NCBI GenBank assembly: GCA_037379345.1
Contig: CM074521.1
Location: forward strand, 35,240,704 to 35,304,703
Length of the DNA stretch: 64,000 nucleotides
Direction of reading: 5' to 3'
Origin: Perna viridis
Taxonomy: Eukaryota
This document shows positions 1 through 64,000 of the stretch, piece after piece (the stretch's first letter is position 1; each line of letters opens with the position of its first letter). The notes below the pieces were generated by a model, which was given only the letters and a program-made list of their open reading frames with translations, searched no databases and had not been told where the DNA came from. Both the position numbers and the translations under genes were made by a program.

Positions 1-60
1 ATTTCCTATGGAAAATCTACATTTCCCATCGGAAGCATAGACTCTTCCCATGGGAAATCT

Positions 61-460
61 GATAAGCTATATTAACCATTCTAAAAATCCATTTTTTCTA
101 TAATGTCAAAATTACAAATAACATTTGATTTCTTTCGATAAATTTGTTTTAACCAAGGGCGGTAATTTTGTTGCGTTAAGCAAAGGGGAGATAATTTTGA
201 TGAAATATTACACATCTTTTTTAAAATATCACAACTAGATTGTATCTTTAATAATTATACTGTTTTTAAAAAAAATCCATTAAACCATATCATGAGTTTT
301 GAAAAAAAAATTAACAATTACAAGAATATTTTACAAGAAATTGAAACAAACAATTAGTTTAATGTGTATTATTTCTTCGAACAGAAGTATTACTGTTTAT
401 GTAATATCTACAACAAAACAATTTGAATGGCATATCAAAAGGTATAACAATCACCACACG
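61..460 (+). repeat. Left arm of ~400-bp inverted repeat (pairs with 11840-12262)
   Basis: e.g. CATTCTAAAAATCCATTTTTTCTATAAT and TTTAATGTGTATTATTTCTTCGAACAG occur as reverse complements in the right arm. Confidence 0.9.
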
Positions 461-499
461 TACAAGTTTTTTCTTTCTCTCTTTTACAAAGTATGAGCT

Positions 500-1283
500 G
501 TCAATAACAACTGAAATCCACTAGTGTATCTTTAAACAGGTCATGTCTTGTAACATAATGTGGTCTGAAATAATCACCAAAAGCTGCACATCATATTCTT
601 TGCATCTAGATCTCCATGTAATTTATAGGAGCTGTTTACTGCATATTCTTTTGATAATCCTGAAAAGAAATTCTCTTTTATCACACATGTAAGTATAGTA
701 TAAGATAGTATGTTGACTAAATAACAAAGAAGTAGGGAATCCACACTGATATAGCTCTCTGTACAAAAAATAATGAAATCACCAGGCTAATTATCATTCG
801 ATTAAAAATACAGAAATAACATGACACACTGTATTATATATTACATTTACAAGGCTAATCCATAACGTTCCAACAGACATATTTTCTAGTATCTACACTA
901 AGGCTGGTTATAACACTAAATAGATTGCCGTATTAGTTTTGCCTCACTTTTATGTGTTTATCATCCACACAAATTATACATGTGAAATTCAGTATGCTTA
1001 GAGTGAAAACCAATATTTCAGACAACAAAATATCAAATCATTAAATAGAACAACTATTTTGACAAACAAGTCAGAGATGAATGGAAAGTACTGAGTTTTA
1101 CAGTTAATTATCTTCTTACCCATGTTGAACATACCGGTACTACTGTTATGGCAACACTGGCTGCATTGTCTTTGGCATCAGCTTTATAATACATCAGATT
1201 TCAAATTGATTTTCAAGTCTTTTTCATTTCAGTATTTATTATGTGGAAAACGTAGGAAACTTCTTAAAATCCATGTTATACAC
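500..1283 (-). pseudogene. Degraded spliced coding relic (exon-like segments ~500-659 and 1120-1283) inside the long-TIR element
   Basis: Minus-strand acceptors TTTTCAG|659 and TGTTTAG|1283 and donor 1120|GTAAG bracket more GC-rich, protein-like text (LSKEYAVNSSYKLHGDLDAK; MYYKADAKDNAASVAITVVPVCST) with stops and frameshifts. Family not recognised. Confidence 0.3.
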
Positions 1284-1599
1284 CTAAACAAGAAAAAAGG
1301 GAGTAAAATTGAAAATTACCAATACATGTGTAACAGTAAATATAAAGCATATTTTTAAGAGGAAATATAAACTGAGTGTGTAAGAAAGTAAATGGTCTGT
1401 GAATACAACTCACTACCTTATCAGATGAATACCTGTGACGTATACAATTTTATCGACAGTATCAAAGGTCCTGAACATTGTGTTATAAACACACGTTGTG
1501 TGTTGATCTTGAATACTGAACTATAAGACTAAAAATATTTACAAACACTGTTATAAGAAACTATACAAATTAGGAAGAACTTATTGTTTTTTTTGTTAC

Positions 1600-1770
1600 T
1601 TCCGTGTGGGTGTAAAACACGGAGTTCTTTTATCCAAAATCCCCCCGCTTCACTCTCTGTAGATCGCTCCAGATTGTGTTTTGTTCCACGATGAAGATTT
1701 CCATTTTGTTGAAATCATCGAGGCAGTGGTTAGGTAATCTGAAGTGTTGACTCACTGGGAGTAAAGGTTT
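1600..1770 (-). mobile_element. Penelope-like element fragment, C-terminus of GIY-YIG endonuclease
   Basis: Minus strand reads PLLPVSQHFRLPNHCLDDFNKMEIFIVEQNTIWSDLQRVKR/FWIKELRVLHPHG with one frameshift, matching the PVxxHF...R..RE.FWI..L....P.G.N tail of PLE endonucleases. Confidence 0.75.
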
Positions 1771-3255
1771 TTTTCATAAAACTATTTGAGCATAAAATTC
1801 ACGAAACTTCACGAGCATAAAACTCACAAAGTTCAAGATCAAAACAGATTCAGAAGCTGAATCGCGTAGGCTATGGGTGATTGTACCTTTATCAAAGGCT
1901 CACATAAGCAACTGATAAGGAGCCTGAATGAAAATAACAAAGGGGGTCTTTTTATCAAAATTAAAAGTAAAAAATTTGATCAAATCTCCTGTTTAAAAAG
2001 AAAGAAAATATAAATTAAAATAAATGAGATTTACGGCGGATACTTATTTGATGTTTTAAGAAAAAATAAAAGCAAATTTTAAAACAAAATTAGAGCGGTT
2101 TTTTACTCTTATGTAGAAATTGAATGATATATGGGGGTGGTGTGAACTTATTCTAAAAAATACAAATAAAATAATAAAATAAAAAAAGTACACAATGCAA
2201 ACAAAACTTAATTACGAACGAACCCAACGGGAGCGGCGACAGACACGACTGGTCAGGAACGGCGCGGATCAGCATAAGAATTTTCACAATTAATATAGTT
2301 TGTAAAACTCTTTAGCTAATTGCTTATTGATAAAAAGATGACCCCCTATTTTTGTCCCAGTACGTTTGACGAAACTACACAAAAACAATCAAAACAGTGA
2401 TAAATCAAACATCCGAGTTGCACCATAAATGTATCCATAAACAAAGCCAATTAATATATTTAAAAAAAAGTGCATATTGGTCATGGGCCTCCCAAATAAG
2501 TCCATTTCCTGTCACTTCAACCCCCTCCCCTCCCGATCACTCATGGTTCCCCTCTATCCCCCGGTCAATTTTGGTGCCCTCCATCTCCCAGTCACTTAGT
2601 CTTAGACAAGCTGTCATCAAAAGGTCAAACTAGGTCATATGACGATCAATACTAGATCATTAGTCATCACATTGCACAACCAGGTGTTTGCTATGTTGAA
2701 AACTAACACTCACAGATTTTCCGCTCGAGTGCACATTTACAACAGAAAAAGGTCATTAAAGAGTAATCAAGGGAACTAAGGTTATATAGGTTACAGACCA
2801 CCAATTCAACCAATGAGCATTTGGAACTTACGCAAAAATAGTCCTACGCAGAAATTACCCCTGTTCCTCATAGTGCTGTGAAAAAAATTCTCATCTTATT
2901 TTAAAAAATTAAACAGTTTCTGAAAGGAAAAACATTTCTGTACAATTTATAGGTGCATTTTGCTACTTGTGATGTGAAGCCTAATCTCCATAATGATTTC
3001 TATATATACCCCTATCTTGTGAAAACACTGGGATTTCCCATGCTATTTATAGACCCTTCACTTCCGGTGACCAGTACTGCACTGCAAGTCTGCTAACCCC
3101 ACATGCCATTCTGAGGATTGTGAGCTGACATATGTAGAATCATGCTGACATATAGTCCTCTGCAGGTTAAAGTTAAGGTAAAGTCCAGAGAAGCCATTGA
3201 ATATTGTGAAATTAGCATAGAAGCCTATGGGAAGTGGAATTAGTGGTTTCTAGCC

Positions 3256-3950
3256 TTATAGCGGTAATCAAAAGAATGTAATCCACGGACAAAGACCAGA
3301 CATGGGAAACAGACATACACAACAAAGAACATAAAGTAACTAAAATCATACATACAAAGTAACAAAAGTAAACTGAGATTGAAGGATCTAGCCAAACGAT
3401 ATTCTTTCTTTCTGATCAGCCTCATAAGAGTGAAGGAATAGGTCAGCAAGTAAAGGAGCAAAATTTGTTCCCATTGGAATTCCGACCGTTTGTTGAAAAA
3501 CACGTCCACCACACTGGTCAAATATGTTGTCGATTAAAAATTCCAGCATTTTGTAAACATCTTCCTCTGTATATTTAGAAGATGATTTGGAATTATTTCT
3601 TACAAAGTATGAGGAATCTCTACCAAGAACTATATATTTGTATCTAGGTGTACCATCTCTTTTGGAAAAAACAACGATGTATAATATTTTTAGGTCGGGA
3701 TTTTAACTGAGCATGGGGAATGGAAGTATACAGTGTTGAAAAATTATAGGTTTTAATGCTATTATATTCAGATAATAGTCTTTAACTGATTGTCTCCAAA
3801 AAATCTTTTGAATTTTTCAGGATCCACATTGAATTAATACCACTACGGGAGTAACAAGTGTTGTGGTAGGACTGTAGACCCTCTTTGACAGTTGTGAGTA
3901 TAGAAGTTAAAAGTTTTGAAAGAGGTTTGGTGGTACAAAGAGGTTTATAA
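3256..3950 (-). mobile_element. Naiad-type Penelope-like retroelement fragment, internally deleted
   Basis: Minus strand gives RT text (...CYSRSGINSMWILKNSK...FSTLYTSIPH...RVFQQTVGIPMGTNFAPLLADLFLHSYE) joined directly to the family 3' module; closely similar to 7715-8835. Confidence 0.85.
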
Positions 3951-6900
3951 GTGATCTATATGTACGTCTATGACTGGTTTTCATACTAATTAACTACAAA
4001 TACCATATCAACATATTCGGATGTCTTACATGTAATACATCCCATCGAAGTATAATTTATTTACCAGGCGCAGATCCAGAGAATTTGGAAATGGGTTCAA
4101 AAACATATGCTATAATCTACTCATATCTGCCAAACTTTTGCATGGTTTTAGCAAAATTTTCGAACCAGAAGGGCATTTTGAAAATACAAGCAGTCAAAAT
4201 TTACATGCACTCTTTGCTTTATTCATAAACTTTAGACATGCAACCGAACCTTTCATACTATCAATACCTACAAATTTGAATCTCGCTTTGTTTTTGATAT
4301 ATAATACTCCCATTTGACTCCGATCCATACCTTTACACATTGTGACCATCTAACTTACTTCCAATTCTGAGTCCTTGCTACTACTATCTCACATTTAGCA
4401 TTTATCTCCTGACTTCTCCAAATATCCCTTGTTGCTCATACTGACATTTTTTCATCATTCTATCAATTTATAAAGGAACTGTATACATTAATAAAACTAA
4501 TTACAGCTTTATGATACATTGTAGTCATCGTTTTATTTTATAAAATGTTAAAATAGTTCGAAAACTAAAAACAAACAAACAAACGAAAAAAGAACGTCCG
4601 TGGGAGATCCGATACTGACCAAAAACTATCAATGTAAAATAAAGATTCATGATTCGGGAATGTACAGCCTCTTTGAAAACTATTGTCAAACGGCTGATAC
4701 TCGCCAGTGGGGAGAGGGCCTTCGCTATTCACAAAGAATAATTTAACTTTACACGTTGCTCCATTCCCCTTTCTTACGTCCGGTTCTCGTTTCTTGCATA
4801 ATAACTAAGATGAAAACGGCAATTTATTCGGTAAGAATATTGATAATTGAGAAAAGCTTTCTGCGTAAATGGTTTATATAATCTTGCAACCATGTTAATC
4901 TAGACAAAAATGTATGGATTTGGTAGTCAAAACAAAACAAGCACTCTCATTAAGATAGCCAATGGCTATGCATTTTCTCGCTTCAAAGTCGGTCTAAATG
5001 TTGAAATACCATATACAATTTAAATTTTATTTGGTATAAACTGCGTATGGGATTTTGGTAATTATTTTACGAAGAGTAGGCATTACATGTAAATGTGGTT
5101 ATTATTACTGTTGGTGAACTCCAGAGGGAGATAATTGGGTGGGCAGACATTTCGACTAGTTGACTTTACAGTCTTTAGGATTTTTCAGCATGGCCTACGA
5201 TTTTCCGGTTTTTTTGTGGTTTTTTTTTCGGAAAACGGCCGTTTCGCCTGAAAATATATAACTTAAGTACTATTTGCTATTCTTTGCAGATAAAATTTAT
5301 TCAGTATTTGGTTTTTCATTTGATTTCAAATAAAGCAAATTTATTACTCACTTTAAAACTGCACGAAATTTTACTTCAGAGCAAACTTGCATTAGAAATT
5401 TAAAACAAAATGACTAGATAAAAGATTCGTGACAACCTTAGTGTCAGAACTTGATTGAAAATACAAATATTTTTTTCAAGTATAAAAAAAAAATGATTTA
5501 TTTCAATTCTTTCGTGGAAATTACTAGATAATGAGTTATAAATGGTTTGAATTATTGAGTAGTTACTGTGTATACTATCATGTACATATTATTACATTGT
5601 CAGTTTAATCAAACAATGCATCAACCCTGGTGATTATTTTATTTTAAATGATAAAAAACGTCTGTTTTAAATCATCAAAAGAGAGAAATAAATATACTTT
5701 GGCTGAAACATCCACCGTTTCAAAATTTCCTGTCCGAAACGTCCAAGGCCTAAATTTCCTCTGCCGAAAAGTATTTTAGCCAGCCCACTTAACTATGAAA
5801 TTACTTCAGTGAGGTATCCCAATACATTTAAAGCATGCATGTAAAATACAAATGGTACAATTCATGGACAGTTGACAGCACTTATTGACACCCATTTAAA
5901 AAAAAATGTGGATTTTATATTATATAAACAATATTCAGTGATTTTTTCTTGTTTTCTGGTGTTTTTGAATTAAAATATAAGATCTGTTTTCAATTGTGGG
6001 TTAAATTAAGGGATATAATCAATTTTGGGGCGGTTTACACTACTGCGACATAAACCGCTTCATGGTTTGTTTAGAGTAAACCAACCCGAGGTCTGGTATA
6101 ACCCATAATCTCACCAGCAATTGAAAACTGTCCTTAAGTAAAGTTTTTAAACAATTTTTGATGGCCTGCTAAATACACCTTTCGGTCATGGTCTATCTTA
6201 TATTAAATATGTTGGACTAGGTACATGTGCTTCAACAACAATCAAATCATATGATCAATATCTTCAGGGACTTGTCTTTACATAAAGGTAAATCGTTAGG
6301 CTTTTTTACATGATATTGTCTTTCCCATATGTATGAATTGATAATCAAAGACTTTCAAATACCTGTTATCCTGATTTTTAGCTCTGTTGTACATAGATCA
6401 GTTACAAAAACCTGTCTATCAATTCTATTTTTCCATTCTTTGCTCTCCTAAACATGTTCTTGTAATTATCATTTTCTTGAAATTTGGTACATATGTAGCT
6501 GATATACCTTTATGGCCTAGATAATGCATAACCTGTCAAATCCCATTATACAGGAAGATTTACCTGTAATGGTTTACCTGTGTAATTGCAAGTAATTACC
6601 ATACCACACCTAGCATACCAGGAGGTGAAAGTTAACAAAATGCATTTGCAATTTTAAGTTTGTGGAAGTTGTTTTACCATCAACAAATGGGTGGTATTAT
6701 ATTGAAATCACCAAGTTTGTCAGTTTGTCCATCAAACATTCTGTCGTAGATAGAAAGAGATGTTCTATATTTGGTTCTATTCGATGTTTAACGTGTAAGT
6801 TTAATTAACAGAAAAATAGAGCTTTTTTGTCACACTTTTTTGTGAAATTTAAATTTTGAAACTGTGGTACTGGTATTTAGAATTATTATTATTTTTTATT

Positions 6901-7714
6901 TAGGTTATTACCATGTTGCAATCATTTTTTTTTACATTTCCTGACTATCAGTATACTTTTTAAGTGCATAACCTCCTTACCTGTTCAATGGATTTGATGA
7001 AACTTGCTTGCAATATTATGCTTGAGGTGGGAGATAATCTAACAAAAGAGTTTCAAATGTTTAATTAAATTACCAAACATAAGCATGTAAAACCTTTTTG
7101 TAAGATTTTCTCCCACACACTGCAAGTGCCATTGACATTCACAGAGATTGCTCACAGTGTGAGGTATTTTAAATAAAAATGCAAGTAAGGCTTTTATATG
7201 CTGTAAATATGTGAGTCATATTTTAGTTTGTATTACAATTTATAATGATCTTGTTCTTATGTCTATGAGAATATTTACCAATACCTGTAAAATATTTCTC
7301 TTCTCTAAACAGGGTCTCAAAGATTCACAGGTTTTTGTGACTGTGGCCTTTTCTATTCACCATGCTCCATCTGTAGAGTCCCGGAACATTTAGGTATGTC
7401 AATTTTTACCTACATCGTAACTGGTTAATTAACATTATTACCATATTTCTAAACTTACATGCACATGGAAATTATTGAAAAAAATATAGCTATGAATGTA
7501 TTTTTTTTTTGTTTTCACTCTATCATGTTCATGTTAATGAGAAGCATAAACAATTTTTACAAGGAAGACAAATTGTAAGGACTCAATGGGACCTATTTTG
7601 AGTTTTTTTTTATTATATCCTGTGAAACATGTGCTAAGAGTGAGACTAAATACCAGTTCTTGAAAAAAGTTATTTTGGTAAAAATCAGACCTTTTATATA
7701 TGTTACTATTTTTT

Positions 7715-8835
7715 CTATTCCCCACACTCAATTAAAATCCCAACTTAAAAATATTATACATCGTTGTTTTTCCAAAAGAGATGGTACGCCTAGATACAAA
7801 TATATAGTTCTTGGTAGAGATTCCTCATACTTTGTAAGAAATAATTCCAAATCATCTTCCAAATATGCAGATGAAGATGTTTACAAAATGCTGGAATTTA
7901 TAATCGACAACGTATTTGCCCAGTGTGGTGGACGTGTTTTTCAACAAACGGTCGGAATTCCAATGGGAACAAATTGTGCTCCTTTACTTGCTGACCTTTT
8001 CCTTCACTTTTATGAGGTTGACTTTATAGCTGATCTGATCCGAAAAAAAGGATATTGTTCAGCTAGATCCTTTAATCTTAGTTTCCGCTGTGTAGATGAC
8101 GTATTATCTTTAAACAATCCTAATTTCGGAGATTTGATACATCGCATCTACCCAAAAGAACTTGAGATAAAGGATACTACAGACACTGTGAAGTCAGCCT
8201 CGTACCTTGACCTACAATTAGAAATCAATGGTAAAGGAAAACGATTGACCAAACTTTATGACAAACGTGGTGACTTTTCATTCAGAATTGTCAACTTTCC
8301 TTTCATCTGTGGCAACATCCCTTCAGCACCTGCGTATGGAGTGTTCATATCACAACTCATACGTTCTGCCACAGCTTGCCGAAACTACGCAGACTTTTTG
8401 TATCCTCTAGAACTCTAACAAATAGGCTTCTGGAACAGGGTTATGCTGCTACAAGATAAGATTGAAGTCATCACTACAGAAGTTTTCTGGTCGTCATCAT
8501 GAACTCGTGGATCGTTATGGTGTATCCATCTGCACCATGAAAACTGATTTATTCAACGGGTCATAATTTTCCTTTCCTCGTTTGTCTACCCCGGACTTGA
8601 CTTTTTATCAGCAACTCGGTGGGTGTTTCCAGAAAAGCAGAGGACGCTTACCCTACCGGTGCACCTGGTCATGCTCCCAGTTTTTAGTGGAGTCCGAATT
8701 GCACATTTGCTTTTGTTACTTTGTATGTATGATTTTAGTTACTTTATGTTCTTTGTCTGTTTTCCATGTCTGGTCTTTGTCCCTGGATTACATTCTTTTG
8801 ATTACCGCTATAACCTTGGTTCCCTTGATTACTTG
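7715..8835 (+). mobile_element. 5'-truncated Naiad-type Penelope-like retroelement (RT C-terminal half plus 3' module)
   Basis: ORF 7660-8418 has QTVGIPMGTNCAPLLADLFL, FRCVDD (YxDD position), SASYLDL, LYDKRGDF and AYGVFISQLIR. A frameshifted tail, LKSSLQKFSGRHHELVDRYG, ends with no C-terminal endonuclease, as expected for N-terminal-EN Naiads. Confidence 0.88.
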
Positions 8836-9853
8836 ATTATTCTTTCAATGTTAATGATGCTTAAGAATTTTATATATTTAAATATATCCACTTTGATATT
8901 ATAATGGTGTGTATTTACATTTTCTACTTGATTGATTTAGAATTTCAGGTATTTAGATGCTGTACCTGTTCAAATTTGTTCCACTTTACGTGGTGCATTT
9001 TTATTAGAACATCCCAATTTTGTGAATGAAAGTTTTTTTCTATCTCGAAAATTCATCTACTTTAGAAAGATGATCAATATTTCAAATCAAAGTAATTATC
9101 ATGATGAATTGTATACATGTACATGTATGCAATTTAAGGAAGATTGTAAATACATGTATTGTCATATATTCCATTAAGGTTCAAACAAATGGATGAGTTT
9201 GTATTTGACATCACACGGATACAGGATGTGAAGTTGCATGCTGGTCAATAACATTCTTGGATTATTGGAATAAATTGATAGAATTTCTACTGTAAAGGAT
9301 AGCAAACTTTTGTACAAATGTAAGTGAGAATAAATATCCATATATAACTGAATTTTTAAAAAGATAACAAAGCACAGCAGTATTTATATGCCATCTTTTA
9401 ATTAAAATACTCAGTTATGTACCATGAATACTATCTATATTAATATTACACAATACATTTATTCTTAAATATCACAACATTCAAAAAAATATATAGCTGT
9501 ATGCAAAATGCCAGGAAGATACGTATCAGTAGAAATGGGATAACTTGTCAAGGTGTCGTTGATTGTTCCAAGCATTCATTTTTTACATTCAGTTTATGAA
9601 GATTTTTAATGGAAATTGCCATCGTGATTCATGAATGATAAATGTTAACTTTAATATTTAGAAGTCATATCTCAATTGATATAACTGATACTCTGATAAG
9701 ACCAGAGAAAGGGTTAAATTGAAATTCACTGCAACAACATAGATATACCAGTAATGAACTTATCTTGGGTTGCTTGTTCTTAAAAATGTCTTGTTTTTGA
9801 ACTTGACAAATCATAGAACAATCTCAACTGTTACTATGTTAAAAGTACATATA

Positions 9854-11774
9854 TGTTAGCGGCAATAAGCAAAATCAGGCATTAAGCCTAAAGCCTAGTC
9901 AATAAGCTATTGACTAGTCAATTACTAATTGCCTAAAAAAATCAGGCTTTAGGCTTATTCCCTGAAATGATAGTGGTCAAAATCTACTTATATATATATG
10001 TTTATTACCAAAGTCATATACAACTATAGGTACAATAGCAGAAGGTTGTGTTGACATAAATAAAGAGCTTCTTACATCACAATAAATCAGATCTTAGCTT
10101 CATAGCTCTGAATATAAATTAACCAAGATCACACAGATCTTTGATATTATTTGAACTTAATAATTGTATAAATTTATACATAGATGGACGTTTCCAAAAA
10201 TAAGGTTTAATGAGACAGTTTCTAAAACCATGATACACAGAACATTTAAGAATAAAATGCATCTCATCATCTATATCATTTCTACAAAGAGGACATAATC
10301 TATTTTCTCTTGAAATACCATTAAATCTACCACTCTCAATTGCGAGATTATGACTACTATGGCATATTTTTGTAATAGAAGTTTTATAAACCTCAGGATT
10401 AATTTCCTAGACAATAATAAATAATGAAAGAAAGAAAACATTGCATTTTGATCTTTTAAAGATTGTTGTCTCTTTAACATATTTCCCATTTCCACTCTTT
10501 TCCATATAAATTATTATTTTTTTAATACTGTTAATCCTTAACTATAGAGAGAACATCAGATATTGCCAAAGGCCACTACACACACCAATGTACAACTAAA
10601 TAAGTTAATAAGGTTCTGAGTTGTTTTCAAGTAATATTTAGTAAATGTTCTTTTCACTACTCACATTAAATGGTTTTCATTTGCTCATCTTGTGTAGTCG
10701 TGTCAACATGTCTCAATTCGAGGAAAAATTTAACGCAGAAATGAGAAATCGCTATGAGAAGGGGAAAACTAGGAATATATATTCTCGTGAGTTTTGGAAC
10801 TTTTGAAAAAGGAATCGACAGCAGCAACTAAAAAGAAATTGTCGACTGAATATTACTATTCTACCAGATTTGATGTTCTCTCTGTGGCTGGGATTGAGCG
10901 TCTAATAACCAAAGTATCAGAAGGTGATCAGCAGGGATTTAAGTTGTTCGCGTATCTCGAAGAGCTTTTCGGTGTTTTGGAGAAAGCCCATAAAGAAACT
11001 GGACATGGGGGAGAGACAGAATGCTCAAGAAAGTCAATGAGGGGTATGCTAATGTCTCGAGGGATAGTATAGAGCTTTTTCTCGCATATTGTGAAAACTG
11101 TTGGCAGGACAAACAGGACAAACTATATTAGAGATATATGACACAGAGGTATAAGCCACACCCTTCCTTGACACAGAAGCAGGAAAATGCTACATCAATT
11201 TTATGAAACTACATTTTATATAAAAAATATGCATTTAAAAGACATGACTAACACATTATCCTTTTTTCAAAAGTAAGCAATTTTTAACAGGTAGACGAAC
11301 ATGGTCTCGGTAGAATAGCCACCAAGTACGGGGAGCTGAAAGGGAAATACGGTTGAAATGAATTCAGTGTGTGTAAAAAGACATTGCTTAGTGAGAATGA
11401 TACAAGTCATGAAACATCTCTAAGTGTTAGAGAGGCCGCAAATAAACAATCAATTTCCGGTGGCCAGGGTTTCCAACGTTGTATCTGCACGACAAAATGC
11501 AACACAAACAGATGTAAATACAGGAAAATGGGAAAGTTATGTAACAGCAGATGCCATTCTTCCAACACATGTGACAATAAGTGACAAAAGCACTAGCCTT
11601 ATATATTTCTGTATTATAATGTAAATGTGTTCAATTGTCAATAATTTAATTCCGTGAGCTTTGGTTTATTTTAAAAGGCCAAGATTAAAGAAAAAATATG
11701 CACCAGGCCTAATGCCTGTCTCTTTTTTTCAGTCATTAGGCTTATTTCCTAGTCTTTAAGCTTAAAGCCTAACA
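9854..11774 (+). mobile_element. Ginger/KRBA2-like integrase-type DNA transposon relic, catalytic core deleted
   Basis: 10709-11105 encodes a frameshifted HHCC zinc-binding region (AHKETGHGG-DRMLKKV...YANVSRDSIELFLAYCENC). 11369-11584 encodes the typical C-terminal SVREAA...GGQGFQRCICTTKCNTNRC...LCNSRCH..TCDNK. Ends are TGTTAG...CTAACA with AAGCCTAA-like subterminal repeats; no TSD seen. Confidence 0.7.
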
Positions 11775-11839
11775 CATTTCAGTCAATAAGGTTATGGAAT
11801 GCAGTTGTAACTTATCACTGAGAAAAAATGCTCTTATGT

Positions 11840-12262
11840 GTGGTATGTGTGATTGTTATACCTTTTGATATCATTCTATTCAAAGTATTTTGTTGCAGAT
11901 ATTACATAAACAGTAATACTACTGTTCGAAGAAATAATACACATTAAACAAAAATTGTTTGTTTCAATTTCTTGCAAAATGTTCTTGTAATTAAAATGTT
12001 CTTGTTCTTGTTAATTTTTCAAAACTCATGATAAGGTTTATTAGATATCTTCTTAAAACAGTAAAAGAATTGAAGATACTATCAAGTTGTGATATTTTAA
12101 AAAAAAGATGTATAATATTTCATCAAAACTATCTCCCCTTTGTTGAATGCAGCAAAATTACCTCCCTTGGTTAAAACAAATTTATCTGAAGAAATCAACT
12201 GTTATTTGTAATTATGAAATTATAGAAAAAATGGATTTTTAGAATGATTAATATAGTTTATC
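11840..12262 (-). repeat. Right arm of ~400-bp inverted repeat (pairs with 61-460)
   Basis: Colinear reverse-complement match to 61-460 with scattered substitutions and small indels. Confidence 0.9.
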
Positions 12263-12289
12263 CCCCACTCCACTCTTCCAATTGGAACA

Positions 12290-12450
12290 AAAGTCTCTAT
12301 GGGGAAATTGAATCCTCACATGGGAAAACAAGTTCCCATAGGAACTTAACACTTTCCATGGGAAATGCATATTTCCCATAGGAAATGTATGACTTCCTCG
12401 TAGGAACTCCATATTTTCCCATGGGGAAAGTAATTTTCCCGTGGGAAATC
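12290..12450. repeat. Subterminal array of palindromic TTCCCATGGGAA-like motifs
   Basis: Repeated TTCCCATAGGAA / TTCCATGGGAAA / TTCCCGTGGGAAA units at ~20-bp spacing; the same motif occurs at 1-60. Confidence 0.8.
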
Positions 12451-13316
12451 TGACTTAAATTCTAAATAACTTTTTTCTTGATAGTATTTTCATCTCTTTG
12501 CATGTAGGTATGCTTAGGCTACTAAAGTACTACATGATCAGCAAAAAAAATCCTTCTACACTTTTCTGTAAGCGTGTCAAATTTGCCGTTTCTGGAATGG
12601 CAAATTTGTCCCTCAGAGAGTTATTAGTTTGAAAAGAGACAAAAAGAAAACGCACTATTTTTTTTATACTTCCCATGTTGGTCAAGGATATGCACTGTTT
12701 TAGTTTTTCATAATAAAATTTTGTACTTTGATGTTATAAATTTTATAAACTATAGTTTATTAAATATAATATGTTCAAAATGTAGTTCATTGAATATTTA
12801 TATGTCCTACTGCATTCAACATTTCCATAAATCATGAGCTTAATATTTTACTTTCAAAACTTTTAGTAGAATCCCACTGACCATTAAGTCTAATGTAATT
12901 CCAGATCCAACTAAAATTTAGTAGGAATTGTTACAGTTGCTAATTGTACCTCCAACTTCAATTCAACATTTAATTCAGTAATTTATAACAAATAAATCAC
13001 GTGACAGCTTGATGTAGTACAATATCTTAGATTGTTTTGTCTGTGTAAATTTCATACAAGCAACCGAAGCATTTCGTAATCAGGCTTGAAACTAATAAAA
13101 TAATAACCTTGAAGGTGGTGACCGTTCATTCAACTTAAATAAATAAACAACAGTTGGTTTACTTTGTATATCTTCATTACCAAAGTCAATACGGACTGTT
13201 GGTTTACATTTCACTTGAATGTTAATATCAATTATAAATTCAACTACATCCTTTGCAACATAATAGCAGAAGGTGTTTATAAGGCTGTTCAAAATTTGAG
13301 AGATTTAGAAATGAAT

Positions 13317-14400
13317 TTACCAAGTTACAGTTACCCAGTTACATTCACAAAGTTACATTTATCTAGTTACAATTAACTAGCTACAGTTACCCAGTTACAG
13401 TTATCCAGTTACAGCTATCTAGTTACAGCTATCCAGTTACATTTACCCAGTTGCAGTTATCCAGTTATCCAGTTACAGTTACATTTACCCAATTACATTT
13501 ATCCAGTTACATTTACTCAGTTGCAGTTGATTATCCAGTTACAGTTACCCAGTTACATTTACCCAATTACAGTTGCCCAGCTACAGTTATCCAGTTAGTT
13601 ACACTTACATTTACCCAGTTGCAGTTATCCAGTTACAGTTATCCAGTTACATTTACCCAGTTGCAGTGTTCCAATTACAGTTACCCAGTTCCAGTTACAT
13701 TTTTCCAGTTACATTTACCGTTACAGTTACCCAGTTACAATTACATTTTCCCAGTTACAATTAACCAGTTACATATGCCCAGTAACAGTTATGCAGTTAC
13801 ATTTATCCAGGTGCAATTATCCGGTTACAGTTACAGTTACATTTACCCAATTACAGTTATCCAGTTACATTTACTCAGTAGCAGTTAATCATCTAGTTAC
13901 AGTTATGCAGTTACATTTACCCCGGTGCAATTATCCAGTTACAGTTACAGTTACATTTACCCAATAACAGTTATCCAGTTACATTTACTCAGTTGCAGTT
14001 AATCATCTATTTACAGTTATCCAGTTACAGTTACTCAGTTGCAGTTAATCATCTAGTTACAGTTACCGAGTTACATTTACCCAATTACAGTTATCCAGTT
14101 ACAGTTACATTTACCCAGTTATAGTTGCCCAGTTACAGTTATCCAGTTAGTTACACTTACATTTACCCAGTTGAAGTTATCCAGTTACAGTTATCCAAAT
14201 TACATTTACCCAGATGCAGTTATCCAATTACAGTTACCCAGTTACAGTTACAGTTACATTTTTTAAGTTACATTTACCGTTACAGTTAGATTTTCCCAGT
14301 TACAATGAGCCAGTTACAGTTACCCATTACAGTTACAGTTAACCAGTTACAGTTACAGTTAACCAGTTACAGTTACAGTTAACCAGTTACAGTTAACCAT
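13317..14400. repeat. Compound satellite of CAGTTA/CATTTA/CCCAGTTA/TCCAGTTA units (~1.1 kb)
   Basis: Directly visible tandem array. Confidence 0.95.
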
Positions 14401-15096
14401 GGCCAGTTATAGATACCAAAGTTATATGACATTGTTGACATTTAGTTCAATACATTTATATATCGATGTCTCTTTTTCAACGAAATGGCTGAATAAACAC
14501 TTTTCGAAAACCTTGAAGATATGGACATTTGATAATGAAATAACATGCATTTTCTCTTATTTTAACAAACGTATATATTTTCTATTACTTATTATAACAT
14601 GAAATTTTCTATTTTCTATAGCTAGGTTTTTTGCTTTTTATCAATTTAGATCGAAGATCAGAATTGATATAGCAGTCGCCAGAACCTTTAAATTTGTAAA
14701 GCCTGTTTGCATCTGCAATTATCTTGCACTACCGCCGGAAAATAGTCCCATTGGCTTACCTCATTAATGTTCAAATGCAGATGGTTTGGTCCACTTTATA
14801 GGTATTTCTAATACATCATAATTAATTCGAAGCTATTTACGCCAATAAACAACTTTTACTGCGAACTAAATATGCTGATTAATTTGGTTTGAATTGACAA
14901 TGATTCAATTAAAAGTAGTTGACATCTAATCTCTTATCAGTACCTGTTTATTTCTATGCGTTTACCCGAATAAACCAATCGTTCACTGTAGACATATTCA
15001 AAATTGCTATAAATGCTTTATTCTTAGTTAAAGACGCCAAGCTGTTAAATATATAAATCCTTGTTGACCTTTTGACCTTTTGATGTTTAACTAGAA

Positions 15097-15586
15097 ATGA
15101 AAACCCTGCGAGATTATAAATATTCATCGTTCATAGAAATGAAATATAAAGAGGTATGCTGAGTACCAATTGGAAGAGCTATTTTCAGATATTTCATGCA
15201 AGCCTTGGTGGATCCATACACTAAGTGTTTACAAAAATGTGGCAGTGGTTCCGATCAAGAAACTTGTATAAAGAGGTTCCAGGCAGGGAGTACACGTCCT
15301 GTTCCAGGCTATTATGTGCCGCTCATTTTTGACAATCTTTTAAGAAAAGGGTCGTATAACCCCCGAAACTATCCTGATGTATGACCCATTGTATCGTGTA
15401 TTTTTATTACGGTTACCGCCTCGTGACATCAGAAACCCGGAGATGACAAATAAAATTAAAACTTTGCTTAGAAGATGGCATAGGAATTTCGAAAATGCAT
15501 TTCTCGGAAATTATGTTAGTCTGTGGTCTGGTGATATTGCTTTTCGAAATAATCATTCTAATGTATGTATCGCTGGAAGTAGGTGA
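15097..15586 (+). pseudogene. Disrupted coding-like segment of unknown family
   Basis: ATG 15097 is in frame with ORF 15196-15384 through one TGA (KEVC*VPIGRAIFRYFMQ). A frameshift then joins ORF 15377-15586. More GC-rich than the flanks; no family recognised. Confidence 0.3.
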
Positions 15587-15729
15587 CGAGAAACTAAGCG
15601 CTTTTACATGACACATAGGTGTCTATGCGAGAACTTGTAGCACTAGGGCTATAAAGCCTAGCGACTGAGTAATGTAGCTAGTTGAGAGGGACTGTATATT
15701 AGGACATATCTATTTCAATGATGAATGAC

Positions 15730-16013
15730 CTGCATGATGAAAACGGATTTGTTCAACGTGTCATAGTTTTCCATTCTTTTATGTCTACCTTGGACTTGAC
15801 TTTTTATGAGCAACTCGGCGGTTGTCTCCGGAAAAGCAGAGGACGCTTACTCTGCCGGTTCATACTCTCTGTTTTAGTGGAGTCCTAGTTGCTCATTTAC
15901 TTTTGTTACTTTGTATGTATCATTTTGGTGTGTCTGTTTTCTATTTTTGATATTTGTCCCTGGAAGGCATTCTTTTCATTTCCGCTAGAATCTTGGTTCC
16001 CTTGATTACTCTT
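15730..16013 (+). mobile_element. Naiad-type PLE 3' module, stand-alone truncated copy
   Basis: Matches 8530-8835: GGACTTGACTTTTTATGAGCAACTCGG...AAGCAGAGGACGCTTAC...GGTTCCCTTGATTACTCTTT. Confidence 0.85.
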
Positions 16014-17374
16014 TGACAGACAGATTCGACCTGGAGGTCGATAAAATGAATTTCGACTTGAAAATTTACTATACAGGAAAGGCCAACTAGTAGTTAGAGG
16101 TGTAATACCCTTGTTTCGGGAACCATTCGCCTGCACATATATGAAAGTAGTTCGAAATGACATAAAGTAGTCCTAAGATTGCATATCATTTTTCTCATAG
16201 TTAGTAGAGATATAAAAACTTAGTATCATCTGAAAGCTGAATGAGTCAGCGGTAGTCTTAAAACTTCAGTCCTTTTCTAAGTGTATGGTAAATAATTTTG
16301 GACAAAAACTCTATGCCTTTGAAATGACTAAATTTCAAAACGAAAATACTGATTTCTGAATCTGGCTACTTTAACTTTACGGTTCTTTCTTAGAAGGCAC
16401 ATAACTCAAAGGTATGTCAATATTTTTATGAGAGTGAACATAAAGGGTGCCCATCATGATGAAACCCCCAGCACCATCTGTACTCATGTAAAATTTGTTA
16501 TAAGCCTTATAAATAGCTGAATTTAACATAGAAAGTATTGGAGACATTAAATGGTGGTATTACGCCATGTATTTCAATTACAATATGCAATATGTCAAAG
16601 AGTTTGTGTTTATTTATCAAGGTGTTTCATGTAAACCGACATCAAACCTGAATATAACGCAGACTGGTGCACTGCAACGATGCATCGTGAATTTTGGTGT
16701 GTGTGGTTGTTTTTAATGTCCTTCGTAATCAGAATGATCAATTTAAAAATAAATCAAAGAATTCAGTATGATAGTAACCATTTACAACAATAAGCTTATG
16801 TGATACGTTTAAATTCGTTGCCCGAACTTTTCTTTTATACCCTATTTTTGAAATTCGACGATTGTCTGAGGCGTTAAAAATTCAAACGATCGATATAAAT
16901 TGATGCAGTACATGAGTACTTTGATTAATCACATTTTCGTTGTACAACTTTTATAAACATTAGGCATTGGTTAATATAAATAAGATTGTAGGCGGCAAAA
17001 CTTGTCATTAAGTAATTAAAACATTTTAAGTGCATGCAACTGGGCATTAATGAAATATCATATTTGAACGCTGCTTTTATGAAATACATCAGGTAGTTTT
17101 GAAGAGTATTAGATTGTGGTATATGGCAAGAGATTCTTTATTTACAACACATTACACTTGTTCCTTTGTCACTTTATTGAGTAATTATCACATTTTTTCG
17201 GCATACAGTTGGAGTTCCTCAGTAATTTAAACCAATATAGACTAAGAAAATAAGACTAAGGAAATCTATACCTGATAACATTGTTAATAGCTATATAGGT
17301 AATTTGACACCAAGTTTAATCATACCATTATTATATCTATGGTAACGTGAGGACACTGGATGATAACAGTGATG

Positions 17375-18126
17375 AGAAGTGATACTGCGTTTGCAAGCAA
17401 AACACAAAAGTCGCCAAACCGGCAAGTAGTCGAATTTAGCCAAATAATGAAGCCGCCATTGAATTTAGAATGCAATGTTTACTCTAGAAATCAATTTTCA
17501 TTGAAATCGAACAAAGTTGACATTTTACCGATTTTGGCGGCCTTTTTGAAAAAAGCATGGCGGCTATTAGACAAAATCTGGAGCCGCAATTGAATTCAGA
17601 ATGTCACGTTAACCCTTGATATCAATTTTCATTGAAATCCAACATTGTTGAAATTTTTCCGATTTTGGCGGCCATTTTGAAAAAAATGGCGGCATCCTAG
17701 AATTTTTTTTATGCCTATGACGTCAGAAAGTCGAGAATAGCGTTTTGAATTTTTTTCATCTAATGAGTTCCACTAATTTTATAGATTTTTTTTTCATTTT
17801 CCGGGTTTTGTTTTGGTGGCCATTTTGAAATCGGCAGCCATTTTGAAATTCCGGAAGTAGCTTGCACATTCCCTGAGCAAGCTTGCATTTTGAGCCCAGT
17901 TTGGTATAAATTAAATAAACGTTCTCCGAGAAATCGCCAGGACATCTCTAAATGCAGAAGAAGAAGTATAATAATTAAAATAATAATAATAAGAAGAAAA
18001 ACAGTAAAAGTAATAAGTCTGCGCCACTTCGTGATCGGCGACTTGATAAGAAGAACACTAATAATAAGAATAATAAGAAACGGAGCAAAAACAATAAGTC
18101 GCAAAACTCCGTTTTGGCGACTTAAC
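17375..18126 (+). mobile_element. Helentron-associated non-autonomous element (HINE/pearl-like)
   Basis: Subterminal IR AAGTCGCCAAA (17408-17418) / TTTGGCGACTT (18113-18123), terminal hairpin 18096-18123, tandem core repeats with GCCATTTTGAAA motifs, and (AAT)/(AAG) microsatellites. Confidence 0.7.
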
Positions 18127-18137
18127 TAACGGATAAA

Positions 18138-19532
18138 TCATATAATATCTTCAAAAAATCTGCCATGAAGATTAAATGGTACAATCGTTGGTAAAATTGC
18201 CTTATTTATTGTTTCCATGGTAACGGCGTCTATAACCGCTAAGTAGCTTTGTTTGTGTTCACCATCTAAGATTGGTACAAGCAGATGACCATCGTCTTCT
18301 GACGTTGCTCCTGGTTTCGGTACAAACCAGGCCTCCGCAGGATAGTGATGTGGTATATGCCAGAATTTGTCCCCATTGTCGCTGCACATGTCTTTTTTAA
18401 CAATTGCCATTCTGCATAGAGTGACATTATCTATTTTCAAAACGTTTCCGTAAACAAAACAGTAGTCCTTGTATCTGTAACGTTCATTTATAGTAGGCAG
18501 ATCCAAGTAATTTGCAAATGGCACGGTCGGGGTTACGGTTACCGGCTTGTACATAACGGTGCGCTTTTTTACATTAATTAAATATCGTCTTAATTGAGCA
18601 TGCGCATCAAAGGAGTTTCTCTTAACGGGATCTCTTAATGTAGACAGTTCAAGGTTTTTCACAAAATCGGGGCTAGGATATGAAGAAATGTCTACAATTA
18701 TTTCATCATTATTTTCGAAAGCATTGATATGGTGCATTGTAAATATATTGTCAGTTTCTATAGTAACGACATTCTTTGTTTTCAAATTGATAACATACAC
18801 AGTTGTCGGCTCATCAGGCATCCAGTCAAGACCCTTGATTGGAGCGGCATATTTTACCATGTTGAAAACGTTCACAAAAAATGGTGCTGCGAAAATTATG
18901 ACGAAGTTCTCCGTTACGGAAAATGAGTGCATATAGGGAACGCGCTTCACTGGCCACTGTACAACCTCTTCACGATCAGTTGCCGATTTGATTCTAACTA
19001 ATGAAATTTTACTTTTCATATCAGGTATGAGGCTCACACTACTGACAAACGTAAAATGATTGGTTGTGCCATATTCAGGTAATGGATGCGCAGACGATAA
19101 GAAACTTAAAAAAGCAAAACCCCCTGAATGCCCAGGATGAGGCAGGACGGTGGTTATACTGGATATTGTATCGAGTGAATCGTGTGTGATTTGATAGATT
19201 TTCCAGAAGTCGTTTAACGCAACATATTCAAACGTTTTATCTTTTTTGTTGAAGAATCTGTAGACGTTTACATTCATGTTGTCAATGCCACGCACTAGTG
19301 CTTCCATCTTTTGAAACTCGTTAAATGGCGGCTGGACAGATTCAAACATTAAATACGGCGCAATATCGTTACTCGACAAAGAGTCTTTGTAAAAATTCGA
19401 TTTTAAAAACTTAGTGCTGAAAGATGCGGAACCGTTGCCATAGAATTTCCAGCTAGAGAGCTTTCCAAAGGCGTCAAATGAATGAGTGAAGTTCCTTTGT
19501 CCATTTTCAAACATACCAAATCCGTTTCTAAT
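18138..19532 (-). CDS. Carotenoid cleavage oxygenase (RPE65/BCO superfamily), exon 2 of 2
   Basis: Acceptor TCTTTCAG|ATT at 19532, phase 0; open to TGA at 18138. Four iron-binding His (SSAHP, YMHSF, TMHHINAFE, NLHGRF) plus RNG, DNMNVN, LPTINE and EDDG motifs. Confidence 0.93.
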   Translation of the reverse strand: MRNGFGMFENGQRNFTHSFDAFGKLSSWKFYGNGSASFSTKFLKSNFYKDSLSSNDIAPYLMFESVQPPFNEFQKMEALVRGIDNMNVNVYRFFNKKDKTFEYVALNDFWKIYQITHDSLDTISSITTVLPHPGHSGGFAFLSFLSSAHPLPEYGTTNHFTFVSSVSLIPDMKSKISLVRIKSATDREEVVQWPVKRVPYMHSFSVTENFVIIFAAPFFVNVFNMVKYAAPIKGLDWMPDEPTTVYVINLKTKNVVTIETDNIFTMHHINAFENNDEIIVDISSYPSPDFVKNLELSTLRDPVKRNSFDAHAQLRRYLINVKKRTVMYKPVTVTPTVPFANYLDLPTINERYRYKDYCFVYGNVLKIDNVTLCRMAIVKKDMCSDNGDKFWHIPHHYPAEAWFVPKPGATSEDDGHLLVPILDGEHKQSYLAVIDAVTMETINKAILPTIVPFNLHGRFFEDII

Positions 19533-19777
19533 CTGAAAGATCAATAAAAAGTTAAAAATTCCGATGGGTTGTACAAGTCTGCTGCGTACACAAATCCTAC
19601 ATCAAGTAAAATCGAACTTTATTAAACACTGGTATCGGTTTCAAAAGATAATGATGTACTATTGACAAAACTAATGGTACTAGTGAGTTAACATTCTACC
19701 TTTCAAATGGTCAGATTTCATATCAAAACATCCGATGGACTACCGTTTGTAAATCATCATTTAGAAATATACTGTAC

Positions 19778-19948
19778 CAGAGTTCCTTGCAGCCACATCT
19801 GAAGTGGTTTCTCAAACTGAATGGGTGCATCTAACAATTCCTTTGTATTAGTTTTAAAATACAAATCAAATCCCGGATCAGGTTCAGTAAGAAGTAAACT
19901 ATCAAACATGCAAACAAGCGTAATAAAAAATGTTATCCATACCATCAT
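19778..19948 (-). CDS. Carotenoid cleavage oxygenase, exon 1 (signal-peptide-like N-terminus)
   Basis: 57 codons, MMVWITFFITLVCMFDSLLLT...WLQGTL|GTACAG. Splicing gives WLQGTL-IRNG, the conserved WLxGTLxRNG motif; total 521 aa. Confidence 0.88.
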
Positions 19949-20959
19949 TAACGATCGACTGAAGTAACTTTCTATTGTCTAGAAATTATATAGTTACGGT
20001 ATTATGCAATTATTATCTTTGTTATATAACCTAAAAGAACTGATAAAAAGTCTTATTTATGTAACTGACTAGACACCTAGGCTACCTGTGAGGCTACTTG
20101 GTCAAGGTGAATAGTGTCATCACCGTAGTAAACAAAGCCAGTGTTTGTCACGTTCAATAGAAAATTTCTATTTTCCCTCTTCGTCGTACAGTTCTAGAAT
20201 GTGGGCTACAGCAAATCCTGGTTTAATCTTGGTTTGCCCACTTTTAATTACCAATTATCAATCAGTTGTATAATCGAAAAAGACAAAGGGTTCACTGACC
20301 ATGAAATTGATTAGTCTGTTTCAAAATAGGTGTCATACATGTATTTTTTAAGTCGCTAATAATCTTGCATATGTAATTTCAGTAATTTACATTCACATAT
20401 GATTTGCATAATTGTATATTACTACTACACATTAAGCTGCTGATCGGTGCCATCTTTATCGTCATAGCTTCATAGGATACAAGAGCGCAATTATTTGTAA
20501 TGCATTTCCCATAGGGTACCTATGTAGTTTGAAAATTAATTTCAAGAAAACCACACAAATTAGCAGAAAATGGGTTTCAGTTCCTAAAACTAGAAAAGCA
20601 TACTTTTTTTTATTTGCAGAAAAAAAAGTATATGGTCATGCAGCAAAAGTTGACCTAAAGTTCAGTTGTTATGGACTTGAAAATTCAGCACAAAATACAC
20701 TGCAAAAAATGAAGCACCTAGATTTCATTTATGAGAAATCATTTCAACCCTATAACATTTTATTAATGTGTTATGTTTAATATCTACATTTATAGTTTGA
20801 TATAAAAATAAACGCTTTGAATATTGGTATTGATAAAGATGATCACAAATTAGGAATTTTGTTATATGCTGATTATATCATTAAAAAATGTTAGCTTAAC
20901 TCCGTGTATGGTGTATTGATAATGAGCTCAGTGTTAATATTACAAATAAATAAATAAAA

Positions 20960-22420
20960 AATCATGCATTTTAGAAATTCATCAGTACCACAATAATTTT
21001 AATTTTTCAATTGATGATAGGTAAAGGAATGTGTTAATGATTTTCAATACTTAGCATTGTTGCTAACAGTATTTTTTTTGGATTATCCATTAATGTCAAA
21101 GGCCAAATCAGCTAGTAAAGCTTAAGGTTTGTTTTATTGGGAAAATCAAAGCTTATGGACGTTTCCAGTACAATACTTTCTCAAAATCATACAAATGTAT
21201 GATGTAATGGTTTGGTCAGTAATCAGCTATGGTGCCAGTATCTGAAGAACTAGGGATTTCTCATGTATTAATGCTGTCCAAAATAGGGCCATGAGATTTT
21301 TCATGGCAGTTGGTAAATACACTCCCAATGATGTCATACATGTGGCTGGGGATATGGGTTAGAAACTCCCATATGTTAAGCAATGTACATGCATTTTGAG
21401 ACATTGAGTATGATGTTCTAATATGGACCCAAATAGAATACATTTTAAATATTTTTAAAAGGATCAAAACGAAATTGTAATACCAAAATTAAAAACTGGA
21501 GCTGTAATGTAATGGAAATGTTAAAACAGTAATTTTATGAGCAATATTGTAATTTTGAAATAAATATAATGCTAAGATGAATCTTTTAATGTTTGAACAT
21601 GGAAGGAAGTTAGAAATGATTATTTATTGTCCGAGCTTTCAATTTAGTATATTAATAAGACGTTCTCACATATACATGTAGAAGTAATTGGTTTACTGAT
21701 AACGTTTAATACTTCTATTTTCAAATTCCGTCATTTTTTTTCTTTTTTTGTCATTACATTAAAGATGTTTTATTGACAATTCGTGATTATTTTACTGTTT
21801 CTATATAAATGATTTAAATATAAGGTGACTTAAAGGTCCAAAAGGCCGGGTATTTGATACATTATACTTATTCAATGTGACATAGTTATCATTTACGCTA
21901 ACACGGGTCACTTTTATTATTATTATAAAATAATTACTTGTTCTAATGCATACAAATATTGTAAAAATACTCGAGGAATATATGTTTGTAAAATTAAAAA
22001 AAAAAGTTTGTTGTTAAGAGTTAGATCATTTGCTGATGGTTATAAATTAAGAACGTATAAATTGTTTAAACAAGAATTTTGTACTGAGACATGATACTTA
22101 AAAAAACATTTCTTGTATTAAACATAGAAGTGCTTTTGCTCGTTTAAGACGTGGAGTTGTCCAACTTAGAATAGAAACTAGAAGAATTTTTATAAAGAAC
22201 TGGTGTCAATTGAAGTACTGATTGATATTGAAGACGAGTTACATGTTGTTATACATTGTACAATGCACTGTATATGCAAATCTTAGGCTAAATGATACAA
22301 CACATCTAAATGAACATTTCAATCTATTATCAGAAAATGAAATGGTTTAATTTTCACTTAACATTGAAAATATGATTAATATAGCTGCCAAAACATGCAG
22401 CAATATTTTATCAAGAAGAA
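20960..22420 (+). mobile_element. Heavily degraded CR1/L2-like LINE ORF2 3' half
   Basis: Fragments SCINAVQNRAMRFFMAVGKYTPN, LRTYKLFKQEF, RSAFARLRRGVVQLRIET and IEDELHVVIHC; many stops. Confidence 0.65.
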
Positions 22421-24224
22421 ATAGTTTTTATATCACTAATTTTGAAAAAAAAACATGTTAATAGTTTCAATTTTAAAGAAATAAACTCCATCTATTTTAT
22501 GATTGTCATGTATATACGAGTTTGTATATAGGATATACAAATGTCTTTCAGCAGTCTGAAAAGATGATCAGTTCTTTGTTCCTCAATGCCTATTTACAAA
22601 AAATGTCACATCTTTATAAATCAAACATGTTTCCTTTGACTGGCAGTATATGTAACAATGTTACATGATATTAAGAATTGTTTTCTTCAATTTATCTATC
22701 ACTGATTCCCTTTAAATGTCTTTAAAAGAGGCGTCCATAAAAAGAATTGAAATCATCCTTTTTCATAATTATAATTACGGAATGGAAGTAATTTTTTGCA
22801 AGTTTTTTTTTCAAAAGAACGTACAACAAACTACATGTACGTGTCGTTGGTGCACATATTGGGGGGAAATAGAATTGTAAACATTTTTTATTGGAAACTT
22901 AAACTATTCTCATTTGGAAAGAACGTACATGTATGTGGTTTGAAATAAGTCATTTTAAAGTATCCAAATACCGCAGCTCCAATAAATCGAATATTTTAAT
23001 TTGGAGTCTGTTACTGGCCATTGCTCCAATTAGACAGTAAACCAGGCTGTCTGGTTGGAAAGTTACTTCCCATTGCTTAAAACTCAAAGTCGGGAATCTG
23101 AAAGAGAATTATACAAATGAAAACGGAGTCTGACATGAAGAATCTGAACTGCTATATTAAAACTCATGAAATTAAAAACTTGACAGTTGCACTATTTGGA
23201 TTCAGAAATTGTTTTGGTGCGAATTATTCAGAATTGAAAGATTTGACGTCAGTCGGCAATTTGTTCCTTACTTACTTACTGCCCATTACGCCCTCTGGCG
23301 TGTGGGGCAGCAACAAAGTCCTTCCATTTCTGCTGGTCATTGGCAAGCTTCAGTAGCGTCACTCGTATTTGGTTGTTATCCTTCATCTCCGTATCTACTG
23401 TGCGACAGCAGGTAATTTTGGGTCTCCTCTGCGACATTTTCTCTGCGGGGTCCAGAATAAAGCTATTTTAGTCATGCTGTCCATTCCCTTCTCAGTATAA
23501 TTGTTGGCATATTTTCCTCACAGCATACCTCGATAGAAATTCTTTATGATCTTTTTGGGCCAACATATTTTTCAGATTCTCCGCAGACTATTGGTATGGA
23601 ATGTTGATAGCTTCGGTCATACGCAAACATTCCGAACTATAGAGTAACTTTGTTATACAGATTAAGCTTTGTTCTCGATGTGTATTGACCAGATTTCCAG
23701 ACTGTATTCCAATTATTAAACGCAGTTCTAACTTTGGCCAATCTTTGTTTGATGTCTGTTTCGGCTCCTCTATCTGTATTAACAGTACTTCGCAAGTAAA
23801 AGTATCATATCTCTTGACATTATCTCCATTGACTTGTACAAGGTTTGTATTTGTACTATTTCTGTCTTTTTTGCATTAATCTTTAATCTTACTTGTTCAT
23901 AATAATGTTGTAGTCTGTTGGTTTTCCCTTGAATATATCGGTGTGTGCGGGAGAGTAAAACCAAATCATCAACAGTCCAATTCTTCCAAGTTTGTAAAAG
24001 TTAACCATCTGATTCATTGTGGGATGCCTCTTGTCCGTCGCATAACCCAGTCAATCACAATAATGAAATGATTAGATGATATAACACAATCTTGTCTTAC
24101 ATCAGAGGAAAGTATAGATCACTACTGCCATTGACCCGTGGTTACTATATCTAATGAGAAACCTTCTGACAAAATCGTGATGAAAGAATTCATTTGCAAT
24201 ATCCAAAGGATTCTGTAGACTAAT

Positions 24225-24440
24225 TTGCATACAAAATTGACTTTTGTGACACAAAATTGAAATTTGGTCTCACAAAATTGAAATTTGTGACACAAAACTG
24301 ACTTTTGTGAAAAATTGAATTTTGTCACACAAAATTGAATTTAGTGACACAGAATTGAAAATTTGTAGTATGATTCATTTTTGTTGAACAAAATTCAATG
24401 TTGAGAACAAAACCACAAGAGCCCCATTCGGCGCCCCATA
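24225..24440. repeat. ~20-bp quasi-palindromic tandem array (ACAAAATTGAAATTTGTGAC), probably the interior and end of a MITE
   Basis: About 7 visible units, followed by a GC-rich terminus ...TTCGGCGCCCCATA; matching left TIR not found. Confidence 0.65.
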
Positions 24441-24499
24441 ATTTTTTTTAAGATCTTTAATTGCAGAGATGATTTCATCTGTACCAGGGGGGTCTATAC

Positions 24500-25013
24500 C
24501 TACCTATGGAGTATTCATATCACAACTTATACGTTATGCCAGAGCTTGCCGAAACTACGCAGACTTTTTGTATTGCGCTAGAATTCTAACAAATAGGCTT
24601 CTGAAACAGGGTTATGTTGCTACACGATTGAAGTCATAACTACAGAAGTTTTATGGTCGTCATCATGAACTCGTTGATCGTTATGGTGTATCCATCTGCG
24701 CCATGAAAACTGATTTATTCAGCGTCTCATAGTTTTCCTTTTCTCTCTCGTCTACCTCGGACTTGACTTTTCATGAGCAGCTTGGCCTTTGTTTCTTGAA
24801 AAGCAAAGGATGCTTACCCTACCGGTGCACCTGGCCCATGCTCCCAGATTTTAGTGGAGTCCGAGTTGCTCATTTGCTTTCGTTACTTTGTATGTATGAT
24901 TTTAGTTACTTCAAGTTCTTTGTTGTGTATGTCTGTTTTCTATGTCCGGACTTTGTCCCTGGAGTACATTCTTTTGATTACCGCTATAACCTTGGTTCCC
25001 TTGATTACTCTTT
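24500..25013 (+). mobile_element. Naiad-type PLE 3' fragment (RT C-terminus plus 3' module) inserted in the RTE LINE
   Basis: YGVFISQLIRYARACRNYADFLYCARILTNRLLKQGYVATRLKS*LQKFYGRHHELVDRYGVSICAMKTDLFSVS*, then the family 3' module. Confidence 0.88.
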
Positions 25014-28000
25014 CTAAATCAGTCTCTGGCTCTTGTAAGACTGGCTTATTTACTGGTGGTTTATTTAGAATCTCTTTAAGATATTCAGTCCATCTACATC
25101 CTTGTTCTTTTTCAGATATTATAATATTTCCATTTTGTCCTTGACGGTATATTAGGTGATGGCTATTCTGTTTCTACATGTAAATACTGTTTTGTGGCCT
25201 CGTATAGCTGTCACTGCTGTAATTTTCCTGCTGCAACTTCGTCTTCTTCTGCAATCATGTCAATGTAGTTTCTTTTGTCTTTTCTAGCAAGTTTCTTTCC
25301 ATCTTGATGGATATCATTATACATCTTTTGGTATTTATTTTCGGATTTTCGGATTTGCCTCTTTCACTCTATTTTTTACTTTTCTTCTATCTTCAATCCT
25401 AAATCACGTTTCAGGTGTTATTCAATTTTTCCTGTTTACTCGCTCTTTGTAGCCAATACAGTCTTCCTCGGTCTTTGTGAAGATGTAAGAATTTTTTACC
25501 TATTTATCATCAGTTGTCTCAATTTCTTCCTGGAGGTATTTAAGTACTTTAAATCTATTATCTAGTCACAAAGTGAAATCCCTTTTAACCTTGTTGTCAT
25601 GAAATTTTTCGAGATCGAAACTCTCATTTGCCTGAGCTCTTAGATTTACAGACCTCAGTTTTAGTTTGATAATTGCTGTTACTAGTTGATGGTCACCACC
25701 TGCATGTACATCTGCTCCTCTTTTCACCCGTACATCATGTAATGATCTTCTCCACATGTTTACTAGTATCTGATCCATCTGTTTTTTAATCTCTCATATT
25801 GGGCGAGTATCAAGTTTGTTTTGCATTTCCTCATGAGGTAATAAAGTGCCTCCTGCTATCAAGTTGTTCGTTGAGCAGAATTCCTCAAGTCTTGAACCAT
25901 TTTCATTCCTTGTACCACATGCATGTTTCCCTAGAGTTCGTTGAAAGTCTTTGTTATCTGAACCTACTTATGCATTCAAATCTCCCATTATAATCTTCTT
26001 ATAATGCTTTGGAATTTTATCATATTCTTGTTGTAGCTGGACATTCTGGTATAAAAGACAGTAGAGTTTTTATTTGAAGTATTATTTTGAATAACATAGA
26101 AATTTCAAGTGTTAAATCATGAAGCTAGTGAAGCTGCTTGGGTGGAATAACATTCAGATATTGTGGGTATTAGTGATTTTGTGAAACATTATAATTTAAA
26201 ATTTGAAACTACGTATTGACGATGAGTTCCATCCCCTGTCATTATACAGTTTATGTTTTGGTCGATGTTTATACGTATCGTTAGAGGTTCTTGTAGATTT
26301 CATATCCATTTTTCGGGCTGGTTGACATAATCCATATCGATAAATATAGTCGAGGGTAGATCTGATGTCACCCTTTTAGATTGTTTTAAGATGGTGATGC
26401 CGAGCGCCGTTACATTCTATATGTGGATGGTGGAAGAGATTATGCTCGATTTGGAAAGGTTTGGCTGATTATGTAGAAAATTACTGGAAATAACTTGAGA
26501 TTGCCCTATCTCGGGCCAGCCAGTGCTCCCTCTCCGAAATTACGTCCAATAATCTCTCATTTAACATTAGCATACGTAAGTGTCGTTTTTTGTTGTTAAT
26601 TCCGATATTGTTAGATTGACATTTTTGTTGTTGTTTCATTTCGGTCGACACACCTTCGACATGTAATACGGGATTATATTCAGTTGTGGTAAAACATAAA
26701 AAAAAATAACTTAAGAAAATGTCATTTGAATTGTTTATATAATTGAATTACATGCATAAGGAGATTAGGACTTGCATCGATGTGATGACATCTGTGAAAT
26801 GGGATATAAACAGACTACTCAACTACAACGCAGGTAGGATTTTCTATGGAAAATAGTTATTTTAAATATCCTTATCATTATCATTATCGTCGTTGTTGTT
26901 ATCGTTATCTTCGTCACCATTAATTTTACTGTCCTCTATCCGGATTAGTCGTCTGTCTTACTGGAAAAGAACCTTAGTCTTCCGGTGCAATTTACATTTT
27001 TGATATTTGAAAAGTCAAATGAACAGCTTACAAAGCTCACCGAAAAAAAAAATGAAATTCTAGAACAGATTGTCCGTGAAATGTCAACAACAAGAATGTC
27101 TTGAGCTACTAATGTAGCTAGGGACAGTATTCCATTGCTTTAGCTTACTATGGTCCCAAATTATTTTCCTATGCAATAGGCAGTGTGCTGTGGGCAATTC
27201 TGATTTGCTGAGTAGAAAGGTCTCTGAGACAGTTGAAAATAGTGTCGTTAGGAAGTACACGAAGACACTAAATGGAACAATTAGTGTAGGTCTAAAATTA
27301 TGTTTTCATAATTTGGGATTAAAATAGACTATGACTGTGTAACACGACTCAGTACAAAAACAAAGATGGGCTGCTCATCGTCATCGTGTTTTAATAACTC
27401 AGAGGATGTTCATCCGTTGTGCCGGGCCTGGGTCCATCTTTAAAAGAACAATCTAATGAAGGTTAGAATTTTTAGGGTCTACAACAGAATTTGTGTGACT
27501 AGATTAATTATGCACTTAAAGTACAACAATTTGGAACTAGAGTCTTGTTCGATTAGGCGCTTGAAATATAAGCTATTGGATGCCAAACTACATGTATTAC
27601 ACGGATAATGGGCAGTTTGGATTCACAAACAGAACAACAGGGTTAACAAAACCCTTCGATAAACTTGATGCACGTGATAAGAAAATGCATAATATGCGTA
27701 CGATTCCATACCGTTTTCCAAGAGTAACACTGCTGTGGTACTGGAAAGGACTTTCAGTATACCACTTCACAATATTAATTCTTTGTCCGATTTTCTAGCT
27801 GCCATGATCGGATAATTAAGCTTGGTATCTTGCCATATCAGACAATTTTTAAAAAATAATTTACAATTCATAGTTTTAAATGAACATTACTAACCAACTT
27901 ACTACAATATGTATAGAAATGCCCATCCTTTATGGACCGAAACTTTCGACAACTGGTCATTACGAACCGGAAATTCCTACAGCCGGTCAATACGAAATCA

Positions 28001-28332
28001 CAGCCATGCATTACGAATTTCAAAACAGGGCATCAATACGGGGCCATTATGAACTAAATAAAAAATGGCGTACGTTTCTTAAAATAAGTGACAACTTTAA
28101 TTAAGAGTGTCCTAATATTTCAATTAATTAGATTAGGATATTTAAAGCTGAAAAATGGTACTGAGCCTAAGTATATTGAATTATTAGGTATTGAGCTTTA
28201 AATTTACGATTTGAAGGGGTAGTGGAAAAAGCAACAAAAATGAAATCTCGAAGCGGGAGCAAATACTTTTCTATACAAAAATGCTAAAGGAAAAAGGCGA
28301 CTTTCGTGTTTTAGTGGTTTTCAAAGACGAAA

Positions 28333-28869
28333 TATGCAAGCCAAGGTGGACAAAAATGGTTATTTTCTAATATTAAAAAATTATTTGTTTTAATATTACA
28401 AATTCATTTCCTAATATTACAAATTTGATTTCTTATATCACAAAAAACTTTTTTAATATTAAAAAATCATTTTTTGATATTAGAAATTGATTTTCTAATA
28501 TTAGAAGATGGATTTGTTGTATTCAATTATGATTTTTTAATAGTAGAAAATCATTTTGTAATATTAAAAAATGTGACTGATTTTGCAATATTGCAAAGTG
28601 ATTTTCTAATATTACAAATTCATTTTCTAATATTACATATTCATTTTCTAATATTACAAATTCAATTTGTAATATTACAAAATGTGTGATGTTTTATAAT
28701 ATTACTTAATCAGGAATTTGTAATATTATAAAATGAATTTTTGATATTAAAAATATTTTCTAATATTAAAAAAAATGAATTTTTTAATATAACAAAATGA
28801 ATTTCTAATATTAAGAAATCTTTTCTAATATTACAAAATATTGATTTTTGTCCATTTTGGCTTGCCATA
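28333..28869. mobile_element. MITE with ~25-bp TIRs and internal ~21-bp tandem repeats
   Basis: Left TATGCAAGCCAAGGTGGACAAAAAT, right ATTTTTGTCCATTTTGGCTTGCCATA; interior TTTCTAATATTACAAATTCAT-like units. Confidence 0.8.
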
Positions 28870-29104
28870 CAGTCAAATCTCATTGTTTTGCAAGAAATTA
28901 ATCTTCAAAGTAAATTTTTTTTTCTCTTTTTACTCACCTTCCTTGTGCGCTTCTCTGTCAAACGACATTTAGAAATAGCTTTATTCCAGATCAAAATGCA
29001 CTTAAAAACACGGTTTTTACGTAAAAAATTGCCAAATTATTTTTTAATATACCGGGTCACATACTAGGACAGTATCAATAAACCTAAAGAGAATGACGGA
29101 AACA
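28851..29104 (+). repeat. Left copy of ~260-bp direct duplication flanking a LINE
   Basis: Colinear with 31747-32014. Confidence 0.88.
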
Positions 29105-31746
29105 ACCCAAATTGAAAACATTTGAAAAACTCCTACTCCAACGTATACAAACATTCGTGATAATACCAGGAACGTTTCCAAATCCACTGCAACACGGGTT
29201 TCAGAAAGGTCTGGGTTGTCTGACTGCGTCCTATTGTCTTCTTGAAACAATTTATAATAACATTGAACAACACAGTAAAGTATTTGCCGCATTCCTAGAC
29301 AGTAGAAAAGCCTTTGATACGGTATGGCGCAAAGCACTTATGGTCAAACTTTGTAACTTAGGTGTTAAAGGTAAAGCTTGGTCCTGTATAAATATGTTAT
29401 ATAGTAATATACAAAGTTCGGTTATTGTAAATCAATGCAAATCGAAGTATTTTGAAGTAAATGAAGGTGTACGGCAACGTGGTGTGTTATCTGGTTTTTT
29501 ATACCTTGTGTTTATTAATGATTTAATCAATGAGCTGTGTAATTCTAATCTAGTTTATAATCTTTATTAACCAAAGACATATACAACTATAGGTTACACT
29601 ATAATACATAAGTGCTAATAATTTTTAGCTGATACTAGTAAGCAGAAGGTACTGTGTAAAATTATCACATGTCAGGACGTAACTTCATAGCACGAAATAT
29701 AAATTTACCCAAATGCAATAACTCTTTGATATTACAAGAACTCATTAACTGTATAAACTTAAACATTGATGTTTTTTTCCAATAATATGGTTTAATAAAA
29801 TACGATCTGAAACCCTGATATACTGGACATTTCAATACAAAGTGCATCTCATCCTCGATGTCATCCTTACAAAATTTACATAATCTGTTTTGTCTAGGCA
29901 TTGCAGAAAACCGACCACTCTTCACAGTCAGATTATGGCTACTAAGCCTTAATTGTGTAATACATTTCTTATAAACATCTAGTAATGGTTTAGAAAGATA
30001 AAATTGCAGACAAAAATTGTGAACAATATATTGATAATTAGAACATTTACTTGAAGTACTTAACAAACCGTCAAAATACTGCTTTTGACAATCATATAGT
30101 CTTTGTTTGATCAAAAATAGAAAGTCATTACAGATTTTGTTATCTATGAAAAAATTTTGGTTACACCAGATATCACCAAGACCAATACTGTAGAGTTCAT
30201 TTTTAACAACCAGTTTAGGTTATTGCTTGGACGTTTCTATAGCTCATCATATAGAATGTGTAACAACTCTTCAAAATGAAGTTAATCAGGTAACAGGTGT
30301 AAATAGTATAAAATGTTGTGCCCCTTCGCTTGCTGACGATATTACATGCATTGCTACAACACCTAAAGCATTACAACGAATGCTTGATGTATGCACCGAG
30401 TATGCGAATAAGTGGCAGTTTCAGTTTAATGGCAAGAAATCGTATGTGATACAATTTTCTAAATGGTTCGTAAAATCAGACTTAAAATGGACAGTTAGCC
30501 AGGATATAATTCCAATTTTAGAAAGCCATGTGCATTTAGGGATTGAACTCAATGGTAAATTTAAGTTTCTCTCAAGAACAACGAACGTTTGTAGGAAAGG
30601 TAGAAACACTTATTTTGCAATTGCCAATATCAGATGTGGAAACATAAATCCGTCAGTGCTTATGAAATTATATAGATCTGTTGTTATACCCACCGTTCTA
30701 TACGGTTGTGAAGTATGGAACAATTTAACGAATACCGAGCTAGCACTTCTAAATAGATTTCAACATTTTGTTGTCAAACATGCACAAAAGTTCAGCACAC
30801 TCACACGATCGGACATTTGCGAAAGTATGGTTGGGTTACGCAGCATAACAAGTGAAATCGAAAAACGCAAACTTTATTTCTTCGGCAAACTTTGCAAGTT
30901 GGATAATAGCTGCTTGGCGAAAACTACATGCCTAACAGACAATCGAAATCGCATAGGCTTTATTCCAGATATTTTAGATCTCTTAATCAAATTTAACCTG
31001 TACGAATCCCTTGCGATCTTTATCAGAGACGGTGACTTTCCTTTAAATTACAATGGAAACACATGGTGGTAAATGCGGTTCATGCAAAACTTGATAATGA
31101 CTGGAAAACACGTATAGACTCACATAGTGGCTTTAGTCGATTCAGAGAAATCCACAATTCCATTGCTGTTGCTGACATCTGGAAGTACTCTACAAACTGC
31201 TTTGATTTGCGTACCGCTCACATTATTGCTAAATATATTTCCTCTGTACCAAACCTAATCGAACAATGATGTAAATTATGTGATCAAATATTCACCGATA
31301 TGCTTGTCCATGCTACCAAAAACTGTACAAGTACTTCAGGGTTGTTTAATGTTTGGATGGACCTTATAATTGAACATTTTCCTCTAAAGCTGTACGTAGA
31401 ACTAAGCCAGTATGATGATGAATCGCTTGTCCGAATTTAAAAAAAAAACTTCCACTGAACTCTGTGATTCCGATATAGATGAATTCAGACAACTCTGCTA
31501 CATCCATATTGTAAAGTCAACAGGCGAATATTTAAGATGCTTACGTTGTTGCAATACATTTTTGTAGCTAATGCATGTCACCAGTACACGAACATATCTT
31601 GCTCACTTTACTTGTATATAGATATGAATTAGTAATACAATTCATTATTATTATTATTTAATATTTCCTATTTGTGTCTTAATTAATTTGTAATTATGTA
31701 ATTGCAATTCATGTAATCTCTATTTTGAGGAATTAAAGAATGAATA
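29105..31746 (+). mobile_element. 5'-truncated CR1/L2-group LINE (RT), split by a nested LINE fragment
   Basis: ORF 29112-29570 (QHGFQKG, FLDSRKAFDTVW, GVRQRGVLSG) rejoins in frame with CAPSLADD...HLGI...LYGCEVW. Ends AATTAAAGAATGAATA. Confidence 0.9.
29551..30282 (-). mobile_element. Nested CR1-like LINE 3' fragment with TAATC target-site duplication
   Basis: ORF 29665-30114 (QLRLSSHNL...RLCKFC..DIEDEMHFVLKCP) and AATAAA tail. TAATC at 29546-29550 and 30283-30287; removal restores NELCNSNQVTGV in the host LINE. Confidence 0.88.
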
Positions 31747-32014
31747 TCCATTTTGGCTTGTCATACAGTCAAATCTCATTGTTTTGCAAGAAATTAATCT
31801 TCAAAGTAATTTTGTTTATCTCTTCTACTCACCTACCTTGTGCGCTCCTCTGTCAAACGACATTTAGAAATAGCTTGATTCCGGATCAAAATGCACTTAA
31901 AACACGGTTTTTACGTAAAAAATGACCAAATTATTTGTTTTTTTTTTTTAATTTCCCGGGTCATATACTAGGACAGTATCAATAAACCTATTAGTAAGGA
32001 GAATGACGGAACAA
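31747..32014 (+). repeat. Right copy of ~260-bp direct duplication flanking a LINE
   Basis: Begins inside a copy of the MITE right TIR (TCCATTTTGGCTTGTCATA) and matches 28851-29104 with substitutions and indels. Confidence 0.88.
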
Positions 32015-32338
32015 TACTCCCTAAATTATAGATATCTGAAAAGTCATGGTTTTTGTCGGGTATCAGTCGACTGGTCACGTGATTGATTAGCTCATGAATA
32101 TTCGTTTTTGGTGATCACAATTTCTCCATATAAATTATTAGGTATGATTAATCTTGTACTTGTCTATAAATTTACGATTTTTAGGGGGATTATTGGAAAA
32201 GCAACAAAACCTTCATGATATTTATTTTCATAAATATATGATTCATCGAGATATGAACGTATTTTTAATTAATATGAAATCATATGTATTGATAATAAAT
32301 TCTGACTATGTCCTGCAATAAATTTAGTTAATAAAAGT

Positions 32339-32442
32339 ATCAATGCATGGTCTTTTCCATATTGGCCCCATAACATGCCCTTTGTATTAATAATGGCCTC
32401 GGGCATGTTACTGGGCCAATATTGAAAAGGCCATACATTAAT
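32339..32442. repeat. Imperfect 42-bp inverted repeat with 20-nt loop
   Basis: ATCAATGCATGGTCTTTTCCATATTGGCCCCATAACATGCCC pairs with GGGCATGTTACTGGGCCAATATTGAAAAGGCCATACATTAAT. Confidence 0.85.
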
Positions 32443-32879
32443 GCTATATTAAAGAAAATGTAATGAAATTATAACAAGTCAGAAGAGATATGGTGATTAT
32501 GTCAAAGAGATAAAAAACCTACAAGGATGAAAAGCAGCTCAAGGCCATCAACGTGTCTTAAATATCTGCTTACAACTTTATTATTACCGTTTTTGGAAAT
32601 ACGACAATTGCTAGAAATTTTTTGGATAATTTTAGCCTGACTGGGAATATTGTCAAAACACTTGAGCATTGGTATGTGTGTATGTATTTATTATTTTATA
32701 GCAACCAGAACATATTATGAAACAATGCATTACTTAAAAAGTCAGCCAGTCTTCACAGGCTTACGATGTACTTTCTTTTCAAAACTAGCTAAATATCAAT
32801 GTTCGAACACTTTCAATAAAAAAAGGTATTGTAAGCAAATATATTTTAAAGTCTAAACCAAAGTTTTATAGGAAGATCA

Positions 32880-35290
32880 ATCTAATACAATTTCAGATAG
32901 TTTGTGCCTTGTTTTTAACGACTTCACTGATGAACTTGGAGACAATTTTCGTATCGACACTGAGTAGGAGTTGTAGTTTTTGTTCATCTGGTGGCGTGGT
33001 CAAATCACATTGGCTTCGGGCTTCAAATAGCGAAATCATATTTGCTCTGCCATCGGAGTACTTTGGGCAGTGTAACAGAAAGTGTTTTTCATCCTCTATT
33101 AGGCGTAAGTTACACATCTTACAAAGTCGTCTATCAGCCGGCACGCCCCTATCTCGACCTTTTCCTATTTCCAGAGGGAACACTCCGCATCTAATTCGAG
33201 CTATTTGTGATCTATCCTTTCTAACCATGTTTGTTTTAACATATGGTTGCACGCAAAATGTGTCATTTATGTCCTTATAAGTTCGTATCTTGGCATGCCC
33301 ATGACACTCTCACTCCACGTAATTTGATGCTTCTGCATTAAAAGTTCTATAACAAAAAACTTTGCAAGAAAATTAGTACTGATTCCATCAGACCACATTC
33401 ATAATTTTCTTAACACCATTATACCAAGTATCGTCGTGGTTTCTTGAAGTGTGTCTGTCCCATCTGAATATTCGTGACGGTATTCTAGTATGACGCATAT
33501 TTATAATTCGGCACCATAAATTAACTGCCTGGGATTGTGTTCTAATATGTGACGGTGTCCGTCCCATTTCACCAGAGAGTACCGGAATTGGCGTTGTTTT
33601 TCTTACTCCAAGAAACGTTCTCAAAGCTGTATATTGAAGTCTATCGAGTGATTCGAAATGTTTCAGTCCCCAGACTCCAGCAGCATAGTTGGTTACAGGA
33701 TTTGTAGTACATTCATATATCTTAGTATATGTGTCATAGTCAAGACCTTCTGCATTGTAATACTTCGAAACTAATGAACCAGAAGCACGGCTCCCTGCTG
33801 TGATTAATTTATCCACTGAAGTATTGAAGTCTAGTGTTTCTGACAGAGTTAAACCTAGGTAGCGGTAACTATTCACATAATGTAGATTTTTAATGTCGAG
33901 TTTAAACTGTGTTTCACATCTAGACTTGGAAGCTTTACGAACGTGTAAGATTTTCGTTTTGTCTATATTAACACTTAGATCCCATTTCTTTGACCACTGA
34001 TCAAGTCTATCTAGTTGATAATGTAAACCATCTGCGGAGCTTGCCATAATAACTATATCATCAGCATATAGTAAAGTACTTATACAAGTTTCGCCTACAA
34101 ATGCAATTCCGCATCCTAAGTCATTTCCGGGATAAGATCGTTAACGTACAATGCAAACAATGTGGGTGCAAAATTGTCACCTTGTCGTACTCCATTTTCT
34201 ACTGAAAACCAATCTGTAAGTAAATTGTTGACTCGGACACTACTTTTCAAATCGGAGTACATTCCTTTTATAGTTTTCAAGAATCTTCCATTTATTCCAC
34301 ATTTTTGAAGTTTATGCCACTGAGTCAAAGGCCTTTGAGAAATCAACGAAACTTAGGTATGTATCATGCTTTAGAAGTTTCCTGTTTCGTAAAATTGTGC
34401 AAAGTGAGTATATCTGATCGATACACGATCTAAATTTTCGAAAGCCATTTTGTTCTTCATGTAGAACGTTTTCTTGATTCAAGAATGTCACCAAGCGATT
34501 GTTCAACAAAGAATTAAATAAATTGGTAACGGTTGACGGATAACTTGGCTGGTGTTTCTAGAAAAGCAGAGGACGCTTACCCTACCGGTGCACCTGGTCC
34601 ATGCTCCCCGTTTTTAGTGGAGTCCGAATTGCTCATTTGCTTTTGTTACTTTGTATGTATGATTTTACATCATGTTCTTTGTTGTGTCTGTTTTCCATGT
34701 CTGGTCTTTGTCCCTGGATTACATTCTTTTGATTACCGCTATAACATTGGTTCCCTTGATTACTCTTTGACATTAAACTAATACTCCTGTAACTATAAGG
34801 GTCACGACAGTCTTTTCTCGGTTTCAAAATCGGACAAATAATACTTTTGTTCCATTGTCCTGGTACGATTCCTAATTTAAAGCAGCCGTTAAACAATTGT
34901 TCGAGAATAGGATGGAGAGATTTGTTTCAGAAATTTCAATTGGAATATTATCGACTCCGACTGATTTACCCAACTTCAAGGCAGTTGCTGCTTTTTCTAT
35001 TTCTTCCAAAGTTATATCACTGTTAAGCTCATTGCTTGGTATTGCCTCTCCGTCGTCGATTTGATCAACAAGCTCTGAGTCCATGATTTCGGCCAGTTCT
35101 TCTAATTCCGCTATAAAATCATCGTTGACTTCAGTTGTATCTTTTGAGAAAAGTTTTGCGTATTGCTCATGCCATCATTTAAGTATAGTGTCAATGTCCG
35201 ATGAGACTGTACCATCATCAAGTAGAACGTTTTCAATTTGGTTGTGATAAATTTTAAAAGTGTTATGAAAATAGACATTATTAAGGAGCT
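32880..35290 (-). mobile_element. CR1/L2-group LINE ORF2, frameshifted
   Basis: Consecutive minus ORFs: KLGKSVGVDNI, YRSISLMS, EQNGFRKFRSCID, FVDFSKAFDSV, GVRQGDNFAPTLF, YRYLG, RRLCKMC..IEDEKHFLLHCP. Confidence 0.9.
34538..34766 (+). mobile_element. Naiad-type PLE 3' module inserted in the LINE, flanked by TTGAC
   Basis: TTGAC at 34533-34537 and 34767-34771; removal restores the LINE frame YRSISLMS-TVTNLFNSLLNNRL. Confidence 0.88.
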
Positions 35291-35804
35291 CACACGCCTC
35301 GGTATCTAATTGTGAGGTGTCACGTGAGATTATCGATGATACCTACTTAATAAAATGTTTGTCATTGCTTGGATTCTTCTTCAACTATGCTGAATGCCAG
35401 TTCAAGACTCGAAATCGAATAAAAATGTATTTAAATTTAGAAACATCCCTTTCTTGGAGATCTTAAAACGGTGAGCTGGCGGGATACAGATTTAAGTATT
35501 ATGCGGGACAATTGTTAACCATAAAATTCATTTTTGATTCAGTGCTTTAGCGTTTTGATTTCTCATTTACCATTGCAATGACTCTAGAAGCGCATGCTCT
35601 AGACCGATATGTTGGATATACCAAACTGACTAAAAAACTGGCATTTTTTTACTGTCAATAGGTCTCATTTTAATTGTAGAAATATTTGTGGAATGTTACT
35701 AAATTATATTTGTATGGTCAAATAAATTATTACAAGTCGTATGCTCATTTGACAAATATTGATTACTTCCTCCTAACACTAAAAACTGACCATAAAATGT
35801 TTGA

Positions 35805-35961
35805 CGTCGATTGCTTATTTACATTGTACTTTTGTTGCTTTTTACGTATTATTTTTGATTATTTGTATGTTCTTTGTTGTGTTTGTCTATTTTCCCCAGT
35901 CTGGTCTTTGTCCCTGGATTATATTCTTTTTGTTTCCGCTAGAATCTTGGTTCCTTTGATT
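35805..35961 (+). mobile_element. Degraded Naiad-type PLE 3' tip
   Basis: GTCTGGTCTTTGTCCCTGGATTATATTC...CCGCTAGAATCTTGGTTCC. Confidence 0.7.
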
Positions 35962-36434
35962 TTACACGTCACAAAATATCCTTTTAGTTTTATGAAATCA
36001 AAACAACCTAGATTTGTACCTCGGGACATTCCAACCTTTCCAAAAATGTAAAACTTTTCAAATATTGACTTGAGTTAGAAGTAGCCTTATTGAGAATCGT
36101 TCTTCGTAAGTTAGTACTAAGTTAAATGTGCAATAATTTGTACACAAAATAATCTTTTAATAAAAAGCGTATATTATATATGGTCATCAATAATTTATTT
36201 ATTTAAATTCAGATATTGTTTTCGTTTCCGAAATACTTTAAGTGATATCTCTAATTAGCGCAGAAAGTGACAATATGTCTCAAGGAAAAAGCTAAAAATA
36301 GCGACAAGAAGATGTTCAAATAGTATATATTCAACTTCGTCCTTTTACAGGTTACACCTGCCTCATATGATAAACTGTAGATTATTCAAATGTATATGAA
36401 AATTATCATTTTTTTCTCAGCATAACCTATCACT

Positions 36435-36483
36435 ATGATGAATACCATGGTAATTGTGGGGATTTCATTGATTGGATTAAACT
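36435..36483 (+). CDS. Small secreted cysteine-rich (VWC/pacifastin-like) protein, coding exon 1 (signal peptide)
   Basis: Acceptor TTTTCTCAG at 36420; ATG at 36435; MMNTMVIVGISLIGLN plus 1 nt; donor GTAAGT at 36484 (phase 1). Confidence 0.75.
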
Positions 36484-36875
36484 GTAAGTATGAAACAGAG
36501 TAATAATATGATTTAGGTCTTGGCTAACAAGAAACTGATTCTTTAGTTCCATGGACCTTTTGCCCTGGTCATTTTGAGCGCCCCCTCCACCATCCCTACT
36601 CACAGCACCCTTCCCATAAAATATTTGCTACCTCATATGTTCCATTTTTCTATTTTGATGAAACACAAACGTATTCTTAACGCACTAAAATTGTTCTTAA
36701 CCTGTAATTAAAATAGAATAGTTCGTTTTAAAATGTAAAAAAGACACCCCCCTATTGCATATAGTATATGATGGCTAACAATGCAAAAAAATAAACATCA
36801 TACAGTACAACTTGTATTATGTAAGAATAAAACATGCACATGATATTTGGTAATATATTTACTGTTTAATTTTAG

Positions 36876-37067
36876 TTTGCTATGAAGAATACGGAAAAAG
36901 GATACCACATTGTATTAAGTACCACATTAACGAAACCATGCCTGACATATTTGCAGCCAGTCGATTCTGTCTCGTGGAAAATGGTTACAGATATTGTAGA
37001 GAATGGTCGTGTAACTTTGACTGTACAGATATTTATAATTGGACAGGACAATGCACAGCTTGTAAAA
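36876..37067 (+). CDS. Small secreted cysteine-rich protein, coding exon 2
   Basis: TTTTAG|...|GTAAGC, 192 nt, phase 1-1, open: FCYEEYGKRIPHCIKYHINETMPDIFAASRFCLVENGYRYCREWSCNFDCTDIYNWTGQCTACK. Confidence 0.8.
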
Positions 37068-37743
37068 GTAAGCAACACAAATTTATTATTTTGAATGTCA
37101 CCAGTGTAGTATTTTCCATCATTAAAGTCAAGGGACTGAGATAACTACCAAAGGTCCTTAGTCTATCATGACATAGTCCAAAATAAAAGGTGCATTACGG
37201 CATGGGAAGTGTGACAGCCATGCATACATGTATATACACAAAAAACGTCTTTTACCACTACTTTGAGTACTCAACAACTCAAACTTGCCTAATACATCTG
37301 AATACCATTAATTAACAAGAACAAATAAAAGTGTACATGTACAACTTCCTAATCATTAGAAGACTGGTAATAAGGCACAAGCTTACAATAGATTGCCCGA
37401 CCATGCAAACTGGGTTTCTTGAACCATCTTAATAATAAGTTGTGAATATTCTCAAATCCTTCAAAATTTAACTCCATGTATATTATTTGGTAATTTAATG
37501 ACCAAACGGTCATAGTAAATACAACCAAACTTGTGACATTCAGTCATGTTCAAAAACAAATCCTGCACTGCAATAAGTAGATAATGATAACGGTGTGCAA
37601 GTTTTTTTTTTTTTTGGAAAGCTATTACTTTGAAATCTTAATTACCATGAACTAATACAGTTCATTAGTATAAACAGTGCAACCAATAATACAGTTATAC
37701 AGCAGTAAGATACGATCAGAAATATAAATCATAAATCAATAAA

Positions 37744-39170
37744 TTACAATATAGTTCTAATATGGAATACCTTATATAAATATTCTCCTAAGTTACAAAG
37801 ATCTTTTGTGTTCTCGACAGAAAGTAACTGGACAAGTTTGAATGCAGATTGCCTAGACCAACAATACTTTTTTTTGTATACTTTATAACGTGAACATTGC
37901 AATATTAAATGAAATTCGTCCTCTATTACATTTAAATCACACATATAGCATTATCTATTATTTTGATCTGTTCCAGTTACAATAAACAAACTGTGTGACG
38001 ATAATCTAATTTTAGTAATATAATTACAATGTATAGGAAAATACATTTTTGTTAATAAACTTGAAGTTCTAAAACCACAAAGCTACTATATAATCTTCAT
38101 TTTGGAGATGTGTCCAATATCGAATGAAGATCATCTTGTATTGCTTGGCCATTGAAACCCTGTATGAATCATCTAAATGCATGCTAAATCGACTGTCTCA
38201 AAGGCTATTCATCTGTCCCATAGGTTATTCATACCTAAATTATACAATATATTTTTGATACACGTTGCCGAATTATCACATAACATACAGTTTGCTACTA
38301 ATTCCTTTTACTTAGCATGATTGCACAATACAATTACATGTATTAAATGTACAGTTATTATTCTAAAATGTCGTTCATACCATGGTTGTAATCAACCGAG
38401 TTCGTAGTATATCATGGCATTAGGCGTTGATAATTGAACATTTAGTCACATTTTGCAATAGACTATCCGTATCTTTACTATCAGTGGAGCTTAATGATCA
38501 CCCCATACTTCACAGCAATACATTAAAACACTAACTACACAAGTCTCAAATAACGACAACATAGTAAATACTTTCAATAAGGACGACGTATTTATTTTCT
38601 CTCAAACTACTAGTAAACATTGCTTTTCTATCCAGTTCTGCAGAGTGCGTTTGAGTTATCACAAATTTACAAATATAATGAAACAGTATTCCTAAATAAC
38701 AAAATTATATATATATATATACAAAACAATATTTAATTTTCGATCATTATAAATCCATTCTTTATATGGTTTAATGGCTCCGCCTCTACGGAACACTACT
38801 AGTATTTTTGTTTTCTCCACATGCACTGTAAGACCCCATTTGTCTTTGTACTCAGACAAGGTATTCATACTTCTATAATTGCCGATATTAAAATCATGTC
38901 GTCCGCATACTTCATCAAAAATAATGCAATGTCTTGAAATTCATGGGGACAGTGTCCCTTTATAGTAAATTCAAGTTCAAAGTCGTTAACATAAAAGGAA
39001 TATAAAATGGGCGACAGCACTTCTCTTTGCATAACACCCAAATTATTTGTGAAAAATCAGAGTTAAAACCATTGAAATGTATACATGTTTTAACGTTACG
39101 TATTTTACGCTTCAATTCAGTTGATAATTTTCCTTTAATACCAACTTTTGCTAATTTGTAACACATGCGA
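37744..39170 (-). mobile_element. Degraded CR1/L2-group LINE fragment in intron 2
   Basis: CYKLAKVGIKGK, YADDM, YLGIL, VLMYCCEVWG and CDLNVIEDEFHLILQC fragments on the minus strand. Confidence 0.75.
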
Positions 39171-40760
39171 GACGGGATAAATAATTGAAAGCTAAACACG
39201 GGGAACCAGTTGCTTTACATGGGTAACAGTCAAGGAAATAACGGTCGCTGATTGGGCAAGTCGCTTGTTTGGCTGAAATGAGGATGAGAATCCGAACTCG
39301 GCACAAGATGGCGGCTCTTAAACTAGGTAAACCCGAATAATAGAAAAGATAAGAAGACAGAAGAAAAAATATTCTTAACAGTTGAATATCACGTTGAATA
39401 TCTTAGATACACACAACTATCATAAAAATATTTTCGATATAGAAACGAGTTACAAAACTATGCAGAATCTACGGTGACACCGAAAATACACGATACAGCT
39501 ACATTTCGCGCACTTTTTACACTTCTCATACAGTAAGTCATTCTTTACTCACTGTGTGGCTTTACTGATGCACAATTTTAGTGAAACTTTACAAAAAAGG
39601 AAAGTCTCCATATGAAATTGCCCATGAAAATCAACTTATTCTCAAATATCATGAAAGTAAAACAATTAGACATTAACTTTTTGGTCAATATTTCTTCTTG
39701 CCAAAGTCCTCCTATACACAATGTACCTCTTGGTTTAAATTTAACTTTACTGAATTAAACGACACTATATAATGATATGCGTGAATAAATATAAATTAGA
39801 ACAGTTTTTTTTCACATTTATCGTAAACATATCTCGTAAACAACTTCATGGATTTGAATGAAACTTTATACAAAGCAAAAAACATGTGTTAATAGGAATA
39901 TATTAACTGTCTTATTACCCCCTCGCCAACAAAATTGCGATGGGATATAGTAACGCAACACTCCGTTCATAAGATATTTGTGAACACTCTACAACTAATG
40001 TCCTTCAAAAGCTCCACACAGAAGCAGATGTTCGTTTCCTCTGTTACTGACTGCTGCAGACAGGCCTTTCAAAATTCTCTAACATAATCTCAACCAAACG
40101 TCATTTTACAATTGAATAATAATGATGGACACTTTAAACTGGATATAAATTTCCAATTATCATATTTGTTGAGGTAAACATTTGTATTTTCACATTAATA
40201 CAACTAATACAACGTATCAGTTTAGTAAGTAACCTGTAAAGTTGAATATTTACTTTATTACTTTCACCAGGAGGAATTTCGTTCAGGGGATTACCAACTC
40301 TCATTGAGTAGTAATAGTTGTGACTCCTACATTTATCCCAGTATCTATTATAACAAAAGAAAACTAAGCTATCTCTTGTTACTGCTTCATTAATTCAATC
40401 ATTTCTTCACTTGATCAATTTAATTTTTGTTGTTGACAACTACATGTATAATAACATTTTCATCTTCAATTACATAGCAAGTATGTAACCGACAGAAATT
40501 TTGTCTTAAAATCGTAAAAATCAATATACTACTCTTAAACAACATTTAAAGCTAAGAGACGGCTATACATTTTTGGAAAAGCTACTACTTGTAATATATA
40601 AAATCTGGATCGGACAAATTCCGGACAAATCTTTCGACTTTTTTCCTCTGTGAAACGAGAAATGCCGAGTAGTACCGGTTCAGTAAAAGTTTTTTTATTA
40701 TACATCTTTGCGAACGCAAGTCATGTGTATTCCAGTAAGCAATTTAGGTAATTTAGTGAT

Positions 40761-41307
40761 TGGAGCCGAGTGATTGCGCAGTGGAAGCGATTTTACTATT
40801 GTTTGTTCAATTATGTAATTGGGAAGCTAGACGACGAGCACTATAACTTTTGTCTACGACAATGATTTCGATTAAAAACGATCTTTCTAATCCTACATTT
40901 ATTTACATAATATATACATTCACATATTTGAATACAATGTTTACCGATCGAACTCTGATTTCTAACTGACCATAATTATGTGCCGAATCTGAACAAATAA
41001 ACCCAATTAACCTAAATGTAACTCCCCAAATTACCAATTTGAACTTTTACCTTCTCATTGTCTGTCTGATACAGATCATTAAATATGTTAAACAGCTGAC
41101 CGCTATCAACATAATTAATTAGTTCCAAGTACTGGATGACCAGACAAACAACGACTATCTTATCTTAACTAGATCAAGGTTACAATTCGATTTCTATGTA
41201 AAATTATCAATGAAAATTAAAAGTGAAAAGAAATAAAACTAGCTAAAAAAACGTTATCTAAAAACATATGAAAATTGAAGTCAAAAAACATAATTGTCTT
41301 CTAAACA
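40761..41307 (-). repeat. 3' LTR
   Basis: Sense TGTTTAGAAG...GGCTCCA; G at 40821, C at 41110 (plus-strand bases). Confidence 0.97.
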
Positions 41308-41320
41308 TTCTCCCCTTCTT
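41308..41320 (-). other. Polypurine tract AAGAAGGGGAGAA (second copy 47650-47662)
   Basis: Abuts the LTR start on the element sense strand. Confidence 0.9.
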
Positions 41321-41483
41321 GATTGAGCATAGCCAATCAACAACAACAAAAAAAAATAAAAAAATAAAACGAAATAAATGAAAATATTCGATAGTCTATA
41401 ATTCATAACTATAGCGATAGTCCATGTAAACGGAGAAAATTAAAGTCACTGCTTCTTGATAGTTATTGCACGTTAAATTTAAG

Positions 41484-44400
41484 TCAATTAACTTCCAACG
41501 GGCACAGTTTGGTAATTGGTCGTACTAAAACAGTTTGTCCAAGTCTAATTTTGGCGACTCGAACATGATTGTCCTTTCCTGAGTACACCTCGATGATTCT
41601 GCCTAACGGCCAATGTCCTCGTGGAAGATTGGGATTCATTACAAGCACAATGTCATTGGGTTTCAAGTCCTTTTCAGTTTCAGTCCATTTATGTATTCTA
41701 TTTAGTCCTGGTAGCCACTCTTTAATCCATCTTTGCCAGAAATGTCTAACTAATTCCTGGATTCGACGCCATCGTTTACGTGGGTTAAAGTCAGTTGTAT
41801 CAACGGTCTCTGGTGCAAACGCTCCTCCGATTTGTCCATGTAGGAAATGGTTAGGCGTTAACGGTAAGTCATCTCTGGAATCTGCCGACTGGTATGTAAG
41901 CGGACGCGAATTAATGACTGCTTCGGCACCAATAAATGCAGTTAACAACTCTTCGTCAGTAATGTCCGCATTTCCTAATATGGAATAAATTGCTTTCTTT
42001 GCGGCTTTTATCATCGTTTCATGTACGCCTCCAAAGTGAGGCGCGAGAGGAGGATTGAAATGCCACTTCACACCTCTATTCGACGTATTGTCACATATTT
42101 TGTCTTTATCTAATAGTGAAACTAGTTCCTGTAATTCCTTGTTTGCACCGATAAAGTTTGTTCCATTGTCCGAAACAACTTCTTGTGGCATTCCACGTCT
42201 ATTGGCCATTCTATAAAACGCATTAAGAAAGGAGTCAGTATCTAGTCCAAAAGCAACTTCCAAGTGCACGGCTCTCGATGCCAAGCACGTAAATAAACAC
42301 AAATATTTCTTTTCACGTCTCTTTCCTCGACCCTGCACTGTTATAAATGGACCACCATAGTCCACTGCGATACGCGCAAATGCATGTAATGGCGTTCTGA
42401 AACGAATGTCCGGTAAAGGAGCCATTACTTGCTCTGCTGTTTTCGCCTTTCTCTTACGACACGTATAACACTCATTTTCACACTCGCGTATTTCCTCTCT
42501 GGCGGATATAATCCAATATTTAGATGACATCATGGATAATGTTAGATTTGTCCCGCACACATGTCTACCTTTGTCGTGGTAGTATTTCACGATTAGTCTT
42601 GTCACGCGATTTTTCCTCGGAAGTATTATAGGATACATAGTGTCATACGGCAAGAAATCTGCATGTTCAAGACGCCCGTCACATCTAAGTAGTCCATATT
42701 CATTGATTTTCGGTTTTAAACTTAGAAGTTTACTGCCCGACGGTAACTGTTTTTCTTTCATAATTGAATTATAATCCTCTAGAAATTCACACCTCTGCGC
42801 GTCGCGCACGATTTGAGTCTCTGCCTCTTCGATTTCATCTACACTAAGTCCACCTTTTCTACGCAAGTCACGCGTAAGTCTACAATTTTCAACGAATCTG
42901 TTAACCCATGAACAAACACGAACGAGTCTCAACCAGCTCGAATAATGTTCTGGATTTAAACGCCAATCCTTCTCCGATACAGACACAATTTTCATTGTAA
43001 ATATTTCACTGTCCTTGGCAGTCTCTAATTTAGCACCCGATTTAGCGCTTTTAACTTCTTTTTCGCACGATAGTCCTTTGTTAATACGACATTCAGGCCA
43101 GTCACATTCTTGTTTTGATAGAAAGTCTGGACCTTCCCACCATATAATGTCCGATTTCAGCTGAATAACAGTCCTGCCCCTCAATACCAGATCCGCGGGG
43201 TTTTCTTTCGTTGGTACGTAGCGCCACTGTGTTGGACTCGAAGCCCTGTGTATCTCTCCAATGCGGTTCGCGACAAACGGCTTGAAGTCTCTGCTTCGAC
43301 CACGTATCCACCATAAAACATCCATAGAATCTGACCAAAACACAAGTTGTTCCGTCGGTATTCTAAGCGGCTCCGCAATGGAAAGTGCAAGTTTTAATCC
43401 TAAAACAGCAGCCATCAACTCTAATCTCGGAATACTAACTGCAATAATTGGTGCAACTTTCGATTTCGATGCAATAATCCTTGTCGAAATTAATCCACTC
43501 TTATACTCGATTCTCATATACGAAACGGCACCATATCCTTCTTCGGACGAATCAACGAATGTATGAATATTAGTATGAATTATTTCCTCATTTTGATCCA
43601 CAACTTGTAAACACCTTTGAACTTTGATTTGATTCAAATCATTTAGCTCTTTAAACCAAGATTTTGCTTTACATATTAAATTTTCATCTAGTAAATTATC
43701 CCAATTATATCCAGTTAACCACATTTCTTGAAGCAACATTTTAGCTCTCACTATATACGGCGAAATAAATCCAAGAGGATCGAATAACATAGCCACTTTT
43801 CTCAAGAAATTTCGCTTTGTGTACACAAAGTCCTCGCCTGGAGGATTCGCTTTGAATGTGAATAAATCTACATTCGCTTTCCACATAATTCCCAAGGTTT
43901 TCACAGTAGGCAAACTACCATCATCAAGATTAACTTCGGACGCGCGATCTTCCTTCGGAATAAAATCTAACACTGCCTCTGAATTTGATAACCATTTGCG
44001 TGCGTACATTCCAGCTTTCCACCATAAATCCGACAATTGATTATACAATAATATTCCCTCATGTTCATTCATTACTGAATCCATGCTATCATCCATGTAA
44101 GTCGAATGAAGTACTGTTTCCGCAGCTCGCGGATGCGACGCTTTCATGCACTCGGCATGCTTCTGCACAACATATTGGGCCTGAAATGGCGAAGAATTAA
44201 CTCCGAAGACAACACTATTGAATTCATATTCATCCGGTTCTCGATTTAATTCCATTGAGCGCCACAAAAACCTGTGAAATGGCCTATCAACCGGAGCTAT
44301 ATTTATCCTCAGATACATTTCAGCAATATCACAAACTAACGCAACTGGATTCTTTCTAAATCGCAATAGAACATCAAATAAATCCCTCTGTAATTTTGGA

Positions 44401-44849
44401 CCTTGATGAATGACACTATTTAACGATGCATTTTCACACTTTGCAGACGCGTCGAATACGATCCTTGTCTTTGTAGTTTCCTTGTCTGGTCTTACAACTG
44501 GAAAGTGCGGTAAATACCATTTTCCCGATTTCGGCACCTCTTCTTCAGCTGGCACTTTACGGACGTAACCTTTGTCAAGATACTTTTCAATAGTTTTAAC
44601 GTAATCGTTCTTCACAGTCGCATCCTTAATTAACCTCTTCTCAGTATTCTCAAGTCTGCGATAAGCCATATTATAATTGTCCGGTAAATTAGCAGGGTCA
44701 CTCTTCCAAGGCAAGGCTACTTCATAGCGACCATCTTTGAAACACATTGATTGTTCAACGATTTTGACAGCTTGTTTATCTTCGGCACTTAACATCTCAT
44801 TCTTATCGATAGGTTTGACGTGTTCAATGTCCCAGAATTTCTTTAACAA
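41484..44849 (-). CDS. pol: BEL/Pao Pol (RT-RNase H-integrase), unit 1
   Basis: 1121 aa; YLPHFPV, RIVFDAS, YMDD, FVDSSEEGYG, ELMAA, NPAD, HHCC, and DDE motifs VDYGGP/SDNGTNF/HETM. Confidence 0.95.
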   Translation of the reverse strand: MLKKFWDIEHVKPIDKNEMLSAEDKQAVKIVEQSMCFKDGRYEVALPWKSDPANLPDNYNMAYRRLENTEKRLIKDATVKNDYVKTIEKYLDKGYVRKVPAEEEVPKSGKWYLPHFPVVRPDKETTKTRIVFDASAKCENASLNSVIHQGPKLQRDLFDVLLRFRKNPVALVCDIAEMYLRINIAPVDRPFHRFLWRSMELNREPDEYEFNSVVFGVNSSPFQAQYVVQKHAECMKASHPRAAETVLHSTYMDDSMDSVMNEHEGILLYNQLSDLWWKAGMYARKWLSNSEAVLDFIPKEDRASEVNLDDGSLPTVKTLGIMWKANVDLFTFKANPPGEDFVYTKRNFLRKVAMLFDPLGFISPYIVRAKMLLQEMWLTGYNWDNLLDENLICKAKSWFKELNDLNQIKVQRCLQVVDQNEEIIHTNIHTFVDSSEEGYGAVSYMRIEYKSGLISTRIIASKSKVAPIIAVSIPRLELMAAVLGLKLALSIAEPLRIPTEQLVFWSDSMDVLWWIRGRSRDFKPFVANRIGEIHRASSPTQWRYVPTKENPADLVLRGRTVIQLKSDIIWWEGPDFLSKQECDWPECRINKGLSCEKEVKSAKSGAKLETAKDSEIFTMKIVSVSEKDWRLNPEHYSSWLRLVRVCSWVNRFVENCRLTRDLRRKGGLSVDEIEEAETQIVRDAQRCEFLEDYNSIMKEKQLPSGSKLLSLKPKINEYGLLRCDGRLEHADFLPYDTMYPIILPRKNRVTRLIVKYYHDKGRHVCGTNLTLSMMSSKYWIISAREEIRECENECYTCRKRKAKTAEQVMAPLPDIRFRTPLHAFARIAVDYGGPFITVQGRGKRREKKYLCLFTCLASRAVHLEVAFGLDTDSFLNAFYRMANRRGMPQEVVSDNGTNFIGANKELQELVSLLDKDKICDNTSNRGVKWHFNPPLAPHFGGVHETMIKAAKKAIYSILGNADITDEELLTAFIGAEAVINSRPLTYQSADSRDDLPLTPNHFLHGQIGGAFAPETVDTTDFNPRKRWRRIQELVRHFWQRWIKEWLPGLNRIHKWTETEKDLKPNDIVLVMNPNLPRGHWPLGRIIEVYSGKDNHVRVAKIRLGQTVLVRPITKLCPLEVN

Positions 44850-45532
44850 TAAATCGTATTCATTTGATTCATTGATACTTCCGACGAAGTATTGTAATTG
44901 TAATGTGTCAGATTGTCATCAGTGTCTGGATTCCCAATACATGTCCATCCAAGGGGAGTTAATCTTGCTATCGGCTCGCCTGGTTTACCACGAATATCCT
45001 TGTACGAATAATGTAAATCGGCATAATCCAAACCAATTAACATATCAACTTTAGGCTTCGAACCTATGTCCGGAAACTGTATGCCTTTCAAATGTTCCCA
45101 CTTAGAACTGTGCTGTCGCCAATCTATGGGTTTCATATTCCCGGTCACCTTGTTTGTCGTGAAAGCTACGATTCGATTTCTTGTTCTGCCATTCACACTT
45201 TCAATTTCGAACTCAACTGGCATTGTTTCAAACGATTCACATTCATCATTTAAAACATTTACTGTCATAGTTTGTAACTGTCCATGGAGACCTAACTCTG
45301 CGGCTACATCCGAATTAATATAAGTCTTTGTACTAGCATCATCGAGTAGTGCGTTCACTTTCAACTTTCGATTACCAGTTCTGACAATTACTGGTACAGT
45401 TCTTAAAATTACATTATTTACCTTTTCTCGGTCTTTAGCGATCATTGTTCTGTTTTGACGCTCCCCTTCAGTGTTCGGCTCTGTAACACTTTTGAATATT
45501 TCTGAATGTCTGTGCACATTGTTACTGTCCAC
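44843..45532 (-). CDS. BEL/Pao aspartic protease region, unit 1 (frameshifted from gag and pol)
   Basis: ALLDDAS, VDMLIGLD, ARLTPLGW. Confidence 0.9.
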   Translation of the reverse strand: MDSNNVHRHSEIFKSVTEPNTEGERQNRTMIAKDREKVNNVILRTVPVIVRTGNRKLKVNALLDDASTKTYINSDVAAELGLHGQLQTMTVNVLNDECESFETMPVEFEIESVNGRTRNRIVAFTTNKVTGNMKPIDWRQHSSKWEHLKGIQFPDIGSKPKVDMLIGLDYADLHYSYKDIRGKPGEPIARLTPLGWTCIGNPDTDDNLTHYNYNTSSEVSMNQMNTIYC

Positions 45533-46989
45533 TCGCCTGCGTTGATTAAAATTGTTTCATAATGTAACATTCTATTATGAAGCTCCCTACAACCATCGAT
45601 TCCACACGTTCTACTTCTTGGACACCTTTGTCCGAGGTGATTATCTCCTAAACAACGATAGCAAAGTTTATGCTCCTTTGCAACATTCCACCTTTTTTGC
45701 AAATCCATTCTTTTGAACATTTCGCAGTTCCACACACCATGCGGCTCATTACATACTTTACATAGTCGTCTACGAGCATTTCTATCTGTGTTTTCAGTGT
45801 TACTGACAAAAGTTCTGTTTGTACCCGGTCTCGGACGCCTGACGTCATTGTTGTTAAAGTTGTCTAATCCTCGGACAGTTTCGCTCGCGATAGTTTGGAA
45901 TTCCGCTTCCTGAATTATCCACTCCCTTAACGATTCGACTGATTCCGGTCTCCGTTTCTCGAATACCCATCTATGGTACTGCGCAAGCATAGACTCGGGT
46001 AACTTTTGCTGTAATTTATTGTATAACGATCCATTACCAAGTTCTTCACTACGACCGGCATCCCGTAGATTCACAACAGTTACGTCAATTAAATCTGCGA
46101 ATTTGTCAATGTCTCTTGAATTTCCTACTCGAATTGGTTTGAAAGTTTCTAACTCTTCTATATAACGTGCGATCTGTCGTCGTTTACCTCCATATTTACG
46201 CTCCAATCTGTCTTTTGCAGCCACGTACGCTGATTCCGAATATCCAAGATTTTCAACCACTTTTAATGCTTCTCCCGATAAGTATTGTCTTAACTGTAAA
46301 AGTTTATATTCAGGTGTAGCCGGCGCTTTGTCCACACACGACATGAAGGCGGCCCTCCATGCTTCATAACTTCGTTTGTCACCCGAAAATATTGGAATCG
46401 CAATTCGTTTCAACTGCTTCCACATGTCATTTCCGATTTCGATACGATTGTCACTTTGAACTTCAACTGGTATGTCACGATTAATCCGATCTGGTAATTG
46501 TCCAATGTCATCTTTAATTTCACGTCTATCGCCACTATCGTCGGTAACTGGAACATCTTGTCTATCTATTTCTTCTCTATAGTTCGATGCACGCGATGAA
46601 ACACTAGAACCGTCTTTTGTACTTATCAAAAAGTTTTGACATTCATTTATCGCTTCAGAAAATTCTGATTCCATTTGTTCTAGTTCATTAGCTGTTTTCC
46701 GTACATTTAATATTTCGTTTCTCTTCTTATATTCGTCATATAATAATTCCATAATGTTCATAGCATTTTCTTCTGCATTTGTAAGTTTTTGTCTTATTTC
46801 TTTGATGATATCACGATCTGGAATTTCGTCCGGTTCATCGATTAATTGGAGAAGGTTATGTCTCAATTTTGTGAAGGCCGATTTAGCTTTTGCCTTGTCC
46901 TTTTTAATATCCTCGATTTTTTCGTTTTGTTGTTCGATCATTGTCTCTTCCATTTTTTCGTTTCTAAGATCTAGCTCCCAATTGCTCAT
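45442..46989 (-). CDS. gag: BEL/Pao Gag, unit 1
   Basis: IPIFSGD...KLLQLRQYLSGEA capsid-like region and three knuckles (CKVCNEPHGVWNC, CYRCLGDNHLGQRC, CGIDGCRELHNRMLH); first ATG at 46989. Confidence 0.93.
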   Translation of the reverse strand: MSNWELDLRNEKMEETMIEQQNEKIEDIKKDKAKAKSAFTKLRHNLLQLIDEPDEIPDRDIIKEIRQKLTNAEENAMNIMELLYDEYKKRNEILNVRKTANELEQMESEFSEAINECQNFLISTKDGSSVSSRASNYREEIDRQDVPVTDDSGDRREIKDDIGQLPDRINRDIPVEVQSDNRIEIGNDMWKQLKRIAIPIFSGDKRSYEAWRAAFMSCVDKAPATPEYKLLQLRQYLSGEALKVVENLGYSESAYVAAKDRLERKYGGKRRQIARYIEELETFKPIRVGNSRDIDKFADLIDVTVVNLRDAGRSEELGNGSLYNKLQQKLPESMLAQYHRWVFEKRRPESVESLREWIIQEAEFQTIASETVRGLDNFNNNDVRRPRPGTNRTFVSNTENTDRNARRRLCKVCNEPHGVWNCEMFKRMDLQKRWNVAKEHKLCYRCLGDNHLGQRCPRSRTCGIDGCRELHNRMLHYETILINAGEWTVTMCTDIQKYSKVLQSRTLKGSVKTEQ

Positions 46990-47079
46990 TTTCGATTGAC
47001 GATCACTAAATGTCAATATTAATTCCGATTATGAATTATAATTTCGATACGATTTCGATAAGTCCGTTTTGTCCATATT

Positions 47080-47097
47080 AACCACGCTCTGCTACCA
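47080..47097 (-). other. Primer-binding site for initiator tRNA-Met, unit 1
   Basis: Sense TGGTAGCAGAGCGTGGTT, 5 nt after the LTR; TGGTAGCAGAG is the complement of the eukaryotic tRNA-iMet 3' end. Confidence 0.9.
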
Positions 47098-47102
47098 GAA
47101 AA

Positions 47103-47649
47103 TGGAGCCGAGTGATTGCGCAGTGGAAGCGATTTTACTATTGTTTGTTCAATTATGTAATTTGGAAGCTAGACGACGAGCACTATAACTTTTGTCTACG
47201 ACAATGATTTCGATTAAAAACGATCTTTCTAATCCTACATTTATTTACATAATATATACATTCACATATTTGAATACAATGTTTACCGATCGAACTCTGA
47301 TTTCTAACTGACCATAATTATGTGCCGAATCTGAACAAATAAACCCAATTAACCTAAATGTAACTCCCCAAATTACCAATTTGAACTTTTACCTTCTCAT
47401 TGTCTGTCTGATACAGATCATTAAATATGTTAAACAGCTGACCGCTATCAACATAATTAATTAGTTCCAAGTACTGGATGACCAGACAAACAACGACTAT
47501 CTTATCTTAACTAGATCAAGGTTACAATTCGATTTCTATGTAAAATTATCAATGAAAATTAAAAGTGAAAAGAAATAAAACTAGCTAAAAAAACGTTATC
47601 TAAAAACATATGAAAATTGAAGTCAAAAAACATAATTGTCTTCTAAACA
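47103..47649 (-). repeat. Shared middle LTR (recombinant)
   Basis: T at 47163 like the right LTR, C at 47452 like the left LTR. Confidence 0.97.
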
Positions 47650-47825
47650 TTCTCCCCTTCTTGATTGAGCATAGCCAATCAACAACAACAAAAAAAAATA
47701 AAAAAATAAAACGAAATAAATGAAAATATTCGATAGTCTATAATTCATAACTATAGCGATAGTCCATGTAAACGGAGAAAATTAAAGTCACTGCTTCTTG
47801 ATAGTTATTGCACGTTAAATTTAAG

Positions 47826-50800
47826 TCAATTAACTTCCAACGGGCACAGTTTGGTAATTGGTCGTACTAAAACAGTTTGTCCAAGTCTAATTTTGGCGAC
47901 TCGAACATGATTGTCCTTTCCTGAGTACACCTCGATGATTCTGCCTAACGGCCAATGTCCTCGTGGAAGATTGGGATTCATTACAAGCACAATGTCATTG
48001 GGTTTCAAGTCCTTTTCAGTTTCAGTCCATTTATGTATTCTATTTAGTCCTGGTAGCCACTCTTTAATCCATCTTTGCCAGAAATGTCTAACTAATTCCT
48101 GGATTCGACGCCATCGTTTACGTGGGTTAAAGTCAGTTGTATCAACGGTCTCTGGTGCAAACGCTCCTCCGATTTGTCCATGTAGGAAATGGTTAGGCGT
48201 TAACGGTAAGTCATCTCTGGAATCTGCCGACTGGTATGTAAGCGGACGCGAATTAATGACTGCTTCGGCACCAATAAATGCAGTTAACAACTCTTCGTCA
48301 GTAATGTCCGCATTTCCTAATATGGAATAAATTGCTTTCTTTGCGGCTTTTATCATCGTTTCATGTACGCCTCCAAAGTGAGGCGCGAGAGGAGGATTGA
48401 AATGCCACTTCACACCTCTATTCGACGTATTGTCACATATTTTGTCTTTATCTAATAGTGAAACTAGTTCCTGTAATTCCTTGTTTGCACCGATAAAGTT
48501 TGTTCCATTGTCCGAAACAACTTCTTGTGGCATTCCACGTCTATTGGCCATTCTATAAAACGCATTAAGAAAGGAGTCAGTATCTAGTCCAAAAGCAACT
48601 TCCAAGTGCACGGCTCTCGATGCCAAGCACGTAAATAAACACAAATATTTCTTTTCACGTCTCTTTCCTCGACCCTGCACTGTTATAAATGGACCACCAT
48701 AGTCCACTGCGATACGCGCAAATGCATGTAATGGCGTTCTGAAACGAATGTCCGGTAAAGGAGCCATTACTTGCTCTGCTGTTTTCGCCTTTCTCTTACG
48801 ACACGTATAACACTCATTTTCACACTCGCGTATTTCCTCTCTGGCGGATATAATCCAATATTTAGATGACATCATGGATAATGTTAGATTTGTCCCGCAC
48901 ACATGTCTACCTTTGTCGTGGTAGTATTTCACGATTAGTCTTGTCACGCGATTTTTCCTCGGAAGTATTATAGGATACATAGTGTCATACGGCAAGAAAT
49001 CTGCATGTTCAAGACGCCCGTCACATCTAAGTAGTCCATATTCATTGATTTTCGGTTTTAAACTTAGAAGTTTACTGCCCGACGGTAACTGTTTTTCTTT
49101 CATAATTGAATTATAATCCTCTAGAAATTCACACCTCTGCGCGTCGCGCACGATTTGAGTCTCTGCCTCTTCGATTTCATCTACACTAAGTCCACCTTTT
49201 CTACGCAAGTCACGCGTAAGTCTACAATTTTCAACGAATCTGTTAACCCATGAACAAACACGAACGAGTCTCAACCAGCTCGAATAATGTTCTGGATTTA
49301 AACGCCAATCCTTCTCCGATACAGACACAATTTTCATTGTAAATATTTCACTGTCCTTGGCAGTCTCTAATTTAGCACCCGATTTAGCGCTTTTAACTTC
49401 TTTTTCGCACGATAGTCCTTTGTTAATACGACATTCAGGCCAGTCACATTCTTGTTTTGATAGAAAGTCTGGACCTTCCCACCATATAATGTCCGATTTC
49501 AGCTGAATAACAGTCCTGCCCCTCAATACCAGATCCGCGGGGTTTTCTTTCGTTGGTACGTAGCGCCACTGTGTTGGACTCGAAGCCCTGTGTATCTCTC
49601 CAATGCGGTTCGCGACAAACGGCTTGAAGTCTCTGCTTCGACCACGTATCCACCATAAAACATCCATAGAATCTGACCAAAACACAAGTTGTTCCGTCGG
49701 TATTCTAAGCGGCTCCGCAATGGAAAGTGCAAGTTTTAATCCTAAAACAGCAGCCATCAACTCTAATCTCGGAATACTAACTGCAATAATTGGTGCAACT
49801 TTCGATTTCGATGCAATAATCCTTGTCGAAATTAATCCACTCTTATACTCGATTCTCATATACGAAACGGCACCATATCCTTCTTCGGACGAATCAACGA
49901 ATGTATGAATATTAGTATGAATTATTTCCTCATTTTGATCCACAACTTGTAAACACCTTTGAACTTTGATTTGATTCAAATCATTTAGCTCTTTAAACCA
50001 AGATTTTGCTTTACATATTAAATTTTCATCTAGTAAATTATCCCAATTATATCCAGTTAACCACATTTCTTGAAGCAACATTTTAGCTCTCACTATATAC
50101 GGCGAAATAAATCCAAGAGGATCGAATAACATAGCCACTTTTCTCAAGAAATTTCGCTTTGTGTACACAAAGTCCTCGCCTGGAGGATTCGCTTTGAATG
50201 TGAATAAATCTACATTCGCTTTCCACATAATTCCCAAGGTTTTCACAGTAGGCAAACTACCATCATCAAGATTAACTTCGGACGCGCGATCTTCCTTCGG
50301 AATAAAATCTAACACTGCCTCTGAATTTGATAACCATTTGCGTGCGTACATTCCAGCTTTCCACCATAAATCCGACAATTGATTATACAATAATATTCCC
50401 TCATGTTCATTCATTACTGAATCCATGCTATCATCCATGTAAGTCGAATGAAGTACTGTTTCCGCAGCTCGCGGATGCGACGCTTTCATGCACTCGGCAT
50501 GCTTCTGCACAACATATTGGGCCTGAAATGGCGAAGAATTAACTCCGAAGACAACACTATTGAATTCATATTCATCCGGTTCTCGATTTAATTCCATTGA
50601 GCGCCACAAAAACCTGTGAAATGGCCTATCAACCGGAGCTATATTTATCCTCAGATACATTTCAGCAATATCACAAACTAACGCAACTGGATTCTTTCTA
50701 AATCGCAATAGAACATCAAATAAATCCCTCTGTAATTTTGGACCTTGATGAATGACACTATTTAACGATGCATTTTCACACTTTGCAGACGCGTCGAATA

Positions 50801-51191
50801 CGATCCTTGTCTTTGTAGTTTCCTTGTCTGGTCTTACAACTGGAAAGTGCGGTAAATACCATTTTCCCGATTTCGGCACCTCTTCTTCAGCTGGCACTTT
50901 ACGGACGTAACCTTTGTCAAGATACTTTTCAATAGTTTTAACGTAATCGTTCTTCACAGTCGCATCCTTAATTAACCTCTTCTCAGTATTCTCAAGTCTG
51001 CGATAAGCCATATTATAATTGTCCGGTAAATTAGCAGGGTCACTCTTCCAAGGCAAGGCTACTTCATAGCGACCATCTTTGAAACACATTGATTGTTCAA
51101 CGATTTTGACAGCTTGTTTATCTTCGGCACTTAACATCTCATTCTTATCGATAGGTTTGACGTGTTCAATGTCCCAGAATTTCTTTAACAA
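47826..51191 (-). CDS. pol: BEL/Pao Pol, unit 2
   Basis: Translation appears identical to 41484-44849. Confidence 0.95.
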   Translation of the reverse strand: MLKKFWDIEHVKPIDKNEMLSAEDKQAVKIVEQSMCFKDGRYEVALPWKSDPANLPDNYNMAYRRLENTEKRLIKDATVKNDYVKTIEKYLDKGYVRKVPAEEEVPKSGKWYLPHFPVVRPDKETTKTRIVFDASAKCENASLNSVIHQGPKLQRDLFDVLLRFRKNPVALVCDIAEMYLRINIAPVDRPFHRFLWRSMELNREPDEYEFNSVVFGVNSSPFQAQYVVQKHAECMKASHPRAAETVLHSTYMDDSMDSVMNEHEGILLYNQLSDLWWKAGMYARKWLSNSEAVLDFIPKEDRASEVNLDDGSLPTVKTLGIMWKANVDLFTFKANPPGEDFVYTKRNFLRKVAMLFDPLGFISPYIVRAKMLLQEMWLTGYNWDNLLDENLICKAKSWFKELNDLNQIKVQRCLQVVDQNEEIIHTNIHTFVDSSEEGYGAVSYMRIEYKSGLISTRIIASKSKVAPIIAVSIPRLELMAAVLGLKLALSIAEPLRIPTEQLVFWSDSMDVLWWIRGRSRDFKPFVANRIGEIHRASSPTQWRYVPTKENPADLVLRGRTVIQLKSDIIWWEGPDFLSKQECDWPECRINKGLSCEKEVKSAKSGAKLETAKDSEIFTMKIVSVSEKDWRLNPEHYSSWLRLVRVCSWVNRFVENCRLTRDLRRKGGLSVDEIEEAETQIVRDAQRCEFLEDYNSIMKEKQLPSGSKLLSLKPKINEYGLLRCDGRLEHADFLPYDTMYPIILPRKNRVTRLIVKYYHDKGRHVCGTNLTLSMMSSKYWIISAREEIRECENECYTCRKRKAKTAEQVMAPLPDIRFRTPLHAFARIAVDYGGPFITVQGRGKRREKKYLCLFTCLASRAVHLEVAFGLDTDSFLNAFYRMANRRGMPQEVVSDNGTNFIGANKELQELVSLLDKDKICDNTSNRGVKWHFNPPLAPHFGGVHETMIKAAKKAIYSILGNADITDEELLTAFIGAEAVINSRPLTYQSADSRDDLPLTPNHFLHGQIGGAFAPETVDTTDFNPRKRWRRIQELVRHFWQRWIKEWLPGLNRIHKWTETEKDLKPNDIVLVMNPNLPRGHWPLGRIIEVYSGKDNHVRVAKIRLGQTVLVRPITKLCPLEVN

Positions 51192-51874
51192 TAAATCGTA
51201 TTCATTTGATTCATTGATACTTCCGACGAAGTATTGTAATTGTAATGTGTCAGATTGTCATCAGTGTCTGGATTCCCAATACATGTCCATCCAAGGGGAG
51301 TTAATCTTGCTATCGGCTCGCCTGGTTTACCACGAATATCCTTGTACGAATAATGTAAATCGGCATAATCCAAACCAATTAACATATCAACTTTAGGCTT
51401 CGAACCTATGTCCGGAAACTGTATGCCTTTCAAATGTTCCCACTTAGAACTGTGCTGTCGCCAATCTATGGGTTTCATATTCCCGGTCACCTTGTTTGTC
51501 GTGAAAGCTACGATTCGATTTCTTGTTCTGCCATTCACACTTTCAATTTCGAACTCAACTGGCATTGTTTCAAACGATTCACATTCATCATTTAAAACAT
51601 TTACTGTCATAGTTTGTAACTGTCCATGGAGACCTAACTCTGCGGCTACATCCGAATTAATATAAGTCTTTGTACTAGCATCATCGAGTAGTGCGTTCAC
51701 TTTCAACTTTCGATTACCAGTTCTGACAATTACTGGTACAGTTCTTAAAATTACATTATTTACCTTTTCTCGGTCTTTAGCGATCATTGTTCTGTTTTGA
51801 CGCTCCCCTTCAGTGTTCGGCTCTGTAACACTTTTGAATATTTCTGAATGTCTGTGCACATTGTTACTGTCCAC
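51185..51874 (-). CDS. BEL/Pao aspartic protease region, unit 2
   Basis: Translation appears identical to unit 1. Confidence 0.9.
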   Translation of the reverse strand: MDSNNVHRHSEIFKSVTEPNTEGERQNRTMIAKDREKVNNVILRTVPVIVRTGNRKLKVNALLDDASTKTYINSDVAAELGLHGQLQTMTVNVLNDECESFETMPVEFEIESVNGRTRNRIVAFTTNKVTGNMKPIDWRQHSSKWEHLKGIQFPDIGSKPKVDMLIGLDYADLHYSYKDIRGKPGEPIARLTPLGWTCIGNPDTDDNLTHYNYNTSSEVSMNQMNTIYC

Positions 51875-53331
51875 TCGCCTGCGTTGATTAAAATTGTTTC
51901 ATAATGTAACATTCTATTATGAAGCTCCCTACAACCATCGATTCCACACGTTCTACTTCTTGGACACCTTTGTCCGAGGTGATTATCTCCTAAACAACGA
52001 TAGCAAAGTTTATGCTCCTTTGCAACATTCCACCTTTTTTGCAAATCCATTCTTTTGAACATTTCGCAGTTCCACACACCATGCGGCTCATTACATACTT
52101 TACATAGTCGTCTACGAGCATTTCTATCTGTGTTTTCAGTGTTACTGACAAAAGTTCTGTTTGTACCCGGTCTCGGACGCCTGACGTCATTGTTGTTAAA
52201 GTTGTCTAATCCTCGGACAGTTTCGCTCGCGATAGTTTGGAATTCCGCTTCCTGAATTATCCACTCCCTTAACGATTCGACTGATTCCGGTCTCCGTTTC
52301 TCGAATACCCATCTATGGTACTGCGCAAGCATAGACTCGGGTAACTTTTGCTGTAATTTATTGTATAACGATCCATTACCAAGTTCTTCACTACGACCGG
52401 CATCCCGTAGATTCACAACAGTTACGTCAATTAAATCTGCGAATTTGTCAATGTCTCTTGAATTTCCTACTCGAATTGGTTTGAAAGTTTCTAACTCTTC
52501 TATATAACGTGCGATCTGTCGTCGTTTACCTCCATATTTACGCTCCAATCTGTCTTTTGCAGCCACGTACGCTGATTCCGAATATCCAAGATTTTCAACC
52601 ACTTTTAATGCTTCTCCCGATAAGTATTGTCTTAACTGTAAAAGTTTATATTCAGGTGTAGCCGGCGCTTTGTCCACACACGACATGAAGGCGGCCCTCC
52701 ATGCTTCATAACTTCGTTTGTCACCCGAAAATATTGGAATCGCAATTCGTTTCAACTGCTTCCACATGTCATTTCCGATTTCGATACGATTGTCACTTTG
52801 AACTTCAACTGGTATGTCACGATTAATCCGATCTGGTAATTGTCCAATGTCATCTTTAATTTCACGTCTATCGCCACTATCGTCGGTAACTGGAACATCT
52901 TGTCTATCTATTTCTTCTCTATAGTTCGATGCACGCGATGAAACACTAGAACCGTCTTTTGTACTTATCAAAAAGTTTTGACATTCATTTATCGCTTCAG
53001 AAAATTCTGATTCCATTTGTTCTAGTTCATTAGCTGTTTTCCGTACATTTAATATTTCGTTTCTCTTCTTATATTCGTCATATAATAATTCCATAATGTT
53101 CATAGCATTTTCTTCTGCATTTGTAAGTTTTTGTCTTATTTCTTTGATGATATCACGATCTGGAATTTCGTCCGGTTCATCGATTAATTGGAGAAGGTTA
53201 TGTCTCAATTTTGTGAAGGCCGATTTAGCTTTTGCCTTGTCCTTTTTAATATCCTCGATTTTTTCGTTTTGTTGTTCGATCATTGTCTCTTCCATTTTTT
53301 CGTTTCTAAGATCTAGCTCCCAATTGCTCAT
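51784..53331 (-). CDS. gag: BEL/Pao Gag, unit 2
   Basis: Translation appears identical to unit 1. Confidence 0.93.
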   Translation of the reverse strand: MSNWELDLRNEKMEETMIEQQNEKIEDIKKDKAKAKSAFTKLRHNLLQLIDEPDEIPDRDIIKEIRQKLTNAEENAMNIMELLYDEYKKRNEILNVRKTANELEQMESEFSEAINECQNFLISTKDGSSVSSRASNYREEIDRQDVPVTDDSGDRREIKDDIGQLPDRINRDIPVEVQSDNRIEIGNDMWKQLKRIAIPIFSGDKRSYEAWRAAFMSCVDKAPATPEYKLLQLRQYLSGEALKVVENLGYSESAYVAAKDRLERKYGGKRRQIARYIEELETFKPIRVGNSRDIDKFADLIDVTVVNLRDAGRSEELGNGSLYNKLQQKLPESMLAQYHRWVFEKRRPESVESLREWIIQEAEFQTIASETVRGLDNFNNNDVRRPRPGTNRTFVSNTENTDRNARRRLCKVCNEPHGVWNCEMFKRMDLQKRWNVAKEHKLCYRCLGDNHLGQRCPRSRTCGIDGCRELHNRMLHYETILINAGEWTVTMCTDIQKYSKVLQSRTLKGSVKTEQ

Positions 53332-53421
53332 TTTCGATTGACGATCACTAAATGTCAATATTAATTCCGATTATGAATTATAATTTCGATACGATTTCGA
53401 TAAGTCCGTTTTGTCCATATT

Positions 53422-53439
53422 AACCACGCTCTGCTACCA
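53422..53439 (-). other. Primer-binding site for initiator tRNA-Met, unit 2
   Basis: Plus-strand AACCACGCTCTGCTACCA is a tRNA-like 3' end including CCA. Confidence 0.9.
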
Positions 53440-53444
53440 GAAAA

Positions 53445-53991
53445 TGGAGCCGAGTGATTGCGCAGTGGAAGCGATTTTACTATTGTTTGTTCAATTATGT
53501 AATTTGGAAGCTAGACGACGAGCACTATAACTTTTGTCTACGACAATGATTTCGATTAAAAACGATCTTTCTAATCCTACATTTATTTACATAATATATA
53601 CATTCACATATTTGAATACAATGTTTACCGATCGAACTCTGATTTCTAACTGACCATAATTATGTGCCGAATCTGAACAAATAAACCCAATTAACCTAAA
53701 TGTAACTCCCCAAATTACCAATTTGAACTTTTACCTTCTCATTGTCTGTCTGATACAGATCATTAAATATGTTAAACAGCTGACCGCTATCAAAATAATT
53801 AATTAGTTCCAAGTACTGGATGACCAGACAAACAACGACTATCTTATCTTAACTAGATCAAGGTTACAATTCGATTTCTATGTAAAATTATCAATGAAAA
53901 TTAAAAGTGAAAAGAAATAAAACTAGCTAAAAAAACGTTATCTAAAAACATATGAAAATTGAAGTCAAAAAACATAATTGTCTTCTAAACA
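53445..53991 (-). repeat. 5' LTR
   Basis: T at 53505, A at 53794; followed by the GTGAT TSD. Confidence 0.97.
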
Positions 53992-54094
53992 GTGATTGCA
54001 CGAATTGAAAGCGGAAAGTGAGTGCCATCTTTTATATTTGTAAAATATGATCCGAAGTTTTGTTATGCAAAACATATTCTCTTTTCAATTGCAG

Positions 54095-54303
54095 ATAGTT
54101 GCACGCATGGTGGGAGAACTTATAAGGTGGAAGAACATTTTGTCTGCGTTGACAACAAAAACTTATGTAAATGTTTACCGAATAACGAAATAATGCAGAC
54201 AAAAATGGGACAAACAGTCGATGATTTATGTAATCAACCAGCACGTCAACTACCATCTAACCTATTGGAGGAAAATAAGAAAAAAAATCTCGCAGAAATT
54301 TAA
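54095..54303 (+). CDS. Small secreted cysteine-rich protein, coding exon 3
   Basis: Acceptor CTCTTTTCAATTGCAG|, phase 1; NSCTHGGRTYKVEEHFVCVDNKNLCKCLPNNEIMQTKMG...AEI*. Exons total 450 nt = 149 aa plus stop. Confidence 0.75.
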
Positions 54304-55074
54304 AAACAATTAATGGATTAGATGATGGTAAAAATATAATATAATTGGTTGATTTGTTTTATATAATAATTTTCAGTGCAATATCTATTTATTACCAAAA
54401 TTTATCATGTGTTCAACATAAACACGTATAGAAATTATATTAAATTTCCCTTGTATAATGTACATGTAGTTCTTTCTGAAGTATAACAGAAATCAACGAT
54501 ATAGGCCAAACACTCAAGAAACTTAGCTATCTGCAAAAAGGCTTTAGTGTAAGTAGTATAAGGTCAGTTTAACATGTAATAGGACATGTAATCACAGACA
54601 GATCTGCTTGATGTAACTTCCTGTCAGACTGAAATCTTGAATTCATGTTAATTACCGTTATGAGTACTTCGTCTTTTTAAAACACGCCGAATGATACAGC
54701 GTGTATTTCTAAAGCATGGAATGTCATAACGTGATATTTTTCAGAATGTTGTCTACGATACCAGCTATCCAAAAGAAAGACGAAAAACCCGGAAACGAAT
54801 ATGTAGTCATTGGCAAAAACTATTCATATTTTGTTTTTAATCTTCTAAACACTAAGGACGATAGCTTTTTATCGACAATATAGTATCCAATGTCACTGTC
54901 GGCATATTGTGTCATTCTGCTCGCCGATCCGTTACTTCATTCTTATAAGACAGACTTCTAGCTTATCCTAGCTTAATATCTGGTTTAAAAGAAAGAATGG
55001 CACTAGCTAGAGTTGTTTGACCTTAGTTTCCGTTACACAGATAACGTTCTACCGTCTAACAATCCTACATTCGT

Positions 55075-55392
55075 TTTTTTTTTGTTTTTGTTTTTGCATC
55101 GTAGTATCTATCCCTATAACAACACTGCAGACACCGTGCGGCCTACCACAAATCCTGACCATATTTAGATGCAGCGCCTGTCTTTATATTTCTTTCAGCC
55201 ACTGCGTACAGCGCTATATACATATTTTTATATATATTTACAACGTCTAAGAATGATACAGGGAAGATAATGTAAACATTTAGAAGGGTCTGAAAAATTC
55301 TCAACGATGTTAAAACGTTCCCTTCGCTGTGACCGCTATGGCAACACCGCCTGCACAAAATCCAGCGCCCTAGACCACTCGGTCAGCTAGGC
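55075..55392 (-). mobile_element. tRNA-derived SINE-like element
   Basis: Minus-strand head GCCTAGCTGACCGAGTGGTCTAGGGCGCTGG (A-box/D-arm-like), ~290-bp body, tail AAAAACAAAAACAAAAAAAAA. No clear B-box or TSD. Confidence 0.5.
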
Positions 55393-57427
55393 TATATATA
55401 TGCAAGAGCACACCGGAGCTACACGTGATGTATTGTACACTTTTTGTGATAAAGTATTGAAACAAATTCACGGTATCAATAAACTGACGTCATTACATGT
55501 ACTTCAAAAGTTCACCACAGGAACAGTTTTTTGTTCACAAGATCATAGTTACAGACGTTGGTTTCACATTATAGCTAATCTGTACGTGTTTCTAGAAAAG
55601 CAGAAGACACTCTATCTGTGCATTGGTCCGTATCGAAATGTTAGTTCTTATAACTTCTGTCTTTCTTGTTTCTAAGTGTATTCGTTTAGTAAGTCATGGT
55701 GTTTTGTTTGTTTTCTTGGTCTTTATTGTTTGTTTGTTGGTCTTTATTACTCCATTCCTCGTTCTAGTCATGGTCTCCTTGTTTTACGTCCACTCATGTC
55801 GTTTCTTGTTTGTGTCGCAGTGTAATTCACCCCACAAACTAATCTAGAAAAATATGGCCACTGCTATAAGAAAATGAGCCGTCCAACTTTTGATATTTTA
55901 TTAAATTCTGAAAAACAATAATCATCAATTGTAACTAAATACAATTCATTAATAACACATAGATCTAAGTAGAAAATACTATATTTTCTGCAGGAACAAA
56001 ACCTGAAATCTTTGCTCAAAATATTCGGAACTTCGATTCCAAAGTATAAATGTACTTTACTAAACTTTCTATTATAAAATGTAAAATCTTTACCTAACTT
56101 TACTTCGTATGAATCCGTAAATATATCCAAAATGTTACTGATAAAACTTTATTCGAATTACTATAAAATATCATGAATTAGAATAATAATTTCTACATAG
56201 CTAGTAATTTATCTTTAACTGAGAATAAATAAATGCTTTTGAAAATACTTTAAAAATATTAACGATATCTGAAAAGTAGCGGAATTAACCAAACTACATA
56301 TTTGTGACACTGAATCTGGACTAAACATAATTTAGTAGTAATATTTCTTTAAATAGTACATATACTAGTGCAAGCATGCCGTGCACGTGATAATGCAATA
56401 AGTTAAACGCGCGAAGCGTACACGTAGTAAATAACTGTCATATATTGCATAGTATAGTCCGTTCCGTATATCTGTCCATGAATGAAAATGTCTCCAGTAC
56501 TATAGTCTTGTCCAAATATATATAATTTACGACCATGAATGATTATATGAATAATATGCATGAATGAAATGGTTAAACAAACTCTATGAACATGACTCCA
56601 CAAACCAGACACACACAACACATAAGATAACTATATAGACCAAATACCCGGTGACATTTGTAAGGATATTCTTATGTTTTCATTGATTTATTCATCGCAA
56701 TAACGAATAAAATAACACTTTGTCAAATGTCTGAACAGCGACAACAAAAACAAGTACCATCTTTAAATAAAGAAAGCCGACGCATATTCTGGGTTTGTTA
56801 ATACCCAAATCTGATTAATATTATATTTGGTGAACTGTGTGGTCACTGTACCATGTTTCGTATTTCAATTATTTTATTGGTTCAACAAGTAAACTAATTC
56901 TAATTATTCAATGCATAAAAGATTACTCAAATGAAAACATACACAGTGTATAATAAATCAATTTTTAATCAACTCTAAAAACGAACATGCATTACAACAA
57001 TGTAAATATCTTTCCTGAAAGTTTTAAAAAATGATCATCAATACTTACATTTGTATCAGATTATTTTTTTTCCTTTTGATTACATTATAAATATACACTG
57101 TTACAAAAAACTCTGAAAACCATTAATAATAATCATATATCAAAAAAAAAAAAAATATCAGAAACTAAAACTGATCATTTCAGTATTAAGTTCAATTATA
57201 TAAATCTAAACAAAGCAGGATTTTTCATACTAAATTCTAATTCTAATTCTAAATATATTCTAAATAAATGAAGTACATGCATAACCTCATGGAATGTAAA
57301 AACATAAAATTGAAAAAGTTTTGTTTTTATTTTACAAATGTAAGTAAAGTTCCCAACCTGTTCAGGTTAAGTACTGGTTTTTAAAAGGTCTATTTTTTCC
57401 CATTTTCACAATTATTTATCTGTCGAA

Positions 57428-57861
57428 TACAAGCATTCTGATAGTGTTGCAAAACAATACATAGTCCCCTACCTACTTGCTGGATGTATAACAGTGACCA
57501 AAAGTGTCAGTAAAATTTTCAAAGTTAAGGGTTACAACTTTATTCTGCAAAAATCAATGGAGCAGAATGAAACTTCAATTTGATCTGTATCTCATCTAGG
57601 TAGACTTGCATACCCACAAATCAGTTCAATATAAGCAAGCATTTTGACAAAAATGTGGAAAACTTTAATTTCAATAAAATTCTTAAATTTAAAGGGCTAC
57701 AACTTCAGCAAAAATTAATAAACCATGTCAAAACTGAAACTTAATCTGTAAATGATTTAGGTAGAAAAAAGTCTGTGAAAACCATGTTTTTTTTTAGGAC
57801 TGACAGACAGACCGAGCACAAACCTCAAGTCCCCTTCGGCTAAAGCCGGTAGGGGACTAAT
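57428..57861 (+). mobile_element. Helentron-associated non-autonomous element (HINE-like), second family
   Basis: Subterminal IR TAGTCCCCTACC (57462-57473) / GGTAGGGGACTA (57848-57859), terminal hairpin, two ~160-bp core repeats and a GACA microsatellite. Confidence 0.75.
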
Positions 57862-58179
57862 AATCAATAAGTACCAAGATTTTACAAATATCATATGGAT
57901 TTTCAATCAAATATGTTTTATAACCAACAATTAGAATTTGTAAAATGAGTATATAGTAATGTGTATGAGGGAATATCATATTTACAAGTATTATATGCAT
58001 TCCTAATCAAAAATGTTTCATGACCAACTTATAAAATGAGTATATACATGTATCTGAAATATAACTTGGAATAATGTACATAACAACTTGTAAAAAAAAA
58101 CACCTTTCAACCCGAAGTTTAACATATCAGATTCTAAGATACACTATACTTGTAACTATGAAAAAATGAACTAAAAACT

Positions 58180-58799
58180 AATATAGAGTCAATTTTTCAT
58201 GACGGACGATGATCCGATGGATTCCGTAAGTCTTAATTAATTCTGGATTTGTTAACAGATACGAATTTACGAAAGAATCAAGGATTTTTGAGTTAGAGGG
58301 AAATATTTTGGAAGATTGTCTTCAATTAAACAAGTATCTTATAAGTGGTGTTGACATTTACATGAAACTGTTTAGATCGACTATTCCATTTTTACTGATG
58401 TCAGGAGAAAGCTCTCCCAACTATAAGATAAAAATGTTGGATGTCTTTTATAAAACAGCTAGAGTAAAACTAGATCCCGGAGTCATCGTAAATCATAGAA
58501 TTTTTGGAAATAACAGAAATTATACCTCTGCTTACGTGCGTTTGCGATGAATGGATGAAATATATGGGATTGAACATTACTCTGACTAACTTTGGTAAAG
58601 GATACATGTTTATAGTTTTTTCATTGGATCCCTGTGATTTTCAGGAAGATTACTTGAATTTAGTGGGAAGTGGTAATGCACGTTTGGAAATAAGATTTGG
58701 AGTTCTACTACAGAGACTATAAATTGCCTCTGTTATTGTCAATCGCAAGCTATTTTGACCTATGATGAGACTCGAGATATCAAAATTATAGAACCATGA
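58180..58799 (+). pseudogene. Polinton/Maverick major capsid protein relic
   Basis: NSGFVNRYEFTKESRIFELEG...YLISGVDIYMKLFRS..FLLM..YKIKMLD..ARVKLDP; after an internal deletion, GYMFIVFSLDP...GNARLEIRF/TETINCLCY...TYDETRDIKIIEP*. Confidence 0.75.
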
Positions 58800-59263
58800 A
58801 TGTAGAACAATTATCTTATTTACTTCAAAGATTTAAATGCTTAAAACAAACACTAATAAATATAACAGCCGTGAATACAGTTCCAGCTAAAATTGTTAAA
58901 TCATTTCCATTAAGTGTATATTATTACTACAGATCCGATTCCGAACCCTCGAAAGCATTGGATATGTATAATTTTCATGACCCGTTGAAAATTGATTATT
59001 GTGATAGTCTTGGTAATAGTCCCAGATTCTACAGTAGAGATCTGGTAAAATGTATAAATGATAATAGTAGAGACGGATACAATTTTATTCAGAAACAAAT
59101 CAAATCTAATTCATCTGATATTTGTGGATTGTATGTTGTATTTTTCACACTAATGAGAATTTGCTTTAACATGTCCGTTGATGATATATATGATATGTTT
59201 TTCACTGAAAATTTGTTAGAAAACGATGCTTTTGTTGAATCCTATTTTAAAAAAATAAAATAA
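58796..59263 (+). pseudogene. Polinton/Maverick adenain-like cysteine protease relic
   Basis: DYCDSLGNSP and QI.SNSSDICGLY in the ORF; the His motif TTDPIPNPRKHWICI lies in a shifted frame at ~58925-58975. Confidence 0.8.
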
Positions 59264-59689
59264 AGAATATATACTGAACTGTGTTCCTTTTATACCATGA
59301 AAGAATAGTTTATACGAATTTATATCAAATAAAAAGAACAACCATATAATACAAAACAAACAGTCAACTAAAAAAAGAAATTCGACATGTAAAAAAATGG
59401 ATATTTACTTGGCGAGCAGCATATGTTAACATAAAATTACATACCATATGACGCCCGATTTCCCATTTTTGGTGACTTGACTATTTCAATCTTTAGACCC
59501 TATTTATATTAATAAGGGATATTAGTCATATGAAAAAATAGCTACTGACGATGCAAAATAATGTAAACATGGGTGTTACATTTTGCGATTTCAGCCTTTT
59601 ATGTCATTTTGTTTATGCTTCCGGGGCAGTACAACAGCTGTAAAAATATGTACAACTCTTTGTAAGTCTGCACCATCGATTAGTACCTT

Positions 59690-60330
59690 AAATGACAAGA
59701 TAAATAAAGATTCAGCGGTGTAAAGAAAATGATATGGTTTTGAATACATATAAAACTAAAGCCATGTTAATTGGTTCTAGTAGAACATTGACGACAAACG
59801 AAATTTACATAAAAATTCAGGTTGACGAGGAGAGTTTTATAAGGACAAATGTACTATTGAAATGCAGAAGTTGTTCGGTATCGAAATTGATAGGCCTCTA
59901 GAATGGGAAGTTCAAATCGATAAACTTTGTACTATCATTGTTGGCAGACTATGTTTAATGAATCATTTCAAGTTATACCCATGGAATATTTAAAACTTTA
60001 TCATAACAGTTATATACTAACGATGATGGATTACTGTTGTAGTGTATGGGGTACTGCCTCCAAAACTCATTTAGATAAATTATACAAAGTACAAAAGAGA
60101 GCTGCAAGAATAATTTGAAATGTAAATATTGATATCCCATCAAGATTAATGTAAAACAAAATTAGAATGGTTGACTATATATAACAGAATTAAATATTTC
60201 AATGCGATCATGATGTATAGATGTATGAATGGTTCAGCACTGAATATTTTTTCTGATTTTTTTTCCAAAACGCCCCTTCATGAATACATACACTAGAACA
60301 ATCTTGTGGAACTCCCTTCTTTTAGAGACA
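59690..60330 (+). mobile_element. Degraded CR1/L2-like LINE fragment
   Basis: KTKAMLIGS and MDYCCSVWGTASKTHLDKLYKVQKRAARII. Confidence 0.7.
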
Positions 60331-60457
60331 AAACAGTCAAAAAGTAAAGAAAATTTTAAGAAAAAATGTAATGTCTACCTACTAAATCATCAACAAAATG
60401 AAGGTAAGTGTATTGTTTAATGTCTCATTTATATATACTTCAGAATAATAATCATGT

Positions 60458-60612
60458 GTAACCATGGGAACCAAGGTTATAGCGGTAATCAAAAGAATGT
60501 AATCCAGGGACAAAGACCAGACATGGAAAACAGACATACACAACAAAGAATATAAAGTAACTAAAGTCATACATACAAAGTAACAAAAGCAAATGAACAA
60601 CTCGGACTCCAC
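60458..60612 (-). mobile_element. Naiad-type PLE 3' tip
   Basis: Reverse complement GTGGAGTCCGAGTTGTTCATTTGC...TTACCGCTATAACCTTGGTTCCC. Confidence 0.85.
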
Positions 60613-63494
60613 TGACTTGTGTTTTGTGTTTATTATTATTTTTTTCATTATCGTTATTTTGTTTGTATTTGTGAAGGCCACAGATTAAAATATTTTATTG
60701 TTACATGTAACTGTGTAACCTTCTTTAAATAAAGAATTTAGTTAGTTAGTTTTTCATTAGGGGTTGCGCTTTTGAGATAAACCTTTGCAAGAGTTATCGT
60801 TCTTAATTTGGTTCGATATTGCTGATTTTATCGGGAGGTAGTAGTGTATTTTTTTAAACGGTATAGATCTAAATACAGAAAGGACTATTGTCACAAAAAA
60901 CATCAAAAAAGCATTGTCTGATCCATAGGTTTTTTCTACATCATGATACACTTACGTTAGGCAGTGTCTGAATCAGATTTAGACTGGTACTTATCGCATG
61001 CCAGTTAATTGCATAGAAATTCAAAGAACAAAAACATTTCTTATCTTATCTACATAAAAAATCCTTAATTTCATAGATTATTTTCAAAATTTACTCAAAA
61101 ATGAACATAAATGGATAAGACAACAATATATTGTTGGTGAAATACCTCAGTTTCCGAAAGAACTATGTTTTTACAATATTACTATTTCTCTCTTTTGATT
61201 AGACACTTATCAAAGGCTGGAATCTAATTAATCATCATAAAATGATATGTCCCACTTAAACATCGGAATTATTAGTCTTTTTCTCTTGATATAATATATT
61301 CTGTTGGCATATTTGTTTTTCCTGACAAATTGACTATCCATTATATAGACACAGACAATCGCAGCAATGGGCCAGGGAAGTGAATGCAAAGTGAAGAAGC
61401 ATTTTAATCGAAATTAAAATCAAAATATAGATTTCATTAACAAAGACAAAATCATCATGAATTATTTACAGTATCTAAGATCCGGTATGCTGAATTATTT
61501 ATTTCTTTAAATTTCAAATTATCTGTTATTCAATGTACTTTTTGAAACATGTAGAGTTCTGCATGACTTTACGATTAGACCTTATCTTTCTCATTAAACA
61601 AAGGCCAAAAGCCATTTTCATGTGATTGCTGATATGATTTTTGTCTAGGTTTATAATAACACCCCCTTCACATACACGAATCTTTCTTGGGAAGACTAGT
61701 GAATCTCCATAATTTAGAGGATCCGTATAACTTGCATAAATCAAAAGAATGAACGATCACATTACAGTTTTGTTAAGTATAGATTCAATGCATTTGCAAT
61801 GCTGGTTTACAATTACATGTGAATAAATAAATGTACAAGTAATGTACGAATGCATCTGATATTGTAAGGAATAATTGCGATTGCTATGTGAATTGTTAGG
61901 ATTTATTCCAAATGTTACAGATGATTATGAATATTTGCTGTTAAGCTATGAGTACTTTAAGAACAATTATGAATTTTCAATGAGGTTGCATTTTGTCATA
62001 TAAGCCTCATGCATTCTTCAGTTGAACATTTGATAAGTTTTACAAAAATTCTTTCAACCTCTTTTCCCACAGGCACAGCATCCTGTATCTTCATCCTGGG
62101 CAAATACACAAAGTGCTTGCTTGAATTCGTATTTATCCGTTAAATCCGTCGAAAAGCTATCATAAATTACTCGCAACTATTCGTAGATGAATCGTATTAA
62201 ATGGCATATCAAACAATACAGGTTCTTGTGATCAGTTATCAATGCCATTCACATTGTTATGAGTGGCAAACAAGCTCTGTACCAATAATCATGTTAAAAT
62301 TACTGTGAAAACTATTACATGTCAACAAAATGTTATCTCCTTTTGCAAATCAATATAAATTTCTGGGGATGTAAACGATTTGTTAAGAGTTATTTACAGA
62401 AAGCGAAAAGTTTAAGACGATTGCTTGTGATCGACTAAGAATTGATTATCGGTAAGGATCTGTGAGAAATATTCGTGTATTTGAAGGGAACATAAGTTTG
62501 ATGTCCAATCCAGTCATTTGAAATAAGTTATTGCATGGTTCTCGAAATTTACATACATCTACATGTATGAGTGATAACAGCATTATTTTAGAATAAAGTC
62601 ACATTACTGTACTGATACTTAATAGTTTATTGACTTGGTCCTAATTGTTATGTTATCTAATGAGCTGAGTAATAATTTTTGAGTCAATAGAATATCTATC
62701 TAGGTATCACAGTAAGGATAGATTTTCAAACTTAAATTCTTCAAAGAAAAAAGAGGGATCCTTACAGTGTCCCAAAATTAAGTAAATGAGGATTATTATT
62801 GTGAAGTTGTTTATTGTTGACCTACTTTTTGTCTTACCTGTTAGGTCAACATGTCTACATCACAAAAGGTAACATAGCACTTTGGAATACACAAAAGGTA
62901 ACTAAATAGTCTCAAAGGACAGAAAGCAGTTGATTTCATGAATTTCTGTGTTTTCTTGAGAATAGGTATTAAGAGTTAGATAAACCATGCTGTGGGCATC
63001 ACTATATTACTAAAACTTACTTTTCATTTGCAGCTATTCAATAGCACAGGTTTTTTTAGTTATTACCACACTAATTCTTTAAAAGAAACAAAAAACAATT
63101 GCAGAATGACCAATATTCTAAATATGATGGTTTTAAATTCAAAAACTTTCTATGCTTCCACAACAAAAAGTGACTGACTTCATTGGGAATACTGGCCCAG
63201 GGAATGCTTCGTGTGTTCCTAACAACAGTGCAAAGGACTTTGACTGCCATATCAAGGTGGCGGGGGGTACTGTCCTCCTGAACAGCAGATACATAAGCAT
63301 TACAGAAAGCACTTGTCAAATGAATACTTAAGTTATTAGTCAAATGAAAACGGAAATCACAGGTAAAAACACTTTCACAGACACTTGTTCTAGAACATAC
63401 GAATCCAATTGTCATAGTACTTATGAAGGCACTTTGAAAAGAGCCAGATCTTTGAAACATTCAGGAGGCATGTCTTATACTTTTGATTTTTTTT

Positions 63495-63930
63495 TTTTGC
63501 AATTTGAAAGTTTTGATTAGTCTTATGCACACTTTTCTACGTATACTAGAGTTAACCAATGCACATGCAATTGATTTCCTTATTTGGCCATCGCTCCACT
63601 AAATGATGATGACCAGTGTTTCGATTTAGATAATATTTTCGGATATAGGAGATAAAACTTATTTTGAAACTGTGCAGACTTTTAAAAAAATGACTTCCGT
63701 GGAATGCAAGAAGCCATTTCAGAGGGATTTAAGCATGTAGACACTGTTTTGGTTACGACGGGTGATATATGATCAAGTTTCAAGTTCAATGGCAACACGT
63801 ATTTCTTTTTTGATTCTCATTTACAATTGGTATGTCAGGATTAATAGTATGTTAACCACACAAAGTTGATGGTGCACCTATTCTTATTGGCTTTTCAAGC
63901 ATTCAAGGGCTGGTAAATTACACGTACTCA
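63495..63930 (+). pseudogene. Herpes_teg_N / peptidase C76-like domain relic, probably Helitron-derived
   Basis: LQFESFD*SYAHFSTYTRVNQCTCN...DLDNIF/IGDKTY...YFFFDSH...GAPILIGFSSIQGLVNY matches the GSFxQ..F....G.QC, LD.IL..GD.LY and Y.FDSH pattern; stops and frameshifts present. Confidence 0.7.
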
Positions 63931-64000
63931 TACTATGCAAGCATGCATGGCTTTGCAGTTCCTGTTAAGTTTATTGATATGGATGAGTCATCAGTGCTGC

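Follow-up and report, generated by a model that had tools for sequence, protein, structure and literature searches.

The LTR end of a BEL/Pao retrotransposon in the window (the whole 64,000-nt stretch of DNA analysed here) carries, judged from its sequence, the 5' part of a tRNA in antisense, and this tRNA is the one matched by the element's own primer-binding site (PBS). Sequence comparison indicates that this tRNA match is genuine, specific to the primer used, and recurs in two BEL/Pao lineages that are far apart. The antisense LTR end probably acts as an additional binding site for the primer, gripping the opened tRNA at its D arm, and recurrence and primer specificity are what point to its usefulness.

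Structure and classification of the element

The element lies on the minus strand (40761-53991) as a tandem of the form LTR-internal-LTR-internal-LTR, and one 5-bp target duplication (40756-40760 and 53992-53996) bounds the whole tandem. The 5' LTR (TG...CA; 53445-53991), the middle LTR common to both tandem units (47103-47649) and the 3' LTR (40761-41307), all on the minus strand, are each 547 nt long, repeat with a period of 6342 and differ from one another at 1-2 bases, and the two 5795-nt internal parts are identical. A polypurine tract stands before the LTR at 47650-47659 (minus strand; second copy 41308-41317). Gag-pol is encoded on the minus strand at 47826-53370 in three frames of 528, 237 and 1143 aa, with an identical second unit at 41484-47028. 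It is broken into three frames in both window units; open frames in other copies are 1193-1608 aa long.

The gag-pol Pfam domains are DUF1759, aspartic protease, RT, Peptidase_A17, integrase and DUF5641, with DUF1759, A17, H2C2 and DUF5641 above the Pfam cut-offs and protease, RT and rve below them. The order protease-RT-RNase H-integrase, with DUF1759 gag, Peptidase_A17 and DUF5641, is that of BEL/Pao elements, and TG...CA LTRs, PBS, polypurine tract and 5-bp target duplication agree with BEL/Pao structure. Three Cys-His knuckles, a feature of BEL/Pao gag, were read by eye in the gag translation. The window element is a BEL/Pao LTR retrotransposon, as the initial annotation had it. Its home is possibly the Sailor lineage of mollusc BEL/Pao elements (Sparrow/Sinbad/Surcouf; PMC6238403), with named relatives from oyster, coral, jellyfish, sea cucumber and abalone. 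The window also holds minisatellites of 14 nt and 21 nt and a 487-aa open frame of the RPE65 family, located among 13280-14330, 28366-28830 and 18138-19601.

A TATA-like motif (53595-53600, minus strand) and an AATAAA (53582-53587, minus strand) stand at LTR positions 392 and 405, which places the tRNA-like motif (LTR 519-544) in the putative U5.

The U5-PBS junction and host tRNA-iMet

The junction (53422-53473, read on the plus strand) occurs again at 47080-47131, and its LTR part also at 40764-40789, so that the motif is carried by the middle LTR (47106-47131) and the 3' LTR (40764-40789) as well. On the minus strand, the PBS (53422-53439; second copy 47080-47097) is complementary to the 3' 18 nt of tRNA-iMet, matching the end of the host tRNA gene at 15/15 positions plus CCA. 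Next to it lies an 8-nt gap (53440-53447, minus strand), consisting of a 5-nt spacer (53440-53444) and the last 3 nt of the LTR. The U5 acceptor block (53448-53456, minus strand) is complementary to tRNA nt 1-9 at 8/9 positions, with a mismatch at 53451 that is identical in all three window LTRs. Between tRNA nt 9 and nt 10 the complementarity is interrupted by a 3-nt insert (53457-53459, minus strand), and the U5 D-arm block (53460-53473, minus strand) complements tRNA nt 10-23 at 14/14 positions. The element RNA hence reads complement of nt 23-10, three extra bases, complement of nt 9-1, 8-nt gap and 18-nt PBS, with a total of 22/23 over tRNA-iMet nt 1-23. The reference host tRNA-iMet gene (L023 1492-1563) belongs to a tandem array on G000:C6 and carries the sequence that the initial annotation had given for eukaryotic tRNA-iMet; the proposed complementarity to both tRNA ends, bulge and gap included, was thus borne out.

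By chance, an exact 14-mer match within 90 nt of a PBS is expected about 1e-6 times. G000 contains 56 occurrences of the 14-nt block, and the 30 loci read comprise 20 LTR ends of the window family and 10 tRNA-Met(CAT) genes or variants. No other sense-strand match to tRNA-iMet of at least 9 nt was found in L104. A Rfam tRNA search scored 63 candidates in three places. A permuted tRNA gene was rejected, with nt 24-57 of the tRNA gene missing from the junction and no tRNA gene found in the window by ARAGORN. Four contig sets of guessed RNA origin span the junction and are uninformative on strand, start and level. The host tRNA genes form tandem arrays, an iMet array with two Lys(TTT) per 1091 nt (G000:C6:28.99-29.01 Mb) and a His array that has Lys(CTT) in every 927 nt (C9:4.45-4.53 Mb).

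Co-folding, proposed as a check, gave strong predicted pairing. The D-arm block has a predicted duplex energy of -30.5 kcal/mol; the value over nt 1-24 is -39 to -44 kcal/mol, and loss of the D hairpin costs about 4 kcal/mol. Because these predicted energies outweigh the D-hairpin loss, the complex would form once the PBS opens the tRNA. Acceptor block 53448-53456 is complementary to the PBS as well, and the predicted U5-PBS hairpin of the free RNA has -11.7 kcal/mol in the window and -16.4 kcal/mol in a 23/23 copy. The 9-nt part can therefore be read as a hairpin arm, as already noted in the initial annotation. It is very unlikely that only this hairpin matters and that the tRNA match is a by-product of the mutual complementarity of the tRNA's two ends, since this would leave unexplained both the 14-15-nt D-arm block, the part shared by the related family L246, and the tRNA-His matches at nt 7-36 described below.

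The D-arm block includes most of the tRNA's A-box, and an antisense RNA polymerase III A-box had been offered as an alternative. The first box bases, however, deviate from the tRNA gene (one in the window, two in L246), and bases past the box are kept. The sole site resembling the B-box consensus is imperfect and lies 15 nt after the block, not a workable distance, and a T4 run follows the block directly. L246 has no B-box within 216 nt, and His blocks at nt 22-36 fall outside the A-box, all of which makes this alternative extremely unlikely. A Pol III type-2 promoter or tRNA-derived SINE head was also rejected, as no A-box plus B-box precedes the T run.

Variation within the window family

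A motif-free query gathered 34 distinct LTR ends, one truncated copy being left out. The match to tRNA-iMet is 23/23 in 19/34 LTR ends, the D-arm block is perfect in 24/34 and the acceptor block (9/9) in 27/34. No within-family constraint on the motif was seen (pi 0.060 vs 0.066 at other G/C sites of the LTR), and 66% of 23-nt LTR windows show diversity as low as that of the motif. This variation is probably mostly post-insertion decay. For one locus, L302 (G000:C14:3378028-3381353), a contig with a depth of 62-318 in two guessed-RNA runs links about 640 nt that resemble the L302 flank with the LTR U5 end.

iMet-primed relatives

A gag alignment search retrieved 82 loci outside G000, with an iMet PBS upstream in 51 and none in 31 (many of which lie at a contig end). 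Among these loci, a long match near the PBS is present only in L246/L248, one family from another host. It is an exact 15/15 complement of tRNA-iMet nt 10-24, includes the window's 14 nt and lies 66 nt upstream of the PBS; the gap to the PBS is 51 nt and the acceptor block is missing. The gag of L246/L248 is 47-55% identical to that of the window, the LTRs are unalignable outside the D-arm block, and homology of the 13 nt after the D block is not significant (p 0.33). Duplex-energy z-scores are insensitive here (L246, p 0.06). In the trees, the window family is joined by a sister family in which the D-arm block is missing, and L246 is not resolved as sister. A single origin of the two iMet families with a D-arm block was found in 0/200 bootstrap trees and is not rejected by the AU test (p 0.056), both based on 28/52 rows; one further tree was a quick tree.

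Altogether 24 iMet-primed U5 families, grouped by hand, were surveyed. A tRNA-iMet match at p<=0.01 is present in 4/24, namely the window family, L246, the sister family (nt 37-46) and L243, and decoy tRNAs reach this level in 0-1 of the same families each; the combined p of the set is 0.052. The sister-family match (L105, L118, L165; 8-10 nt, p 0.005-0.02 per copy) is suggestive only, as decoy matches run to 8 nt and the survey covered 24 families, and the L243 match (p 0.010) may be chance. The initial annotation had asked whether related families conserve the motif. The D-arm block does recur in L246/L248, but 20/24 iMet-primed families lack a match and constraint within the window family was not seen. 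The match is therefore genuine, though patchy in its distribution.

Searches of viral contigs gave one weak locus, 19 candidate pattern matches and no relatives, and genome contigs gave two loci with no PBS within reach. Further families were encountered. A short-LTR family (L116, L140) has weak copia-type domains, a 12-nt iMet PBS and no U5 match. Two BEL gag contigs inside a bacterial symbiont assembly (L271, L272) are probably host contamination. The young BEL families L091, L093, L094, L097 and L103 (e.g., G000:C3:9076800-9086700) have near-identical LTR pairs, with no TGG-type PBS directly after the 5' LTR.

His-primed families

G000 contains BEL families with a His PBS, plus a tRNA-His array. 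The gag of His-primed families shares 22-24% identity with that of the window and about 27-55% with those of two reference His families. The sample consisted of 16 PBS sites with a gag match and 9 from 60 further loci, 6 sites without a gag match being dropped. The sites were grouped by eye into 14 families, and the 70 nt before the PBS were scored. A match to tRNA-His (nt 7-45) at p<=0.05 was found in 6/14 families and is lacking in 8/14. Six decoy tRNAs matched 1-2/14 each on the same families, and control windows upstream and downstream matched 1/14 each. The Fisher p of 0.0004 overstates independence, because the families share ancestry and were grouped by eye. The proposed check, whether the complementarity switches with the primer, thus came out in favor of a switch. 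Since the LTR-end copy follows each family's own primer tRNA, these elements likely hold the primer by its 5' half in addition to its tail. With the 20 iMet-primed families and these eight lacking a match, however, the tRNA match is dispensable for the lineage.

The strongest matches are long. L064 is complementary to tRNA-His nt 16-30 at 15/15 positions (chance 3e-6). L074 has a 27-nt run against nt 10-36 with 22 Watson-Crick pairs, 3 G-U pairs and 2 mismatches, including a 13/13 exact stretch (chance 4e-5), and L061 matches nt 7-19 at 12/13 positions. The His family gap to the PBS is 2-21 nt, and tRNA nt 1-6 are uncovered. With gaps of this range and of 51 nt in L246, the 8-nt gap and the fixed +8 checkpoint proposed in the initial annotation do not generalize. 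The match of His family H6 (nt 31-45), in another register and inside a terminal hairpin, may be chance. Elsewhere in G000, a His-PBS family without a BEL gag match (L349, L351, L352; C5:12930125, C8:41660739, C8:41666917) has, in 2/3 copies, an exact 12-13-nt stretch complementary to tRNA-His nt 5-17, located about 208 nt before the PBS. L348 and L353 have 10-nt tRNA-His complements upstream of a His-type PBS (nt 22-31 at -144 and nt 27-36 at -81, respectively).

The tRNA-matching segment is present in both LTRs in the five His families checked, and farther upstream the LTRs of these families align barely, if at all (p 0.03-0.93, 10 pairs). Five His families and the window family have a nearly common register, in which tRNA nt n is found about n-5 to n+11 bases before the PBS. 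Taken together, U5 end and PBS of these six families resemble the complement of a circularly closed tRNA. This register bears on the suggestion that the binding partner is a free 5' tRNA fragment, or a tRNA that is primed on the other genome copy (a dimer bridge), instead of the cis primer. The exact coverage of nt 1-23 in the window would suit a fragment, and tRNA-bridged dimers were proposed for Ty1/Ty3, with later data to the contrary. The His families, however, cover internal windows (16-30, 24-36) in cis register relative to the PBS, and we consider this suggestion improbable.

Origin and proposed role of the antisense LTR end

The common register can also be explained by capture with refreshing and without selection: RT would jump from U5 minus-strand DNA to the tethered tRNA, copy part of its 5' half and return, so that the LTR end is periodically overwritten and the complex forms but is merely tolerated. 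Exact sub-windows that differ from family to family, the patchy distribution and the lack of within-family constraint are consistent with such events. Two His blocks begin at nt 36, next to position 37 of tRNA-His, which may be m1G37. In the iMet-primed elements, the window's insert falls between nt 9 and nt 10 and the L246 block extends no further than nt 10, and G9 is m1G in human tRNA-iMet, whose listed modifications are m1G9, m2G10, m2G26 and t6A37 (PMC7293042). These nt 9/10 boundaries fit a pairing stop at a blocked base and RT stalling equally, and capture with later refreshing therefore stays the main rival. Against it, repeated events at one place in unalignable LTRs would be demanded, no matching capture was seen downstream of the PBS, and neutrality is unlikely for a GC-rich duplex of 23 bp that RT would meet 8 nt beyond the primer. 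Unselected capture is accordingly possible rather than probable.

Under the preferred reading of a second primer-binding site, free element RNA would fold the U5-PBS hairpin, and the tRNA would swap strands with it, its 3' end pairing with the PBS and its displaced 5' strand and D arm with U5. Winding would not be barred, given two free tRNA ends. Such pairing would favor capture or packaging of the cognate tRNA, and initiation would be slowed because RT must displace the tRNA soon after the start (8 nt in the window family). The copy was probably born by RT copying the tRNA, and selection for pairing would explain its retention. A more elaborate scenario, which we regard as doubtful, is repeated self-writing, in which BEL/Pao elements template-switch onto the tethered primer and inscribe an antisense 5'-half copy at the LTR end. 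U5 and PBS would then form the complement of a circularised tRNA, a self-renewing clamp that selects the primer, gates initiation and is re-tuned upon primer change.

Comparison with known primer contacts and implications

Extra segments that pair with the T and D arms of tRNA-iMet are described for Ty1 and Ty3 (PMC4974528, PMC5371799, PMC3681743), and in Ty1 the D-arm-complementary segments aid primer packaging and initiation. Both share with the window element the tRNA-iMet primer and an extra segment complementary to the D arm. The acceptor PBS, however, is about 8-10 nt in Ty1/Ty3 and 18 nt in the window element, and the extra segments lie 3' of the PBS in Ty1 and at the RNA 3' end in Ty3, whereas that of the window is located in U5, upstream of the PBS, where RT has to pass. 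In addition, the Ty1 tRNA 5' end stays unpaired according to a review, whereas the window U5 complements tRNA nt 1-9.

In FIV, the U5 inverted repeat reportedly pairs with the 5' end of the primer tRNA, a result attributed to Miller in 2001. The window family is complementary to 8-9 of the first 9 nt in the same manner; L246 and the His families are not. FIV initiation is believed to be regulated by tRNA 5' nucleotides and a U5 stem-loop (PMC12509431). FIV is a lentivirus, however, and the window match spans the whole D arm (23 nt) and follows primer identity across families. Pairing of U5 with the TpsiC arm is described for the HIV-1 PAS, HIV-2 and an avian retrovirus (PMC3185550), where, as in the window, a U5 segment upstream of the PBS contacts the primer outside its 3' 18 nt. 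The U5 targets there are the T arm or the anticodon loop, and a long antisense 5'-half copy does not figure in the cited account. For BEL/Pao elements, a literature search outside older subscription papers, repeat-library notes and supplements found no description of this kind of pairing; 'tRNA' and 'primer binding' are absent from the main text of PMC6238403, and 'tRNA' and 'PBS' from the Sinbad paper (PMC554778). On these comparisons, the LTR end would best be read as an extended primer-binding element akin to the pairing of the Ty1/Ty3 D-arm segments and of FIV U5, but at a new location.

A few yeast elements and retroviruses are known to make extended primer-template contacts, although proof was hard there. 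Annotation of such LTR ends calls for some caution, as reads that resemble tRNA, and likewise A-box calls, can stem from the element. The window case is long, exact and primer-specific, and it comes from a superfamily with little-studied reverse transcription. Its natural variants, with two primers, several tRNA windows and families without a match, make the pairing testable with short RNAs, and the finding bears on the uptake of tRNA sequence by LTR ends.
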